Assembly (NCBI RefSeq): GCF_006345805.1
Contig: NC_043002.1
Location: 18,166,001 to 18,230,000, forward strand
Reading direction: 5' to 3'
Length of the DNA stretch: 64,000 bases
From: Octopus sinensis
Lineage: Eukaryota
The stretch's first letter is position 1. Every line of letters begins with the position of its first letter. Under the pieces are notes generated by a model. The model was not told where the DNA came from. It was given only the letters and a program-made list of their open reading frames with translations, and did not search any database. This document shows positions 1-64,000 of the stretch, one piece after another. Made by a program: the position numbers and the translations under genes.

Positions 1-194
1 CTTGTCTTACTACCTCGATGTTTATCATGTTATCTTCATAGGACACCTTTAGTATTCATCAGAATAAACTATTAAAGACACTATCGATTATCGATGCTAT
101 TAATGCTTCTGAGGTTTTAAAATGTTTGTCTGAATTGACTGAGAGAGAGAGAGAGAAAGAAAGAAAGAAAGAGCGAGAGAGAATATATTAATTG

Positions 195-365
195 ATTGTT
201 TTGTTGTTTGATCAGTCTTTATCAGCCAGACTCAATGTGTTCAAAGACATTTTCGCCGTGACCATGTGTCTTGTTCGAAATGTCTAGCAATACATTATCT
301 AATGTAATTTCTCCATTTTATTTATGTATGTGATTTGAAATAGAGTTGGTTCGCATTTCTGGTAT
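195..365. repeat. Dispersed repeat family D copy, interrupted by the RTE insertion
   Basis: Shares motifs (ctatgatcaaagacatt..gtgaccat..acattatctaatg..gatttggctgctatttctag) with 975-1175, 5885-6080, 19950-20030 (minus), 31900-32160 (minus) and 36780-36850. Confidence 0.55.
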
Positions 366-894
366 CATCATCATCATTGTTCGAGACAATGGAATTTACT
401 TTGCTACGCCAGATTTCACGGTCCATCATAGCATTACAGAGGTCCAGTTGCTGGATGCCTGGATGCCTGTATCCCTGGGGATTACATCAGGGTAGGAGAG
501 TGTGCGCCCTCTGGTATCGCGAGTAGATGGTTTCCAGAGGAGAAGAGTAAAAATTACCTCGTTTTCAGCTCTACAACAATGGACTCTTCAACCTTTCACA
601 AGAGATGATACAGGAGGTAATTTCCCATATATTTGTACTTTGGTTGGATGACGCTTCCATGAGAGATTTTGAGCTCTCATAAGGAGGCGAGTGTAAGTTC
701 CATCCAACCGCGTCTCAAGCTTTTTTGATAATGTCCAGGTTTCTGAGCCATATAGTAGAATTGGTTCGACTGTGGCTTTGAAGATTTTAAGTTTGAAATC
801 TCTACTTAGATTTGATGACCAGGTCTTATGCATATCATTACAGGCTGACCGAGCCATACCCTTTCTAGTTAGAAAATCTTTTTCAGATGATGAT
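366..894 (-). mobile_element. 5'-truncated RTE-clade LINE (ORF C-terminus and tail)
   Basis: ORF 588-857 reads KIFKATVEPILLYGSETWTL..RLDGTYTRLL, typical of the RTE post-RT region. (ATG)n-type 3' tail at ~364-377. Probable 11-bp TSD ATTTCTGGTAT (355-365) / ATTTCTGATAT (895-905). Confidence 0.85.
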
Positions 895-974
895 ATTTCT
901 GATATGACAAGTAAACCTGCAAACGATCATACACAGGATCGTTTTGATATAGTTTTGCACATGCTTATCCTTCA

Positions 975-1175
975 TCCATGGATCTATGATCCAAACATTC
1001 CCGGTTTGACTATCCCATACCTGTTTTTTTTTTCTCAGTGCATCTTGAATATCCAGTACGTCCACCGTATATTAAGACCGCAAGTTGTGAACTGAGAGAG
1101 AGAGAGAGAGAGAGATGATTTGGTTGCGATTTCTAGAAGATAAAAGCAACAAATGTTGGCTCTCCTATTGGCTTT
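975..1175. repeat. Dispersed repeat family D copy with internal (GA)n
   Basis: gatctatgatccaaacattcc..gatttggttgcgatttctag match the family D motifs. Confidence 0.5.
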
Positions 1176-1844
1176 TAGGATGACTTCATTTTAATAGATG
1201 GATGCATAGAAAAAAACACTAGTATTATTTTAATACGTGCATGTGTGTGTCTGTAAGATTGCGTGTGTATCTGTAAAATTTTCACTGTGATTCTGTTCCT
1301 ATACATGTGTGTGTATGTCTATGAATATATACATACGCGCAAATAATTGTGCGCGCATGTATCTGTATATACATATGCGAATTTTATTTTATCATCATTT
1401 GGGTGTATATATTTGTTTTGCTTCTAAGGCTATTTTGAGAACAGCAACCGTGACACTTTTAAGAATTTTTAAAGAGTATTTGATAACAAGTAGCCTCATG
1501 TTTTAAATGGTATAACAATAATATGATTAAACAACCTACATCGTTTGCAATCTATTGTGTTCCGGAATGTGCAGTTGAGCGAGGATATATCTCAAAAGAA
1601 TTGTGGGACTAACAAACCGTTAAATATAACCGAACGACAATTCAGAGGTTGCTGTCGTCATGCATTGGCAGTGCCTATTAGTCTATGTAAGTTAGTGGCA
1701 CCAAACGTAAAGAATATTCTTTAGTTTTAGAGTCGCCTACTCTTCGGTTGACATTATTTTTCCTTTCCTATTCTGCATTCTTTTTTTTTCAATTAGAGAA
1801 AGTTGCTTTAAGAATGTTGCTACTACTATTAGGCCGATATACAA

Positions 1845-1902
1845 ACAGACACACATACACACACATTTACACACACATGTATATATACATATATACATAT
1901 AT

Positions 1903-1968
<66 letters not shown>

Positions 1969-1991
1969 TATGTATATTTATAAAGTATATG

Positions 1992-2040
<49 letters not shown>
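1845..2040. repeat. Compound (CA)n/(TA)n/(TG)n microsatellite
   Basis: Direct sequence. Confidence 0.95.
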
Positions 2041-2042
<2 letters not shown>

Positions 2043-2102
2043 TTCAGCAAAATTTAGATTCAGAGAATATGGTACTTAAGTCAAAGGCACCAGGTTGATT
2101 AC

Positions 2103-2168
2103 AATCAAAATAAGCAACAAGTATATCCGAGGTGATTCCCTCGGATATGCTTGTTGCTTATTTTGATT
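2103..2168. repeat. 30-bp-arm inverted repeat (hairpin) between (TA)n tracts
   Basis: aatcaaaataagcaacaagtatatccgagg (2103-2132) / cctcggatatgcttgttgcttattttgatt (2139-2168); one G-U pair, 6-nt loop. Confidence 0.9.
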
Positions 2169-2185
2169 ATATATATATATATACT

Positions 2186-3015
2186 ATGGTGCACTACACC
2201 CTCCAGGCACTTGATGTAGGCCTCCGTGTTAAGTCTGAGGCCGTGTGGGAAGATGAATGGGGACATAACGTCGCCATCACTGGTAATCATTCCAAACACC
2301 ATGATGTTGACTGGATGTTTGATTTTTTCAAAATCGGTACATGTTCTGGGGACACGGCATGCCAACGGTTGTTCTGTGTGTTCACCCTCTCATCCTGGCA
2401 GAAATTGTTCGCGTCTGAGATTAACCAAAGAATGTTCCGTTGGAGGGGATAATTGAGTTTGTCCAAAAGCTTCGTAGCGCTGTCTTTCCTCTTGTCCTTG
2501 ATGGCTTGGGATAAAAATTGGCGCTTTCGTATCTTATATGATGATTACCGAATGTTTTCCGGCACTACATGCCAAATAAGAAACTCAGAAACGCCCATGT
2601 CCCTGGCGATGGACCTGATTGACTTGGAGGGATCGGATCGTTGTCTATTATGGCACAGATCTCACCAACAAATTCAGGAGATTTCTTTTCATATCAAAAC
2701 GATTTGAGTGAGTTTTCTGTGCCGTGAGTTTCCGTACGTTCGTAATCACCATTAGACTGATCCAACTTCTTCCGAACCCTCTGCACTGTCCTCAGATTGA
2801 GAAACAAATACTCTGAAATGTTAGCACAAAAGCTTCCGGCGCGAGTGCCAAGCAGGACAGCATGTCATTTACAAATTTCTGGAAGTGTGAATTGCGTCAT
2901 GGTGCAGTTTTTTTTACAAACGTTGCCCAACTGACCCTACTATACTGTGTAGTCGAAAAAATCAGACGAAATAAAATAATATAAAACGACAACAATTTAC
3001 TCATCGCATCCTCTG
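2186..3015 (-). mobile_element. Tc1/mariner-superfamily transposon, 5' part with degenerate transposase (possibly maT/DD37D-like)
   Basis: KHPVNIMVFGMITSDGDVMSPFIFPHGLRLNTEAYIKCLE matches a DDE/D catalytic-domain segment. ATG at 2900. Terminus CAGAGGATGCG.. at ~3015. 3' end lost at (TA)n. Confidence 0.8.
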
Positions 3016-3165
3016 TGTGTGTGTGTGTGTGTGCAATCAATGTGGGTATCTTTTCAAAACATTGGTTGGTTTAAGAACCCACATCAGATGCCATGATAGT
3101 TCTAAGGTGTAGGTACATGAAGTGGTCAAATGCTGCATAAGGAGTAGACAGCCATCATAAATAAA

Positions 3166-3215
<50 letters not shown>

Positions 3216-3216
<1 letters not shown>

Positions 3217-3730
3217 TAGCAGAAAGATCGCCCTCCGGCGGTTTTCTGATAGCTACTTGGTAATATTTTCACATTTGATTAATAGTGTTCGCATGCTTAG
3301 TAAGTATTGCTTTTATTGTTATGGCTTCAGAGTATATAGGGATTTATGAGAAAGAATTCTTCCGAGACGGTGGAGAGAGGGGTTTTGGAAAATTCACAGG
3401 ATCTGAACTTTTTCCCTCATAACTTTCAGGAAGATGGATATCTTTTAATGAAAATTTATACAAATCCCTTTCAAACGGCATGAATTGCGATTATAAAGAA
3501 ATTTGCGGGGGAAACGATTTTCCTTTCTTTTAAACCAGAGCCTTTGAAATCACGGTGGGGGGGGGTCATCTTTGCATGAAAAAATTTGTAAACACTTTTT
3601 TTACACCTCCTCCCTCATCATCCCACTCCGGACCTATTTTGGCCAACTATTTTTTTTTTTTTGCTCTTCAAAACCATGGAAAGAGCATTTTCGGTAATTT
3701 TTTTTAATTGTTAATATATTCAGAGAAAAT
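3216..3730 (-). mobile_element. Non-autonomous Helitron-like element (3' end clear, 5' end uncertain)
   Basis: CTAG at 3216-3219 flanked by AT, with adjacent hairpin cagaaagatcgcc-ctcc-ggcggttttctg. Confidence 0.5.
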
Positions 3731-3824
3731 TGAGTGATTTAACGGCGATTTGGCTATAGTTTCTAGCACATCCAAAGAACCTCCTCGTTTTTTTTATCAC
3801 ACCCTTCCTTAGTAGTACTAATTT

Positions 3825-3941
3825 CACTTCAACATTAAAATTTCATTTGTGTCAAAATATTTTCTTCGCTTTGAAACCGCGACCTGTGCCCTGACAAAAC
3901 TTCGCAAAAGTAATGCAGCACGAAGTTTTGTCAGTACACAG
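3825..3941 (-). mobile_element. Fragment of the Penelope-type G3-C8 hammerhead family with a small fold-back
   Basis: Matches 31338-31420. Inverted arms 3884-3904 / 3921-3941 with 2 mismatches. Hammerhead core degenerate (GGGCACA). Confidence 0.65.
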
Positions 3942-3953
3942 TAAACATGCACG

Positions 3954-3985
<32 letters not shown>

Positions 3986-5021
3986 TTCATTGTATTTCAT
4001 TCATGTGTTTGTGTATCTATGTATATGTTCGAGTGTGTCACTGCAGAAGTCGCTTGTGCAACGTGTTTGTGTAAATATTGGCTTAGTGGTACAGAGTTTT
4101 TGGAAACTGTGAATAAAGTGCAAGTTTCGAGTACTTGTCGGTAACTTTTTTTCTCCTCATCCTTTAATAGTTATTACTCAACATCCTAAGTTCGTCTCAC
4201 AGCTATCCCGCATTCAAAGATTGTTGTACTACGGGTATTTTAAAAATGTTCATTCAATAATTAATAAATTACGTATACATTAATAGAATAAACTGTCGCA
4301 AATGAGAACGGAATATTCCACAGTGAATGCAAGAAATATTCAAATTTGTGAATTGGACGCATTGAATGGGAATAAATATTTAAATTTGCGAGAAACTGAA
4401 GCAGTCTCTTAGATACCTTCACAAGGTTTGCAGCAGTTGTTCTGTAGGTTGAGGAGGGAATCCTCGAGAAGCTAATGATGGTAGAACTGCTCGGTTTATT
4501 GTGTGTGGAGACAGGTTGGATACTGAAGAACGCTGGATAATCATTAACTTCTAATGCACGTTGGACTCCTAGGAGTTGATTATTTCATCATTTATATAGC
4601 AAGATATGTCATTTATTAGAGTAAATTCATCCTCATTGTAGACACTCTTGGCACAACTAAAGTGTGGTATGTTAATCTATAATAGGCACACAAACGCGTG
4701 TCGGTGGTTTTATCTCTAAAGACGGGTGCTGATATCACTCTCATCTGTAGTTCTGAGTTGGAAATCATGTGCGTAGAGAGATCCAGTTTCACTGGGGTGT
4801 TAAATGCAGAAACTTATACTGTCAGGGATGATGTTGAGGGTATCATACATTACACTGCTTATGACGATGCCATCTACATATCTGGTAAAGGTACAAAATA
4901 GCCATCGGTTAAAGGAACACTTACGCCACATATAAAGGATGACTAGGAGACATAATTGACTGGACACCATTGGTAGCTCTAAAACTACTTTATTTATTTC
5001 TTTAGGAGTATGTACTGTACA

Positions 5022-5325
5022 GTGTAGAGACACATGGCCTAGTGGTTAGAGCAGCGGACTCGCGGTCGAGGTATCGCGGATTCGAATCTCAGACCGGGTG
5101 ATGTGTGTGTTTATGAGCGAAACACCTAAGCTCCACGCGGCTCCGGCAGAAGGTAATGCCGAACTTCTACTGACTCTTTCGCCACAACTTTCTCTCACTC
5201 ATTCCTCCTGCACCTTCCAGCTCACCTGCGACGGACCGGCGTCCCCTCCAGGTGGGGAACCTACACGCCAAGGAAACCAGGAAACCGACCTTTATGAGCC
5301 AGGCATGGCTCGAGAAGGAACAAAC
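5022..5325 (+). mobile_element. tRNA-derived SINE family C, full length
   Basis: A box TGGCCTAGTGG, B box GATTCGAATC. TSD ATGTACTGTACA (5010-5021) / ATGTGCTGTACA (5326-5337). Copies at 34123, 52563 and 63171. Confidence 0.9.
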
Positions 5326-5677
5326 ATGTGCTGTACACATCGACGGGCAAGAAAGGTGAATGTATGAATGCACAAAACCAAAACAGAGAGCACTCAAGTG
5401 ACCTTCAGCCTGAAAAATCTAGGTAGCTGTTGAAGTGGACCTATTCCTTAACCTACTTTCCTGAAAATGTTTCATATTAATAATATGGATAAAATTTGAT
5501 GGTGAAATGTCTTGCAGACATCACATTTTAAGTCACCGAATTTAGGAATAAGAAATTATTATAGCATATGTAATATGTTTATTCTTTGATGTTATTCTTA
5601 AAAACATGCGGATTTCTTCCGTTCAAAGAATATACAAAACCAAACACCAAATCTCCGAAAAGAAATATATAGTCATG

Positions 5678-5708
<31 letters not shown>

Positions 5709-5718
5709 TATATATTAC

Positions 5719-5763
<45 letters not shown>

Positions 5764-6099
5764 TAAATAGATACATACATACATACATACATACACACAC
5801 GCACACATTTTCCTATGAATTTTTACATTTCGAGAATCTAAGTATAGAAAATCATATGACATTTTAGGCCTATCTTCTGATAATTTGTTGATCAGCATTA
5901 ATTTATCTGGCCGATGACCAAAAAGCAATCTAACAATCACCAACCCGTCTTTTCAGCGGTTTGTAGAAAAACATTATGGAATAGACACCTTTTTGTTTAA
6001 TGTAGAAGGCTTTGATCTGAAGTCGATGTAACTATAGCTATTGCTGTCAAATCGTGCGACCATGTTGAGACTCTCTGGCATTCTTTCATTCTATCGCAA

Positions 6100-6830
6100 G
6101 TGTTTAGCTCACTTCCGCTGTTTACAGCAGTGCTTGGAATGAAGGTGCATATTGACCATGACACAGAAAGGTGTCATGGTGATACCTGCTCAGAGGCCTA
6201 CGCAAAATTGCAGAAAGTGTATGGAGAGGAGTGAAAGAACCGCACACAAGTGTACGAGTATCTCAGACGTTTTCAAAATGACCGAAAACATGTTGATATT
6301 GACGAACGTTCTGGGAGTTCCAGAACTAAGAAAAACATCGCAGATATGCGTGCAGCTCTGAGGGGATATCGTCGAATTACCATCCGTGAGTTATCAGAGG
6401 CTGTGCAGATTCGTAACAGTTCAGTTCAGTCCATTATCACAGAAGTTTTGTGTATGAGATGCGTGTCTGTCAAGTCTGTGCCAAAACTGCTTTCAGCTGA
6501 CGAAAGAGATGCTCGGGTTTCAGTTGCATAAAATGTCCTTGATTTTGTCGAGAGCGATGAAAAGTTTTGAAAACTTTCCGTGGGCCTCTGAGCAGGTATC
6601 GCCAAGCTTTTGGCAAAATTCGATGTAGATTCTCCGCTCAACTCTTGTTTGTTATGGTCAATGCGACGCTCACACGCTACACATCTTCCTTCCGAGCACT
6701 GCTGTAAACCACGGAAATGAGCTAGAATGTTAAAAGCAGAGTTCAAGATCAGTCTGTGTCGAAACGGCTTCACTCTGCGTGCTTTAGCTTCGTTACTATA
6801 GCAACAGTCCGGATAGTCCTTGATCAGATA
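6100..6830 (+). mobile_element. Mariner-derived fold-back element: transposase N-terminal region followed by an inverted copy of the 5' end
   Basis: ORF 6250-6531 reads DERSG..RRITIRELSEAV..IITEVLCMRCVSVKSVPKLLS (mariner HTH2 and WVPxxL linker). 6106-6146 and 6181-6199 are reverse-complementary to 6685-6724 and 6582-6600. Confidence 0.85.
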
Positions 6831-7804
6831 AAAGTATATTAATACAAATGAAGCGATTTTATCCATTAATATGATATTGCGATCTGTTTGCTGAATTTTT
6901 GTGTTAATCTATTCTCTTATCAGGACCATTAGGTTCATAGAATACAATTTATATCTTATTTCATTGATTTTACTAATTGGTAATTTTGTACTATTTATCA
7001 TGGTGAATATGTTTCTATAATGTTCTATATATTTCATCTACTAAATTATTTATATATCCATTATTAATATCAGCAATTGGTTTAGTATATTGATTTTTCA
7101 AAAGCGGAATTGTAAAGTCGTCTCATCTTAAATTTTTAACTATGGTAGATGTTCATGGGAAGGGCATTATTTATTCATTACTTCCTTTAATCTTTCAACT
7201 TTCCCATACTATCTATAGTAAATGATATGACGTGAGTGTAATGATAAATTATAGATTTCTGTTGCTAAGACCCAAACCAATCCTGGTTGAGCAGACTTAT
7301 GATTTACGTTTTTAGTGGATTAAGAACACTTTTGGAGTAGGCTAATTCGAACCTATATCTACATGAAAAGAGCAGCAAAGAGTGATGGGCAGATTTATGG
7401 AGACGCTTAACCCTTTGAAACCGCTAGTATGCTTTAGCAGGTGTGATTACATTTGATTATACCCTTGGAAGACGAAAAGGTGGTTTGCAAGGTGGTTTAG
7501 TATTTGCGGAGAAAAAAATCGATGTTCTGCCAATGGCGAGCAGTCTGCCACGAAACTATGCAGCCACGCGATTCAGTGTTTTCCAAAGGTAAAGTCAAAT
7601 TGAAGCACAGTCGCTAAAGCCTATTTACATGTTCAAAACTTTAATCTGGTTTTGATGAAGGTGTTTTATTTGTCGTGGTTCGTTGATTAAGAACAGTGTG
7701 TAATTCTTAATATTGTGCTTATGCCCTAATACACTGTAAAATTTATTTTCCTCCGCCTAGTTTATATCTATCAGTCTACCTACAGATCGAAAGACAGCTA
7801 GCTA

Positions 7805-7822
7805 GCTAGGCAGATAGGTAGT

Positions 7823-7902
<80 letters not shown>

Positions 7903-8240
7903 AAGAAAGCAAGAAAAAGAAGAAAAAAGAGAAAGAAAGAAAGAAGAAGAAAGAAAGGAAGAAAGGAAGAAAGGAAGGCAGAAAGAAAGATAGAAAAAAG
8001 AGAAAGAGAGAAGAGAGAAGAGAGAAAGAAGGAAAGAAAGAAAGGAAGAAAGGAAGGAAGGAAGGAAGAAAGAAAGAAAGTGAGAAAGAAAGAAAAAGAA
8101 GGAAAGAAAGAAAGAAAGAAAGAAAGAAAAAAGAAAGAAAGAAAGAAGGAGAGAGACAGACAGACAGACAGATAGACAGATAGACAGCAGACAGATTGAC
8201 AGCAGATATATAGACAGAAGATAGATAGACAGATAGATAG
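7805..8240. repeat. (GATA)n/(GA)n/(GAAA)n polypurine tract
   Basis: Direct sequence. Confidence 0.95.
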
Positions 8241-9064
8241 ACGCACCTATTATGAAATACTTTTCTCATTTCCTTATTGTACGTCTGAATAGACGATGGT
8301 GACACTAATAGACATTGTTACGATGGCGATAGATTATGAAGATCGGAACATGGAACTAATAGCCCGTGTTGCTTTTCTTTGCCTCTGTCTATATTCTAAG
8401 TTTAAATCTCGCTCAGGTTGACTCTACCATTCAACCCCCTGGGATTAATTAAATATGTATTAATCAAGCGCACTAGCAATTTAAACACCTGCTTTTTCCC
8501 ACTAAAATCTGTGCCTATATAGAAATCATTAATATCTGTTCTACAGAGAGAAGAACAGCATTTTTGCATTTCACTGCAGTTATTAATACATTTAAATTAG
8601 TGATGAATCCACAGAAAAATGTCATATATTTCACTTGTTTCAACAGAGATGCTCTCGCTCGATTTTCACTTGTCAAACTCCATAACACGTTGGCGTGAAG
8701 TTGATGAATGGCGCCGACCTATTGCCATTTACACGTTTTGCATTACTGCTAATATGCGCTTGTGAGTGAGTGAGTGAGTGTTTGTATGTGTGTGCGTGTG
8801 TGTGTTTGCACCTGTGTATGTGTGTGTGAATGTGTGTATTTAGTAATGCAACTTTAGGAGCAGTGGATAGATAAACATATAGATACGTAGTGGAATAAAT
8901 ATGCACCTATATGTCTGTATGCTATACGCATACGTATGTATATTTATGTTGATGTGTAGATGAATATATAATTATATATATAAACGTAGGTGCAGGTACT
9001 GAGAGAGAGAGAGAAGGAGAGAGAGAGAGAGAGCGAAAGTAGGAGATATAGAGACAGACAAACA

Positions 9065-9666
9065 GCTACATATATACATACATATATATATATATACATG
9101 CATAATTACATACATACACACACATACATACATGCATACATACATATATATATACACACATACATATATACTTAAATGCATGCATGCACACACATACATA
9201 CCTATATACATACATGAATGCATGCACACACATACATACATATATACATACATACATGCATGCATGCACACACACATACTTACATACATATATACATACA
9301 TGCATGTATGCATGCACACACACACACACATACATACATATATACATACATGAATGCATGCACACACATGCATACATATATACATACATGCATGCATGCA
9401 CACACACATACTTACATACATATATACATACATGTATGCATGCACACACACACATACATACATACATATATATACATACATACATACATACATACATACA
9501 TACATACATACATGCATACATACATACATGCATACATACATACATACATACATACACACACGCATGCATGTATACATACATACATACATACATACATACA
9601 TACATGCATACTTGCATACATGCATACATACATACATACATTCATACTTACATACATACATACACA
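9065..9666. repeat. Degenerate (TACA)n/(CA)n/(TGCA) compound microsatellite
   Basis: Direct sequence. Confidence 0.95.
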
Positions 9667-11624
9667 TGTCGCTGTAAGTGCTGCGAATTATATCTGTGGC
9701 TCTAAATTAGAATGAATGATATCTCTCCCATTTTAAAGGATAAAATTGCGATGTGAGTATAAGCGCCTTTAAAGATATATCAAGTAGATGTATATGTGAA
9801 TGTGCGTGCATGTATTTGTGTGTGTGTGTATGTGTCCGTCCGTGCATGCGTGATGGGGGTGTTCGTGATAGTAGCCACCAATTTCATTACTGGCAAGTAA
9901 TGTGTTGGAAAATTAAGCTGCTTTGCTGGCACCATAATTCAAAGCCGGAACGTTGTAATATCTAAGTTTGTCACAGCTGCCAACAGCATTAGCGGGATAA
10001 AATAGAGTGAGGAACTAAACCTTGACATAATAGGTTGCTATTAGCAAAGGTGAACAGAGAAAAGAGAAATAAATTGCTTTTGCAATAAAAATACATCCTT
10101 TTTTCCGCAATACTCGTAGGCAAAAGCGTTTACCAAAGAATTTCGTTCCGCAATTACATGGTCGCAGCTTCGATTCTATTCTGTAGCACTTTGGACAACT
10201 GTCTCATGATGCAAACCTACAGCTGACCAATTTTTATTTATTCATTGCAATGTGTATAATTGCATCGTTCTTTGCTGTTTTGAAACAGGGCAATCATTGC
10301 TTCCCAGTTTCACTATTCGCATTTCATTTCAAAGCGAACCGTGTCTTCGCTGATGTTTAGATACTTTCCTTATATGCATTGGTGAACGATAAATTCATAA
10401 ATACACAAACATACTTACATACATACACACATATAGATATAACTGCTTTTATACAGAACAAACAAATTCTACTAAATTCTTATAGTAGAATAATGTATGT
10501 TTAGTAATATAATATACAGCATCGTTCGTTTGAGATAATACATGGTTCTTAAAATCAACTTAATCAGTGCTCTTCAAATATCATTGGTCAAATAAAACTG
10601 AAGATGCTACCGCAACAAAACTAACATACAGACTTATTATTCTCCAATGGAACTATATTTTTTATTTGGCATTCAGTACAACACACTCTCTGAAAATGGC
10701 TTCGTTTGTTAACGTTTTCGAGCTCTTAAAACATGTTTTTTCCCCTTTCTTAATAGCTTCTGCTAATCGAGGAAGTATGTTAATTGGCTTTGTGAAGTGG
10801 ACAAAGAAACTAAGAATGCGAATCGTGAGTGCAGTGATTTCTTTTAGTTTGAACTTCAGATCAGATCATAAACCCCGAAGAAAGGAGCATCCATGTTTAA
10901 GGTCATTGAAGCGCAGAGTTTCATATCTAGAACGGCAGAAGAATTAAAAGTGTCCATACCCGATGTAACAATTTAATAAAATGAGCTAAGAATTATAATT
11001 TTATATGAATATAAAACTGAGAAATCAACTGAAATAACCAAAGATTGGACCGAAAGAAACCAAATATTGACTAATATTAGTCGCTTTTTTTGTTTTCGAA
11101 GATGAATGAATACTGCAGAGGGGACGAGTGGAGAATCTTCCACGCCCGTTAGTAAGCCTGAAATCAATAATTGGCGATGGTTAGGGCTTTTATATTTTGC
11201 GATATTATCAATTGCACGGGAGATGAAAGGCGTTTATGAAACACTCGACAAGTTCGTAGTTTGGGAAGTCAGGAAATGAAAGTTCTAAATCTGGCTAGAA
11301 GTTCACTAACTGCAAATTGCAATACAAATTGTATATCCTCCGGGTATTTTTATAGTATTTTTTTAGTTTAGGTTTTTGTATTTATATAATTTATTTGCCG
11401 CAATTTATATTATGTGTTCCGTTTTCCAGCCTGCAAATACCTAATCCAGTAATATATTTTTTTGTAAAAGAATATTAACGTTAGATTTACATCCATTTAT
11501 TCGAGAAAAAACACATTCCCAATTTGTCTTACCATTTATCACGAAATTTGTAACACAAAAGATAGAGTGTTTTGCTGATTTATGAATGAATAAGTATGTA
11601 AACAAATAACCAAATACACACAAG

Positions 11625-11699
11625 CATAATATATACGCACATGCGTATATATACATATATATATATATGTATATAAATATATATATACATACATATTAC

Positions 11700-11763
<64 letters not shown>

Positions 11764-11778
11764 GTGTGCGTGTGTGTT

Positions 11779-11836
<58 letters not shown>

Positions 11837-11955
11837 GGCATAGATAGATATGCATATACATATATATTTATATGTGTATATATGAATATATATAAATATG
11901 TATATATCTGTGTATACAGATATACACGCGCACGCACATGTATGTACGTATATAT

Positions 11956-12037
<82 letters not shown>

Positions 12038-12040
12038 AGA
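11625..12040. repeat. (TA)n/(GA)n microsatellite
   Basis: Direct sequence. Confidence 0.95.
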
Positions 12041-12431
12041 GAATAACTGTCAATAAGTCAGAATTAAAAACAAACCCAGTATGAACAATTGAGCGGTTAT
12101 ATTTCTATTCATCGTCGAGCAGAATATTTCTCGTTATGGTATCTTAACTGGTCAGAATGTCACCCTCGGTTTCGTGCCGCCTATTCACATGACATTATTG
12201 ATAACTGTTCGAAAGACCCTGTCAGAAGAGTTATCAATTTTGTCACGTACAATAAAGATGTGCATGTTTGTGTGGGGGGGGGGGGTATGTATGTATGCCT
12301 GTATGTATGTGTGTATAAGTGATTGTACAGTGTCTAAGTATGCGTGTGTGCGAGTGTGTCTGTCTTTATTCCTGTGTTTGTTGCCTTGGGTCCATTAGTT
12401 CGACCAAACAAATAAAATATTAAATACATAT

Positions 12432-12982
12432 CTTTGGTTGGCAAGAAAGTAATTTCGTTTTTCGTAAATAGATAGAATTACGATGTTGTTGAATAAATTT
12501 TGTCAATGTTATGATTTTTTTCCTTTCGACATCTGATAGCCGTTACTTTTAGCTTACTTTAGAAGCAAATTTAGAAGCAAAGTTTGCTTACAGCTGTTAG
12601 TTCAGTGTCAATTCTTTTACCTTAGTATCAATTTTAACATGGAGTGCAAAAACGAACATTTTGGCCATATTTTGCTCTTTTATTTCCGTAAAGGCAAGAA
12701 AGCTGCTGAGCCTCATATAGAGATATGTGAAATCTATTGTGTTGATTGCTAAGCAGAACGCACATGTTAGAAATGGTTAAAATAATTCCGATTTGGAGAT
12801 ATATGACCAACGCGTTGTCCTACGGAAGTTCATGATGACCGAATCAAAGCCATAATTGAATCTCATTCTCATATAGCTGTGCGAGAGATTGTTGAGAGAT
12901 TAAATGTATCACACACGACAATTGAAAATCACTTAAAATATCTTGCACTTGTTAAGAAGTCCAATATTTGGGTTCCACGTTA
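12432..12982 (+). mobile_element. Mariner transposon 5' half, mellifera-subfamily-like
   Basis: TIR-like ttggttggcaagaaagtaatttcg. ATG at 12639 reads MECKNEHFGHILLFYFRKGKKAAEPHIEICEIY, continues with stops and frameshifts, and ends at IWVPR (WVPHEL motif). Confidence 0.85.
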
Positions 12983-13164
12983 AGAGTACACGTATCTGTG
13001 GAGTACTCAGCCACTTGCACGTTTAATTTTCAAGAGCAGGCCGTTCCATTGATCGGATCAACTGGAACCTTTGTTGTCATAACCAACGGAGTGCCACGAT
13101 ATGTGTGCATATATTATATATATATATATATATATATTATATAATATATATATATATATATATA

Positions 13165-13440
13165 TATTAAAATCAAAATCAGGGAGAAAAATTGGAAAAT
13201 TGGATATTAATTTGATAAACATCAATTTTAACAGCAGTGGTCTAGCGTATAAAAACTGAGATTCAGTAAATAGTATTTCATACATAAATATAAGAGGGGA
13301 AAGAAGAAGATCCGCTATAGTCTTAACCACTAAGAATTGTTCTCCAGAAAAATTTAACACACCAGAAACGTAAGCGAGCAAGACAAATGAAAAGTAACGA
13401 AAATATATATTAATCATAAACAATTGTTTTACTATCAACA
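13165..13440 (-). repeat. Dispersed (TA)n-associated repeat, probably a Penelope-type terminal fragment
   Basis: Homologous to 63590-63850 (same orientation) and 30555-30700 (opposite orientation); all three abut (TA)n. Confidence 0.55.
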
Positions 13441-13892
13441 AATTACGTAATTCTCCTTACATAATTTATCTGTAGATCGTAAGGGTTTATATATAACCAG
13501 TGCCATGAGAATATCATTGTCTTCGTCTGCCGAAAAAGGCATTTTTTTCCAAATACGCCAGCTAAACTAAGTTGTACTGTCTATTAGTCGTAAGACACCC
13601 GCTGTTTTTGTCCTGGTTTTACTTTATTGTTTTTGTATTTTATATTCGTGTGGCATCGTCCGTTTTTCTGTCCCTGTTTCGTATACATTCGATCCTTTTT
13701 CCAAGAAATCTAATGCTCGTAGCTTAGTTTTTCCTTGGGGCTGGCCGGATCGGAGCGATCTCAAGATTAATCAGCCGAAATTGCTAGGATGATCCGGTTC
13801 TTGACAGAAGATTAAAGGCTTCGAATGTCCCGTCCGTGTTTTTTGTATCGTCTTCTAAATGTTTTACGTTCTTGTCCCAGTTTGTATTTTTC

Positions 13893-13944
<52 letters not shown>

Positions 13945-13950
<6 letters not shown>

Positions 13951-15023
13951 ATACAATATGTTAATTACTCGGTAGTCAAGATAAAACTCTGAGTTTCAGA
14001 TGCCGAAGTGGAAATCCACAACACCATCTCTTCGGTTATCTGGCTATTTGAAAACGTTATGAAAAAATACCGTTAAAAATGAAGGGAAATTACTCTGTAT
14101 AACTCTGCTTTGCCTGCGTACTTATACATCGCTCGCATTTTTCGTCATAAATTATATAAAAATACATAAAAATATATAAAAATATATAAAAATATATAAA
14201 ATCTTCTTGGGAACATAACACAGAAAGCATGTTCTATCCGTTTTCTTAGGGGACCAAAAACGTAACAGAAATTTAGTCACATGTGGGCATGATCCGAAAA
14301 GCTCTGCCCTTGTATTTAGACATGTGGTAGGGTCTAAGCTGCTTTTCCAGATAAGCCATCTCCATGTCGCATAAAACCGCACCTTCCGCTGCCGTTAGTA
14401 TAGGGCTTACATCTGGCCAAAATCTTCCATTGTATGTTATAATCGACACCTTTATCTCTTAAAGACCAAATTGATTGGATAATTGTGTCGCTTTTCTTTT
14501 GTTCCAGTGCCTAAAGCTCAAAGTGTGGTTATTGAACCTGGCCTTGAAATTACCCTCTATCAGGCCCACGTATTTCTTCGTCGAAACGGTGTCTTTAGTG
14601 GTTATAGAGTTTACGGTAGCTTCATATATGATGGTCTTGGACATGCAAGCTCCATTTAGGGCACAATCTTTATTCCTGCATGAACAGCTGTTTTCTTCTT
14701 TGTTTTTTGTATGTTATGATTGATTATGTTTTTAAAATGGTAGTTGAACTAAAACTAATTTTTAAATTGTGTCTATTAAAGAGTTTCCTATAAGCATGGT
14801 TAACTGGAAAATGTCTATCTATCAGTGCTAGGAAATATTTACCTATATTGAAGGCCACCTCGGGTGAGTAGGGGGCGTAAACCAGGACCTTCCTATTTCT
14901 ATTATTCCTTTTCCTTATGTGGGCTGGTGATAGGTGTATATTTTATTTTTTCGCTAAAACCACTATCTTTTAAAGCTTTATTATAAACTGGGGCAACGCT
15001 ATTGAAGATGTCCTCATTAGATG
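13945..15023 (-). mobile_element. Inverted duplicate arm of the Penelope-like element (GIY-YIG half and 3' region)
   Basis: Reverse complement of 15218-16306. ORF 14459-14644 reads IYEATV..KKYVGLIEGNFKARFNNH. Confidence 0.9.
13979..14041 (-). ncRNA. Putative minimal type I hammerhead ribozyme (inverted copy)
   Basis: AGATAA-CCGAAGA-stem II-GAAA-CTCAGAG-TT-TTATCT, identical to 16210-16272. Confidence 0.55.
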
Positions 15024-16370
15024 TACATTAGTATAACTATAGACACTAACGTGACGGTTGTCAATTTCTTAGACGTTTCCTTAGATCTTAATAATAATAT
15101 TTATAAGCCTTATAGGAAGCCCAATGATAGACTAAGTTATATTAATGTAGGTTCATGCCATCCCCTATAGTATTCAAAAATTTAGTTAAAAATATTAGTA
15201 AGAGGATTTCTAGCTCTCATCTAATGAGGACATCTTCAATAGCGTTGCCCCAGTTATAATAAAGCTTAAAAGATAGTGGTTTTAGCGAAAAAATAAAATA
15301 TACACTATCACCCAGCCCCCAACAATAAGGAAAAGGAATAATAGAAATAGGAAGGTCATCTGGTTTACGCCCCCTTACTCACCCGAGGTGGCCTTCAATA
15401 TAGGTAAATATTCCTAGCACTGATAGATAGACATTTTCCAGTTAACCATGCTTATAGGAAACTCTTTAATAGACACAATTTAAAAATTAGTTTTAGTTCA
15501 ACTACCAATTTTAAAAAACATAATCAATCATAACATACAAAAACACAAGAAGAAAACAGCTGTTCATGCAGGAATAAAGAATTGTGCCCGCTAAATGGAG
15601 CTTGCATGTCCAAGACCATCATATATGAAGCTACCGTAAAAACTCTATAACCACTAAAGACCCGTTTCGACGAAGAAATACGTGGGCCTGACAGAGGGTA
15701 ATTTCAAGGCTAGGTTCAATAACCACACTTTGAGCTTTAGGCACTGGACAAAAGAAAAGCGACACAATTATCCAATCATATTTGGTCTTTAGAGATAAAG
15801 GGGTCGATTATAACATACAATGGAAGATTTTGGCCAGATGTAAGCCCATAAAGGCAGCGGAAGTGCGGTTTATGCGACATGGAGAGATGGCTTATCTGGA
15901 AAAAGCAGTTAGACCCTACCACATGTCTAAATACAAGGACAGAGCTTTTCGGATCATGCCCACATGTGACTAATTTCTGTTAACGTTTTGGGTCCCCTAA
16001 AGAAAACGGAAATAGAACAGCTTCTGTGTTATTTGTCCCAAGAAGATTTTATATTATTTTTATATATTTTTATATATTTTTATGTATTTTTATATAATTT
16101 TTATGACGAAAAAATGCGAGCGATGTATAAGTACGCAGGCAAAGCAGAGTTATAACAGAGTAATTTCCCTTCATTTTAACGGTATTTTTTCATAACGTTT
16201 TCAAATAGCAGATAACCGAAGAGATGGTGTTGTGGATTTCCACTTCGGCATCTGAAACTCAGAGTTTTATCTTGACTACCGAGTAATGTAACATATTGTA
16301 TAGATAAATTTCCTCTATTTACATAATATTGAGGTCTCTTTCTTTCTTTTGTTATCTTACCGTTTTATCA

Positions 16371-16371
<1 letters not shown>
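15024..16371 (+). mobile_element. 5'-truncated Penelope-like retroelement (RT thumb, GIY-YIG endonuclease, 3' terminal region)
   Basis: NFLDVSLDLNNNIYKPYRKPNDRLSYINVGSCHP; RKVIWFTPPYS; CSCRNKELCPLNGAC..IYEATV..YVGLTEGNFKARFNNH; LSNHIWSLRDKGVDYNIQWKIL; frameshifted. Ends in (TA)n. Confidence 0.9.
16210..16272 (+). ncRNA. Putative minimal type I hammerhead ribozyme in the Penelope 3' region
   Basis: Stem I AGATAA/TTATCT; core CCGAAGA; stem II GATG/CATC with an internal GTGGA/TCCAC hairpin and a bulged U; GAAA; stem III CTC/GAG; GUU triplet at 16264-16266. Confidence 0.55.
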
Positions 16372-16439
<68 letters not shown>

Positions 16440-16442
<3 letters not shown>

Positions 16443-16635
16443 TCATGATTGATCGTTAGCCGTAGCCCACTACACACATTTTTTCTTTCCTTGTTTTTTC
16501 TGTGTCCTTTTCTATAGAAGAGCTTAGGCTCGAAACGTAAAAGACTTTTTCTATTCCTGAGCGTTATACTAATACATCTGTTTGTTTTGTACACCACCTG
16601 TCTTCGTCTTTTGTTTTTTTTTCGTAAACTCTCCT
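16440..16635 (+). mobile_element. Short Penelope-type terminal repeat with a degenerate hammerhead (16504-16545)
   Basis: Homologous to 25525-25710 (minus). GAGC-ttag-GCTC-GAAA-CG-TA-AAAGAC, with the core degenerated to CTATAGA. Flanked by microsatellites. Confidence 0.6.
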
Positions 16636-16638
16636 TAT

Positions 16639-16682
<44 letters not shown>

Positions 16683-16898
16683 TTATGTATGTATAGAAAT
16701 ATGCGACAAATTAGGAAGACGCAGATACAGGTATCGTGCGCATCACTCGTACCTCAGTATGAAATGTGTATTTACACAAGCCATGGTGGAGAATTTTCAC
16801 ACGGAACCATTCTTGCAGCGACAGGTCTTAACACGTCCGATTACATTCAAATTTTGAAAACAGGATTTCGCATGCGAATATTTGGTGCAACGCTACTT

Positions 16899-16937
<39 letters not shown>

Positions 16938-17430
16938 TATGTGTACGTGTGTCAGTGTGTGTGCGTATACACATATATACTATATGTATATACATATATG
17001 TATATATGTGTATGCATATATGTATGTGTGTGTATGTATGTACGTCTAAGCGAAGCCGATGACCGTGCAAGGGAAGTCTATCTCTTAAACTCTCAGGTGA
17101 ATTTCTGAATTTCTGAGCTTCTCAAACGATAGATTATTGCTATGATATAGAATTCCGCTTATTCATTTTATACCATGCATCTCAAGCTGACTATATCCGT
17201 TTATAACTCATTATATATATTTGATATATTTAATACTGTAGTTCCAAGAGATTCACAGTTGTACGAACATTTATTCAGCATCCTATTGAAAAAGGTCTCA
17301 TCGAGCTTAAATGCCTAATTATAGCGGTTTTTGAGTAGCACGTAAGCCTTGTTGCCGAGCATGTGAACGCATTCGTTTATAGATATATATATATGCATGT
17401 GTATGCATGTGTGTCTGTGTATGTGTTTGT

Positions 17431-17530
17431 NNNNNNNNNNNNNNNNNNNNNNNNNNNNNNNNNNNNNNNNNNNNNNNNNNNNNNNNNNNNNNNNNNNNNN
17501 NNNNNNNNNNNNNNNNNNNNNNNNNNNNNN
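17431..17530. other. Assembly gap (100 N)
   Basis: Run of n. Confidence 1.
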
Positions 17531-17690
17531 AAGGACAGACAAAGTGATTAAGTCGATTAATTTATCGACCCCGAAAGGATGAAAGGCAAAGTCGACCTCG
17601 GCGGAACTTGAACTCAGAACGTAACGGCAGACGAGATATCGCTAAGCATTTCGCCCGGCGTGATAACGTTTCTGCCAGTTCGATGCCTTC
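17531..17690 (-). mobile_element. SINE family B (partial, next to the gap)
   Basis: Reverse complement of ggc..gaactggcagaaacgtta..cgccgggcgaaatgcttagcg..gttctgagttcaa. Confidence 0.85.
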
Positions 17691-18418
17691 ACCACTGAAA
17701 TATTAATGTTAGTTTAATGATCTGAGCCAATGATTTTGAAATGTCCGATTTGGAGTTTAATTTTAATTAGATTTGATTCTTCGCCTCTGCTTTACACTAA
17801 ATAGTAAATATATAATGATAGGGAGGATAAAAGAGATATGATCCTCCTCAACACGTAGATATTCCCCTTTTACTTCGAAAAGAAAAAAAAAATTTAGCTG
17901 TAATTGTTAACGACTCAAAAATATAGCGGACATAATTAAAAGAAATTGAGAATTAATTTCAACACAAGAGTGTTACGCATCACATGATGGATAACTTTTG
18001 AAGTATGCAGTTCCCATGAGACGAGATATCAAAAAATATGACACAGTGCAGTAATTATAATTTAAAGTTTAACACATCTCCTCGTATTTATACAAAATGA
18101 TGAAATTAAAACTGATTTTCAAATACAGATATCTATTTATTACCATAAACTCATATGAATTTGGATACAAAAATATTTTCAATATGTACAAAAACTTGAA
18201 AACAAAATTACACCTCCGCGTTCATATTATACAATAGTTCACACAGTCTCTCTCTCTCTCTCTCTCTTTCTCTCACACACACACCTCTCTCTTTTCTTCT
18301 CTCTCCGTCTTTCTTTGTTTTTCTGTCGTTCTCTCTATCTTGCACTCTCTCTCTCTCTCTTTATATATATATAACATACATACATACATACATCCTACAT
18401 ACATACATACATACATAC

Positions 18419-18466
<48 letters not shown>

Positions 18467-18551
18467 GGAGAGTTTACGAAGACAAAGATGAAGACATGTG
18501 TGGAAAGAAAAAGTCAGGCAGAAAATGCTAAAATAATTTTATAAAAATCAT

Positions 18552-18592
18552 TTCAGTACCGGTTTCAGTCATTGAGACTTTTTCAACTGTAA
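18552..18592 (-). ncRNA. Putative minimal type I hammerhead ribozyme, U3-A8 core variant
   Basis: CAG-TTGAAAA-AGTC-tcaat-GACT-GAAA-CCGG-T-A-CTG; palindromic stem III ACCGGT; GUA triplet; lies in a (TA)n-flanked insert ~18463-18660. Confidence 0.6.
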
Positions 18593-18717
18593 GTATGGAA
18601 AATAATTAAATTTTGGAAAAGTTAACAGAAAAGATTTTTGAAAGAATATTTGTATAGTGTTATATATACATACATACATACATACATACATACATACATA
18701 CATACATACATACATAC

Positions 18718-18943
18718 ATAAAGGATTGGCCAAAAATCACTTCATAGTAAATCAAAACCATTTAATTTCCAGATTTATTTATGTTTAACAACTAAATGAA
18801 TTTAATAAAAGCATCTAAATATGAAACACCATGAAAATTGCTTAAATTGAAGTCCTTGGGCGACACATTTTTCCATTCGAGAATTACAGATAGTATTTAT
18901 GGAATTTTGATTTACTGTCGGGTGACTTTTGGCCATACCTGTA
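18718..18943. mobile_element. Tc1/mariner-type MITE
   Basis: Imperfect TIRs ggattggccaaaaatcacttcatagtaaatcaaaa / ttttgatttactgtcgggtgacttttggccatacctgTA. Confidence 0.7.
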
Positions 18944-19242
18944 TATATGTGTAGGTGTGTGTTTGTGTGTGTTTGTGTATACTTCCTCTCTTCCTCTATC
19001 TCTAAGATTCTTTCTCTCTTACCGCGAATGTTTGTATACCGTTCATTTTACTCACGACCTGTCTTGAACCCTAGTACGTGCACACATTCTGTATCACTTA
19101 TGCTTGAATTCTCTTCTACATCTTTTACAATCTTTTAACATTCATTACTCTTTCTCCTTCACTCTCTATACGAAGTAAAGCGTGACTGAACAATCTGATG
19201 AGCAGCCATCGTTTATATCGGCTATTTTTACATAGAGTTTAA

Positions 19243-19690
19243 AAGCGGTGAGCTGGCAGAATCGTTAGCACGTTGGACGAAAAGCTAAGCAGTACTTCGC
19301 CCATCGCTACATTCTGAGTTCAAATTCCACCTCTGTCGGCTGTGCCTTTCATCTTTTCGACGTCGATGTATTAAATACCAGTGAAACACTGGGGTCGATG
19401 TAATCGACTAGTCTTCCTCCTACCAAATTTTAGGCCTTTTTTCCTTTAGTAGAAATGATTCTTACATAGAGTTTTAAGGGATTGATATGGCAGATGGTTA
19501 GCGAGCCGGACAGGATGCTTAGAAGCATTTCTTCCGTCTTTACGTTCTGAGTTCAAACTCCGCCGAGGTCGATTTTTGCCTTTTGTGCTCTCGGGGTCGA
19601 TAAAGTAAGTACCAGTTGGAAACTGGTGTCAATATAATCGATTTACCCCTATCTCCCACCCTAACATCAGGCCTCGTGCCGATAACGGAA
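19243..19690 (+). mobile_element. Two tandem older SINE family B copies (tail type II)
   Basis: gcggtgagctggcagaatcgttagcacg..ttctgagttcaaattcc; second copy from ~19485; tails ..aaattttaggcctt / ..catcaggcctcgtgcc. Confidence 0.8.
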
Positions 19691-20079
19691 GGGACTGCTA
19701 CGTAAGGCTTGGCAAGTAAATCTGACGTTTATTTGCAAGCGAAGCGAAAACAGTAGACAGGTTAGGTTTCGGTCTTATTTGTAACGCATCAGCATAATAT
19801 TGGCTACTGAAATTCTTTTAATCGTTTTCATAATAGCTCTTTGCACATAGTTAAAAGGTTACAAAGATTCAAAAAAATTTTTTCCTGTATAATTCGCTTA
19901 ATTACAAAAATAAATAATGATATGATATGAGTTAGCAGAAATAACGCCAGTCAGTCATGGTTGGCCACAACTAGAATACTTTTGATCATAGGTCTGCTTG
20001 ATCGAGACTGACCTGGAGTTAAGCAACAACCATGGCTGCGTCCACTAACATAATACACACACCTCCAAAAAGCACACAA

Positions 20080-20096
20080 GCACACACACACATACA

Positions 20097-20135
<39 letters not shown>

Positions 20136-20385
20136 ACATACACATATATATATAAACACACACATATACATATAAACACACGCACATATATATATACACA
20201 TATATATATAAACACACACACATATATATATATATATAAACACACACAAACACATATATATACACACACACATATATATAACACACACATATATATAAAC
20301 ACACACATATATTTATATATAGCCATACAAAAATGTATAGTCTTACACACATACACATAAAGCACTGTACATGCACACACGCATA
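20080..20385. repeat. (TA)n/(CA)n compound microsatellite
   Basis: Direct sequence. Confidence 0.9.
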
Positions 20386-20774
20386 CTTATCGACTACAAC
20401 AACTACATTTGATTTTATATCACTTCCTTCAGTTTGATGAATTTTTGTTGTTTTTTTTTATTGTTTGATTGATTTTTGTTTTTTTTTCGAATTTCGTTTT
20501 TGTGTTTTGTATTTAATATTAACAACCAACAAAGAATTGCCATTATTCGGTACTTCTTTTTGAAGTAATTTTGTAGTCGACGGGGGTAATTTATCAATGA
20601 GTTCCAACAAAGTATATAAAGTGTAAAACAATTTTTCTGGCAAACTCTACAATACGTCAAACTATCGAAATGTAGCCCAGAGTCCTTCGTGTTGAATGAA
20701 ATAGAAATACACAAGAATCTTGCTATTATGCTGCAGAAAAAAAAGAAACATGAAAGGGAAGGAAAATATAAGAA

Positions 20775-20791
20775 TAGATAGATAGGTAGAT

Positions 20792-20871
<80 letters not shown>

Positions 20872-20916
20872 TTGAAGGAAAGATGAATTGAAAGAAAGAC
20901 GGCTAATATAGAAGAA

Positions 20917-20956
<40 letters not shown>

Positions 20957-21065
20957 GACACAGAAATAAAGGAAAGAAAGGAAGAAAAGAAGGAAGAAAG
21001 GAAGGAAGAAAGAAAGAAGAGAGAAAGAGAAAGAAACAAAGAAAGAAAGAAAGAAAGAAAGGAGA
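20775..21065. repeat. (GATA)n/(GAAA)n polypurine tract
   Basis: Direct sequence. Confidence 0.95.
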
Positions 21066-21170
21066 AATTGAAGAAAACGTCTGTTGTAAAGCCAAGAAAT
21101 TAAGTTAATTCTTTGATGTGTGTTTGTCTTAGTAAGTTCTAAACCAAAGATACGAAAAATAGATTTGAAA

Positions 21171-21221
<51 letters not shown>

Positions 21222-21259
21222 CATACTCAGGCATCTTTTTATACATATGTATGTGTGTG

Positions 21260-21335
<76 letters not shown>

Positions 21336-21889
21336 ATATTTATAACATTCACCAGTCGATACGGTGTGTATATATATGATGAAAAGAGGTTATTTACAAG
21401 CACAAGATGCATCCTTGATAGTTGGAGAATCTGTGAACCAAAGCAAAGTTCCTTCGTTTTACTTTTTCTGCTTTTGTGATCACTGTTTTGCGCGGTGAAG
21501 CATTTGTATATATGTGTGTGTGCGCGCGTGCATAAATGTCCGAGTGTGAAGTGGTATGTATGTTAGCGTGTATATGTGTATGTGCGTGAATATATATATA
21601 TGTTTCACCTTATATGTGTCCTCGTGTTTGTAAACGAACGTACGGTATAGCTGAAAGTTTAAGAAATTCGTTACGCTCCCACGATGCCTTGAGTTCAATT
21701 GTGGTTTACGGTTTGATCTAAGAGGTATAAGGGAAAGTATAACAACCCAAAACTTCGAAGTCGCTGTCATCTTTCAACTTGCATAAGTGCAATAAATATG
21801 TATTCTGCAAAAAGTATTGAGAAATCAATCAATCAAATATAAAACTGTTTTTATAATAAACTTTTCTAGTTAATGTTCTACTATAGGCC

Positions 21890-22530
21890 CTTTTACATCC
21901 CTAAAAAATCGGCTGGCATCACTTTTACTGCAAAAGACTGAGTCCTGAATGTCTTTTTCATAAGCGATTCTGAGTATTTCTACTCGATATTCTTTCGGTT
22001 TCTGGCTGAATGTGATGGACCCAGGTCTCATTTGTAACAATTGCCTTTCAGAAATGCTTCGTCTTCATCTTTGCAGCAGTCGAACAAGCGTTGATATATC
22101 GCCACTTTATTGCGCTTATGTGCTTCGGTAAGCATTCTTGACACCTTTCCAGAAGCAATGCTTGTCGTGGATAATTTCTTAAGCAGTACCACGACTAATT
22201 TGCAAAGAGAACATGTCATTTCTTAATGGTCATTCGTCAGTTCACCAGTACCGTTTCTCGAGCGTGTTGAATCTTCACATCACTGGTGGTGGTTGGGCGC
22301 TTTGATGGCCGGACAGGCGTAAAGCGCAAAGAGGGCTTTGCGCTTTACGCCTGTCTGGCCATTTTTAAAGTTCTCAATCCACTCACAAATACTTCTGCGT
22401 AGTAGAACGATGTTCCCGTATTGTACTAAAAGCTTGCGATGAATTTCAGCCCCTGACAGACCTTGAGATCTAAGAAAACAGATCACTGATCTCCGTCCTT
22501 CCACTACACACTACCAGTGGAATGACCATG
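21890..22530 (-). mobile_element. Degenerate mariner transposase fragment
   Basis: RRSVICFLRSQGLSGAEIHRKLLVQYGN..ICEWIENFKNG (HTH1) and ..RMLTEAHK..RLFD..EAFL. Confidence 0.8.
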
Positions 22531-22917
22531 TTTACTTTGTAACACATGACAGAACACCGGAGAGAAGGAAGCCAAGTCTCGGTTACGGAACCACAAATGT
22601 ATCACCTTAGAACGTGAGCGCTGAAGGCAGTGCGGTCAACGTAAAGACAGTTTTACAGAAATTTTTACTTATCCTTGCATCATACACAGATTGCTATTAC
22701 TGCATCCGTTGCACATAACAGATTTTTATCCAACCGAGCAGCTAATTGCAACAGCAATGCTTTCTACAATCGTTGTTTTCCTATATCAGTGGTGACGGAC
22801 TTTGTCTTAGTAACAAATTTCCATGGAGTACATGCGACTGCAAAACCCATAGAGGCATCAAGCATTCTCATCACTGCTGCCGCACAATTTTCGTCGACTA
22901 CGGATATATATATATAT

Positions 22918-22960
<43 letters not shown>

Positions 22961-23000
22961 CTAAGAGTTATACGTTCTTGTCCATGTTGTATTTTTCTAC

Positions 23001-23045
<45 letters not shown>

Positions 23046-23048
<3 letters not shown>

Positions 23049-23440
23049 AGTGGCTGTGTGGTAAGTAGCTTGCTAACCAACCATATGGTTCCGGGTTCAG
23101 TCCCACTGCGTGGCATCTTGGGCAAGTGTCTTCTGCTATAGCCCCGGGCCGACCAATGCCTTGTGAGTGGATTTGGTAGACGGAAACTGAAAGAAGCCTG
23201 TCGTATATGTGCATATGTGTGTGTGTGTGTGTGTGTGTTTGCGTGTCTGTGTTTGTCCCCCTAGCATTGCTTGACAACCGATGCTGGTGTGTTTACGTCC
23301 CCGTAACTTAGCGGTTCGGCAAAAGAGACCGATAGAATAAGTACTGGGCTTACAAAGAATAAGTCCCGGGGTCGATTTGCTCGACTAAAGGCGGTGCTAC
23401 AGCATGGCTGCAGTCAAATGACTGAAACAAGTAAAAGAGT
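23046..23440 (+). mobile_element. tRNA-derived SINE family A, near full length
   Basis: aggagtggctgtgtggtaag (A box), ccgggttcagtccc (B box), internal (TG)n, tail gactgaaacaagtaaaagag; many copies in the window. Confidence 0.92.
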
Positions 23441-24077
23441 ATGTGTGTGTGTGTGTATGTGTGTGCGTGTTATTTAACACAGTACGTCCATGAGAAATAT
23501 TATCTCCGGGAGAATACCGCACTTAATCGGAGTTCATCTGGTTTTCGTCATGTATTTGCATTAAGTACGATACACAGACATGTGTCGATTGTAATTGTAA
23601 AGCCTTAATGAGCCGTACCTTTTGTGATTTGTAATGCTCCGTTCCTCAAAATTCAAGTTGATGTAGTTAATTAATTAAGAATATATCTAAAGATTTAGTT
23701 CGGATGAAATACTTGCATTGGTTCGCCATAGATTTTTTCTTTCATCTTTGATATGATAACATCTGTTGAAGAACTGATTTCTACGTCAGTGCACGTGGTT
23801 TCTTTCTGTCCTAGAACATTATAGTCTCTATTTCCTTTCTTTTTCTGGGGTTTTCATAACACGTGTCCACCAGGACTTTTCCATATTATAGACAAATACG
23901 CCCTTTATATCACTATAGTTTCTTATATTTAATATTTAGTTCTATCTCTTTTCACCATATCCCTGCTCACCGCAATCGGGGCGGAGATGGCTGTCTGCAA
24001 GTGCTAGCCCCGTGAGTCTGAACGGTTGCTCCAGCACATCTCCCTAACCATCCTCTGGGACAACTTTCCAGTTTGTT

Positions 24078-24312
24078 GAAGGCGGCGAGCTGGCAGAAAC
24101 GTTAGCACGCCGGGCGAAATGCGTAGCGGTATTTCGTCTGCCGTTACATTCTGAGTTCAAATTCTGCCGAGGTCGACTTTGCCTTTTATCCTTTCCGGGT
24201 CGATAAATTAAGTACCAGTTACGCACTGGGGTCGATGTAATCGACTTAACCCGTTTGTCTGTCCTTGTTTGGCATCTCTATGTTTAGCCCCTTGTAGGCA
24301 ATAAAGAAATTA
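24078..24312 (+). mobile_element. SINE family B, young copy with Tx1-like tail (type I)
   Basis: ggcggcgagctggcagaaacgttagc..gcaataaagaaat; TSD AACTTTCCAGTTTGTT (24062-24077) / AACTTTCTAGTTTGTT (24315-24330). Confidence 0.92.
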
Positions 24313-24789
24313 GAAACTTTCTAGTTTGTTTGCTAGGGCCACGAGCCAATCCGACTTACAGGAAATTGTATGTTCCACTTTCAGTACTTAAATCCATGCA
24401 ATAATTTATTACAAAACAAATTAATATTCGGATTGCAAAACTGAGACCTTATGTAATGTTTGCTAGATCAACATAGACTGCCCTGATTATCTCTCTTACT
24501 AACACTATGACATTTCTGACAAAATAGCCACATATTACTTTATGCTGATGAACAGAAACCCTTTCATCTGATAATCTAAGGTAGAACTGTGCTTCTTCCG
24601 TGAATGTGTCGAGTTACTTCTGATTTAATTTTTAAACTCTCTCTCCTATTGAGAAAGAATTGATCTCCAGGCCAGAAACAGAACTTTTTTTCTTTTTGTG
24701 GAATGTAGCTAGATAATATCAACTAGATTGTTATGTACGTTTGTATACATGTATATCTATACATTCACGTATGTAGGCATAGACATATC

Positions 24790-25020
24790 TTTTATCCTTT
24801 ATTTGTTGCAGTCATTAGACTGATGTCGTGCTGGGGCGCAACCTTGAAGAATTTATAGTCGAATGTATCGACCCCAGTGCTTTCAATTTTTTCAAGGCCT
24901 GGTACTTATTCCATCCATCCCTTATGCCGAACTGCAGAGTTACGGGGAACATAAACACACCAACACCCGTTGTCAATGGTGAGGGGGAAAGAAGACACAA
25001 AGACACACACACACATATAC
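24790..25020 (-). mobile_element. SINE family A, 3' half
   Basis: Reverse complement of the family A 3' region. Confidence 0.75.
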
Positions 25021-25029
25021 ATACATATA

Positions 25030-25066
<37 letters not shown>

Positions 25067-25296
25067 TAAATTTGAGATAAAACCACTATTAGGCAAATCA
25101 AACAATGAAAAACATAAACCAAAACATAAAAATGAAAATAATTAATATCATATACAAAATATATAACATATAAAATTTAAAAATTTAAATTATTTAAATT
25201 TAATATAAATTTTTATTTTTTATTTCTTTATTTTTTTTTATATTAAATATATATAACTATCAAAAAGTATTACAAAGTTTAATATAAGATAAAAAG

Positions 25297-25336
<40 letters not shown>

Positions 25337-25354
25337 GATCGATAGATAGATACA

Positions 25355-25505
25355 GGATCGGTTTCCGTCTACCAAATCCACTCACAAGTGTTTTGTCGGC
25401 CTGCGTCTGTAGTAGAAGACACTTGCCTAAGGCGCCACGCATTGGAACTGAACCCGGAACCATGTGGTTGGGAAGCAAGCTTCATACCACACAGCCACAC
25501 CTGCA
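25355..25505 (-). mobile_element. SINE family A, 5' half
   Basis: Reverse complement of gtggctgtgtggta..ccgggttcagttcc..gagtggatttggtagacggaaac. Confidence 0.85.
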
Positions 25506-25595
25506 CCAATGCACGTATGTATATAACGGGAAGCTTTATGAAAATAAACAAAAGACGAAGGCAGGTGGAATACAAACAAACAATGGTATTAGTAT

Positions 25596-25635
25596 GTCTT
25601 TTACGTTTCGAGCCTACGCTCTTCAACAGAAAGAT
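25596..25635 (-). ncRNA. Putative minimal hammerhead, CUGUUGA core variant, inside a short Penelope-type repeat (25525-25710)
   Basis: TCTTT-CTGTTGA-A-GAGC-gtag-GCTC-GAAA-CG-T-A-AAAGA; palindromic stem III ACGT; GUA triplet. Confidence 0.5.
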
Positions 25636-26134
25636 ACACAGAAAAGAAACACGGAGAGAAACAAGGAGAGAAAAAAAATGCGTGCAGAAGCTAGCGAATC
25701 AACATGGCGTATGTATATATATGGTAGTGTAGTGCAAGATGTTTCCTTGTAATCTACTTACGGTATTAATTTGGTAATTCCCCGCTCAATGGGATACTTC
25801 GACATATGAACTTGGTCACATGATCTTCATTCGCCAACCTAAGGTATTCGTTTATATTTAGACCGTATGTATTTTCAACAATGCAAACGACACCCACACG
25901 TACACACACGTGCACTCACACAGACACGCCTGCGCGCGCTAACTAGGATGCTATGAACCTTCTTTCTTGTTGAATTTTACAAGTACAATAGCAATTATTA
26001 AGTAATTTCGCTGTTATAATGCAGAACTGAGAGCAGAACGTCTACATGTGTTTCTCATAGCATAAGAGCTCGAGTTTTATTCTGGCAAACTGTACTAAGG
26101 AAACAGAAAGAAAATTAAGAAACACTGACGTAAA

Positions 26135-26145
26135 ACAACAACAAC

Positions 26146-26196
<51 letters not shown>

Positions 26197-26295
26197 TTAT
26201 AATAATAATAATGATAATGATGATAATAATAATAATGATAATAATAATAATAATAATAATAATAATTTATAATAATAATAATAATGATAATGATG

Positions 26296-26332
<37 letters not shown>

Positions 26333-26521
26333 TAATAATAATAATAATAAAATAATAATAATAATCATAATAATGATGATGATGATGATGATGATGGTGG
26401 TGGTGTGGTGGTGATGTTGGTGGTGGTGATGGTAATGTGGTGGTGGTGGTGATGATGATGATGATGATGATGATGATAATGGTGGTGGTAGTGGTGGTGA
26501 CGTTAATATGATAATAATAAC

Positions 26522-26571
<50 letters not shown>

Positions 26572-26590
26572 CAACAATAATAATATGAAT
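26135..26590. repeat. (AAT)n/(GAT)n/(GGT)n trinucleotide compound array
   Basis: Direct sequence. Confidence 0.95.
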
Positions 26591-27132
26591 AAAGCATTAT
26601 TCTAAATCTGAACGAGTAATTTTTTCTCAACTCTAATTACGTTGCTGTGATATCAAGATTGCATTAATAGACTCTGTAGCTAAGAAAAAAAAAAGATCTC
26701 AGCATGCTATAGTGATTTATCATGTACGGATTTTTTTTTTGGGGGGGGGGGGGGATTTTTTTTTTTTTAAACCAAATTAATCAGGTGCACGTTTTCCGTC
26801 GATATTACATATGTCCAGCATTTATAGGCTTTCAAAATAATATAAAAGAGAAATTGTTATAAGCGGAAGGAGGGCCTTAATACATTGTTCGCATTTCAAT
26901 GGAATCTCCGTATCTGGTTCTGCTCCACCATCTTTCTTTGTTTAATCAAACACAGACACACACACACACATGCACTCAAACACACACGCACACACACACA
27001 CACACACAAATACGCGCACACGCGCACACACACACGCACACACAAGTACACACACATGCACACACACACGCACACACAAATACGCACACATACACGCACA
27101 CACAAACACACACACGCATGTATGTATATATG

Positions 27133-27176
<44 letters not shown>

Positions 27177-27745
27177 TGTGTATGTATGTACACACACACC
27201 GAGCATATATGTTTGCATATATATATATATATATATATACATATATATATTGCTGGGTTTCATTTTGGAGTGTTATTTTTGCTTTTTTGTTTGTTGTGTT
27301 CTTTTCGTTCGTTTTGTATTATTTTGTTTTTGTTTTTGTTTTCTTTTTTTGGGGGGGTTACGAAAAGGAAATGGCATTCTTGACATGTTAGCAATAACAT
27401 GCAAATTGCATTTTTGAAACTTCTCGCCTTTAAGATCTCCGAAATGTTTCCATTCACTAGAAAATACGAGAGATGATCAAAGTTATTATTTGAGCAACCT
27501 GCAACTAAAATAATCTTCAGTTATTTTGAAGTTTTACTTCAGGCACTACCAAAATGTTAAGAAGTCAATTTTTTTCTTCCCATTCCTTTATTTATTTATT
27601 TGAGTTACAGTGTTTATGTTGCTTCTTCTTTTAATGAATGACAGCGCAGTGAAATAATTGAATACGCTTGTTTATTAATTTTGCTTTCTGTCTCTAATTA
27701 GGTGTCAAGTTAATTGAGTGTTTGCCTGCCTGTAAAGCGTGAAAA

Positions 27746-27969
27746 TACAAGGTGTGGTAAAAAACCCTCTGGCTTTCCATTTTTTTTATTTTTTTATAAA
27801 CGTTTCAACAGCTAATGCAGATATTGCATCGATTCAAACGATACTCTTAATTTCAAAAATAACAGGATGAATCTAGCTACATGAAATCTTCGTTATCGTC
27901 TCCTCAACTGTACTAGCGCTATCAGCAATAACCATGGGAAAATAGGACGTTTTTCAGCCGCACCCTGTA
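27746..27969. mobile_element. Tc1-like MITE
   Basis: TA-CAAGGTGTGGTAAAAAA ... TTTTTCAGCCGCACCCTG-TA: imperfect TIRs with TA TSD. Confidence 0.6.
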
Positions 27970-28067
27970 TTCGCTACGGAAAGGTAGGCAGTTAATTACA
28001 TTTCACCACTGAGAAATGGTTTTTGGTTGAAGAGAATTTTCGTATATTGATACAAAGGCAAGCGTGC

Positions 28068-28640
28068 CAACAGAATCATTAGCACGCCGGGCAAACGTGA
28101 CTAGCGGTATTTTGTTCGTCTTTACGCTCGGAGTTCAAATTCCAACGAGGTCGATTTGCTTTTCATCCTTTAGAAGTGGAGAAAACAAAAACTAGTCAAA
28201 CACTTGGGGCGATGCAATCGACTAACCTATTCCCATCGAATTTCTGGCCTTGGGGCAAAATTTAAATCAATATATTTTAATAGAAAAGCGGCGAACTGGC
28301 AGAAACGTTAGCACGCCGGGCGAAATGCTTAGCGATATATATCGTCTGCCGCTACGTTCTGAGTTCAAATTCCGCCGAGGTCGACTTTGCCTTTCATCCT
28401 TTCCGGGTCGATTAAATAAGGACCAGTTACGCACTGGGGTCGACGTAATCGACTTAATCCGCTTGTCTGTCCTTGTTTGCCCCCTCTGTGTTTAGCCCCT
28501 TGTGGGTAGTAAAGAAATAGAAATAGGTATTTCGACTTGGTCGATTTGCCTTTCATCCTTTCGAAGTCGGTAAAATGAGAACCAGTCAAATCGACTCACC
28601 GCATTACCCTGAATTGGTGGCCTTGTGCCAATATTTGAAA
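28068..28640 (+). mobile_element. Cluster of SINE family B copies (old tail-II copy, young tail-I copy 28287-28520, old 3' remainder)
   Basis: Three family B segments in tandem. Confidence 0.85.
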
Positions 28641-29206
28641 TCACTGTATATTAAAGCATCACATTTCTTCTGAGTGTCTAGGGCTTGGCAAGGCTAGATG
28701 CATGACATGAGAGAACTCGTATAGAAAGAACTTCAGATAATAATGGAATTGCATCTAATGTTACTAAGAAACAAATACAATCTTTTACGCTAAGATTTCT
28801 TCCTTAGAAATGTGTGAAATAAAGTAGCTTCCCTTTTTTTCACTTGAAATTACACATCCTATACATAGGCATTACTATACTAAGCAAGAATACGTAGGCG
28901 AGTATATTCTTCGATACACACACTCTCTGAGGGCTAAGCAGAATCGTCACGGTTGGAATTAATTTTCGTCATAGGTTTGCTCCTTCGGAATGGATGATGT
29001 TTTCCTAGCATCTCCCACCCCACCACCCACACACACTCAAAAACAAACGGAACAGTCAAGATCAAGGGTTGTTCGTTCAGAGTCTAGCAAGTCGAGCGAG
29101 TATGTACATGATCACTTGGCTTTCTAAAAGTGCAGCCGATACTTCTCGAATAAAATTGTACTGCCTTAATATAAGGACAAATACATTATATAAGAAATCT
29201 TAAAGA

Positions 29207-29382
29207 GGCGCAGGAGTGGCTGTGTGGTCAGTAGCTTGCTTGTCAACCACATAGTTCCTGGTTCAGTCCCACTGCGTGGCACCTTGAGCAAGTGTTTTCT
29301 ACTGTAGCCTCAGGCCGACCAGAGTCTTGTGAGTGAATTTTGTAAACGGAAACTGAAAGAAACCCGTCGTATATGTACATGT

Positions 29383-29417
<35 letters not shown>

Positions 29418-29446
29418 TAGATAGATAGATAGATAGATAAATAAAT

Positions 29447-29532
<86 letters not shown>

Positions 29533-29768
29533 ATAGATCTGTATATGTCTGTGTCTGTGTTTGTCCGCCCCTCCATCGCTTGACAACAGATGTTTGCGTG
29601 TTTACGTCCCCGTAACCAAGTGGTACGTCAAAAAGAAAACGATAGGGTAAGCACTATGCGTACAAAGAATAAGTCATCGAGTCGATTTGTTCGACTAAAG
29701 GCGAAGCTACTGCATGGCCGCAGTCAAATGACTAAAACAAATAAAAGAACAAAGAATAAAAAAAGAAT
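29207..29768 (+). mobile_element. SINE family A with expanded internal (TA)n(GATA)n
   Basis: ggcgcaggagtggctgtgtgg head; tail gcagtcaaatgactaaaacaa. Confidence 0.9.
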
Positions 29769-29919
29769 GTCTGCCCCTCTGTCTACATTCATGAACTGGA
29801 TTTTTTTTTTTCGAAAGAAAAAAAATCCATTTTATGTATGTAGTCCATACACCAAATTTAAAGTTTATTATTTTATTTTCAATTTGATTATTTCAGATTT
29901 GGTTAAAAACTTTAACCCT

Positions 29920-30180
29920 TGAGTTGGTGCATAATTATTGCGGCTTTTTTTTTTTTTTCAACAAATTTTATTCAAGAAAACCAATAACAACAACAAGTAA
30001 CAAAAACATTTTTAAATGATTATTCCGGAGCATATTCACCATCTACTTCAATTACTGCTTCCCATTTGCTTGACAGACGGTCAGACCGTCATTTAAAGAT
30101 GCTTTTGTTAAATATTGTTTTTGTTTTTCTTGAATAAAATTTGTCGAAAAAAGCCGCAATAATTATGCACCAATCCAATA
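29920..30180. mobile_element. Mariner-derived MITE with long TIRs (Hsmar1/cecropia-like terminus)
   Basis: ttggtgcataattattgcggcttttt / aaaaagccgcaataattatgcaccaa with extended internal inversion; core encodes a transposase C-terminus (LSSKWEAVIEVDGEYAPE*) on the minus strand. Confidence 0.88.
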
Positions 30181-30517
30181 GTTTCCATGCACTTCATTGT
30201 CTCTTTAACAGACATCAGTATGCATCCACAAATAATTTCCTTATTTCTATAAATAAGGTATTGCACGCTTTTTAGACCCATGTGTCCGAAAGTGTATCGT
30301 TGGCAGAAGAAAAGTCACGCAATATGATCGAATAACCGCGGTGTCTCAAAGTCTACAAAAATCAATGAATCGCGTGTTATGAAAACACATCGATCCCACC
30401 AGGACATATTTCTTAAGCATAGTACCTATTCTAGCGATTACTTTCGCCGAACCGCTAACATAGTAACGCCGGTTGCCAAGAGGTGATGCGGGACAGACAA
30501 ACACACACACACACACA

Positions 30518-30563
<46 letters not shown>

Positions 30564-30723
30564 AATTTTCATCTGTCCTGCCCGCCAAATTTGGTTCTGG
30601 TGTTCGCTGAATTTTTCCTCTAGAGAATTTCCTTTGTAGTTTGATCGTTGATGATCTGTTTCTAGCATACGGCCGGCTACCTAGCAGTCCAGCCCTGCCA
30701 ATATACACACATATATATATATA

Positions 30724-31114
30724 CTAGCAGTATCGCCCGGCGTTGCTCGGGTTTGTAAGGGAAATAATTATATAAGCATTTTTAGAGACGTAAAGTATAA
30801 TAGCCATCTCAATATGGCTAACCACAAAGGGGAGGGGTGTTACTGTAGCTTTTTAGTTCTGAGATTTAATAATAAATTTTAGAGAGTTGCTTCCCTTATA
30901 TATGTCAAAAATGGATTAAAAATGGGAAAAATTGATGGTAAATTTTTTTTAATCGTAGACTCATCGTAGACGCGCGCTAATACCCAGACGGGCTCGATAT
31001 GAATCACGACTATAAGATACCCGGTTTTGGTTAAACTGCACCATAAAATGTGGGAGTAGTTAGGAATCTAAATTGTAGGAGACAGACACACAACCTCACT
31101 TTTATATATAAAGA
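30724..31114 (-). mobile_element. Complete non-autonomous Helitron (391 bp)
   Basis: Minus strand: A|TCTTTATATATAAAAG ... CCCG-agcaacgc-CGGG hairpin ... CTAG|T; AT target, no TSD. Confidence 0.88.
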
Positions 31115-31180
31115 TTTCCTCTATTTACATAATATTGAGGTCTCTTTGTTTCTTTTGTTATCTTACTGTTTTTACCAATA
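31115..31180 (+). mobile_element. Terminal fragment of the same Penelope family as 15024-16371
   Basis: tttcctctatttacataatattgaggtctcttt..gttatcttac nearly identical to 16309-16371. Confidence 0.8.
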
Positions 31181-31215
31181 TACATATATATATATATATA
31201 TATAAATATATATAT

Positions 31216-31539
31216 AGTTACAGAGATGTACTTGCATAGCAAGTGACTTGATCTGAGGTCGTGTGCTGGAACGAAAACAGTTGCAGCGTTGAAGGTGTTT
31301 ATAAGCCATTTAAGAAACACACAAAAACCGTTAGATTCACTTCAACATTTAAATTTAATTTGTCAAAATATTTTCGTCGCTTTGAGACCGCGACCTGTTA
31401 GCACGATATTTTTGTCAGTGAACAGGTCGCGGTCTCAAAGCGAGGAAAATATTTTGGCAAATTAAATTTAAATGTTGAAGTGAATCTAACGGTTTTTGTG
31501 TGTTTCTTAAATGGCTTACAAACACCTTCCACGCTGCAA
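31216..31539. mobile_element. Short Penelope-type fold-back element in (TA)n, 119-bp inverted arms
   Basis: Arms 31281-31399 / 31421-31539, 21-bp spacer, few mismatches. Confidence 0.85.
31411..31461 (+). ncRNA. Putative minimal type I hammerhead ribozyme, G3-C8 core variant
   Basis: TTTGTCA-GTGAACA-G-GTCGC-ggtctcaaa-GCGA(G; C in the other arm)-GAAA-ATAT-T-T-TG(G/A)CAAA; palindromic stem III AATATT. Confidence 0.6.
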
Positions 31540-31619
31540 TATATATATACACACATATATATATATGTATGTATGTATGTATGTGTGTATATGTGTATGC
31601 ATGTATGTGTGTGTGTGTG

Positions 31620-31840
31620 TGCGTGTCTGTGCTCGTGATTGTCCTCCACCACTGCTTGACAACGAATGCTGGTTTGTTCACATCCCTGTCACCTAGTGGT
31701 TTGACAAAGAAAACAGATAGAATAAGTACAATGCTTACAAAAATAAAACTGGAGTTGATTCATTAAACTACAATTCTTCAAGGCATTGCCCCAGCATGGC
31801 CACAGACCAATGGCTGGAAAAAGCAGAAGAATAAAAGAAT
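31620..31840 (+). mobile_element. SINE family A, 3' half
   Basis: cttgacaac..gctggtttgttcacatccc..gatagaataagtac..cagcatggccacag. Confidence 0.75.
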
Positions 31841-31904
31841 ACATTCTCTGCTTTGGTCTTATGTTCAAGGCATGAGAAAGCTTGAGTTTACATGAGAAGG
31901 CCTA

Positions 31905-32160
31905 ACAGACCTGGTAGAAACAGCAGCCAAATCTCCCTCAAATCACACCTTACTGTCTTATGTATGTATATATATGAGCCAATGAGGGGAACCTCTACAT
32001 GGTAGCTAGACCTGGTAGACATAGCAGCCAAATTTCCCCCAAATCACACCTTACTGTCTTATCTATGTATATATGTATGTATGAGCCTATGAGGGAGACC
32101 CCTACATGGCAGAAATAGCAGCCAAATCTCCCTAAATCACACCTTACTGTCTTATGTATG
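31905..32160. repeat. Three tandem ~90-100-bp units derived from family D
   Basis: agcagccaaatctccctcaaatcacaccttactgtctta occurs three times. Confidence 0.85.
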
Positions 32161-32569
32161 TATATATATATATATATATATATATAATCTATATATAATA
32201 TATATATATATATATATTATATATATAATATACAAGCCACTACGGTTATTTAATGTAAAGTCTTCCTCAAATCACTCTCTCTTGCTATTTACTCTCTTCC
32301 AAGAACATTTTCACTCACTCTTATCTCTTAGCTTCCCATACATTTTACTCATGTATCTATCAGCGTCATAGACAGAAACAAATATTACATCGCCATCGCC
32401 ATCGCATTCTATTGTCTACCTGTCAACACACACACAGTGAATTAGTTTCAGTTTATTCGTTGCACACTGTGTGTGTGCGTTTGCGTGTGCTGTAAACCAG
32501 ACTAAGAAAAGCATTTAACATATACACCACGATGTGAGTTTTCTCTAAATTTTGCTTAATTGGGGTTGA

Positions 32570-32709
32570 AATTTTAAAAACCGGACCTGGCAAAACCCGA
32601 TGCATTCTACTCTTAAAAATGCTAGGTAAATTGTAATTGAAGAAATCCTATATTGTAGATTTCTATAAGAGACAAAGGGAGGCAGATAAAATCTGCCTTT
32701 TATAATAAG

Positions 32710-32711
<2 letters not shown>
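32570..32711 (-). mobile_element. Helitron-like 5' terminus
   Basis: Minus strand A|TCTTATTATAAAAGG resembles the 31114 terminus; other end not identified. Confidence 0.4.
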
Positions 32712-32774
<63 letters not shown>

Positions 32775-32775
<1 letters not shown>

Positions 32776-32960
32776 GACAGGCTTCTTTCAGTTACCGTCT
32801 AGCAAATCCATTCACAAGCCTTTGGTCTGTCCGAGGCTTTAGTAGAAGACACTTGCCCAAGATGTCACACAGTGGCACTGAACCCGGAATCATATCGTTG
32901 GCAAGCAAGCTTCTTACCACACAGTCATACTGGCACCACCACACTGCCACACCTGCGCCT
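32775..32960 (-). mobile_element. SINE family A, 5' half
   Basis: Reverse complement of the family A head. Confidence 0.85.
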
Positions 32961-33274
32961 ATACTATTGTTGCTAAAACCAGTTACACTCAAATTTCTAG
33001 TCTATATCGATTGTTTATTTAGGTGACAAATAAAAATCTATGCGGTTAGAAAAAATCGATTATTATGACATTAATGTCATTTTTGATGAAATTATGAACA
33101 TAATCAAAATTTTTGCCTATAGTGCTTACCATTGACTTGCATAGTCCAAAGTAAGGTTTCCTGGAAATTTTATACTGAGATGTAACAAGCGTTTCCAGAT
33201 AAAACTAAATTAGGGCAAAAATAGATGTTAAAATCATTCTCAAGTTTTCATTTCGTAACTTATATGAATATATA

Positions 33275-33443
33275 GGCGCAGGAGTGGCTATGTGGTAAGT
33301 AGCTTACTTACAAACCACATGGTTCCGGGTTCAGTCCTACTGCGTAGCACCTTGGGCAAATGTTTTCTACTTTAGCTTCAGGCTTACCAAAGCCTTGTGA
33401 GTGGATTTGGTAGACGGAAACATATATATATGTGTGGGGGGGA

Positions 33444-33488
<45 letters not shown>

Positions 33489-33685
33489 TGTGTCTGTGTT
33501 TGTCCTCCCACCATAGCTTGACAACCGATGCTGGTGTTTTTTAATGTCTCCGTAACTTAACAGTTCGGCCAAAGACCCGATAGAATAAGTACTAGACTTA
33601 CAAAGAATGAGTTCTGGGAGCGATTTGTTCGACTAAAGACGGTGCTCCAGCATGGCGGCAGTCGACTGAAGCAAATAAAAAAGAT
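33275..33685 (+). mobile_element. SINE family A, full length
   Basis: ggcgcaggagtggctatgtgg..gactaaagacggtgctccagcatgg. Confidence 0.9.
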
Positions 33686-33819
33686 ATATCTTCTTTAGAC
33701 CGCAAGAACTTCTAAGGCGTCTTATTCGGTTTCATTGGTATACGATGTGACCAACATCACAACACCGCCCCTGAACAAGGTACTAGTCTGTGGTAGGGTT
33801 CAATGCTACAACGCCGAAG

Positions 33820-34001
33820 AGAGGAGTCAAGTCGGTAACCTCGACACCAGTACATGACTGGTAATTTTATTCTATAGACCTCGAAGGGATGAAAGGTAAA
33901 GTTTATGTGTATGCGATTTGAACTCAGAACGTAAGGAGCCCGAAGAAATGTCACTAAGCACCTTGTCCGGCGCACTAACCATTCTGCTAGTTCACCACCT
34001 T
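33820..34001 (-). mobile_element. SINE family B, older copy
   Basis: Reverse complement of ggtggtgaactagcagaatggttagtgcgccgg..gttctgagttcaaat. Confidence 0.7.
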
Positions 34002-34122
34002 TGTACGAATATATTATATAGCTGAAACTCGTTAAAGGTAATTGATTTCATACCTTGAGTGTATCACTTGCGATGGTGACAAGCACGATGCGCTACATTT
34101 AACTAAATTTAAGCAGAAAAGG

Positions 34123-34326
34123 GTAGAGGCATATCGCCTAGTGGTTAGAGCAGCGAACTCGCAGTCGAAGGACCGCGGGTTCGAATCTCAGACCGGGCGA
34201 TGTCTGTGTTTATGAGCGAAAAACCTAAGCTCCACGCGACTCCAGCAGAAGGTAATGGTGAACTTCTGCTGACTGTTTCGCCACGACTTTCTCTCACTAT
34301 TTCCTCCTGCATCTTGCAGCTCACCT
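34123..34326 (+). mobile_element. SINE family C, 3'-truncated
   Basis: cctagtggttagagcagcg..ggttcgaatctcagaccggg. Confidence 0.88.
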
Positions 34327-34519
34327 TGTCATTTACGTACATTATGTTTTGCTGAAGAGGTTTTATGGGTGCTCAGTACATCATTATTGGTGAAACACAA
34401 AATAAGGAGTTAAGTTGGTAGGTTACTTGGTAAAGAGACAATGATCGCATTAAAGCTAATATTCGTTTCCATATATTTATGATTACAAGCAGTGTGTGTG
34501 TGTATGTATGCATATATAT

Positions 34520-34802
34520 CTCTTTTACTCTTTTACTCTTTTACTTGGTTCAGTCATTTGACTGCGGCCATGCTGGAGCACCGCATTTTAGTCGAGCAAA
34601 TCGACCCCGTAAGCCCAGTACTTATTCTATCGGTCTCTTTTGCCGAACCGCTAAGTGACGGGGACGTAAACACACCAGCATCGGTTGTCAAGCAATGCTA
34701 GGGGACAAACACAGACACACAAACACATGCACACACATATATATACACATATATACGACAGGCTTCTTTCAGTTTCCGTCTACCAAATCCACTCACAAGG
34801 CA
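34520..34802 (-). mobile_element. SINE family A, 3' two-thirds
   Basis: Reverse complement of the family A body and tail. Confidence 0.88.
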
Positions 34803-36559
34803 TTGTATGTATGTATGTATGTATGTATGTATGTATGTATGTATATATATATATATATATATATATAGTTAATCCAAGTGTGTGTGTGTGTGTGTGTATG
34901 TACATATATATGTGTGTGTGTGTATGTGAGTCTGTGTGTGTCTCTGTGTATGTGTGCTAGCGTGTACTTAAAAGTTCACACTGCATACGATAGAAATGGT
35001 GTTTTAGTTAATACTGTTATGTGGTAATCGTACAAACTTATTGTAAACAGGAAAAGAGCTAGTGATTATATAAAAAGATATTGGTGTGTATGTAAAAATG
35101 TTTGTATCTATCATGCGTGTTTGTACGCCGAACACGATATAGGAAGCAAGTTCTGATGTTATGCAGGACAAGTAAAAAATGTTAGAGCATCATTTATGGA
35201 ATTGAGTGGCAGAGTTCCGTATAGCGCATGAGTTGACACTGTATTGAACTTCAATAATTTCAGCTTTTATAACCTACTGCAAATATTCAAGAACCTTCGG
35301 CAAAGCTATTTGGTGGGAATTTCACACAACTTCATTTCAAATAAACCATTGTGTGATTGATAAAATACATACCACCTAAGCATATATATCTTTTATGGCG
35401 ATACAGTTAATTTCGTGTAGCTGTTATTGTCTTAAAGAAATATGGCTAGGCTGTGCTTCTAAGATGAGAATCTGAGTGAGATGGTTCGAAACTAGACCTA
35501 AGACACGAGGTCTAATAAACCGAAACATTTTGTTGGTCTTTCCAAGTTTGATGTACTCTAATCTATATTCTCTATATAGTCCAAATATTACGTTCAATTA
35601 ATTTTATTGGATTATATCCGTTCTTGCTGATTTAAGATTTCAGACATCTTTAAAATGAGATTTTGTCCGGTTGCTTGTATAACTTTTGTTGATCAATATA
35701 TTTTCAATTCCTTAAATTACGTATATATGGCCCAACTGTGACAAAGACGTTTCATTTCTTTTTATTAAACAGAAAGTAAAATTTCGAAGAGGAGAATAAC
35801 TTCAATATATAATGATTTTGTTATTGCTGTTTAGCTCAAGATCAATCTTGACCCATTATAAAATGCGAAGAAGACGTGAATTTCTCGTCTTTTATATGTG
35901 TACGAGCAAAACACCCCACGTCCAATGGACGGTGCTGAGTTGTCAAACATTTAAGCCAAATTTTCTCAAAACAACTTGTCCGACCGTCCCATAGGCCACC
36001 CCTTTGAAAAACACTGATTTAACCTAAATTTGAGACACCAGCAAAAGAAGAAATAAAGATAGATTTTTTTTTCTATTCCAAAGAAAATCGATTTTATTCA
36101 CACAAAATATGAAACCGAAGAGTTTAAAGTACCAGTAATGATAAGGCTGTTGACTGGGAGAACACAAACATGGTAAATCATTTATTAGCAAGAAAACAGT
36201 ATTTTCTTCCTTGAATAAAAAGCAATCAGTGTTTTCTTTTCAATAAAAATATTATCAACCATGCCTATTTTTCAATAAAATTTTTGGTTTTGTTAAACGA
36301 AGTTAAGGCAAAAAAAATTTCTTGAGAAACCAAATTGTCTTTCTTTTCTTCATGCCAAGTTTGAAGAAAATATCTCTTTTGCATCTTACTTTTTTGGTGT
36401 CTTAAATTAACTGCATTTTGTAGCATTATTTCAAACCAGCCGGCATTTTTGCGCAAACTGCACGTACATTTTTCTCGCGTACGCATAGTATCGATCGCAA
36501 CAGCTGATGTACTTGCGCGTACAAATGCACATTACCACGGCTTTATCGATCGCATTCTC

Positions 36560-36714
36560 ACCTGGAATCGATTTTTGTAATTTTTTCAAGACTTATACAT
36601 GTCTTGATACCGTCGGTATCTACATATCAAATTTGAGCGCAATCGGGTAGAGGATGCCCGAGATCCTAGAAGACACACACATAGACAGACAGACAACGGA
36701 TTTTATATAATAGA
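36560..36714 (-). mobile_element. Helitron/HINE-like terminal fragment with (GACA)n
   Basis: aaatttgagcgcaatcgg..gacagacagacaacggattttatataataga has the same architecture as the 31114 terminus. Confidence 0.45.
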
Positions 36715-37378
36715 ATTAGGAATTCATAACATATGCTTCTATTTATTTTTTTAAACAGATTGTTATTTTAACAAGGGTGATGAATTGAGAGATAGTTGTT
36801 GCTATTTCTAGCAGTGCCTGTGACCATATAAGATACATCCTCGTTAGATCAACTCCACGATATTATTGTTTCTATAGTTTTAAAGAAGGGTGTATGTCAA
36901 GACGCAGAACTTGAAACCACTATAAATAAAAACGATGTTCAACAGTAATACAGATCACTTTTCTATGGTGTTAATCATATATATCTTAATTAGAATTATG
37001 TCAATAATGATTTCTTAATTAAATTAAGGGACAGTTATGGAGGAATATCAGTATGAGTCATTGAGATGGCGAGCGGAAATAAAGTCACGGAAAAAGATAA
37101 CGTCATTTTAATTTAAATACCGTAAACGATAAATATCTTAATATTAGGAAGACTCGTGAACATTTTTGTTATTTTGAAAATGTTAAAATAGAACTGTACA
37201 TTTTTTTTATAGCATTTGATACTTGAATTGACTGTTATAGCGTTTTTCGCTCCCACCTTCCCTTCACTTAGGACATACACATACACATGCTCACATACAC
37301 ACGTACACACAGATACACAAACATACATACACACTCGTTGCTTCTCCTTTAACTTAAAATTCTCCTGCGCTAAACACC

Positions 37379-37439
<61 letters not shown>

Positions 37440-38503
37440 TTCATTCTTTCTTTCTACCCTTCTTTCATCCAACTAATCAGCCACATAACATAACTCCATT
37501 CTCTTTTTCCTAGCTCTCACCGCTAACACTCTTCACTCTCTCTCTCTCTCTCTCTTTGCCTCTTCCTTCAACTGACGAGGTGATAGTTTCACACATTTTG
37601 CCTTACAGTTTAAGACATATATTCTAACAGACATATTAAACACAATATATAAATCTTGTTCACAATGAGAACACAAATTCATATAACAAATATATAACGT
37701 ATATAAAAAATACATTTTAGGCCTTATTCTAAATATAATAACGAAACAAAAATTAATTCAGTCGTTTTTTTTACAGTTTTCTTCTGATGTTTTTCTGTGA
37801 CTTCTATTTCCGTAATTTTTTTTCCTTTTTCTGGACCGAGACTACTACACAACATAAATTACACTGGAAGCAAGTAGCTGACGTTGCATGGTTTCATAAA
37901 TATCTTGAATTACATCAACGATTAAAAAACGTTTTTGTCTGCGGCAACTGAAAACTTGTAGAACAAAGAAAATTAACGTATCACTTGTTTTAAAATTGTT
38001 TTAATTAAAACAATACCAAGGAAAATGGAAAACGTAGAAATAAAAAAGATATTACAGCATTAAAAATATACAAATATAACAATATAAAACTGTGTCTATG
38101 CGTACAGAGAAAGAAAACTTAGGTAGAATATTTAAAAAAACATTTTTAAACGCTAAGAAAACATTAAATGCAGATAAAATACAAACGAGTTTAACTGATT
38201 TCGGTCTCGATTCAACTAGAATGTTTCCAACCGTGTACATGAGGTCTCAGTTTGAGATGCATAGTCAGTCTAGCTTATATAACCGAACTTTAGTATTTTT
38301 CATTTTTTAGCATTTTCAGTTATTTTCTTTAAGTTTAAAAAACAAGAATTATTTCAGTATTTTTTTTTTTAATATTTGGTCTGAAGTTACAACTGGAAGC
38401 AACGTTTTGGCTCAGTCATCAGTGAAGTGGAGAATTTCTTACACAACAAAATATCCACAAGACACAACCACACGTAAATCGACATACTTTATAGCTATGT
38501 AGT

Positions 38504-39005
<502 letters not shown>

Positions 39006-40209
39006 TCAGAATGTTACGTATCATATGGTGAGTGAGTTTTAAAGTATATTTTAGCCACTATGAGTAATATTAGCAAATATGGTATACATACAATCATTAT
39101 ATTTTAACCTTTATGAAATGTTTGTTGCTTACACAAAATAACGACATGAAGACTAATTTCCGGAAGAAAACTATTCATTTCGTTGCAATATATTTAACGA
39201 AATAAATTTGTCATTTGTATAACTCCTCCTCCAACTTCTCTAATTTATTCCATTTCCTTTTTCTCTTTCTCTCTCTCTCTCTCTCTCCTTCTCCCTCTTT
39301 TCCTTCCCATTGTCACCTCCTCCTTCACCCCAATTCTCCTTCGTGGTCTTTATGTTTCGTTCTCTCCTTTCTCTGTGCGTATACGGCGCGCCTATACTTC
39401 ATTGCCTATCTCCAAGCCTAGCAAGTGCATTTATCCTGCAACGCTTATACTCTTTTACTCTTTTACTTGTTTCAGTCACCCGACAGCGGCCATGCTGGAG
39501 CACCGCCCCCTTATGCTAACTCTTTATATTTCTCTCTCTCATTTTCTTTCTTTCTTCCTTTCTCTATATGATGCAAAGCGTGACAGGGCAAATCAACCGA
39601 CAAACCACAATTTTCGTTATACTACACGCACATACACACACGCACACGTACATGCATATGAAGCAATTCTTATATCATACTTAAAGCAGATATATCGTTG
39701 AAAGAGTGCGAAACTGCGCAATCTCGTTAAAACATTTCTGAGAGTCAAGACTATTGAAAAGGTTGCAAGACGCAACGAAAATAAAAATAAGAAATAAATG
39801 GAAATTTTACCAGTGGGTGTGTTAAATTATAAGGCACAAAAAGAAAATTACTCTCCCCAGACATAACTGATTTCTTATAGAAATGAGTATTAAAAGCAAC
39901 ACAGGAAAAACGGAAAAACATTGTCCAGCAGCGGTGTGACGTTGTTAAATACGTATTTCTTTTTCTTTGAGCTTCGTCAATAGCAAGCATCCAATGATAC
40001 CCCATGGTAACAGAAAATCGTCAGTCGGCTACACATATGGCTAAAGAATGACTGAAAAATCCGATAGGTATTTTTCGAATCAGTGAAAGATTATTGGATA
40101 ATACACAGTACGCTAAACAAGTTCATCCAACCATTCTTCTGTCAGAACCTAAAATTTATAGTAGCTTATCTTTAAACTCTATGTATATTAAATGTGTGTG
40201 TTTGTGCGT

Positions 40210-40227
40210 GTATATATATATATATAT

Positions 40228-40258
<31 letters not shown>

Positions 40259-40259
40259 T

Positions 40260-40294
<35 letters not shown>

Positions 40295-40343
40295 TATATA
40301 TATATAATATATATATATTATATATATATTATATATATAATAT

Positions 40344-40374
<31 letters not shown>

Positions 40375-40497
40375 TATATATTATATATATATTATATATA
40401 TTATATATATTATATATATATATAATATATTATATATATATATATTATATATGTATATATATTATATATATAATATATGCATATATATATATAATAT

Positions 40498-40593
<96 letters not shown>

Positions 40594-40616
40594 ATTATAT
40601 ATATATAATATATATA

Positions 40617-40660
<44 letters not shown>
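40210..40660. repeat. (TA)n array
   Basis: Direct sequence. Confidence 0.95.
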
Positions 40661-40664
<4 letters not shown>

Positions 40665-41040
40665 CACCGGATATCACCAACGGAGCAAATAATATGAATA
40701 CGTAAATAACGAGAAACAATGGAAAACAGGACAAGTAACACAGAGAGACGACCCTTCATCAGTTGTTGGATGTCTATCTCCCCATTTCGAGCATTCAACG
40801 ACAATATGAGTCTTCAAAGACTGTTGCTCCTATAAATTCTAAGATAAATTCTAAGGATTTATGGAGACATACAAGGAAACCCAATTAAAACAAACATGGA
40901 GGATCGTTAGGCCAGAACCAGAGGGAAATAGTGAACGCTGTGAGAAACATTTTTTTTAAAAGAAAAAAGATAGAAGAGAGAGAAAAACACGTCCGGTCGT
41001 TTAAACGTCCGTGCAGGAAAAAAAAAGATGGAAAAGAAAT

Positions 41041-41397
41041 TGGCTGTATGGTAAGAATCTTGCTTCCCAACCACATGGTTCTGGGTTCAGTTCCACTGCG
41101 TGGTACCTTGGGCAAGTGTCTTCTACTATAGCCTCGGGCCGACGAAAGCCTTGTGAGTGGATCTGAAAGAAGCCTGTCGTATGATTATATGTATGTATTT
41201 GTGTGTCTGTTTGTCCTCCACCATCTCTTGACAACCGATGTTTGTATGTTTACGTCCCCGTAACTTAGCGCTTCGGTAAAAGGGGCCGATAAAATAAGTA
41301 CTAGGCTTACAATGAATAATTCCTGGGATCGATTTGCTCGACTAAAGACGGTGCTCCAGCATAGCTGCAGTCAAGTAACTGGAACACATAAAAGAAT
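41041..41397 (+). mobile_element. SINE family A
   Basis: tggctgtatggtaag..ctgggttcagttccactgcg..gactaaagacggtgctccagcat. Confidence 0.88.
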
Positions 41398-42024
41398 GTG
41401 TGCGTGTGCGTGTGCGCGTGCGTGTGTGTGCGCGTGCGTGTGTGCGTGTGCGCGTGCGTGCGTGTGCGCGTGCGTGCGTGTGCGCGTGCGTGCGTGTGCG
41501 CGTGCGTGCGTGTGCGCGTGCGTGTGCGCGTGCGTGCGTGTGCGCGTGCGTGCGTGTGCGCGTGCGTGCGTGGCGCGTGCGTGCGTGTGCGCGTGCGTGC
41601 GTGTGCGCGTGCGTGTGTGCGTCGTGCGTGCGTGTGCGCGTGCGTGCGTGTGCGCGTGCGTGTGCCGCGTGCGTGCGTGTGCGCGTGCGTGCGTGTGCGC
41701 GTACGTGCGTGTGCGCGTGCGTGCGTATGCGCGTGCGTGCGTGTGCGCGTGCGTGCGTGTGCGCGTGCGTGCGTGTGCGCGTGCGTGCGTGTGCGCGTGC
41801 GTGCGTGTGCGCGTGCGTGCGTGTGCGCGTGCGTGCGTGTGCGCGTGCGTGCGTGTGCGCGTGCGTGCGTGTTGCGTGCGTGCGTGTGCGCGTGCGTGCG
41901 TGTGCGCGTGCGTGCGTGTGCGCGTGCGTGCGTGTGCGCGTGCGTGCGTGTGCGCGTGCGTGCGTGTGCGCGTGCGTGCGTGTGCGCGTGCGTGCGTGTG
42001 CGCGTGCGTGCGCGCGCGTGTGTG
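41398..42024. repeat. GC-rich alternating purine-pyrimidine minisatellite (16-bp unit GCGTGCGTGTGCGCGT)
   Basis: Direct sequence, ~625 bp. Confidence 0.95.
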
Positions 42025-42607
42025 AGTGTGTATGTGTATCAGTAAAGTATAGTTGCACGGAATAGCACTCATTGAAATACAATGTTATACAATTATATTT
42101 AATACGTTCATGTACCCTCGGGTACGAGAAAGATTTTTCACATTGGAAATAGTCTCGAAAGGAAATTCTCAATAGCAACATATATGAAAACACATCATCG
42201 GATCTTAGAACATTTCGTGTACCATTAGTAAATTTCTTGCAGCTTGACAAAAATTTACGCTCATCAGCAAATGTACAGGTGACGTAAAATCTTGATGATG
42301 GCATATCCAACAATATATTGTATAAGTGGTATTTTACAAAAGAAAATTCCGATTTGTAGATAAATCCGAAGCATACCAGGCATGTAAGAAGCAAATAGAT
42401 CAAACGTTATAACAAGCAATTATTTTAATTAGTTTATAGCCATAACTTGCTATGAGGAGCTGCAAGAAACGTAGACAAGATGTAGTTCTTATACATCCTT
42501 ACGATCATTAAAACCAGGAAGATGTCTTGTCGGTTTAGTAAGATAAAAGAAAGCACACCCCAGGGTAGCAGACGCTTATGAAAGTGTCATCACTTTTTTT
42601 CTCTTGT

Positions 42608-42638
<31 letters not shown>

Positions 42639-43429
42639 CATGCACACACACACATGCACACACACACACGCACACACATGCACACACACACACACATGCA
42701 CACACACACACACATGCACACACACACATGTACACACACACGCACACGCACATGCGCACAAGTACAAACACGCTCATACACATTTACACATATGTATACA
42801 TACATACATACACACACACAAACAACACAGATATATAAAGATCTGTACTCACATTCATACTTATAAATATATATATATGCACATATATATACATATACGT
42901 ATGTATATATATATACATACATACACTCACATATACACACATACATAGACACATACATATATATGTACACATATACATAGAGATGCCCATATATACAAAT
43001 GCATATGTGTGTGAGCCTGTACGCATATACGTATATACGCGCATGCCTCGGTGTGTAATGATACATGCGCGTATATATATATACATGCACACATTCACAG
43101 CCCCTACATGTATACACTTATATAAATATAGTGATATAAACCAAATAATATAATTCAAAGAAAGATATATAAGAAGCATATTTAAGAAATCGTAGACAGA
43201 GAGCTAGGAGGCGATACCCCGGATTATCAAACATTTCACTATCTATAGAATACAGATATGCTGCGAATAAATATAATGAGAAAGAGTAACCAGGCGGCCG
43301 ATGATATACTGTAATATATACTGTAATATATAACTCCAACAGGGCTTGAAGATGTAAATGAAGTAGTGTTGTTTTGCATTTATAATAAAATAAATATACA
43401 CAAATTATAAATATTAATAATTAAACTAC

Positions 43430-43800
43430 ACCAACGTCCTCTCAATGATTAGCCGGAGATGATTTTTTAAAATGAGAATATCTGGAATAAACTCGACTGC
43501 TCTCACAAACGAGAATACTAAAAATGACCCCGACCACTCTCAAAAATTAAGTAGAAAACCGGAAAAGTAATCCAGAATCCTTGTCCGGTACCGGATCAAT
43601 CCCAAAACTTAATGAGTTCGTGCCAGTCACGAGGCCAAACATCTTTGAAAGTTTCATCCGAATCCATCCATCGCTTCTTGAGATATCTTGTCCACAGACA
43701 AAAAAAAAATACAAATACGACTGAAAAGATTATATAATAATACGAATTATTATATAATCTTTCCTTGAGTTTGCAAAAACAGGAACTAGTGGAGGTAAAA
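43430..43800 (+). mobile_element. Helentron-associated (HINE/DINE-like) non-autonomous element remnant
   Basis: aagtttcatccgaatccatcc..cttgagatatcttgtccacagaca.. ending in gtggaggtaaaa, resembling the GGAGGTAA sub-terminal motif of such elements. Confidence 0.45.
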
Positions 43801-44074
43801 GCGTTCAGGTTAGTTATTACGTCACATCTATTGATATTACCTTTAGTGGAGCATCAATTATTTAGAAGATGCAGAGATTTGGCTTTTTTTATAATTACAT
43901 AATTCAGTAAATTTATGACGAATAGGGCTTTTAGTGCTCATTTGTTAGGTGGAAAGCGCTGACTTTGAGGGATAAGCACGAACAATAAAATTAAACCAGG
44001 CGAGTATTGAACCCACAACCAAACGTAATATGGCTAAAGAATCGTCTTGAAGTTTAACAAAGAGTCAGTAATTT

Positions 44075-44540
44075 TGAGGGAAATTGACCTCAGTATTTCA
44101 CTAGTACTTTACTTTATCGACTCCGGAAGAAGAAAAGGCAAAGTTAACCCAGAACGTAAAGAACCAGAAGAAAGGATGCAATACGATTTTTCCCCCTCAA
44201 GAAGGAGGAAAACTACAACTGACTTCGGCGAGATTTCAACTTCGAACGTATACAGCAGAAAGGAGTACTGTCAGTAATATTTTATCGGTGGTCTAATGAT
44301 TCCGCCTGATCAGCGGATTAAATAAAGGTTTCTAGTATAGACATAAGGCCAGAAGTTTTGAAAAGAGGGGCTTAGTTGATGTCAGCTACTCTAGTTCTTG
44401 TCTGGTACTTTATTGTATAGACCACTAAAGGATAAAACATAAAGTTCACTTCGGCAGGATTTGAACTCGGATATTGAAGTACGAGAATAAATACTGCAAA
44501 AAAAAATCTTCCTCGACCGTCTAACAAGTGTGCCAGTGCC
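44075..44540 (-). mobile_element. Two degenerate SINE family B copies
   Basis: ggtactttattgt..aaagttcacttcggcaggatttgaactc. Confidence 0.55.
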
Positions 44541-45254
44541 GTGTTTATTGGGCAAAATTCCCAACAGAAAATCTCAGTAGAAATAGAGGAATGTTCTTGG
44601 ACTGAATATATAGAGGCAAAATACTTCCAATATTTCGAGATCAAATCTTACCAAGAGCTACTTAATGTTTCGGTGTGTGGAGTAGAGGCGATCTATAAAA
44701 GAAACTGTATACATTGGAGTCGATTCAATCAACTATACCCATCAATAACAAATCTATATGACTGTGCTAATGTAAGAAGAAGAAAAAAAACAGCAATAAT
44801 GGCTGTCGTAAATATACATTCTACGCTTTTCAACTGTTAATAAAACAGTACACACATCAGCGTTTCTGTTAAACAGCGCGAATGAATAAAACAAACTGAC
44901 GCTTTTATCAGTGTTCAGTAAATAACCACTGTATGTATGTATTAAGTATATATCTATATCGACCTCGCTTTGGGAATGGATAGTTCATTAATCTTATAAT
45001 GCACATTCAATCCTCAACAGTCAACGGCTATGATTTCACATTAACATCACAAACAAAGACAAGAATTTGTTACTCGACTAGTCGCTTCTAGGGGAAGCCA
45101 TGTGTGTGTGTGCGTGTGGAGTGGGGTGTATGAATTATATATATATGCGCGTGTGTGTTGTATATAATGTGTGTGTGTGTGTGTGTGTCGCAAGCGAGAG
45201 GTAAAGAGAGAGATACATAGACACACACAATTCTTAGATAATTTTACGTGTATG

Positions 45255-45285
<31 letters not shown>

Positions 45286-45286
45286 G

Positions 45287-45321
<35 letters not shown>

Positions 45322-45714
45322 ATATATATGTGTGTGTGAATGTGTGTGTGTGTGTATACATATATATATACAAACATGTACATAAGTAGATAAATATCTT
45401 TGTATATATACATTAACACATTATCAATAGACATTTTATTTGCATGTGTGTGTATCCATTTAGCAGTATATATATCCATAATATATATACAATATATACA
45501 TACGTGAGTGTATATATATATATATATATTATATGCCTGTACATATATAGTCCTATCTATGACATATATGTATATAATTCTAAATATACACACACACAAT
45601 ACACATGTACTCATATTTGTATTTATATAAACATGTAATATATTCATATATATATATGCGTGTGTGTGTGTATAAATATGTGTGTATATATATATATACA
45701 TCCACACAGGACAC

Positions 45715-45791
<77 letters not shown>

Positions 45792-45946
45792 GATATATAT
45801 ATATATATAAAATATTATTCGAGAGACAAAACCACTATTTTGCAAAACAAACAAGGAAAGGACTTAATCAATACATAAAATTTTAATAAATAGTCAATAT
45901 ATATAATAATATATATATATATATATATCCTATATATATAATATAT

Positions 45947-45990
<44 letters not shown>

Positions 45991-47044
45991 ATATATATTA
46001 TATGCATATATATGCATGTTTATATCATTTTCATAATTGTTTTGTTTGATATTTGATATAGAGAAAAAAAATCAATGTTTTATTTCGCGTATTGTGGTTG
46101 GTCATTAGCTTGTTATTGTTTTTCGTGTATCTTGTCTACATTATTGTTAACTTGTTTTTCTTTTGTATTCTTTACACATGATGATCGTTGCCATTATTTC
46201 TGATTTATTAAACAATTGTCAAAGGGGGTCGAAGAAATTGACCGTGACAAAAACGGTTGTTATCAGGGAAACAACATAGAACTTTTGTTACGGCTTTCCG
46301 CAATGCTTTTGTTCACATCTCGCTCTCATTGTTGCAGAAAAACCTCTTTCTATTGACGATATTGTTATCGAATTGGTTTCAGCCAGAACCTTATAAGCGA
46401 TGCAGTCTGAGCTTGTATTGTTCATTGATATGAATAAACTTAATTATTGATCTGCTTTGTTTTTGTGTCCAGCCGCATTAAAGTGGACAAATAGCCAATA
46501 GATTTATTGACCGAAATTAAATGACAAACAAAAACCAGTTAATTAGTAGGAATAATTAAACTGCTGAATGTCTTCCTACATAATTGTGCTGTGAATTCAG
46601 TTCTGAAAGTTAATGATTTCGTCTTATCTCTGAGAAGTAATGTCTTTATTAAGAGTGCAGCGTGTCTGTGATGATGTGACATTCATTTCACTCCTGGAAT
46701 TATTTGTGACACTAACTGAAAGAAAATCTTTGTAAATAAAGGTTAAACCATATCTGCATGATAAAGAAAAAGTCTCCAAGCAATGGGTTTCTGAGTTCAA
46801 TCCTGAATGCAACTAATGCTCTTGTGAGAGAAATTTATTAAATGAAAACTGTATATAAGAGTGATATGTTTATGTTTGTATCTATATATGTGTTTGTATC
46901 TATGTATGTGTATGTATGGTGGGAAAAAACAAGGATGAGAGAAAGAAAGAGAGATGTGTATATAGACAATATATATAATAGTAATTTCTCTATTAGTCAC
47001 AAGCGCTCAGATAAAAAAATAAGCGACAATAACAATTTTACAAA

Positions 47045-48560
47045 ATAATAATGTCGGAGCAATGGCACTGATCCACAAAAACCCATACAAACTCATTGAC
47101 GCTGGCCATCAAAATGCAAGTGACCACTCTCTCTTGCGGCCTTTCGACCGACATTCGCAAGCTCATAGTCGGTCCCTTGACTCCTTCCAAATTCGCTAAG
47201 CTTACTAAGCTTCCAACAAATTTACTAAGGAGCAGTTTCTCCCTATCTACGCTCACCTTCCGAGACAAGTAAAACTTCAAAAACTTAATGGGGCTCTGAC
47301 TGAGAAGGAACATGTCTATCTTCATTCAGTTTCTTCTTTCGCCTCCTCCCACAACTTCATTCACTATATCTACGATGCATGAGAAAACAGCTCGCCTTTC
47401 CCGGCAAAAGAAAGACAATGGGATGTAATTAACGACGGATTCGCTTGATAACCAGATCTGTCCTACATGCGACTGTAGCTATTCGACAAAACACCCCAAA
47501 TCAGTGATGTGCGTGCAGAGCCGTCTTGGCTAGACTAGGCTTACGATACTTCTGTTTCAGTTGAGTTTATCCAGAACTGTTGTGCACCCAGTATCACTGC
47601 CAGGCTAAGGATTTCTGGAAGTTATTCAACTTCCTGAGCTGAAAATTATCAGCGGGCACACACTAGCTTTTGATTCTCATCGACACCTAGAAAACATCGC
47701 CACACTTCGCCACCACTGGTCCTTTATAGAAAATAAAATGAAAGTTCCACTGACTTTCACTTTTGAGTGCTCCACGAGCAGTTGTTGTAAATTACCCCAT
47801 CTACAACTACTTAACTAAACCACTAATCTTGCCTCTAGGGTTTGCGAGCGCTAAACGATGCGTTTAGATTCCAGTAGCCGAGTTTTAGCTAGGTCTGTTT
47901 TACAGAGTACAAATTTATAATGCTTGTAGCCCATCAGTTGCGACTATGGACATCCTTCACTAACCCTGTATGCTGACTTAATATGCCCAGTCTATCTACG
48001 ATCTGGATGAGTTGACACGGTTGCTCAACTTCTATACAGGCACATTCGGGATATCCATTTGGTATCTATTAGACAGTAGAATAATGCGAAACAGGTTTGT
48101 CAGTTTTTGTTTTCGTTTCCTTACGTCCCTCTCTTGTATCGGCTCACCCATTTGTAAGTTTAATATACCGCTGAAGTTGCTCAGTAATACTATAGAATGA
48201 GACTTTCATGCGAACACTTTCAGACGTATGAAGAAATCCAATAAATCCTGTCCTCGGCAGAGCATATACGATAACAAGTCTGAAAGCAACACCTTTATTA
48301 CTCGACCACCGACTTAAAACTCGGGTACTAAGTCATCATCTGTTCCAAGAAACTCGAGGCCTTTCCGAAACAGCATTTATATTTAATGATGACCTGAGAC
48401 ATTAGCAAGCAAACTTGCAGCTTAACCGGCCCCCGCGGTTCACGCGCATTTATAATGCTTATTCTAGTTTTTGTCATGTTGATTGGAAAACGAGAAACAA
48501 GAGAGATCACCTATCTTTGTCTGGTTGAAGGGCTGATACCCTACTGATATTTTCGGGCTG
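47045..48560 (-). mobile_element. Old Tx1/L1-like element ORF2 remnant, internally deleted
   Basis: APE endonuclease start ISIINARxxRGPVK (~48400-48480) and ORF2 C-terminus SQSPIKFLKFYLSRKVSVDRE (47240-47310), homologous to 60400-60480. Confidence 0.6.
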
Positions 48561-48803
48561 TGGTACCTTGAATTATCCAAATAGCCTTTTGTATTTGGGG
48601 GGGGGGGGTCGGGGGGGGGGGGCAGTGTCAGAGTGACACTTGGGAATTTTCCAAATAAAATATTGCAGACACGTTTTTGTCTTTCTTTCTTTTTAACTTG
48701 TTTCATTCATAAAAAACTGCGGCCATGTAGCGAGGTATTTCGCTTATTCAATTTCAGGAAAACAGCCATCTTTGGATGCGTTCGACTAGTATAGACGACA
48801 TTA

Positions 48804-48856
<53 letters not shown>

Positions 48857-48865
48857 TTAATAATA

Positions 48866-49425
48866 ATAATAAATGCCCTGATGCAGTACCAGACAGTGGC
48901 TCTCATGGCTTCTGATCTTAACTTATTGGAAGTGTTATCATGTACATTGTTTTGTCTTGGTATAAAAGATGGGCTACAGCAAATATTCTGCTCAATACCA
49001 CAGATTTGCTTGTCAGTTGTTTGACCTTAACCAGTTGACCATGTCTCTTAGTGGCTGACGATATGTGCATCTCTGATCAGGAGCAGAAGTAGTGGGGGAG
49101 CATCATAGCCGTGTGTTAAAAGGAATTTTTAGAGGTTTGGATAATTCAACTTGGGAAACATTGGTGGTTTGTTCAACATCCTTAAACAATCCTTATTCAG
49201 AGACCTTTTGGTCTACTCGTCCTGAAGAAAATTCTCACAAGGCCCCACGTGCAAGGCCATGCACTGTTTATCTTGATATGAGATCATCATGTCGCGCGCA
49301 CATGGTTGTGATGCATGTGCCTGGTGTATGCAATAAGGCGGGCAGCCATGATGGGTATACACGGCTTCGTATATTTTACCCCTGTGTGACTTCGATGGCA
49401 TCCACTGCTCTCTCACTCAACAATA
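48866..49425. repeat. Unclassified insertion bounded by (AAT)n, probably a retroelement fragment
   Basis: Abrupt compositional change after the (AAT)n tract at 48805-48870; family not identifiable from the window alone. Confidence 0.35.
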
Positions 49426-49730
49426 ATGGCTTCAAATTTAGACACAAGGGCAGCCTTTTGAAAGAGGGAATGGATTACATGGACCACGGTGTTCAACTGG
49501 TACTTAATTTATCGACCCTGAAAATATGAAAGGCAGAGTCAACTTTGATGGAATTTGAACTCAGTGGTATTTCTTTTAATCTTATTAAAATCTAATTATT
49601 TTGTCCGAGGTGCCAACGATTTTGCTAGAGCGCCAATAATAAGGAGGAGGCGGTGGAGAAGCAGTAAGGGTGAGAGAGAAAGAGCGGGAAGAGAAAGAGC
49701 AGAAGATGCAGGAGGGGAGATGCGGGAGGA

Positions 49731-49762
<32 letters not shown>

Positions 49763-50221
49763 AATGATGATGATGACGATAATGATAACGTTTCACAAAA
49801 TGCATAACATGAAATAAATAAATACATAACAACAACAACAACAACAACAACGAGAGTCGAATGACGACAACAACAGCAACAACTATAGAGAAACTGGCAC
49901 GAATAGCGAGAATTTATTCCTTTCTTGTGATTCAATCATCTTACGTTTAGTTAAAATGCTGTACGGAAGATTTCACTGAAGCAGTTCTGTGATCGTGTGG
50001 ATAGCCAGCAAACTAAAAGCCCGCAACCAAACGACAACGCAATTGAAATAGCAGAGGCCAGAAGATTGAACTCTTAAGCGCACTGCATATAAGACCGAAG
50101 GAATTTAAAATTATCTTTCATAACAACTTGCTCTAATAGTCCTTTGAGAAAATAGTTGAAACTATTTCAAAGCAGACTCACAGACCCTCGATATCCTTAT
50201 ACAAAAGTTTCCGATACCCAT

Positions 50222-50330
50222 TTAGCTTTGATCAATATTATCAAAGGCGGCGGAAAGATCAAAAACTAAAACAACTGATCCAAGTTTGGCAATCAATACT
50301 AACCAATAGGTTATTCTGGAATCTGTGAAA
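50222..50330 (-). mobile_element. L2/CR1-group reverse transcriptase fragment
   Basis: [17 protein letters not shown] matches the RT motif VLLDLSAAFDTIDH. Confidence 0.7.
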
Positions 50331-50894
50331 TCTCTACATTGTAATGGTCGATATAAATGTTGGTTTGTTTGTTTGTTGGTTGGTTGGTCGGTTGGTTGGT
50401 CGGTTGGTTGGTCGGTTGGTTTGCTTGTTGGTTGGTTGGTTGGTTGGTTGGTTGGTTGGTTGGTTCCTCCAGTCACGCTTTACACAGTACAAAGAAGGAT
50501 AGAGAGAGAGTAAAAGTAATACAAAGGGAGTTAACTTACGAGGAGCATAATAAGAGTCTCATAATTATTTGGAAACGTACATTTTTTTTGCAAGGATCAG
50601 AAAGACCCTCTTACATGTTTTACTTGTTACAGTCATAGGACTACGGCCATGCTGTAGCACCACCTTGAAGAATTTAGTCGAACAATCAACCAATGTACAT
50701 GTTTATAATCCTGGTACTTATTCTAACGTTCTCTTTTATTGAACCAATAAATTATGCTGTTGAAAAAATTTACTAAAAAGCAAAATATATTTATTATAAA
50801 TACACAAACGAGAAAATTGCGTTTAACATTACATTAAGGAAATAAATATGTTTCATTGGAAATTAGTTTTTTTGTTTCATTATCTTGTAATAAC

Positions 50895-51310
50895 AAGGCG
50901 GCGAGCTGGCACAAACGTTAGCACGCCGGGCAAATGCTTAGCGGTATTTCGTCTGCCGCTACGTTCTGAGTTCAAATACCGCCGAGGTCGACTTTGCCTT
51001 CATCCTTTCGGGGTCGATAAATTAAGTACCAGTTACGCACTGGGGTCGATGTAATCGACTTAATCTGTTTGTCTGTCCTTGTTTCTCCCCTCTATGTTTA
51101 GCCCCTTGTGGGCAATAAAGAAATGAGAAACGTTAGCACGCCGGGCGAAATTCTTAGCGGTATTTCGTCTGTCTTTGCGTTCTGAGTTCAAATACCGCCG
51201 AGGTCGACTTTGCCTTTCATCCTTTCGGAGTCGATAAATTAAGTACCAGTTGCATACTGGGGTTGATCTAATATCCTGTCCCCCTCCCCAACAATTTCGG
51301 ATCTTGTGCA
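50895..51310 (+). mobile_element. Tandem SINE family B: tail-I copy (50895-51124) fused to a tail-II copy (51126-51310)
   Basis: ggcggcgagctggc..gcaataaagaaat followed by agaaacgttagcacgccggg..ccccaacaatttcggatcttgtgc. Confidence 0.9.
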
Positions 51311-52366
51311 TATATACGCACAGAATAAATTATTCTAGCGAAAATAGCATTAATTTTCTAAATAGTTCAATTTTGTTTTCAACTGATCAGTGGGCTGATT
51401 GAGTAAACCTGTAAATAATGAACTTATAAATGACTACTGGAAACAACTGTAAGTCAAACTTACTACAGTAAAGGAAAATATGTAATGGCTATTATCTATG
51501 CCTTGTCATATATACGTACACGTGTGTGTGGGGGGAGGGGTGATTGCGTGCCTTTGTGTTTATGTGTCTATAGATATATATTGTTAGATAGCTGCGTAAA
51601 TGATGGCATATAATGAAAGTCATGCAGAAATTGTACACCAATATATACCAACTATATGTTTTATTACTAAAGTTTATTTGCCAACATTATGTGGCAGTCT
51701 TATACAAGGACGATATTACTGTTTTATAGCCCCAGGAAAACATCTTTTCTAGTTGGCTACCAACACACAATTTGTGCTTGTATTGTATATGGAAGGTAGG
51801 TCATCGCTCCCATCTCTACCCTTATGTCATACTAACAGACCTAGGTTTCTGGATAGTTACTATATAAAGGTTATATTCCTATTCAGAATGTCTGTACTTT
51901 TACGAACGTATTTATTTAATATATTATCTACAAGTACATATTTTGTGAGGTGATTGAAAGCGTTTAGTGAATGTGTGTGCGTACCTACACGTTTATATTT
52001 GTTCGACTGGACATACACACACATATGTGATGTGTGTAAGTGTATATGTGTGTGTGTGTGTGCGTGCGTGTATGTATATATATATCGGAAATGGTTTTAA
52101 GCTCATAGTGCTAATGTTCTGTATAGGAACTATACGTTCTTACATATTTTCCATTTATCTTTGATATTATTTCACAGACAATGGTTAAATTTTGGAATCA
52201 ATTGACGGAAATATGCTTTCAAATCAATTGCAGACGCGAATATTTCTTACTGAGAGGCACAAAGATTAGTTTCACATGCACTGAATTAATATTTTCTGAG
52301 GCTTCAACACTATTTACGGTAAGATTTAATAACTTTAGTAATGGATAAATATACAGAATGCATATG

Positions 52367-52498
<132 letters not shown>

Positions 52499-52501
52499 AT
52501 G

Positions 52502-52560
<59 letters not shown>

Positions 52561-52562
52561 TG

Positions 52563-52876
52563 GTGGCAGCGCAATGGCTCAGTGCTTAGGGCAGCGGACT
52601 CGCGGTCGTACGATCGCGGTTTCGATTCCCCAAACGGGCGTTGTGAGTGTTTATTGAGCGAAAACACCTAAAGCTCCACGAAGCTCCGATAGTGGGAGGG
52701 TGGCGATCCCTGTTGTACCCTTTCGCCACAAATTTCTCTCACTCTTTCTTATGTTGGCCTGCTCGCTTAGCCAGCGAGGTGACGTCATTTGAATGTTAAA
52801 ACAATGCGAAGCGCATTGTGACCAGCGATGTTTAGCAACATCTGATAGCCTGGTCGAACACGGAGATCACGGTGAT
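52563..52876 (+). mobile_element. SINE family C variant with a different 3' tail
   Basis: Same tRNA head (gcagcggactcgcggtcg) and central aagctccacg..ttcgccacaa..tctctcact block; 3' ~130 bp unrelated to the 5022 copy. Confidence 0.8.
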
Positions 52877-53036
52877 ATATGTATGCATGTATATATATAT
52901 ATGTGTGTGTGTGACTGTGTGTGTGACTGTGTGTATGTGGGTGTGGGTGTGGGTGTGTGTGTGTGAGTATGTGTGTGTATATATATATATGTAGTAATAT
53001 AAGAATTCAGGTATTATCGAGTTCTTGGAAAGATAT

Positions 53037-53750
53037 GAGGCGTTTAGTAACAGACCGTCGTAAGCCCCACAACTTAAAAATCGAGAAAAACGTACTCGGT
53101 TTTGCGACTTTCAGATTGCGATATCTCAGCAAGGAATAAAGCTATGAAGCTGGTTTTGGTCTTAAAATGACCGTCAAGACCTCCTCTAATCATTCCGACT
53201 ATGTAAACCTACTTATGTATGCATCTGAATGGAGCGATGACTGCGTCTTCCTCATTTTTAGAATTTACCGATACTACGATACGGTACATCACATTGCATA
53301 CCTTTGCCATAATACCTAGAAAAAACATACAGAGGTCTCCCAAAAGTATTGTTTGTGTTTTTATAAACCAAGGTAAGTATCTTTAAGAGGTAAGTAAGAC
53401 AGGATAGTAAGGTAATAGCAGATTATCGTTCCGATGGTAACGAGGTATATTAGCAAATGAGTCATAGCACCTCGGAAAACTATACAGGGACCACACCAAA
53501 GTTTTCGAGTGTCTGTGTGTGCTTACGGTGGTGTATTACTAAATTCTCTTGTCCGTGTTTGGGTGAGCGAACGTCGTGTCAATAGCATCGAGGTTCAATT
53601 TTTTTCTGCAGTATTTTCAACCTTATTGCACGCCTCACCGGTTCTTCTTCCCAACTTTTTCGGATTCTAGATGTCGAGACAAAGAAAATGATATACTAAC
53701 CTCGAAAATCGCTGAGGTGGTGCTTACGAATCTCTGTTACTAAACGCCTC
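53037..53750. mobile_element. Non-autonomous DNA transposon with GAG..CTC termini and ATAT TSD (Sola-like)
   Basis: ATAT|GAGGCGTTTAGTAACAGA ... TCTGTTACTAAACGCCTC|ATAT: 18-bp perfect TIR with imperfect extension. Confidence 0.8.
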
Positions 53751-54929
53751 ATATGCACCAGGTATGCTTTGATAAACCTGGGGTTCCGGCCTATGGTTGA
53801 AAAGTATCAGATAGGATATTCCGGGTGTACACAGAGAAAAACAGCCTTATGTGTTTTTAGCGCCTATGGGCCGGTCCAAAGCCGCGTTACGTTAAATTGT
53901 ACGTTGTTGGTATAGTCTAGGGTATCCGACAAATAACCAAATGAATACTAACAGATGATGAATAATTGTCAGCTCATTACAGTTGTTACCTACGCATTTT
54001 TTAACAGAGAATAACATTACTTGGTTACAAAAAACCGTAATCATCAGATAGAACATAATTTAACAAACAAGAGAATATCCCAAGAATACAGCAGAGATGA
54101 GGCTGAAGTCTGTCGAGGCTAACAACAAAATTGGCCGTTGTGGGCATTAGGGGATGGCGTTAGGTTAAGAATATAGTTTTTGAAAGGAAGTAATATGATA
54201 TTTTAGGTCAATGACTTGGGTGAGATAGAGGTCAGCTAGACTTGTCCTTTGATGGGCTAGAGGTGGTGTGTAGGTGATATTTTAGGCTTAGAGAAGTGGG
54301 TAGCTGGGAGAGGACCGAAGATAGAGTAAGGGTAAAGAATAAAGAAAGTTAAAAATAAAAGTGAAGAAAATCATAAGGTCAATTAGGTATAGGGTGTGAG
54401 TTTAGCGCATCCTAAACCCCGACCCTAAGCTTAAGTTTATTAAAAATTCTGTTGGAAAATGTCTTTTATTGTCTTCTGGAAAATGTTTAATCCATGCCGA
54501 ATAAAACAATTTTGGTAGATTTGAAATTACTTGTTTGTGACTGCATGCATGTTTGAATTTGTGTCCCTTTCACTTGATATCATGAGATGGTTTTAAAGAC
54601 GCACCACTGTCGTACAGGGGATGGCACTCGCGTCTAGTTTTAATTATATAATATATCTAAGCGTGGAGAAATATTAGCACGCTTGGAAGCAGTTGAATAT
54701 TGGTGACAAGAATGGTATCTAACCATAGAAAAATCTCAATGAATTCATTATGATCCATGCAAATTTGGAATAGTCATCGTTATATTATTAATACACACAC
54801 GTGCATATATATATATATATGTACACACACACATATATATATATATACACACACATATATATATATTTATATACACATATATATATGTATGTATGTATGT
54901 AGGTATGTATGTATGTAAGCGAGAGATGG

Positions 54930-55043
54930 CATATTATGATATTGTATTATATTATATATTATATTATATTATATTGTATTATATTATATTATATTATATT
55001 ATATTATATTATATTATATTATATTATATTAAATTATATTATA
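54930..55043. repeat. (ATATT)n pentanucleotide array
   Basis: Direct sequence. Confidence 0.9.
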
Positions 55044-55752
55044 TTTGAAGCTCAACTTTGACGGGCTGTTACGCCCCATTTCTGGTCTTTGGATAATGTT
55101 ATTAATGGCACATAACAATGATATTTGCAAGATATACAACGAGTATGTTTGAATAACTAAAGATGTCTGCATTTGATAAATTTGAAACGAAAGGATTGTC
55201 ACTTCCAAATAATTTTCGCAAAAATCATTTTCTCTAATCGCTCTAAGATCAGTTTGTGCAACTTCAGTTTCCACTGCAGTCAGACACTACTTATTAATAC
55301 TGTGTCCAGAGAGCGCTAGCTAGGCTAATTCATATAACCCAAGCCGATTCATGTGAAGTAAAATCGTTGGACTCTTGCGATGTAAAGAAGGCTGCTCGTT
55401 CTTAGCTTCTAGTTTTCAAGAGTAAGTAGTCGAAGTAGCTTATGGAATTTCATGGCTAGTGATTTTTGTGCGTGACTCTTCATGCGTCTGGCAATTATTA
55501 TTATATCTTTCTCGCAAAATAATAAGCAAACAGCAGGTATAGTATTCAAAATCCGAAATATTACAGTTGTAGACTCAATATACAATCAGTAGCGTCCGCA
55601 AAAATTACAATTATCAAGGTTAAATCTCCAAGTACATACATTTTCCTACATGTAAATTATCATCCACAAGCTCACATGTCAGGAGACAGACAAAACACTT
55701 TTTTCGAGGATGTCCGAACAATATCTTCTCTCTCAAAGCTAAATGTGCAATC

Positions 55753-55783
<31 letters not shown>

Positions 55784-55797
55784 GATAGAGGGTACGA

Positions 55798-55837
<40 letters not shown>

Positions 55838-56430
55838 AACTGAAGAACTTATATGTATATTTTTTTCCCGCTGAATGTGCTTTTGTCGATAACAGTTTCA
55901 TGAACTATCGAACTGTGGCAATGCAGGATCAGTCACATCTACTTAGGTTACAGGATCTACGCGGGATATAATATGGATTACAGTTGGCTTCCACTGGCCT
56001 CTTCACATGCTAGGCCACTGGTTACTCTGACATTATTAATTATTGACATTTTTTCTGTAAATGTTTCGAAATAATGCCGGTGTTATTTTTTTGCTGCCAA
56101 CAAAAAAAACTGTGCTCGCGCGGTGGATTTGAAAAATTATAAAGTATAAGCATGAGGCACATACTGGATTGCCTCGTACTTATATCTTTAATCTAGGCGT
56201 ACCTGTTGATGAAAACTTCGCCTAGCAAATTATCTTATTTGTCAAGTCAGAAACCATGGTCCAGGAGATAGAGGGTAAATGATTTTAGTTTTCATTCCCT
56301 TCGAAATTTTAATCCCTAATAGTAGTTTGGACTTTGGCTGTTCCTTCTAGCGTGCCAGGATTCCTATGACGGATACCTCTTACGTGTTCAAATGTACAAT
56401 GTATGTATATATATATAATATATATATATA

Positions 56431-56531
<101 letters not shown>

Positions 56532-56593
56532 TGTGTTCCTGTGTAGATGTTGGTGAGTATCAATATGTATGCGTGTATGTGTATTCAAATGTA

Positions 56594-56642
<49 letters not shown>

Positions 56643-57236
56643 ATATATAAGTGCCTATGTGCATATATACGTGTTCGTGTGTATATGTTTATGTAGGTGT
56701 ATGTGTTTATATATGTGTCTGCATGTGCGTGCTCGTACGTGTATATTGTATGGCTGTTATGTACTAGAGGCATATTTCTAGCTTAATAATCGGTTAGAAA
56801 TACGCATCGCTTACTTGATTTCTGTCTCGCGACTGTCAATATTTCTTTCCCCTTTTTAGCTTGTTCTATTATTTTTGTTATTGTTTCATAAGATCTTCGT
56901 TCCCCACCTTTCTATGGTTGGACACATTTACATTCAAGAGAGAAGGCATTGTTCTGCCATCCTTCATATGATGCTTTGTCTATCTCCTGCTATTTTGTGT
57001 GACAAGCGAGGTTACTGATAATTTGCTGAGAAGAAATAGCGTATGTTTTGGAGCCATTAACATAGAGTAGTGTATTTATTGTAGGATACTGATGACGTAA
57101 AGTGCATAACATAACATTTCCTCTACAAGAAATACATCGGCATTTTGCCTCATACCCGTTTTCTGCTTGTTGCACACACAAAAACACACACACAAACACA
57201 CAAACACACACACACACACCACACACACACACACAC

Positions 57237-57315
<79 letters not shown>

Positions 57316-57454
57316 TAATGTCTGTTTTTATGTTCAGTTAAAATATAAAATAGCAGTAACGTCGGTTCCCATGGAACAGCCATGTCCGAGTGGCGATACA
57401 CATAACTTTTATGATATAAACGATTTTACACGAATCTGAAAGAGTACAAATATA

Positions 57455-58172
57455 TTATATGTTAACAAGAATAGTATTGATGGCGACCTCGAAGTCTCGG
57501 GCAGCTAAGCTGTGAGGCATTGGAATTAATCTTGACATAACATAGTCTCTCTTGAGATAAAAACAAATTTTTTTTCTCATGTAAGTGGAGTTCTGTTGAC
57601 TAATAGTTAGGTTATAGGGAAGTTTGTAATGTAGAGATGATATGCAAAATACTTTATTGATTAAATTTAGAACTATGTTATTGTTCACAGTTTATTCATG
57701 GCAGTACAAGGTTGTTAACAGCTATGTATATTTAGGTGTGTCATCTTCAGGTCATGGTGTTGATTTTAAGGGGGTCAAAACATGACATGATGTGGATAGG
57801 AAGGAGTTATTTGGTTAGCGGATATGTTGCAAGTTTTAGTTATTGTTGACTTTATTGGATTTAATCCTTTGTTTTGAAAATATAGGTGTCAGAGTTCAAA
57901 GTTTTAATCCAGCTTTTAAATATATACACCTGCATTACTAAGTTCTGAACAATAGCAGTTTCATAACCAATCAATATAGAATTTTGCTATGAAACCTCTC
58001 AATCACAACCTACTCTACAGCGTAATTAATATGCAATAGAACTCCACCTACCCGAGGAGAAAACCTTATCTCAACAGAGATTATATAAAGACAAGAGTAG
58101 CTCAAATGTATCACAGTCCGATGATAGCTTAACTAGCTGAAACTTCAAAGTTACTGTCAATACTGTTGTAGG
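57455..58172. mobile_element. Diverged Penelope-type inverted pair (arms ~57460-57640 / ~57990-58172)
   Basis: agtattga..gaagt..taagct..ttgagataa..gtggagttct recurs as a reverse complement; hammerhead fold in the right arm; (TA)n flank. Confidence 0.55.
58113..58157 (+). ncRNA. Putative type I hammerhead ribozyme (C4 core variant)
   Basis: ACAGT-CCGATGA-T-AGCT-taact-AGCT-GAAA-CTT-ca-AAG-T-T-ACTGT; all three stems fully Watson-Crick; GUU triplet at 58150-58152. Confidence 0.68.
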
Positions 58173-58201
58173 AATATATATATATACATATATATATATA
58201 A

Positions 58202-58245
<44 letters not shown>

Positions 58246-58301
58246 CTCTTTTACTCGTTTTAGCCATGCGGGTGCGGTCATACTGTTACACCATCGTATA
58301 T

Positions 58302-58368
<67 letters not shown>

Positions 58369-58375
58369 GTATGTA

Positions 58376-58411
<36 letters not shown>

Positions 58412-58521
58412 ATGAATGAAGTGGACACAAAGATTGATAGACAGATATAAGCAGATAGATATGCTTTATCTTTAATTAAGAGTGATTAAGAAAATTAACA
58501 TTATATTAAATAATTCGTCTA

Positions 58522-58568
<47 letters not shown>

Positions 58569-59002
58569 GCGTGTATGTATAAACACAACCGTATACGGTT
58601 ACACACAGACCCACGCATATAAGTACATGTGCTATGGTAGGGATTCTCGTGCGTATCATCGTAACGATACGTTCCCACCTTAAAAGTATAAGTTGATGTG
58701 TTTGTGTATGCGTGTATGTGTGTGCGCGCGTACGTGTATGTGTGTGTGTTTGTGTGTGTTATTATCGATACGTTTTCGGTCGTAATTTTGATGTTAGTGT
58801 TATTTTGCAAAGATTTCTTCTTCATGAACATTAAATTAGTAATAAAATACAGGAATTTATAGAAATTTCATTTCTTGAGGACATTATTGCTTAAAAAAGA
58901 TTTTCTAAAACATACACCTACACACACCCTCTGCACACATAACGCATAAACACACATATATGCGCAAATATACTCTACGCTCATGGATAAGTATATGTAT
59001 GC

Positions 59003-59053
<51 letters not shown>

Positions 59054-59170
59054 GAGGTACATGTATATACATATATATACATATATATACACACACATAC
59101 ACATGTATATGAATACATATATATATATGTGTGTGTTTATACGTATGTATTTATGTATGTATATACCTAA

Positions 59171-59204
<34 letters not shown>

Positions 59205-59860
59205 CAATACACCCTGCAAAAAGAGGTACCTGAGGAGTATTTTATTTCATTATTTCTGTTGACATTTAATATTCATATATGCATCTAAAAAGCAAAATTC
59301 CTAGAACAAATTAGAACTAGGAAGCTGGGTATACTTGTTTTAAATAAATTTCCATATATATTTGCCATGAAGAGAGAGAAAAAAAACGTGGGATACTTCT
59401 TGAAGCAAAAAGAATTGGCACCCAAATTGGTAATGTGGCACTCATATGTGGCAACACTTTTAATTCAAGTTTGTTATAAAATTGCCCTAAGTTCGTTTCC
59501 GGTCATACACAAAGTAAAATGAAGTTGGAGCCTACTGAGACAACAAACTTTCTGATGTTTGCCTAGACAATGTATAGTTTTTGTACTTCCATCAGCTATT
59601 TTCCCTGCACAACTCTGAGCAGTTTAAGATTGTCCATTATAAATAGAGTATAAAGATACATACATATACATACATACATTCGTACATACATACATACATA
59701 CATACATACATACATACATACATACATACATACATACATACATACATACGTATATACATGTCTGTGTGTTGGTGTGTCCACGTTCCGTAACTAAGCGTTT
59801 CGTCAAAAGGAACCAGGCTTAAAAAGTACTCGGTTCGATTTATTCGATTAAACCCCTCAA

Positions 59861-60045
<185 letters not shown>

Positions 60046-60046
60046 T

Positions 60047-61335
60047 GTTTCTTTATTGGCCACACAGAGCTGAACACAGAGGGGACAAAATACAAAAAAG
60101 GTGGGTAGATTTTTCTATCAATATGCATCGTAGAGAGAAGAAATGGCCGATCAATAGGGATCGTGTATCACAGAAATGTCATAATTATAAAAGGGGAAAT
60201 AGATAAGGTTTATCCGTGGAAAGAAAAGCCTACGGAAGAGAGGACGGTAACCTCGGGCAATAATGTCATGCAAAAAACTACATTACAGTAAGTGACTCTT
60301 TTTTCCTTTTATTTTTGGTTCATAGGATTATACTCAAGCTGGCACCGACATTCACACGTGCCATCCTTGCTACATTCACCCATCTTTTTTTGAAACATTC
60401 ACTAGAAAAACTTCCCTCTCTACTCTCACCTTCTTCTTCAAGTGATACTTGAAGAAGTTGATGAGAGATTGACCAGAGAGGAGAGTGTTTGTTTCTAGAC
60501 CTTTCAGACGCGTCAACCAGATACATTCTTTCGACATAGGCCCACAGGTCGGAAATGGTTAGACACTGCACGAGTGCGTGCAGAACAGTTTCATCGCTCT
60601 GACCGCATCTCGGGCAGGTCGGCCCGGTGTTTCTCAAGCCGTGCCTGTAGACCTAGCTCATGGTGTCCGGTGTCACTTATGGCTATGATTCCTAAATCGT
60701 GTTATTTTATGTCATTTAAAAAGCATCCTTGTTTCCAAGGGGACCTCAAGCCACGCGCATTCACACAACCAATATCGATCATGATCCGATTGGGTTGTGC
60801 GCTTTAAAACAAAATCGAAAGGAGTTATTTACCGTTCGAAAGTTTTGTCTCCTCCTTTGATTTTTTTCATCAAGGAGGCTGTTGTAAAGATTTTTCGATA
60901 GGTATTCATGATTTCCCCATTGGGGTAGAGGGATTTTAGTGTGTGGTGCAATGTTGGTGTGATATGGTAAATTTTGATGTGTTCTGGTGGTGTTGTGTAT
61001 GGGTGGTTGCTCGTTTTGACGTCATTTTCTGTAATGTTTGTTTTCGAGTTGATGTTTTTCATTAACACTGTGTTGTTAGTGTTTATGGCTGTGAGCATGG
61101 TTTTCGTGGTGTTGCTGTTGTTTTTATTAGAGCTGGAAATGTCTTCGGCAGTTGTGCATCTCCCTGCTTTGTTGGTGTTTGCCTTTCTTATTTTTTGATC
61201 CTCTTCCTCCTTCATTTTCTGGATATTTGCCATTCCTCGCGACTTTCGTCTTCCGACGAAAGTTCTAAAGAATCGGAAGCAAGTAAGGGCATGTTTTAAG
61301 CGTCTGTGTGGACTATAAATGTTCGAAAAATGATT
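60047..61335 (-). mobile_element. Internally deleted Tx1/L1-clade non-LTR element retaining both ends
   Basis: ORF1-like start at 61292 (MPLLASDSLELSSEDESREEW); ORF2 start at 60782 (MIDIGCVNARGLRSPWK, APE) joined at ~60660 to the zinc knuckle CPRCGQSDETVLHALVQC; C-terminus KKRWVNVARM; 3' UTR ending AATAAAGAAA. Confidence 0.8.
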
Positions 61336-61339
61336 AGTC

Positions 61340-61460
<121 letters not shown>

Positions 61461-61839
61461 CCTAAGATATGGAATGCGTAGGAGATTGAATCTTAACAGA
61501 AACAATACCGGACATATTTCTTTCAAAGTGAGATTTTATTAGCGAAACCATTTCAGAATGTGATTGCCAGGCTTTCGAAGATTAGAGAAAAAGATGTTTC
61601 CGTCTATGAACAATGAAAATAATTATAAAATCACAGCTTGTCGAGGAAAAATAATCATGAGCGGAATCTCCATAAAAATTCATTAACAACATTAATCCCT
61701 GTATACGTGAGGCGGGAAGTAAAATCACAAATAATAATTATTTAAAACTAAAACTTTTATACTTCTAAATGACTAGTTTTGATCGAAGAGCTAGAGGACA
61801 ACGGTCCTGAAATTTGATCTTTTTTTTAATTAATGAGAC

Positions 61840-62518
61840 ATGAAATTTGTAGGAGAGTGAGCTTGATGTCTCAATATGTTGAGAACTCAGGGAATTAATA
61901 AAAATGAGGACAAAACTATGCAGTTAAATGCTGGAAAATTCCAAGCCCTGCACTACTACCATACGAAGCTGAATGAAAAGCAAACAGGATAGACTGGACC
62001 AGCAGGGAATGCAATCCCTGTATGTGAGTGATGAAGCATCTTTTCAGATACATATTACTAAGTTAGCAATGAAATACAGACAGGGGCCTAGATAGATCCT
62101 TAGAAGTTTCAGATCGAGTGAAGAGAAAACCGCTATTGTCCACTGGGGGTCATTTGTCCTCAGGAGCTTATATTACTGTTCCCAACTATAGTGCCACACA
62201 GTATAAAGTTAATGAATGACGTGAAGCAATTAAGCATAGCTACACAAAGAATATCGTCTCAATTCGACAGGTCACGTATTGGGAAAGGCTGAAAACGTTA
62301 AGACTCTTCTCTATAGAACGAAGGCGCAGGAAATACAATCAATGTTACGCAGCAGGAGTGGCTGTGTGGTAAGTAGCTTGCTTACCAACCACATGGTTCT
62401 GGGTTCATTCCCACTGCGTGGCACCTTGGGCAAGTGTCTTCTACTATAGCCTCGGGCCGACCAAAGCCTTGTGAGTGGATTTGGTAGACGGAAACTGAAA
62501 GAAGCCTGTGTATATATG

Positions 62519-62557
<39 letters not shown>

Positions 62558-63120
62558 TTGTGTGTCTGTGTTTGTCCCTCTAGCATTGCTTGACAACCGA
62601 TGCTGGTGTGTTTATGTCCCCGTTACTTAGCGGTTCGGCAAAAGAGACCGAGAGAATAAGTACTGGGCTTACAAAAGAATAAGTCCCGGGGTCGAGTTTC
62701 TCGATTAAAGGCGGTGCTCCATCATGGCCGCAGTCAAATGACTGAAACAAGTAAAAAGAAAAAAGAAAAAAAAATATGGAAAATCCTAGGACTTGTAATA
62801 AATAATGGCATGAAGGTTATACAAACACCTGAATGAGGCGCCACTGCAGAGTGCCAAAGAGCCAAACGTCACTCTCAAGAAACGGGAAAATACTGCAGAA
62901 GCTTGAGTTTCAAGTGTCAACAGCTTTGGAATATCTTTCAGAAGTGCCTGAGAGTCCTACATGGGGGGGGGGGATTTAGATGTCTTCAAAACAAAACTGG
63001 ATCTCTAGCTGTAAAGATTCCTGGATAAACCTATCTCACAACTGGAAATGCAAGTGAAGATCCATACCAAACTCACTAATTCACCAACTGTCACTTATCA
63101 AAAAACTAATAGCGTTACCG
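61840..63120 (+). mobile_element. CR1-clade LINE 3' part, interrupted by a SINE A
   Basis: MQLNAGKFQALHY; YYCSQL; YWERLKTLRLFSIERRRRKY; WKIL; DVFKTKLD are CR1 ORF2 C-terminal motifs. Confidence 0.82.
62352..62773 (+). mobile_element. SINE family A, young full-length copy inside the CR1
   Basis: Near-identical to 23046-23440. Confidence 0.92.
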
Positions 63121-63170
63121 TAGCTCTCGAGATGAAACTAGGAAAAGAATAAGAAGATATAATATAATAT

Positions 63171-63460
63171 TGTTTGTTCCTGCTCAAGCCATGCCTGGCT
63201 CATTAGGGCCGGTTTCCTGGTTTCCTTGGCGTATAGGTTGCCCACCTGGACGCTGGTCCGTCACAGGTGTGCGGCAAGATGAAAGAGTGAGAGAAAGTTG
63301 TGGCGAAAGAGTCAGCAGAAGTTCGCCATTACTTTCTGCCAGAGCCGCGTGGAGCTTACGTGTTTCGCTCATAAACACACAGAACGCCCAGTCTGAGATT
63401 CGAACCCGTGATCCTTCGACGCGAGTCCGCTGCTCTAACCACTAGGCCATGTGCTTCCGC
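63171..63460 (-). mobile_element. SINE family C, full length
   Basis: Reverse complement of the 5022 copy; TSD TATAATATAATAT (63158-63170 / 63461-63473). Confidence 0.9.
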
Positions 63461-63869
63461 TATAATATAATATTATATATATATATATATATGGGGGGGA
63501 GGGTGTAACATATATATATATATATATAAATAAATAAATAAGTAAATATAATATATAATATGTATATATGTAAATATATATATGTATATTTAAAATTTAA
63601 ACAATTAGAGTAAAAATTGATATTAATTAGATTAATATCAATTTAAACCAGTGGCCTAGCATATTAAAAAAAATCTGAAGATTCATGCTAAATGTAGACC
63701 CCATATGGTCTGACCACTAAGAAAAATTGTTCTCAAGAAAATTCGGCAAAACGCCAGAACGTAAAGCGAGCAGGACAAATGAAAAGATACAAAATAAAGT
63801 GATTAGTCACATACCATTGTTTCATTGTTACCATTTACATTACGTAAATGTCTGCAAATCTTGGGGCCT

Positions 63870-64000
63870 AGCCGTATTTCGTCTGCCGTTACGTTCTGAG
63901 TTCAAATTCCGCCGAGATCGACTTTGCCTTTCATCCTTTCGAGGTCGATAACTTAAGTACCAGTTACGCACTGGGGTCGATATAATCAACGTCATCCGTT
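63870..64000 (+). mobile_element. SINE family B, partial (runs off the window)
   Basis: gtatttcgtctgccgttacgttctgagttcaaattccgccgag. Confidence 0.85.

What the first reader, a model, noticed from the sequence alone, without database searches (positions are those of the whole stretch)
31411..31461. Hammerhead candidate with an inverted G3-C8 core pair
Seen: GTGAACA replaces CUGANGA (C3G with G8C), with a 7-bp stem I, a 5-bp stem II (intact in the opposite arm), GAAA, palindromic AATATT stem III and a UUU triplet. The second copy at ~3850-3897 also keeps G3 and C8. Known: the G3-C8 double mutant partly rescues activity in engineered hammerheads. Inference: a natural, family-fixed G3-C8 ribozyme.
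Basis: partly seen in the sequence, partly recalled or inferred. Interest (0 to 1): 0.72.

Follow-up and report, generated by a model that had tools for sequence, protein, structure and literature searches.

The report
Retrotransposon hammerhead with inverted core pair
A family of jumping genes carries a hammerhead-shaped RNA motif in which a normally fixed C-G pair of the catalytic core is flipped to G-C, while two sister families keep C-G or use U-A there; intact copies are predicted to cut themselves slowly, but this particular copy is damaged and cutting is untested.

Summary
The motif is real and family-fixed. With the core left free, 1,204 of 1,351 genomic copies have G3 and C8. A separate search for copies with neither letter found 6, none C3-G8. 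The motif lies about 1 kb behind the RT/GIY-YIG frame of a Neptune-like Penelope element. Two sister families (46-56% protein identity) carry the same fold at the same place with C3-G8 (an older subfamily has a fully canonical CUGAUGA...UC) and with U3-A8. Stems I and II covary too, so the fold is likely under selection. The window copy has lost G10.1-C11.1, lies in a 119-bp inverted repeat and rides inside a 2-kb composite repeat, so it is likely inactive. The 3850 copy is decayed. Against real cleavage: 0 of 32 partner arms start at the cut site, and a young sister subfamily spread with A9C. I found no natural G3-C8 hammerhead in print (one key paper was unreadable). The scan noted similar unverified candidates on other DNA. 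Verdict: new variant of a known kind; activity untested.

The parts
31411..31417 (+). Stem I, 5' strand
31418..31424 (+). Core N3-A9, GTGAACA: G3 (31418) and C8 (31423) replace C3 and G8
31425..31425 (+). Extra nucleotide between A9 and G10.1, typical of Penelope minimal hammerheads
31426..31444 (+). Stem-loop II; 31444 is G in this copy (C in the family), breaking G10.1-C11.1
31445..31454 (+). GAAA, palindromic helix III AATATT (31448-31453) and U17 (31454); predicted cut after 31454
31455..31461 (+). Stem I, 3' strand
31400..31540 (+). Right arm: 5'-truncated pseudo-LTR fragment of the Penelope-like element, ending at the first of its two 3' end points
31218..31399 (-). Left arm: inverted copy truncated inside the core, ending after the ~56-nt tail; forms a 119-bp, 97% inverted repeat with the right arm
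30721..32710 (+). About 2-kb composite repeat that carries the palindrome as a passenger; termini resemble Helentron-associated elements (recalled, not tested)
3823..3899 (-). Older, decayed copy of the same family (G3 and C8 kept; U4G, A6C, C11.1A)
39749..39780 (+). Copy of sister family C: U3-A8 core (39754-39760), stem II and GAAA; helix III and the 3' strand of stem I are deleted

Best explanation
The motif is a damaged copy of the hammerhead-fold element in the terminal repeat of a Neptune-like Penelope retrotransposon whose core 3-8 pair is G-C instead of C-G; intact family members are predicted to self-cleave slowly as dimers after U17, and the inversion likely arose as a compensated double change under selection for the fold. 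Shown: position, family fixation, parent element and covariation across sister families. Inferred: G3-C8 still positions the 2'-OH of residue 8 as general acid with G12 as base; two motifs in one transcript pair their AAUAUU palindromes to build helix III; activity is low and may need the element's protein. The window copy is likely inactive.
For: Fixation: 1,204 of 1,351; 6 copies with neither letter, none C3-G8. Parent: a 793-aa open frame with RT motifs, a C-x3-C-x2-C linker and a GIY-YIG end, ~1 kb upstream on the same strand; 35% identical over 797 aa to P0089, which hits GIY-YIG at 6.6e-7. Penelope insertion signature: of 120 arms, 52 end at +79..+91 and 55 at +138..+147 from the cut site, with inverted partners and TA targets. 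Sister family B: 2,652 copies, 96 of the first 100 C3-G8; 183 with canonical CUGAUGA-G, and C17 in 12 of 13 such arms. Sister family C: 2,218 copies, 90 of the first 100 U3-A8. A metagenome relative (L250, 42% identical) has a canonical core. Tree: A sister to (B,C), support 99/99, so by parsimony C3-G8 is ancestral and two lineages changed both letters. On 8 chosen natural copies, 40 of 40 cells pair and 3 of 5 pairs change on both sides. Stem I pairs 2 and 3 also covary (read). Loop II is 9, 8, 6 or 5 nt, so no reading frame explains the conservation. In a 207-nt short copy stem II has probability 0.99 and stem I 0.52-0.82. C3G/G8C partly restores cleavage in a Penelope hammerhead (PMC11167929).
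Against: No cleavage was measured. 0 of 32 inverted partner arms begin at the predicted cut; 30 keep 20 nt or more upstream of it, so insertion templates were uncleaved. The young B subfamily, with open frames of 880-1,120 aa, spread with A9C, so a canonical core is not needed for spreading in this clade. Hammerhead mutants do not affect insertion in vitro in the anole element. The double-hammerhead dimer (-25.4 kcal/mol) is barely better than two monomers (2 x -12.4) and worse than the cofold minimum (-30.6). I found no locus with two same-direction motifs flanking an ORF among those fetched. The covariation rests on three families and one outgroup, and the rows were chosen by me.
Confidence: 0.6

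Rival explanations
1. The hammerhead fold, including the 3-8 pair, is kept as a structure (for example a binding or folding element for the RT-endonuclease) but no longer cuts to a biologically useful extent.
For: Uncleaved templates; A9C and U17 in the young, open-frame B subfamily; cleavage dispensable for insertion in vitro and no RNA-seq reads ending at the cut in the anole element (PMC11167929); Cervera and de la Pena leave non-cleavage roles open.
Against: The 3-8 pair belongs to the catalytically active conformation (established knowledge), so keeping it through double changes fits selection on activity. U4, G5, A6, A9 and GAAA are unchanged as majority letters in all four A subfamilies.
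Confidence: 0.28
2. The ribozyme died in the ancestor of family A; G3 and C8 are two neutral substitutions that happen to be complementary and were copied along with the master element.
For: Given that both letters change, about 1 in 3 outcomes are complementary (simple arithmetic). Damaged versions do amplify as passengers: 39 other copies are identical to the broken window copy. The ~150 nt downstream is also well kept within family A.
Against: It needs the same coincidence in family C (U3-A8) and no mismatch in stems I and II across three families whose surrounding sequence aligns at only about half identity. Changes among A subfamilies fall in loop II, not in the core or stem II.
Confidence: 0.1
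3. The motif is a chance look-alike of a hammerhead.
For: The window copy folds no better than shuffles; no Rfam hammerhead hit is shown.
Against: It maps position for position onto a canonical CUGAUGA...GAAA...UC motif in the sister family. Rfam also misses that canonical copy. Descriptor hits in 30 sampled sequences: 0.
Confidence: 0.02

Closest known systems
Minimal type I hammerheads of metazoan Penelope-like elements (Cervera and de la Pena 2014, PMC4209133; main text parts 1-2 of 4 and supplement parts 1-2 of 3 read)
   Same: Located in the pseudo-LTR behind an RT/GIY-YIG frame; one nucleotide between A9 and G10.1; G10.1-C11.1 closing pair; palindromic helix III; short stem I; U17 is common; the U3-A8 variant is reported (family C has the same core letters as their S. 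mansoni family 4).
   Different: None of the 56 representative motifs in their Fig. S3 has G3; their descriptors required C3-G8 or U3-A8. The inserted nucleotide here is G, which is rare in their set (consensus H; one G example). Helix III has a 6-nt palindrome.
Engineered C3G/G8C hammerheads (anole PAc element, PMC11167929, passages read; review PMC8495972, passage read, citing earlier work I could not open)
   Same: Identical inversion of the 3-8 pair; reported to restore cleavage partly.
   Different: Those are laboratory double mutants; here the inversion is the natural majority state of a retrotransposon family in over a thousand copies and in related organisms.
Natural core variants of hammerheads (Perreault et al. 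2011, PMC3088659, passages read)
   Same: Reports natural covariation at 3-8 (U3-A8) and rare tolerated core changes.
   Different: The passages read name U3-A8, A6C, insertions and U15.1-A16.1, not G3-C8.
Neptune-clade Penelope-like elements (Craig et al. 2021, PMC8557442, passages read)
   Same: C-terminal GIY-YIG after a CX2-5CxxC linker, microsatellite targets, inverted 5'-truncated partner, tail at one end.
   Different: The tail is ~56 nt rather than 30-40; Neptune versus Nematis was not resolved against reference sequences.

Membership tests
Hammerhead ribozyme (type I, minimal) | C3 and G8 in the CUGANGA box | tested here: not met
   G3 and C8 in 1,204 of 1,351 copies
Hammerhead ribozyme (type I, minimal) | Watson-Crick pair between positions 3 and 8 | tested here: met
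   G-C, C-G and U-A in three sister families
Hammerhead ribozyme (type I, minimal) | U4, G5, A6, A9, G12, A13, A14, A15.1-U16.1, H17 | tested here: met
   Majority letters in all four A subfamilies; H17 is U
Hammerhead ribozyme (type I, minimal) | Stems I and II with G10.1-C11.1 next to the core | tested here: met
   Met in intact family copies, with compensatory changes between families; not met in the window copy (G31444) or the 3850 copy
Hammerhead ribozyme (type I, minimal) | Helix III formed through a palindrome in a dimer | tested here: inconclusive
   Palindrome present; dimer energy marginal; no tandem pair flanking an ORF among the fetched loci
Hammerhead ribozyme (type I, minimal) | Site-specific self-cleavage after N17 | not testable with these tools
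   Needs an in vitro assay; 0 of 32 partner arms start at the cut
Penelope-like element (EN+) | Single frame with RT and C-terminal GIY-YIG | tested here: met
   793-aa frame with RT motifs and a GIY-YIG-like end; no direct Pfam hit, but 35% identical to P0089, which hits GIY-YIG
Penelope-like element (EN+) | Two 3' end points (tail), inverted truncated partner, motif in the 3' repeat | tested here: met
Neptune clade | CX2-5CxxC linker before the endonuclease; microsatellite targets | tested here: met
   C-x3-C-x2-C in P0001; TA flanks
Neptune clade | Phylogenetic placement with named Neptune rather than Nematis references | not tested
   No named reference proteins in the trees
Helentron-associated element (composite carrier) | Subterminal inverted repeats, 3' hairpin, no target-site duplication | not tested
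   Termini resemble it by eye; the label is recalled

The most novel reading that the evidence does not exclude
This is a natural, active G3-C8 hammerhead ribozyme: one retrotransposon clade in one genome has sampled three of the four Watson-Crick versions of the catalytic 3-8 pair (G-C, C-G, U-A) plus an A9C core, giving a natural activity series that tests whether Penelope elements tune their ribozymes down, and showing that CUGANGA-based searches miss whole high-copy families.
Probability: 0.5. Interest if true: 0.72.

Novelty: new variant of a known kind. Interest (0 to 1): 0.6.

Why it matters
The C3-G8 pair was shown by engineered rescue, and U3-A8 was later found in nature. I found no printed report of a natural G3-C8 family (searches; Lunse et al. 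2017 could not be read). A fixed natural inversion, with sister families as built-in controls, is evolutionary evidence that the pair and not the base identity is selected. It also makes an open question testable: whether the slow hammerheads of Penelope elements need to cut at all. Descriptor-based ribozyme surveys would need relaxing.

Tried and rejected
Rfam: no hammerhead among the 150 of 336 matches shown for the window and none at gathering score for L119, L275, L262; uninformative, since the canonical copy L275 is missed too. The repeat finder and TRF were swamped by microsatellites, apart from the 119-bp inverted repeat. Pfam and PDB gave no significant hit for P0001. Sequencing runs: no RNA holder listed on record; only contigs were laid, so no statement on expression or RNA ends. 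Idea that the ~800 bp beyond the tail in older copies is the element's ORF: rejected, it is the body of another composite repeat. Idea of retrozyme-like tandem arrays (C29, C1, C24): rejected, they are local duplications that include flanking DNA. Intron idea: a branch-point and acceptor-like sequence precedes the 5' limit of short copies, but no donor was found within 900 nt in 15 of the 16 long copies that printed a result; unresolved. Coding constraint across the motif: rejected, loop II length changes by non-multiples of three. In the first tree one family-B row was the wrong frame; the tree was rebuilt with fewer rows and the same topology; both are quick trees without bootstrap. Papers not held: Lunse 2017, Przybilski and Hammann 2007, Martick and Scott 2006, Scott 2013. 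One supplementary file of PMC4209133 could not be searched.

Full report
Observation. The described letters are at the stated place. In hammerhead numbering: stem I 31411-17/31455-61, G3 31418, C8 31423, A9 31424, an extra G 31425, stem II 31426-30/31440-44, GAAA 31445-48, palindrome 31448-53, U17 31454. The window copy has G at 31444, so the pair next to the core is broken. It is one arm of a 119-bp, 97% inverted repeat. Folded as one strand the palindrome reaches -196 kcal/mol and stem I has probability 0.0. The copy near 3850 keeps G3 and C8 but has three other core or stem changes. A relaxed descriptor hits only 31418 in the window and never in 30 sampled sequences.

Family. A search with 31405-31540 scored 40 of 273 candidates; all 40, the window included, were identical over 135-136 nt. 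The 30 loci fetched show that the palindrome rides in a ~2-kb composite repeat, so these identical copies say nothing about selection on the motif. The wider family does. A pattern with all eight core positions free gave 1,351 exact matches and fixing G3 and C8 kept 1,204. A shorter pattern demanding neither letter gave 6, none C3-G8. Contigs of runs from four other organisms laid on an intact copy (L119) list no other letter at 8% or more at G3 or C8; one run is thin there, and only sequences at least 80% alike count.

Parent element. Short copies show the Penelope signature: inverted partners, TA targets and two 3' end points about 56 nt apart (52 and 55 of 120 arms), matching the tail described in PMC8557442 and PMC11167929 (passages). 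An upstream motif seen as a loose end has 812 matches. It led to long copies in which the motif lies ~1 kb behind an open frame of 793 aa or more (L201, L256-L258). The protein has RT motifs, a C-x3-C-x2-C linker and a GIY-YIG-like end. Pfam does not hit it, but it is 35% identical over 797 aa to a homolog that hits GIY-YIG. I call it Neptune-like; the clade was not tested against named references. The host is likely an octopus, because a protein named from Octopus vulgaris falls inside sister family B.

Covariation. Protein searches found two sister families. At the same place before their tails, family B (54-56% identical to A) has a C3-G8 core and family C (46-51%) a U3-A8 core, each with the extra nucleotide, a 5-bp stem II and GAAA. 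B has 2,652 exact matches, 96 of the first 100 C3-G8 (my count). 183 have the fully canonical CUGAUGA box, and 12 of 13 such arms also have C17. C has 2,218 matches, 90 of the first 100 U3-A8 (my count). A metagenome relative at 42% identity has a canonical core (L250). The tree puts A as sister to B+C with support 99 and 99 (quick tree), so C3-G8 is ancestral by parsimony and two lineages changed both letters. On eight natural copies that I chose, the 3-8 pair and four stem II pairs are paired in 40 of 40 cells, three pairs change on both sides, and no shuffle of 500 reaches the covariation score. These rows are related and few, so this is not a probability. Stem I pairs 2 and 3 covary as well (read). 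The surrounding sequence aligns at about half identity between families. Among held loci, partly selected by patterns containing the core, G3-C8 is in 26 of 26, 6 of 8, 124 of 139 and 20 of 24 arms of four A subfamilies that differ in loop II.

Mechanism. Shown: a hammerhead fold with an inverted 3-8 pair, descended from a canonical one. Inferred from established hammerhead chemistry and from the partial rescue by C3G/G8C (PMC11167929; PMC8495972): the pair still positions residue 8, two motifs would pair their palindromes into helix III, and the RNA would cut slowly after U17. Results against a needed cut: none of 32 partner arms starts at the cut and 30 keep upstream sequence; the young B subfamily spread with A9C; the dimer energy is marginal; no full element with two same-direction motifs was seen among fetched loci. 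In the anole element, cleavage is dispensable for insertion in vitro. I put about 0.6 on slow but real cleavage of the intact form, 0.28 on a fold kept without useful cleavage, 0.1 on neutral coincidence. The window copy itself is likely inactive.

Comparison and novelty. Everything except the inversion falls within the known minimal hammerheads of Penelope elements (PMC4209133; parts of text and supplement read), where none of 56 representatives has G3. Perreault et al. (passages) report U3-A8 but, in what I read, not G3-C8. Six full-text searches found only engineered G3-C8. Lunse et al. 2017 and three other papers were not held and could hold an earlier report. The scan's own notes list two unverified G3-C8-like candidates behind Penelope elements in other genomes; I did not test them and do not count them as support. 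Verdict: a new variant of a known kind, interest 0.6.

Noticed in passing
G000 family B (e.g. L252, L253, L255, L259, L261): The dominant, open-frame subfamily has A9C and mostly U17, whereas an older subfamily (183 of 2,652 exact matches) has canonical A9 and C17: a core change fixed in a spreading master.
   Followed up: partly
window 39749-39780: A truncated family-C (U3-A8) motif lies in the same window.
   Followed up: yes
L097-L126, L133-L170 and L061-L090: Short copies have a sharp 5' limit about 58 nt upstream of the predicted cut (30 of 34 arms at -64..-54), right after an acceptor-like AG seen in long copies (812 matches). They may be run-off copies from a transcript start or a spliced 5' end; no donor found.
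   Followed up: partly
window 30721-32710: A ~2-kb composite repeat with Helentron-like termini (recalled label) that spread the broken palindrome; 39 other copies are identical over 135-136 nt and tandem arrays occur (L130, L132).
   Followed up: partly
window about 3210-3950 (minus): The second copy also sits in a composite repeat with a related terminus at about 3214.
   Followed up: partly
L239, L254, L267: Another repeat carries a canonical minimal hammerhead with a 4-bp stem II and a CG palindrome.
   Followed up: no
L032-L034, L036, L040-L044: An older subfamily carries an ~190-nt insert with telomere-like CCCTAA repeats downstream of the motif.
   Followed up: no
L102 short copy: The 5' end of the 207-nt short unit is predicted to pair with the end of the tail.
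   Followed up: no
window 31906-32170: A 101-nt tandem repeat (2.8 copies) inside the composite element.
   Followed up: no
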